A stretch of DNA of 15,279 nucleotides from Candidatus Fraserbacteria bacterium (lineage in GTDB: Bacteria > Bipolaricaulota > Bipolaricaulia > RBG-16-55-9). The notes below the pieces were generated by a model that saw only the letters and a program-made list of their open reading frames with translations, had not been told where the DNA came from and did not search any database. The stretch covers positions 1 to 15,279 of the forward strand of contig JBBIPG010000056.1 in NCBI GenBank assembly GCA_037442925.1. The letters are read 5' to 3'. Shown piece after piece: positions 1 to 15,279 of the stretch (within the stretch, counting starts at the first letter, position 1; each line of letters starts with the position of its first letter). Both the position numbers and the translations under genes were made by a program.

Positions 1-25
1 CTTACCTTACCTTACCTTACCTTAC
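1..25 (+). repeat. (CTTAC)x5 tandem pentamer repeat, truncated by the window edge, followed by CGGT
   Basis: Directly visible: cttac x5 (1-25), then cggt (26-29). Identical to the last 29 nt of the window. Confidence 0.97.
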
Positions 26-49
26 CGGTGGACTTGACGTCCGCAAAAG

Positions 50-57
50 AAGGAGGT
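50..57 (+). promoter_or_regulatory. Strong Shine-Dalgarno (AAGGAGGT) for the CDS at 65
   Basis: AAGGAGGT at 50-57, 7 nt before ATG 65. Confidence 0.85.
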
Positions 58-64
58 AAAAGCA

Positions 65-856
65 ATGTGTTGCGGCAAGGAATCATACGAAGAGGTCAAG
101 GAAGGTCGGGGAGGACTCACGCGCAGAAAGGTGCTGCGGGCAATGGGAGTCGGGACCGGGTTGGTAGCGCTGGGCGGGTTGACGGGGTGTACACAGTTTC
201 TGGATTTGAGTGAAACCGACTCCTTTCAGAATTCAAGTGAAGACCTTCATTCCGCTGCCTTACAGGCAACCTCGAAGATCAGTCCAAAATTGAAGGCTAC
301 TCTCAAGTCTTTAATTAGGCAGTTCAACCAGAAGAGGGGACTAGTTCCACGCGAATGGGTGGCATCATTTGTGCAGAGTGGAACAGAATTGGTCAACGAA
401 ATGGAGCGGGTCGGGTTGGTCGAGGTTCTACAACAATCCGTCAAGCCCAAGGATATCCTGTCTTATCGAGGACCAGAGCCTTCTTTGGTCCAGTATCTGG
501 TACAAGAGTTGTGGTTTGATGAGAACGTTGTAGATCATTGGTTGTCTATGGCTCCCAGACTGCTAATGCAAGTAGCTCGCAAGCTGGAAGAAGTCTCTCT
601 TAAAGAGGTCTTCAAGGAGATGGCCGCTTCCCTCAGAGAATTAGTAACATCCATCTCCAGCAACGGGAATGTTGCAGCTCAATGGCATTGCCCCGATTGC
701 GTATCGGGAGCCCTAGCCCTGAATGGGGTGATGCTGTACGAATTCGAAAACGATTTGTTTCCATTGGTCACAATCATTGTGGGAATAGGCTTTATTCTCG
801 AGTGCAGCACGACTGCCGAGTGGCTTAGGGATCCGATTGGTTGCCGCCAATCATGA
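65..856 (+). CDS. Twin-arginine (Tat) exported lipoprotein of unknown function with a Cys-containing hydrophobic C-terminal region
   Basis: 263-aa ORF with a strong SD. Tat motif LTRRKVL, hydrophobic h-region GVGTGLVALGG, lipobox LTG-C (Cys42). C-terminal 57 aa contain CPDC, two more Cys and hydrophobic stretches. Confidence 0.8.
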   Translation: MCCGKESYEEVKEGRGGLTRRKVLRAMGVGTGLVALGGLTGCTQFLDLSETDSFQNSSEDLHSAALQATSKISPKLKATLKSLIRQFNQKRGLVPREWVASFVQSGTELVNEMERVGLVEVLQQSVKPKDILSYRGPEPSLVQYLVQELWFDENVVDHWLSMAPRLLMQVARKLEEVSLKEVFKEMAASLRELVTSISSNGNVAAQWHCPDCVSGALALNGVMLYEFENDLFPLVTIIVGIGFILECSTTAEWLRDPIGCRQS

Positions 857-1350
857 TCGTTGATATGAAAATAAAGGTACTTGTCCTCTTGAGTTGCGTG
901 GTCTTGATCATCACAGCATTTCCTGTTGCAGCGCACGCACAGAGGCAACCTAGCCATATGCTGTTGCAATTCCTTGCCGGTAGCCTGATGGGGATCATTA
1001 GCGGTCCTGTCATGACTTATCTGGGAGTTTGGCCTATCCCGCATGACCTCCAGGAATGGTGTAGTAGTGGCTTTCTCCGGAGCGCTGGACGTCTTGCGGA
1101 TGCATACGTCGCGATAACCGCAGTGACGGCAGCCGCTGGAGTGCTCGTCTTTAGCAAGCTCACCGGGATGAGAGGGAACGAGCTGGGATTGCTGGTGGGG
1201 GCGATAGTGAGCGCCGTGAGTGGAGGCGCTTTGCCATGCGCAGGCTTGCAACTTGTGCAAGACCCTAGTCAAGCACCACCTCTTCACATCATCCTACCAC
1301 CATTGCTTGCTGCCATGAATGCCACAGTGGGGTATAATAGCTATCCTTAG
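853..1350 (+). CDS. Hypothetical membrane protein (signal peptide plus ~3-4 TM helices)
   Basis: ATG 853 overlaps the upstream TGA (ATGA 853-856); alternative ATG at 865. MKIKVLVLLSCVVLIITAFPVAAHA resembles a Sec signal with an AHA cleavage site, followed by Gly/Ala-rich hydrophobic segments. Confidence 0.7.
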   Translation: MIVDMKIKVLVLLSCVVLIITAFPVAAHAQRQPSHMLLQFLAGSLMGIISGPVMTYLGVWPIPHDLQEWCSSGFLRSAGRLADAYVAITAVTAAAGVLVFSKLTGMRGNELGLLVGAIVSAVSGGALPCAGLQLVQDPSQAPPLHIILPPLLAAMNATVGYNSYP

Positions 1351-1378
1351 CCGATTTTGATGATTTGAGTTCACTGCA

Positions 1379-2077
1379 TTACGCTTCTAAACCCCTTTTC
1401 AGTATCGCCTCTGCCAGCTTAAGATCCCAGGGTGTCGTGATCTTGATGTTCTGAGCTTCACCTGGAACGATCTTGGCTCGGACACCGCTCATCGCTGACA
1501 CCGCTCCCGCCTCATCTGTGAAATAGCGCCCTTGCTTGTGAGCTTCGTCCAGTGCATATCCAAGCAGATCACGCTCAAAGCACTGCGGCGTCTGGGCAAG
1601 ATACAGCATTTCGCGATCCACTTCACCCACGGCAAATCCCTTGCTATCAATAGATTTGACTGTTTCATGAACACGTAGCGCAGGGACTGCCGCCCGATAC
1701 GCGCGGGCTGCGTCAAAGACGGCCTTCAATAATTCCAGCGAGAAGAGCGGCCGAGCGCCGTCATGCACGGCAACCCACTTCGAGCGAACCGCTCGCACCC
1801 CGGCATGAGACGAATCTTGGCGATGTTCTCCCCCCAGCGTCACTTGGATCTTCTTCTCAAATGAAAAAGCATCTAAGATTTTTCTTAGAAGAGGGCGATC
1901 TTCGGGATGAATCACAACGGCGATCTCTGAAATGTATGAGCAGCTAGAAAGTTTGTCGAGGGAATACCAGAGGATGGGTTTACCACAAAGCGGCAGATAC
2001 GCCTTGGGGATGGACGCCCCCATGCGCTCTCCCCTGCCCGCTGCCAGCACGACCACGCCCAGGGTCTCTGGTTTCAT
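1379..2077 (-). CDS. ispD: 2-C-methyl-D-erythritol 4-phosphate cytidylyltransferase
   Basis: Motifs LAAGRGERMG, PKAYL, RQDS, VHDGARP, QTPQCF, TDE, NIKITTPWDL. Start set at ATG 2077 (MKPETLGVVVLAAG). Lies downstream of a PIN/TRAM gene, as in the common yacL-ispD arrangement. Confidence 0.92.
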   Translation of the reverse strand: MKPETLGVVVLAAGRGERMGASIPKAYLPLCGKPILWYSLDKLSSCSYISEIAVVIHPEDRPLLRKILDAFSFEKKIQVTLGGEHRQDSSHAGVRAVRSKWVAVHDGARPLFSLELLKAVFDAARAYRAAVPALRVHETVKSIDSKGFAVGEVDREMLYLAQTPQCFERDLLGYALDEAHKQGRYFTDEAGAVSAMSGVRAKIVPGEAQNIKITTPWDLKLAEAILKRGLEA

Positions 2078-2132
2078 AGCCCTGTTGTAGCGTGCTAGGG
2101 CTTGTAAAACAAGCAGGGTTTCTCGTCGCAGG

Positions 2133-2222
2133 TCAGAGGACAACTATCAAGAAGCCCACGATGACTGTGAGTAGCTCCAGTCCTACAACCCACGGGAGCC
2201 ACCGTCGCCGACTGAGCGCCAT
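2133..2222 (-). CDS. Putative 29-aa single-pass membrane microprotein (MALSRRRWLPWVVGLELLTVIVGFLIVVL)
   Basis: ATG 2222 with AAGGAG SD 9 nt upstream (2232-2237). Basic N-terminus followed by one hydrophobic helix. Co-oriented between PIN/TRAM and ispD. Confidence 0.6.
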   Translation of the reverse strand: MALSRRRWLPWVVGLELLTVIVGFLIVVL

Positions 2223-2368
2223 GTCTTCCCACTCCTTCCGGGCATGAAGATGCGAGATACGCTCCCGGCAGATAGGGTAATTGCTTCTAGTGGCGTTGAG
2301 GGTGAGCTGTGAACATGGCGTAGATCGTTTTTGCACTCTCCCGAAGGGACATCTGACCTACGGGGGGA

Positions 2369-3430
2369 TCACTCGTCCCCACGACCGTCGGTCTCGCTCT
2401 TGGGGCGGACGAAGAGCATCTTCCCCGCTTCCGTTTGTAATGAGCTCGAGACAATGGCTCGGATCTTCTTGCCGATGAAGCGGCGACCGTTCTCGACCAC
2501 CACCATTGTGCCGTCGTCGAGATAGCCAACGCCTTGCCCAATCTCCTCTCCGCGATCGATCACCTCGACCTCCAGCTCCTCGCCAGGGATGAAGCGCGGC
2601 TTGATCGCATTGGCCAGCTCGTTGATGTTGAGTACTTCAATCCCTTCGACTTTGGCAACTTTGTTGAGATTGAAGTCGGTCGTGATGATCTTGGCACCCA
2701 GCTCCTTGGCCAGCAGGATCAACTTGCGGTCCACACCTTGGATCCCTGGGTAATCGCGGTTGATGATCTCGGCATGAATCCCCGGATGCTCGCGTAGCTC
2801 CCCCAAGATATCCAACCCACGACGTCCCTTCCGCCGCCTCAAGCTGTCGGAAGAATCGGCAATGCCGTGCAGCTCATCCAGTACAAACTGCGGGATGAGG
2901 ATTCCATCCTCAATGAAGCCGGTCTTGACCAGATCGCCAATGCGGCCGTCGATGATCACACTGGTATCGATGAGTTTGGGGGATTGACGTGGCCCCGCAG
3001 GTGGTTCCCCGCTGATGAGCGCCAGGAATAGATTCTCTTTACGGTATCCAATCCGGAATCCCAAGAACGTCAAGAAGAAGACGAGCCCCGCTTGCGCCAG
3101 CTGGAGCCAGCTGCTGGGGTTGAAGAGCAACTGCAAGATGGCGTAGCCCAGCAGCCCAAAGAGCGCTCCGACTAGGCCAACCAGTCCACCGTTGAGGAGT
3201 GCGACACCTTCACCGGCGGCCGCTCTCTGCGTGGCAAACGTGTAGATGCCGTGCATGAGCCCCGCCACCAAAACTCCTCCCAGGGCCCCCACAAGGAGAT
3301 TGAGCCACAGAGGATGAACCCATTGACCATCGGCGCGCCAGCTCACGGCTCCTTGTCCGGCCGTAACGAGAGCCCCCAGACCGGTCATCCCCAGATAAAA
3401 GAGGATTTTCCAGAAGACATTACGCAACAA
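2369..3430 (-). CDS. yacL: Membrane-anchored PIN/TRAM domain protein (YacL/Rae1-neighbourhood type, putative RNase)
   Basis: About four N-terminal TM helices. PIN motifs KLIDTSVIIDGRI, ELHGIADS, RGLDIL, VDRKL, TTDFNLNKVA. C-terminal TRAM motif GQGVGYLDDGTMVVVE. TTG start. Confidence 0.9.
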   Translation of the reverse strand: MLRNVFWKILFYLGMTGLGALVTAGQGAVSWRADGQWVHPLWLNLLVGALGGVLVAGLMHGIYTFATQRAAAGEGVALLNGGLVGLVGALFGLLGYAILQLLFNPSSWLQLAQAGLVFFLTFLGFRIGYRKENLFLALISGEPPAGPRQSPKLIDTSVIIDGRIGDLVKTGFIEDGILIPQFVLDELHGIADSSDSLRRRKGRRGLDILGELREHPGIHAEIINRDYPGIQGVDRKLILLAKELGAKIITTDFNLNKVAKVEGIEVLNINELANAIKPRFIPGEELEVEVIDRGEEIGQGVGYLDDGTMVVVENGRRFIGKKIRAIVSSSLQTEAGKMLFVRPKSETDGRGDE

Positions 3431-3455
3431 GATTTCTCACTTTCTCTAGCTTTTT

Positions 3456-3484
3456 ATGATAACTAACTCTTGACGCCTTGACAA
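3456..3484 (-). promoter_or_regulatory. Putative sigma70 promoter for yacL-microprotein-ispD
   Basis: On the minus strand: TTGTCA (3484-3479), 17-nt spacer, TATCAT (3461-3456). Confidence 0.6.
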
Positions 3485-3499
3485 TGACTTTGCTAACTT
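3470..3499 (+). promoter_or_regulatory. Putative sigma70 promoter for prmC-ftsEX
   Basis: TTGACG (3470-3475), 18 nt, TAACTT (3494-3499) with extended TG. A second TTGACA lies at 3478-3483. GGGAGG SD at 3506-3511. Confidence 0.45.
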
Positions 3500-3521
3500 A
3501 CATAAGGGAGGTTTGAGAAGG

Positions 3522-4409
3522 ATGGCCAGGGCGAAGACCGACGTCCCAGAATGGACTGTCCGCCGCGTCCTCGACTGGACGGCAGGATATCTACGCCGTG
3601 CCAAGGTGCAGGCCGCCCGGTTCGAGGCGGAAGTGCTCCTCGCTCATGCCTTAAGAACGGAACGCCTGGAGCTCTACCTCCATCCGGAGCGCGTTCTTCG
3701 CCCACAAGAGCGTACCCGCTTTCGAGAGCTGGTGCGACAGCGCCATGCCGGAACTCCCCTCGCGTATCTTGTGGGCACCGTGGAATTCATGAATGTCACC
3801 CTCAAAGTGAACGGCTCCACGCTCATCCCACGCGTGGAAACAGAAGAGCTGGTCGAACGGGTACTGCGAGATCTCGGCACAGCCCCTGAGCCGAAGGATC
3901 TAAAGCTGCTGGATCTGGGCACAGGCTCGGGAGCCATCGCCATCGCCATCGCCAAGGAGTGGCCGCAGGCTCGCGCTCTGGCCGTAGATATCTCTGAGGA
4001 AGCCTTAGCGCTTGCTCGCGAGAATGCCCAACTCAACGGCGTGGCAGAGCGTGTGGTATTCGCCCATTCTGACTGGTTTTCGGTCGTTCAGGGACAATTC
4101 CATCTGATCATCTCCAACCCTCCCTACATCCCCTCGGAAGACCTCAAGACGTTGTCCAGAGAAGTGACGGAGCATGAGCCTACGCGGGCACTCGACGGCG
4201 GCCCACGCGGCCTGCGGGAAATCCAACGCATCGTGCGCGAAGCCCCTCACTTCCTGCGTCCGGGAGGACGACTCTACCTTGAGATCGGCTCTCCCCAAGC
4301 TCAGGACGTATGCAAGCTCATCGAGGAGACATCCGCCTTCTCCCATCTGGAAGTTCAGCGCGATCTGGCTGGTAGAGACCGTTTTGTCCATGCGATTCGT
4401 AGATCGTAA
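3522..4409 (+). CDS. prmC: Peptide chain release factor N5-glutamine methyltransferase (HemK/PrmC)
   Basis: Motifs PLAYLVG, TLIPRVETEELV, LDLGTGSGAIA (SAM binding), ISNPPYI, EPTRALDGG, LEIG, RDLAGRDR. ATG 3522 follows GGGAGG. Confidence 0.95.
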   Translation: MARAKTDVPEWTVRRVLDWTAGYLRRAKVQAARFEAEVLLAHALRTERLELYLHPERVLRPQERTRFRELVRQRHAGTPLAYLVGTVEFMNVTLKVNGSTLIPRVETEELVERVLRDLGTAPEPKDLKLLDLGTGSGAIAIAIAKEWPQARALAVDISEEALALARENAQLNGVAERVVFAHSDWFSVVQGQFHLIISNPPYIPSEDLKTLSREVTEHEPTRALDGGPRGLREIQRIVREAPHFLRPGGRLYLEIGSPQAQDVCKLIEETSAFSHLEVQRDLAGRDRFVHAIRRS

Positions 4410-4433
4410 CGGCGAGTAGCAGTCGGAGGGTGC

Positions 4434-5138
4434 ATGGCCATCATCATCCAAATCTCCGAGCTGGAGGCGGTAGATCCGGAAGGCAAGAGGATCTTCACGG
4501 ATCTGCATTTCCGACTCCATCGGGGAGAGTGGGCCTGTATCACCGGTCCACCCGGAGCGGGCAAGACCCTGCTCTTGGGTTTCATCGTGGGAGAACTGCG
4601 TCCGCAGCGAGGGCAGATCCTCGTAGATGACCGCAACGTCCTGCGCATCCATCCAGCGAAGTTGCGGCAACTCCGTCGGCGCATAGGCATGTTCTTAGAA
4701 GCGATGGCCCCCCTAGAGCGCAGCACCCTCGAAGAGTATGTGGCCTTCAAGTTGCGCGCACTCGATCTATCTGTGGAGGAAGCCCGAACCAAAGCCCTGG
4801 ATACTCTGGAGTTGGTCGAGTTGATCGATCAAGCCAAACGACATCCTCCAGAACTCGACGCGGTCGGAGAGCGACTCTTCCGCTTGGGGTTGGCTCTCAG
4901 TCATGATCCGGTGTTGCTCCTGCTGGATGACCCTCTTCGTGGCCTTGAGCCCACGGGAGTAGAACGCTTCCTTACGGTGCTCGAGCAGGTACATCTACGC
5001 AAACGACTCAGCATTCTGCTCACGACCCGAGAGGCACCTTGGGCAGGGCGCTTCCCCCTACACCTCTACGCACTGGAGGGAGGCCAGCTTCAAGATCTTC
5101 ATCCAACGCCGATCACGGAGAGCGACATCTCGCCATGA
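4434..5138 (+). CDS. FtsE-like ABC ATP-binding protein with degenerate catalytic motifs
   Basis: Walker A GPPGAGKT and FtsE-like LRRRIGM. Signature, Walker B Glu and H-loop are altered. SD GGAGGG upstream. Coupled to an FtsX-like gene. Confidence 0.8.
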   Translation: MAIIIQISELEAVDPEGKRIFTDLHFRLHRGEWACITGPPGAGKTLLLGFIVGELRPQRGQILVDDRNVLRIHPAKLRQLRRRIGMFLEAMAPLERSTLEEYVAFKLRALDLSVEEARTKALDTLELVELIDQAKRHPPELDAVGERLFRLGLALSHDPVLLLLDDPLRGLEPTGVERFLTVLEQVHLRKRLSILLTTREAPWAGRFPLHLYALEGGQLQDLHPTPITESDISP

Positions 5139-6019
5139 CGAAAGAACTGTTTATATTTAAGGAACTGTTGCGCTCTCTGCCAGCGAGAACGTGGGTTCTT
5201 GCGCTCGTAATTGTCGTGGCCGTGGCGATCTTCTTGGGAGTGGTGGCACTCGTGTCGTTTCTGCTCCAGCCGGCGGCTCCGGGGATGGGCGCACGGCTGA
5301 TCGCTGTCCCGCGCGACGATCTCTCCCAATCGGATCTCAGCTCGCTCCATGAGCGGCTCTTGAGCGACCCGGAAGTCGTCCACGTGCGCTTCGTCTTCTC
5401 ATCCACAGCTACCAACCGCAGTACAGATGAGCAGCAGAGAACTCCAAGCCGCTTTGAGATCGTTCTGCGCTCGGATGCGGAGCTTGCCTCCGTGAGCGAG
5501 CGGCTCCGGGGATGGGGCGCATTCCGGCAGGTGGGTCCTCCGGGACCGGATTCCCTGGAAACGTGGAGAGACTGGCTTCAAAACCCAGAGACGCGCTGGT
5601 TCGCATTGGCAGGGTTTCTCTTGCTTCTGGCCATGACGTTGCTCGTCATCTACGGTGGGCTCATCGCCTCTCAACGCAACTTTGCAGGGGAGCTTGAACT
5701 CCTGGAGCTCTCTGGTGTATCCCCTCAGACCCTGCGGATCCCTTTTGTTCTCCTGGGGGCTCTCTATGGTCTGGCCGGAGCGCTCCTCGTGGGCTATCTT
5801 CTGGATGGTCTGCGAGCTCTTTTGGAGTTCTCTTCCCTCTGGCTGCCTGAGCCATGGGAACGGGACGTGATCGATCAACTCGGAGTTCGGGGCTTTCTCT
5901 TTGGTCTTGCCCTAAGCGGCGTGGCAGGAATCCTCGGATGGCTATCCGCTCAGAAGTATCCGAGTCCTTTCAAGCGTTCGCGGATCAGCTCTTCTTCTGC
6001 AGACGTCACAGAGGGCTGA
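5135..6019 (+). CDS. FtsX-like permease
   Basis: ATG 5135 overlaps the stop of the ftsE-like gene (ATGA). Topology is TM1, ~100-aa extracytoplasmic domain, then three TMs. ELELLELSGVSPQTLRIPFVLLG resembles the FtsX EIxIMxLVGAxxxFIxxPF motif. Confidence 0.78.
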   Translation: MTKELFIFKELLRSLPARTWVLALVIVVAVAIFLGVVALVSFLLQPAAPGMGARLIAVPRDDLSQSDLSSLHERLLSDPEVVHVRFVFSSTATNRSTDEQQRTPSRFEIVLRSDAELASVSERLRGWGAFRQVGPPGPDSLETWRDWLQNPETRWFALAGFLLLLAMTLLVIYGGLIASQRNFAGELELLELSGVSPQTLRIPFVLLGALYGLAGALLVGYLLDGLRALLEFSSLWLPEPWERDVIDQLGVRGFLFGLALSGVAGILGWLSAQKYPSPFKRSRISSSSADVTEG

Positions 6020-7617
6020 GAAAGGGCGACCGCACCTTGCGCAAGCCGATCGGTTCGATCTGCCTTACGCTCGGTGCCTGTCTTCCAACTCGTGCGTGAT
6101 CTTCGCCCGCTATCAAACAGCTCTTCCGCCACACGCCCATCGATATCTTGGGGCAGGGGCACTTCCAACAGCTCACAGATCGTAGGATAGAGATCGATGA
6201 GCTTGAGATTCTTTGCTGAACCTTGCCGGAGCGGCCCACCTGCCCCCACGAAGAGCCCTTCCTTTCGATGCCAGCCCGAATGAGCGACAGGGTGCGAGAT
6301 CATGTGGTTTGATAAGAACTCAGAAAGCCCCATCGGGGAATAGCCCTCCTCCGGCAGGAAGACCAGATCGGGCACCCCATCGAGCGCCCGCGGCGAATAG
6401 GCCTCTTCCTTGCGATAGACACACTGGACGACTCGCTCACCGTTCCCAGGGTTGACCCAAGCGAGCAACGCTTGCTCCAACTCACCGAGAACTCTATGGG
6501 CATCGGCTTCTGTCACGATTCCCTGGGGCTCGCGCCCGCGGCGGTTGAGATAGATCTGGCCGACGTTGCCGTACGAATACGCGTACGTCTTCCTCCAATC
6601 AATGTTGCGCATGGACAGAGAAAAGCGACTGAGCCACCGATAGGCCTGGTCGCCCCGCGCCCAACCGAGAAGCCGCAGACGTTCCTCCCACGGGTAGAGG
6701 TTCTCCGGGACGACCCCTGCTGCAAACATCAGACGCTTAAGCTGGGTGGGGAGATTCTTCTTGAGTTTCAAGAAACCCTGTCGCAGGAGCCATGTGTTCA
6801 TGTGCAGATTGTAGTAAAGCGGCCCAAACCCGTGATCGGAGATGACCCATACGATTGTGTTTTGATCGAAACTCTTCCGCAGTTGCCCCACGAGATCATC
6901 GGCCAATTGATAGATCTCGAGAATGGGGTTTCCCGCAAGCCTCACGCGATAACGGGGTCTTTCGACTCCATCGAGCTGGTGCCACATCTGATGTTGCACA
7001 GAATCTGTCTCCATCACGTGCACCATGAAGAAATCCCACGGGTAACGAGTAGCCAGGTGTTGAGCGGCTCTGGCCCGTGCCGATAGTGACGCATGGAGTG
7101 CCTTGAGCCAGCGCTCCGCTCGCGGCCATCCCAGCCAAGGAGGGGGCGCCACCGGATAAGGCCCTCCCAGCAGGCTCTCCAACTCGGCTTGTAACTCGGC
7201 TGGATACGCATAGTTCTTCCCAGGAGGAGTCAGAAGATCACTCACGAGAAACCCCCGAATCGGCCGCACGGGGTATGTTAGCGGAACTCCTACGGCTCCG
7301 ACGCGCAGGCCGTGAGTACTCAGCCATTCAAAGAGCGTGGGGCATGTAAGCGAAGACGAATCGATCAAGCCGAGTTGATACGTGCCCACACGTCTACTCA
7401 GCCACTCGAATATGCCGTGTCGGCCGGGAACCACACCCGTCAGAAAGGAGCCCCAGGCAGCACCGGTCACCGGAGGGATGACGCTAAGAAGAGTTCCGAA
7501 AGTCCCTCTTTCTATGAGTTCGGCCAGGTTGGGAAGATGTCCTTCGTCGGCCCAGCGTTTGACGAGATCGGGTGAGGCACCATCCAACGCGATAATGGCG
7601 AGTTTCGATCTGGCCAC
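5950..7617 (-). CDS. Alkaline phosphatase superfamily protein (type I phosphodiesterase/nucleotide pyrophosphatase-like)
   Basis: Motifs IIALDGA, PPVTGAAW (Thr nucleophile), PGRHGIF, ETDSVQHQMW, ISDHGF, GWHRKEG, C-terminal ERLKGLGY. GTG start with GAGGAGG SD (7626-7632). No signal peptide. Confidence 0.88.
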   Translation of the reverse strand: MARSKLAIIALDGASPDLVKRWADEGHLPNLAELIERGTFGTLLSVIPPVTGAAWGSFLTGVVPGRHGIFEWLSRRVGTYQLGLIDSSSLTCPTLFEWLSTHGLRVGAVGVPLTYPVRPIRGFLVSDLLTPPGKNYAYPAELQAELESLLGGPYPVAPPPWLGWPRAERWLKALHASLSARARAAQHLATRYPWDFFMVHVMETDSVQHQMWHQLDGVERPRYRVRLAGNPILEIYQLADDLVGQLRKSFDQNTIVWVISDHGFGPLYYNLHMNTWLLRQGFLKLKKNLPTQLKRLMFAAGVVPENLYPWEERLRLLGWARGDQAYRWLSRFSLSMRNIDWRKTYAYSYGNVGQIYLNRRGREPQGIVTEADAHRVLGELEQALLAWVNPGNGERVVQCVYRKEEAYSPRALDGVPDLVFLPEEGYSPMGLSEFLSNHMISHPVAHSGWHRKEGLFVGAGGPLRQGSAKNLKLIDLYPTICELLEVPLPQDIDGRVAEELFDSGRRSRTSWKTGTERKADRTDRLAQGAVALSQPSVTSAEEELIRERLKGLGYF

Positions 7618-7674
7618 AATGAAAACCTCCTCGTGCTATAAGAGCAGATTCAAGATGAAGTGCCACGGACTCTG

Positions 7675-8418
7675 CTACCGATGATCCTGAACACACATCC
7701 ATGGGGGGATGTGCCCCAGCCAAGCCCGTTGGAAGTAGGCTCGGTAGCCCTCAATGGTATAGTGTAGCCAACTCCGATTCAAGCCATACCGGCGGCTGGA
7801 GGAGTAGACTCTCATCTCCGGTGCATATACAATGCGCTCTCCGGGTCTTAGAGCTTGTTGAATTCTCAAAGATAGATCCAGATCCTCAGCCAGCCGGAGT
7901 CGCGTGTTGAAGCCTCCGGTTCTTTGGAAAATCTCTTTGCGCACGGCGAAGTTGAATCCCCAAAAGTGCGGCTTCCCCATGAGAATGTGCAATCGTTGGT
8001 GAAACTCAATCAGCGCTTCCAAGAAGAGCCAGCGCTGCACGGGTGCCGGATCGCGAAACCCGACGTGCCCACAAAGAGCGATCACGCTCGGATCTTCGAA
8101 GCGACGCGCGATGGCTTCCAGCCAACGAGCATCAACGACCGTGTCGGCGTCCGTGCGCGCGATGAGCGAGTACGTGGCAGCTTGAAAGCCAGCTTGGGAA
8201 GCAGCGGCAGCTCCAGGCTGAAGTTCTGTAATCGTTCTGACAGATAGAGCGGGATGAGCTTGAGAGAAGGCCTGTACTTGGGCTGTGGAATCGTCTGTGG
8301 AGCCGTTATCGACGAGGATGAGTTCAAAGTCGCCCGTATACGTCTGCTGTGCGAACGCCTCAAGACAAGACGGAATTTCATTCCCTTCGTTATAGAACGG
8401 GATGACGATAGAAATCAT
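7675..8418 (-). CDS. Glycosyltransferase family 2
   Basis: Motifs ISIVIPFYNE, LVDNGSTD, RTDAD (DxD), GGFN, AEDLDL, SSRR. ATG 8418, alternative GTG 8433. Confidence 0.9.
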   Translation of the reverse strand: MISIVIPFYNEGNEIPSCLEAFAQQTYTGDFELILVDNGSTDDSTAQVQAFSQAHPALSVRTITELQPGAAAASQAGFQAATYSLIARTDADTVVDARWLEAIARRFEDPSVIALCGHVGFRDPAPVQRWLFLEALIEFHQRLHILMGKPHFWGFNFAVRKEIFQRTGGFNTRLRLAEDLDLSLRIQQALRPGERIVYAPEMRVYSSSRRYGLNRSWLHYTIEGYRAYFQRAWLGHIPPWMCVQDHR

Positions 8419-9493
8419 CGTAAAGAGCCACACGAGTCTGTGGTGTTGGGATGTCTCTCTCCCGCAGGCCCCAAGGCGGCTCGGAGGGTTGCTCCAACAC
8501 GGAGCGGTAGAGCGCTTTGAGCCGCTGGCCTACCACTTCGAGGCTATGCTCCTGAGCCAGTTGTAGGGCTCCCCGCGAGAGGTGCCGGTAGAGCTTTGGA
8601 TCGCTCTCTAGGCGTCTAAGATGTTCCACGAATTCGCTCTCGGTCTGCCCCTTGAGGCAATTGACACCATGGACGAGCCAATCTTCGTATTCGGGTATAT
8701 CCCGCACGACCAACGGTCGACCTAGCGAAGCCGCTTCCAGAATCACCATGCCCTGCGTCTCCGTATGCGAGGAGAAGAAGAGCACGTCTCCGGCAGAGAA
8801 AGCTCCTGGTGTGTCAGATACATATCCGGGCATGATCACATTGAAGAGCCGTTCATTCACATACTTGTCCATCTGAGGATGGAAGACGAGCGCCTTGGAC
8901 CAGCGGTGGCCGTACCAGATGAAATCAAACTGGGGGAGCCGCTCGGCAACGCGGATGAAATCCACAATGCCCTTGCGTGGGATGACGTTGCCGGCAGAGA
9001 AGACCGCAAAGCGATGGAGATTGTAGCGCCCTCTATAGAGCCGTCGTTTTTCCGGTGAGAAGCGGAACCGCTCGCAATTGACCCCGTTGCTCACCACCTC
9101 GACGCGCTTGGCCAGCCCCGCTTGGCGCAAGAGCGTACGCGCGAACTCAGAGGGTGTGAAGACAGCATCACTCTGTTCGTAGAAGAACGTCAAGTATTTT
9201 TCGTAGAGGGGGGCGATCAAGTTCGACATGGTGTAGCTATCGCGGAAGTCGTGGGCTCCGACGCTGTGAGCGTGCACTACGACTTTGATTCCCTCGCGCT
9301 TGGCTTTGTTGAGGTAATAGAACGACTTGGGACCGAAGGCATGTAGATGCAATAGCTCGTAGTTCTCGTTGTTGGGCTCCGTGGTCACCTCGACTCCGGC
9401 CAGCCGCAGCGCCTGTTTGTGCGACTCAAAGGCTCTCTTAAACCCGGAGCGGGCTACAGCGTTCTCAGCTTCCAGATATAGGCAAATCTTCAT
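8390..9493 (-). CDS. Glycosyltransferase family 4, resembling diacylglycerol-glycoside (glycolipid) alpha-glycosyltransferases
   Basis: Motifs VHAH, TPS, VSNGV, PRKG, ETQGMVILEA (EX7E), VVRDIP. AAGGAGG SD at 9499-9505. Confidence 0.9.
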   Translation of the reverse strand: MKICLYLEAENAVARSGFKRAFESHKQALRLAGVEVTTEPNNENYELLHLHAFGPKSFYYLNKAKREGIKVVVHAHSVGAHDFRDSYTMSNLIAPLYEKYLTFFYEQSDAVFTPSEFARTLLRQAGLAKRVEVVSNGVNCERFRFSPEKRRLYRGRYNLHRFAVFSAGNVIPRKGIVDFIRVAERLPQFDFIWYGHRWSKALVFHPQMDKYVNERLFNVIMPGYVSDTPGAFSAGDVLFFSSHTETQGMVILEAASLGRPLVVRDIPEYEDWLVHGVNCLKGQTESEFVEHLRRLESDPKLYRHLSRGALQLAQEHSLEVVGQRLKALYRSVLEQPSEPPWGLRERDIPTPQTRVALYDDFYRHPVL

Positions 9494-9517
9494 GAATGCC
9501 TCCTTACAAAGAGATGC

Positions 9518-11068
9518 TTACTCCCACTCGATTGTTCCCGGCGGCTTGGAGGTGATGTCGTACACCACGCGCGTGACCTCCGGGATCTCGTTGGTGATGC
9601 GGGTGGAGATGCGCTCCAGCACATCATGAGGAAACCGGAACCAGTCGGCGGTCATGCCGTCGCGCGAGTGCACAGCTCGTAGGGCAATCACTGTGCCATA
9701 GCCTCGACCGTCTCCTCGAACGGCCACGCTGCGCACGGGCAAGAGCACAGGGAAATACTGCCAGATCTCCCGCCTCAGGCCTGCTCGTGCGATCTCTTCG
9801 CGATAGATAGCGTCGGCCTCCTGCAGCAACGTGACCCGCGACGGAGTCACTTCCCCCAAGATCCTTACGGCCAGTCCCGGCCCCGGAAAGGGTTGCTCTT
9901 CGATGATGTCGTCGGGTAAACCCAAGGCGCGTGCGATCACGCGCACTTCGTCCTTGAAGAACTCGCGCAGCGGCTCGACGATCTGGAACCCCAGTGTGGC
10001 AGGCAGCCCTCCCACGTTGTGATGGCTCTTGATGCGATCGGCGTGGGAAGCCGTTCCTGCCTCACCGCTCTCGATCACGTCCGAATAGATCGTCCCCTGA
10101 ATGAGCACGTCGATCTTGCCTTGCGTCTTCTCCAGACGATGAGCTGCGGCCTCGAAGACGCGAATGAAGGTCTCCCCAATCACCTTGCGCTTCTGCTCGG
10201 GATCGATGGCACTGCGCAGACGTCTGTAGAATTCCTCGCGCGCATTCACACAATGGACCGTAAGCCCCAATTGATCGAAGACGCACTGCACCCGCTCTGG
10301 CTCATCCTTGCGCAGTAATCCCGTGTCCACAAAGATGGGGAGGAGTCGATCTCCGATGGCCCGATGGGCCAGCACCGCGGCGGTGCTGGAGTCCACCCCC
10401 CCGGAGACGGCAATGAGACAGCGCTTGCCTGCCAGCTCCTGCTTGAGCCAAGCGATCTTCTCCTCCACGAGGTTGCCGGGCTGCCAGCGGTCTCGCAGGC
10501 CGCAGATCACCCGCAGCCAGTTCTTCAAGATCGTCTTCCCGTGAGGGGTATGATGGACCTCCGGATGGAATTGAATCCCATAGATAGAGGACTTCTCGTT
10601 CTTCACGGCCGCGATGAGCTTTTCTGTAGAGTGGGCTAGAACTTTGAATCCACGAGGGACTTGGGTGATCACATCTCCATGGCTCATCCAGACTCTCTCT
10701 TTGGGCTGGAGTCCCTCAAACAGTGGATCGTCTTGGGTGATCTCGATGGTGCTTGTGCCGTATTCGGCTTGGCTGCGGGTCACCTTGCCTCCGAGTTGGT
10801 GGGCGAGCAGTTGCATGCCGTAGCAGATGCCGAGAATGGGAATCCCCAGCTCGTAGATCTGGGGGTCAAGTTGAGGGGATCCGTCTTCGTAGACGCTCTG
10901 CGGCCCGCCGGAGAGCACAAGGGCCCGAGGCCTACGCCGCTGGATCTCCTCTGCCGTGATGGCAGGGGATGCGACCTCCGAGTAGACCTCCAGTTCGCGG
11001 ATGGCTTTGGCGATAAGTCTAGTATATTGCGAGCCAAAATCGAGAACGAGTACTCGTTCTTCGATCAA
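9518..11068 (-). CDS. guaA: GMP synthase (glutamine-hydrolysing)
   Basis: Motifs LDFGSQY, LSGGP, GICYGMQ, WMSHGD, QFHPEV, SGGVDS, IKSHHNVGG, PFPGPGL, KPPGTIEWE. True start is TTG 11068 with a GGAGGAGG SD (516 aa); the rest of the 749-aa ORF call is antisense to hflK. Confidence 0.97.
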   Translation of the reverse strand: MIEERVLVLDFGSQYTRLIAKAIRELEVYSEVASPAITAEEIQRRRPRALVLSGGPQSVYEDGSPQLDPQIYELGIPILGICYGMQLLAHQLGGKVTRSQAEYGTSTIEITQDDPLFEGLQPKERVWMSHGDVITQVPRGFKVLAHSTEKLIAAVKNEKSSIYGIQFHPEVHHTPHGKTILKNWLRVICGLRDRWQPGNLVEEKIAWLKQELAGKRCLIAVSGGVDSSTAAVLAHRAIGDRLLPIFVDTGLLRKDEPERVQCVFDQLGLTVHCVNAREEFYRRLRSAIDPEQKRKVIGETFIRVFEAAAHRLEKTQGKIDVLIQGTIYSDVIESGEAGTASHADRIKSHHNVGGLPATLGFQIVEPLREFFKDEVRVIARALGLPDDIIEEQPFPGPGLAVRILGEVTPSRVTLLQEADAIYREEIARAGLRREIWQYFPVLLPVRSVAVRGDGRGYGTVIALRAVHSRDGMTADWFRFPHDVLERISTRITNEIPEVTRVVYDITSKPPGTIEWE

Positions 11069-11094
11069 ACCGTGCCTCCTCCCATCTCTATTAA

Positions 11095-11123
11095 AGGGTA
11101 ATCTGGCAAATCGGGATTTGCAA
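11095..11123 (-). promoter_or_regulatory. Putative guaA promoter overlapped by the perfect palindrome GCAAATC-GG-GATTTGC
   Basis: Minus strand: TTGCAA (11123-11118), 17 nt, TACCCT (11100-11095). Palindrome at 11106-11121. Confidence 0.5.
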
Positions 11124-11128
11124 CCCCA

Positions 11129-11157
11129 TTGAACTCTTACGCGTGTGAGACTAGAAT
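11129..11157 (+). promoter_or_regulatory. Putative sigma70 promoter for hflKC
   Basis: TTGAAC (11129-11134), 17 nt, TAGAAT (11152-11157). AAGGAGG SD at 11196-11202. Confidence 0.6.
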
Positions 11158-11212
11158 CAGCCTGTTTGAGATGTCTCATTCCATCGGCGTAAGCCAAGGA
11201 GGGATCCAGTTC

Positions 11213-12214
11213 ATGCAAGGCCCCATAGAGTTCCCAGAGGAATTGGACGAGCGTTGGCAAGATTGGGGACGGAGGGTGGGCCGGTTGGGCAGCGGAGCCG
11301 GTTGGCTGATCATCCTGCTCATCCTCGCCATCTGGCTTCTGAGTGGGATCTACACTGTGGGCCCCTACGAAGTGGGATTGGTCAAGCGCTTCGGGAAATT
11401 TGTGCAGACGAGCGAGCCAGGGTTCCATTATCGAATTCCGTGGCCGATGGAGAGCGTGGTCATCGTCGATCAGAGCTCGGTCCGCACAGAAGAGCTGGGC
11501 TTCTTCAGCCGTCCGGGCGTTCCCAGTACGCAGTTCCCCGTTCGAGAAGAAGAGGCGCTCATGCTTACCGGCGACTTCAACATCATTCGCGTCGAGACCA
11601 TCGTACAGTACGACGTGATCAACTCCGAGGCCTTCGCGTTCCAAGTGGAGGACTATCGAACGGTCATTCGCGAGGCAGCGCAGGCCATCATCCGCGAGAA
11701 GGTGGCGCTTCGCACTGTGGATGAGGCGCTCACCGAGAGGCGGGAAGAGATCGCGATCGAGGTCCAAAAGGACTTACAGGAACTTCTCAATCGCTATGGG
11801 ACTGGCATGCGCATCATCAACGTGCGCCTTCAGGAAGTGACCCCGCCCACGCAGGCCGTCGCCGCGGCCTTCGACGACGTGAACAGCTCAATTCAAGACA
11901 AAGAGCGCTCCGTCTTGGAAGCGCAAGCCTACGCTAACGAGCAGATTCCAAGAGCCGAGGGGCAGCGGCAGAAGATCCTCAACGAGGCCGAGGCCTACAA
12001 ACAGAGCCGCATCCTGCAATCCCAAGGCGACGTCGCGCGCTTTCTAGCCGTCTTGGAGCGCTATCGCGACGGCAAAGCCGTCACAGAGGCAAGGCTCTAC
12101 ATCGAGACCATGGAGGAGATCCTCCCCACGCTCAACAAGATCATCCTCACGAAGGAGGCGGGCGGACTGCTGAGCCTGCTCAATCTGGAATCGCTTCTGG
12201 AAGGAGGGCGATGA
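11213..12214 (+). CDS. hflK: FtsH protease activity modulator HflK (SPFH domain)
   Basis: N-terminal TM, WLLSGIYTV, RFGK, PGFHYRIPWP, MLTGDFNI, AAFDDV, RLYIETMEEIL. ATG 11213 after AAGGAGG. Confidence 0.93.
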   Translation: MQGPIEFPEELDERWQDWGRRVGRLGSGAGWLIILLILAIWLLSGIYTVGPYEVGLVKRFGKFVQTSEPGFHYRIPWPMESVVIVDQSSVRTEELGFFSRPGVPSTQFPVREEEALMLTGDFNIIRVETIVQYDVINSEAFAFQVEDYRTVIREAAQAIIREKVALRTVDEALTERREEIAIEVQKDLQELLNRYGTGMRIINVRLQEVTPPTQAVAAAFDDVNSSIQDKERSVLEAQAYANEQIPRAEGQRQKILNEAEAYKQSRILQSQGDVARFLAVLERYRDGKAVTEARLYIETMEEILPTLNKIILTKEAGGLLSLLNLESLLEGGR

Positions 12215-13098
12215 CGATGAGGGCTCTGGTTGCGTTTCTGGTCATCGTCGTGCTGGGGTTGGTCATCTATGCGCTCTTCGCCTTCACGGTGGACGAGACT
12301 CAGAAGGCCGTGGTTCTCGAATTTGGCAAGATCGTGCGCGTGGTGGAAGAGCCAGGATTGTACTTCAAGACGCCCTTCATCCAGAGCGTTGTCTATCTGG
12401 AGGATCGGCTTCTTAGCGTAGACATCAAGCCCGCCGAGGGGATTACCGTGGATAAGCAGCGGGTGACCGTGGATAGCTACACCCTGTGGCGCATCCGCGA
12501 TGCCCGGCGCTACGTGGAGGCAGCCCGAGGTGCGCGCGTTACGGCCGAGAAAGCCTTGGATGACAACGTGTACGGCTTGTTGCGCGACATCATCGGACAA
12601 AAGAGCTTCGAGGACATCCTCAAGCGAGAGTTTCTTTCCCAAGTGAAAGACCTAGCCCAACAGAAGATGGACGAGTTCGGAGTGGACGTGATCGACGTGC
12701 GCATCAAGCGGGCCGATCTGCCGGAAGCGAACGAACAGGCGGTCTATAATCGAATGATCAGTGAGCGCAAGCAAATCGCCCAGCGGTTCCGCGCGGAAGG
12801 AGAGCAGGAGGCCCAGCGCATCCGCTCGGAGGCCGACCGCCAGGTGCAGATCATCCTAGCTGAAGCGCGCAAGCGTGCCGAAGAGCTCAAGGGAGAGGGC
12901 GATGCGCAAGCCCTTCAGATCTACGCGGATGCGTACAATCGTGATCCCAGCTTCTTCCTCTTCTGGCGCACGCTGGAATCGTACAAGAAATCGCTGGCCG
13001 AGCAGAGCACGTTGGTGCTCTCGACGGAGTCTGATTATCTTAAGCTGCTCGAGTTGATGGGAGCCAAGGGCCTGATCGAGGCACTCAACAACCGCTGA
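12211..13098 (+). CDS. hflC: Protease modulator HflC (SPFH domain)
   Basis: Motifs FTVDETQKAVVLEFGK, PGLYFKTPF, DVRIKRADLP, RMISER, RAEG, FWRTLESY. ATGA overlap with hflK. Confidence 0.93.
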   Translation: MTMRALVAFLVIVVLGLVIYALFAFTVDETQKAVVLEFGKIVRVVEEPGLYFKTPFIQSVVYLEDRLLSVDIKPAEGITVDKQRVTVDSYTLWRIRDARRYVEAARGARVTAEKALDDNVYGLLRDIIGQKSFEDILKREFLSQVKDLAQQKMDEFGVDVIDVRIKRADLPEANEQAVYNRMISERKQIAQRFRAEGEQEAQRIRSEADRQVQIILAEARKRAEELKGEGDAQALQIYADAYNRDPSFFLFWRTLESYKKSLAEQSTLVLSTESDYLKLLELMGAKGLIEALNNR

Positions 13099-13129
13099 GG
13101 GGGGGGTCAGCTCAGCCCCAGTAGCTCGC

Positions 13130-13864
13130 TCAACCGGCACATCGTCGGCCCAGGTCACTATGGATAACGAGGTCGGCGATGGCATCAAAGGGCGTCGCTT
13201 CACGGTTGATGAGGACGACCCGCGTCTTGGCATATTGGGCCTGCGGGACGAGTCCTGCCACGGGATAGACTTCGAGAGAAGAGCCGAGCACGATCAGCAG
13301 ATCCGCTCGACAGATCTCCCATTCGCTCTCTTGAAATGCGGGAGGCAGAAGCTCTCCAAAGAGCACCACATCAGGTTTGAGCAACCCGTGGCAATGATCG
13401 CAATGGGGCGCTCCCTGCTCTTCGACTTTACGAAACAAGGTTTCGATCTCGTAGGGCTTTCGGCAGTCAATGCAGAGTCCTCGGGTGTAGTTGCCATGGA
13501 CTTCCAGCACCCGTTGCGAGCCCGCCTTTCGATGGAGATTATCGATGTTCTGCGTGATGACCGCCTTGAGTCGGCCACGGGACTCCAGTCGAGCGAGCAG
13601 ACTGTGGGTGATATTGGGCTGAGCCTGGCTCAATCTCGAAAAGCGCCACTTCCAGAACTCATAAAAGCCCACAGGGTCTCTGAGAAAGCCATCGATGGAA
13701 GCTACCTTGAGGGGATCGACCATGCTCCACAGGCCGCATTGGGGGCTGCGAAAATCCGGGATGCCCGATTCGGTCGAGACCCCGGCTCCCGTGAGTGCCA
13801 CGGCATAGCGCGCCTCTTCGATCCACCTCGATAGTTGATGGAGCTTCTCGTTGTGCGTCGTCAT
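13130..13864 (-). CDS. cobB: NAD-dependent protein deacylase (sirtuin, Sir2/CobB family); extreme C-terminus probably frameshifted
   Basis: Motifs GAGVSTESGIPDFR, TQNIDNLH, EVHG, CIDC/CDHC zinc site, KPDVVLFGE, GSSLEVYP, INRE. ATG 13864. Confidence 0.92.
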   Translation of the reverse strand: MTTHNEKLHQLSRWIEEARYAVALTGAGVSTESGIPDFRSPQCGLWSMVDPLKVASIDGFLRDPVGFYEFWKWRFSRLSQAQPNITHSLLARLESRGRLKAVITQNIDNLHRKAGSQRVLEVHGNYTRGLCIDCRKPYEIETLFRKVEEQGAPHCDHCHGLLKPDVVLFGELLPPAFQESEWEICRADLLIVLGSSLEVYPVAGLVPQAQYAKTRVVLINREATPFDAIADLVIHSDLGRRCAG

Positions 13865-13885
13865 ACTTCTCTTGGCTGCAGCGCG

Positions 13886-13915
13886 ATTATAAGCCAGATG
13901 AAAGCTAGAGCGCAA
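13886..13915 (-). promoter_or_regulatory. Putative sigma70 promoter for the sirtuin gene
   Basis: Minus strand: TTGCGC (13915-13910), 18 nt, TATAAT (13891-13886). A divergent TATAAT at 13961-13966 (+) precedes the M24 gene. Confidence 0.5.
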
Positions 13916-14002
13916 GGCTCTTTGAGTGACGGAGAGAATCAATACGAAGAGGCGAAAGTGTATAATCTCGATGTCAAAAGCCTAGTCTACGAGGAGGTCG
14001 GC

Positions 14003-15190
14003 ATGAAATGGCGGATCAGCCTTGGCGAATACGTGCGACGCATTGACCGTGTACGGGAAGAACTTCATAGAGAGAAGGCCCAAGCGATGATCGTCTTTGG
14101 TGCCAAGCGCATCGCATACCTTGTGGGCTACCACATCGTGGCTACAGAAAGACCCATGGCGCTCATCATCCCGGCTAAGCTCAGAGAAAAGCCCATTGCA
14201 TTCGTGCCTCGCTTGGAGAAAGACGCGGCAGAGCACGAGCCTCTGGTAGGCGAAGTGTGGAGTTACTTCGAATATCCCGGCAAAGAGCCTCCCCTCAAGA
14301 CCTTCGCCCAGCTGCTCACCAAGAGAGGATTTGATGAAAAACTCTTGGCGGACGGTGAGGGTTACCCGGCCCTCTGGGGCTATCGGGGTCCGAAGCTCTC
14401 GGAGGTACTGCCTGATACTCAAGTGAAAGTGACTCACTTCATCGAGGAGATGTGGAAAATCAAATCTCCTGAGGAAATCGAACTCATCAAAGAGACGGCC
14501 ATCTGGGGGAATCTGGCTCATGCGAAGTTACAAGAGTTCACTCGCGTCGGGGCCAGCGAGATCGACGTGTCTCTTCGAGCTTCGTACGAAGCCAGCCGCG
14601 AGATGCTCCAAGCACTGGGGCCCGAATTTGGAGGCTTCTCCCGAGGCGGCTGGCCCTGCCATGCTGGCTTCGTCACAGGACCGAACTCGGCATTCCCTCA
14701 CTCGATGAGCTGGAACCGAAAGATTCAAAAGGGCGATGTGCTCGTCACGGGAGCCACAGGGCATCTGTGGGGCTACGCGAGCGAACTCGAGCGGACAATG
14801 ATCGTTGGAGCACCCAGTAGTGAACAAGCCAAGTATTTCGAGATCATGCTCGAAGCACAGACGGCGGCCATGGAAGCCGCCGGGCCGGGAATCCCACTCT
14901 CACAAGTGGATCGAGCCGCGTGGGATGTCTTTGAGAAGCATAAAGTCACGCAATACACACAGCATCACACGGGGCATCATCTGGGTTTTGAGCCACATGA
15001 GGCTCCCTTCATTGATCGCAATAGCAAAGAAGAGATGCAGCCAGGGCAAGTTTATAGTATCGAGCCTGGGCTATATATTCCGGGCAAAGCGGGCTACCGG
15101 CACAGCGATACGATCTTGATCACCAACGATGGAGTGGAGTTGCTCACATACTACCCAAGAGATCTGGAGAGCCTCACGATTCCGGTTTAA
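14003..15190 (+). CDS. M24 (Xaa-Pro peptidase/creatinase fold) family hydrolase
   Basis: Creatinase-N-like N-terminal domain, then IKSPEEIELIKE, SAFPH, HHTGH, HEAP, IEPGLY, RHSDT. ATG 14003 after GAGGAGG. Confidence 0.88.
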   Translation: MKWRISLGEYVRRIDRVREELHREKAQAMIVFGAKRIAYLVGYHIVATERPMALIIPAKLREKPIAFVPRLEKDAAEHEPLVGEVWSYFEYPGKEPPLKTFAQLLTKRGFDEKLLADGEGYPALWGYRGPKLSEVLPDTQVKVTHFIEEMWKIKSPEEIELIKETAIWGNLAHAKLQEFTRVGASEIDVSLRASYEASREMLQALGPEFGGFSRGGWPCHAGFVTGPNSAFPHSMSWNRKIQKGDVLVTGATGHLWGYASELERTMIVGAPSSEQAKYFEIMLEAQTAAMEAAGPGIPLSQVDRAAWDVFEKHKVTQYTQHHTGHHLGFEPHEAPFIDRNSKEEMQPGQVYSIEPGLYIPGKAGYRHSDTILITNDGVELLTYYPRDLESLTIPV

Positions 15191-15198
15191 TAAGGGTC

Positions 15199-15227
15199 TT
15201 GACAAGATGAATCATCTGTGCTACACT
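15199..15227 (+). promoter_or_regulatory. Near-consensus sigma70 promoter with extended -10 and a palindrome in the spacer
   Basis: TTGACA (15199-15204), 17 nt, TACACT (15222-15227), with TG at 15219-15220. AGATGA-A-TCATCT at 15205-15217. Confidence 0.8.
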
Positions 15228-15275
15228 TACCTTACCTTACCTTACCTTACCTTACCTTACCTTACCTTACCTTAC
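15226..15275 (+). repeat. (CTTAC)x10 tandem pentamer repeat followed by CGGT
   Basis: Directly visible: ten perfect CTTAC units (15226-15275), then cggt (15276-15279). Confidence 0.98.
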
Positions 15276-15279
15276 CGGT

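Follow-up and report, generated by a model that had tools for sequence, protein, structure and literature searches.

The (CTTAC)10 array fused to a promoter at the right end of the window (the whole stretch of DNA analysed, 15,279 nucleotides) is the promoter-leader module of one cassette family and not a genome-wide element. We propose, with a probability of roughly 45% that draws on folding models, that the (ACCUU)n RNA of such arrays folds back and masks the Shine-Dalgarno (SD) sequence; a long array would thereby repress translation of the first cassette gene, and contraction would relieve the repression. In a wider form, which we offer more tentatively, the microsatellite itself would be the anti-SD strand, a slippage-prone cis lock copied with a promoter-hairpin-signal-peptide module onto undescribed Tat-lipoprotein toxin cassettes, and contraction would give rise to single-cell toxin producers without a regulator protein or sRNA. 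Beyond the original prediction, our analysis adds the conserved hairpin, the predicted SD pairing and an account of what kind of genes lie behind the array.

The promoter-array module and its contig

The window is the entire contig C56 of genome G000 and carries the following features:

1..25, forward strand: 3' remnant of a second, paralogous array, five units, then CGGT to 29; its promoter is absent from the contig
28..44, forward strand: conserved leader hairpin 3' of the left-edge array, here with a 6-bp stem and a 5-nt loop (folds and consensus structure)
50..58, forward strand: Shine-Dalgarno sequence AAGGAGGTA, with which the array is predicted to pair (sequence and folding)
65..856, forward strand: Tat-signal lipoprotein gene, likely a toxin precursor (MCCG start, twin Arg, lipobox-like GC, helical body, variable Cys-containing hydrophobic C-terminus)
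841..1350, forward strand: small hydrophobic gene, likely an immunity protein, overlapping the end of the lipoprotein gene; no family match at cut-off
1379..1511, reverse strand: 3' end of ispD, junction of the left-edge cassette; contig C67 of G000 has the same 105 bases, then an nth-like gene
13835..15190, forward strand: M24 peptidase gene, pepP-like, housekeeping (Pfam PF00557/PF01321), behind which the cassette is inserted
15199..15204, forward strand: -35 box TTGACA (sequence); the same box occurs in the spanned copies G000 C45, G006 C7, G006 C31 and G008 C49
15219..15227, forward strand: extended -10 box, TG-n-TACACT, with TG at 15219-15220 and TACACT at 15222-15227; the overlap with the array recurs in the same spanned copies
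15226..15275, forward strand: (CTTAC)10 array; about eight units predicted to be transcribed from A15234 and to base-pair with the SD and first codons of the gene that follows
15276..15279, forward strand: CGGT, start of the conserved leader hairpin, then contig end; likely continuation on the minus strand of G000 C47

The TTGACA box, the extended TGcTACACT and the ten perfect CTTAC units followed by CGGT that the original prediction had described are all present at 15199-15227 and 15226-15275: the boxes are separated by a 17-nt spacer and match the consensus at 10 of 12 positions, with TG, the last two bases of the -10 box are the first two of the array, and TRF finds 10.2 copies with a 100% match, giving ten units as assembled. 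The array begins at 15226, downstream of the -10 box and not in the spacer, as had been pointed out, and with +1 placed seven bases 3' of the -10 box the transcript is predicted to start at A15234, after a T, with eight ACCUU units as the RNA 5' end. A two-unit CTTAC pattern has 13 matches in the window, where 0.28 are expected from shuffles. Perfect repeats of at least 20 nt are a rare class in G000 (nine rows, five with the CTTAC unit), and a tandem repeat stands behind only two of its 136 TTGACA-N16-18-TAnnnT sites, both times a CTTAC array. A second perfect pentamer array, (GCCGA)7 at 61539-61573 of G000 contig C3, lies in the gap upstream of a minus-strand gene which we take to be cupredoxin-like.

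The first 29 bases of the window are identical to its last 29, and contig C47 opens, on its minus strand, with the same 29 bases. The ends of C56 are identical because the assembly breaks inside the CTTAC repeat; public contigs break at 15216-15279, and none spans the window array. These breaks at both ends might suggest an assembly or library artefact, which is nevertheless extremely improbable, since spanned copies in four genomes (in G000 C45 and three others, with unique flanks) speak for a genuine array, and only the exact count of ten remains exposed to this explanation. The unbroken copy on C45, with both flanks, reads TTGACA-17-TATCCT, 11 units, hairpin, strong SD and gene. Upstream of its promoter lie some 100 bases from the 3' end of pepP, in a stretch of 195 nt that is 80% identical to window 15087-15276, and this pepP remnant therefore indicates that the promoter-leader module was copied as a block.

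Both arrays of the window are cut. The same array had been seen earlier at the other edge of the window, in front of a gene; the five units with CGGT at 1-29 and the gene behind them are indeed there, but the locus is a different, paralogous one. A circular contig or excised element was considered and rejected: the end identity reflects the break in the repeat, C47 shares the 29 bases, the contig holds housekeeping genes and synteny leads to C47; an end-to-start joint of C56 was absent among the matches listed. In genome G006 the pepP orthologue runs straight into genes which we take, from their translations, to be trpB-, trpA- and aroK-like, with no cassette between, and in G000 C47 the order is array, family gene, two small membrane genes, CAAX-like gene and the presumed trpB-trpA-aroK. 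Because the synteny of C47 and C56 matches that of G006 and the 29-mer is shared, the right-end array most likely continues into C47, which thus most likely holds the gene that it serves. This family gene is frameshifted: a stop follows codon 73, and the reading resumes in a different frame, which is 74% identical over 300 aa to an intact homologue.

The left-edge cassette sits at the ispD-nth site; a 10-unit cassette occupies this position in G006, and G001 shows the ispD-nth order without one. Contig C67 is a probable empty-site allele, and cassette-bearing and empty ispD-nth alleles (C67 1-105) probably occur within one population. In run X1 the left-edge cassette (window 91-1442) lies on a contig with a depth of 8, compared with 15 elsewhere, a depth that is not a cell share. 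The same run differs from the window by one-base indels at 13099 and 13148 and by substitutions at 4167 and 4169, possibly assembly errors or strain differences.

Array loci and the cassette family

A three-unit CTTAC pattern is present in 5 of 184 phylum genomes. Counting the C56 end and C47 as one, we found 11 array loci: eight lie before a family gene, one (G008 C49, mixed CTTAC/CTTGC, with the same promoter and hairpin) before a homologue of the second cassette gene, and two (G000 C9 and G127) are unrelated and outside cassettes. The original prediction had suggested a search of the assembly and its relatives and had expected a dispersed element family; the array does recur, and at 9 of the 11 loci it is associated with cassettes, yet it stands not before unrelated genes but in the leader of one cassette family, to which it is linked in four genomes, in counts that are not independent because the genomes are kin and cassettes may move sideways. 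The promoter-fused copies have 3, 7, 7, 8, 10, 10 and 11 units, so that unit number varies from 3 to 11 between paralogues and genomes; a carbamate-kinase-like gene is upstream both of the 11 units of G000 C45 and of the 7 units of G006 C31. The earlier suggestion of a length-variable leader thus finds its counterpart in a promoter-array unit that recurs with 3-11 units, with an effect on expression that is predicted only. The promoter-fused arrays may have a single origin.

The family was delimited by a profile search with the N-terminal region in 35 genomes of the order. Of the 70 rows obtained, 17 are strong loci (E<=4.4e-11); the weaker ones, probably other Tat proteins, were left out. Eight of the 17 loci have at least three pure units, two have short or impure remnants and seven have no array, and an array or remnant occurs in 10 of 13 MCCG-type loci vs none of four non-MCCG loci. 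Intact family genes without array are found in G005, G008 C38, G015 and L097, and at all three loci with impure or two-unit arrays (G004, the start of G006 C31, G008 C49) the lipoprotein gene is broken or missing. In G024, from another family, 5-6 units lie 200 nt upstream of the family gene, with unrelated flanks. The leaders of G000 and G006 are nearly identical; among G000, G008 and G024 spacers and hairpins differ, with the unit unchanged.

In a species collection, 14 promoter-plus-array matches were obtained, of which 10, outside the phylum, have other spacing and no family gene; the records include Ca. Fraserbacteria and Ca. Bipolaricaulota. A metagenome scan with protein alignment retained three loci from 371 candidates, two apparently the G008 loci and one without array, and the viral contigs searched gave 0 matches. 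A 13-base hairpin-junction pattern gave mostly scattered matches in the 35 genomes, with no new G000 place among the matches listed.

Several further repeats were seen around these loci. At G000 C9 (L070 1502-1526), with a tyrosine-integrase-like gene on one side, a convergent gene on the other and a tRNA-like stretch close by, five CTTAC units that are not promoter-fused drift into CTTTC and CTCTC. Seven loci in three genomes (L056, L057, L059-L061, L063 and L064, Gastranaerophilales-type) have TTGACA, 13 bases, (CTTAC)3-5 and a fixed tail upstream of opposite-strand prepilin-like genes. The non-MCCG homologues L035 and L039 carry poly-T in the -35/-10 spacer (9 T in 14 nt and 8 T in 17 nt), and these spacers of 14 and 17 nt resemble the classical off and on states; the tracts are consistent with a family under selection for variable expression. 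At G000 C43 (244-2348) a small gene separates two non-MCCG family genes in tandem, and a single CTTAC occurs in a pyrimidine-rich stretch directly before the first SD.

Leader folding and alternative explanations

A hairpin follows the array in all promoter-fused copies (folds and consensus structure); its alignment has 76% of cells paired and a covariation of 0.315, with 3 of 500 shuffles as high, for sequences that are related and with one of six pairs mis-set. RNAalifold places array-SD pairs around this hairpin, and the last array units are predicted to fold round it onto the SD. Two-sided changes are confined to the hairpin (two pairs), and the array-SD helix has one-sided A-to-G changes in four pairs. 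A compensatory array/SD change in G004 and G024 was considered and rejected, as the unit is untranscribed and pairing is not predicted there. Rfam covariance models at five loci (E<=1) left the leader unmatched and hit only rRNA genes beside G008 C49.

In the proposed lock, UACCU-UA-CCUU of the array would pair with AAGG-AGGUA at the SD, and spare units would pair with AAGG-rich first codons. For the window locus, folding pairs the SD to the array with a probability of 0.93 at 37 C, where opening the SD costs 7.7 kcal/mol, and of 0.83 at 70 C, where it costs 3.8 kcal/mol. With 45 nt of coding RNA, SD pairing is at most 0.03 at 2-5 genomic units, 0.43 at 6, 0.81 at 7 and 0.93 from 9; when the hairpin is shuffled (n=100) the pairing is modestly lower, 0.78, at 5.6 +/- 1.7 kcal/mol. 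The occlusion threshold depends on how much RNA is folded: it is 3-5 units when only the leader is included and 7-10 with 70 nt of coding RNA, so the switch would lie anywhere from about 3 to about 10 genomic units. Should the low value be correct, the natural arrays exceed it by far, and single slips would have little effect. Array-SD pairing without coding RNA is predicted in all seven promoter-fused leaders at five or more units, the SD of G006 C31 is open at its natural seven units in the longest fold, and in G024 the pairing is 0.0 at 37 C, contrary to the SD-masking model. The array-SD duplex (-8.6) is weaker than the SD-16S duplex (-14.0). Slippage would alter array length within populations, and with a putative bacteriocin-like toxin as the first gene product the lock would allow a strong promoter to stay active with little expression of the costly first gene.

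Among 204 pentamer classes ACCTT ranks first for SD occlusion (mean of three related leaders), and it is also first among six classes of the same composition, of which ATCCT and ACTCT rank 32 and 27. For the leader alone it ranks 1, 1, 1 and 17 of 204 in four array leaders, the firsts being G000 C47, G006 C7 and the more distant G008 C43, and 4, 1 and 1 of 204 in three array-less family leaders, in the last with a lead of just 1.6 kcal/mol. When coding RNA is included and 30 preselected units are compared, its ranks at eight array genes are 1, 1, 1, 1, 2, 15, 22 and 27, the low ones belonging to G006 C21 (15), G006 C31 (22) and G024 (27); in this comparison it comes first at 2 of 22 GGAGGT controls sampled from 104 and at none of 22 other controls sampled from 254. 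Among 29 preselected classes, its rank at 21 control AAGGAGGT sites lies between 1 and 16, with a median of 6. Array pairing with the RBS regions of seven promoter-fused genes is beaten by only 1-6 of 358 control RBS regions; the corresponding figure is 94 of 358 for G024, 20-97 for five non-array genes and 3 of 358 for the array-less L097, and synonymous-codon shuffles do not separate array from non-array genes. In these models hardly any pentamer could mask the family SD better than ACCTT, in an SD context that is older than the array. The complementarity of array and SD does not demonstrate co-evolution, because ACCTT suits any canonical SD and because the array-less leaders and L097 show it too.

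The array could instead serve a protein, which we consider unlikely, either as a multi-site operator for an OmpR/PhoB-type repressor that would bind CTTAC at 10-bp steps over +1, or as an RNA track for an S1/Csp-type binder, with occupancy set by array length. The original prediction had already considered a helically phased DNA-binding array, and one helical turn does correspond to two units, with the array spanning the predicted +1, but unit counts of 3, 7, 8, 10 and 11 follow no parity rule, no recurring regulator gene lies beside the array loci examined, and an operator would leave the top SD-occlusion rank of the unit unexplained. TRAP, which the original prediction had named as an example when it suggested a track for an oligomeric RNA-binding protein, recognises (G/U)AG triplets with 2-nt spacers on RNA. 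The ACCUU RNA lacks such triplets and PF02081, whose model recovers rings in B. subtilis, was not found in G000 (94% complete), which speaks against this candidate. A protein track would accommodate G024, where the unit is kept 200 nt upstream without predicted SD pairing, and S1, Csp and Csr have been suggested for the leader repeats of Beggiatoaceae (PMC4679880). It is likewise improbable that the array is a neutral slippage product with a single origin behind the -10 box, copied with the promoter-leader-signal-peptide module as cassettes duplicated and moved. The block copying evident from the pepP remnant of C45, the near identity of the G000 and G006 leaders, the intact array-less family genes (G005, G008 C38, G015, L097) and the two arrays outside cassettes (G000 C9, G127) would all fit a passenger; the rarity of perfect repeats of at least 20 nt in G000 and the purity of the arrays, the constancy of the unit while the spacers and hairpins of G000, G008 and G024 differ, and the coincidence of impure arrays with broken or missing genes in 3 of 3 cases argue against it.

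An action on transcription seems quite improbable as the sole explanation: a TACCTT ladder every 5 bp might cause sigma-dependent pausing, a process treated in PMC3326312 and PMC10937400, or the G-free, C-rich RNA might load Rho, which is encoded in G000. TACCTT has T, A and T in common with the -10 consensus, and one copy lies at about -1 to +5; lacUV5 pauses on a -10-like element at +1 to +6 (PMC3326312). In G006 C21, whose native -10 is deleted, a TACCTT stands 16 nt from the -35 box; for Rho, a title in the reference list of PMC12360218 refers to a polypyrimidine repeat as Rho terminator. TACCTT, however, has only three of six consensus bases and no TG, and TAnnnT occurs in 60 of 204 pentamer classes and is therefore unspecific. 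The 81-nt leader is predicted to be largely paired, and a short, paired leader is, given the requirements of rut sites, a poor loading site for Rho. Pausing or Rho loading could add to SD masking instead of replacing it.

Related systems and the cassette proteins

SD masking as such is familiar from fourU thermometers and from translational attenuators of the ermC/cat type, in which a pyrimidine-rich leader segment masks the SD. The CTTAC leader differs in that the masking segment is a length-variable tandem repeat, with no leader peptide or alternative structure found, and in that the predicted pairing persists at 70 C (0.83). For repeats between promoter and start codon, uspA1 and uspA2 are given as the experimentally studied cases as of 2015, and the copy number of Moraxella catarrhalis uspA2 (AGAT)n and uspA1 poly-G is described as varying by strain and affecting expression (PMC4679880). 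Like these, the CTTAC leader has a perfect short-unit tandem repeat between promoter (+1 predicted) and the start codon of an exported protein; unlike them, its pentamer begins inside the -10 box, is common to paralogues, is predicted to pair in cis with the SD and belongs to an uncultured environmental lineage. The G-repeat of Helicobacter pylori tlpB pairs length-dependently with the sRNA RepG (PMC8295292), a likeness in that leader repeat length grades expression via RNA pairing (predicted only for the CTTAC array), but there the partner is a trans sRNA and the repeat its target, whereas the CTTAC repeat is the predicted cis anti-SD strand. Short tandem repeats before start codons are also known from the uncultured Beggiatoaceae, where TAACTGA occurs at 169 sites before unrelated genes, mostly without SD, and a translational role was proposed (PMC4679880); the CTTAC array goes with a single gene family, whose SD is strong. 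In the literature, with subscription sources poorly covered, the matches listed included no tandem repeat acting as a cis anti-SD and nothing on a CTTAC repeat or on bacteriocins of the Bipolaricaulota phylum.

Studied leader repeats come from a few host-adapted pathogens and act via transcript level or a trans sRNA; a self-masking repeat, if true, would connect DNA slippage with a translational switch that needs no regulator, here in an uncultured, free-living lineage, and the 81-nt leader could serve as a tunable part. The loci also bring to light a family of exported and probably antagonistic proteins that is unannotated in the Bipolaricaulota phylum. The proteins at the C56 start, C45 and C47 have about 45 N-terminal residues in common (MCCG, twin arginine, lipobox-like GC) and then diverge. 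Family proteins are mostly of 250-360 aa and helical, with variable, hydrophobic, Cys-containing C-termini, and small membrane genes follow; broken and orphan copies are common. The TIGR01409 Tat signal is above cut-off in 2 of 14 scanned proteins and weak in 4 more, and weak in the left-edge copy; one member (G028) has a PT-HINT domain (E 1.7e-17), and the gene at the position of 841..1350 is SdpI/YfhL in G024 (E 7e-15). The second gene of the left-edge cassette overlaps the stop of the first and is therefore a poor fit with independent immunity expression. A recognised toxin domain was absent from every scanned family member, and the AlphaFold model of the lipoprotein (mean pLDDT 48.7) is too poor for a fold search.

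By analogy, the family likely represents bacteriocin-like toxin-immunity cassettes that work like halocin C8 or polymorphic toxins. The halocin C8 precursor is Tat-exported, 250-350 aa long and has a C-terminal Cys-rich peptide (PMC3387779), and models and alignment place a Tat signal and a Cys-rich hydrophobic C-terminal peptide in our family as well; the likeness extends to the variable C-termini, the small membrane genes, PT-HINT and the SdpI neighbour, and the constant N-terminal export region, variable C-termini, adjacent small genes and orphan or broken cassettes are features of polymorphic toxins. The family differs from halocin C8 in its lipobox-like cysteine and in the lack of a model match (NCBIfam at E<=1 for 14 proteins, Pfam at E<=0.5 for 21 proteins); a language-model lead to halocin was weak (0.79). 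In L036 (622-1881) and L097 (2094-3219) a C-terminal HINT-type domain lies after, not before, the hydrophobic Cys segment, and a signal-peptidase-like gene follows L036. The array-less homologues L038, L041 and L099 each have, directly upstream, what is presumably a Crp/Fnr-like regulator gene, and two of these upstream genes end in a 10-base run of C or G.
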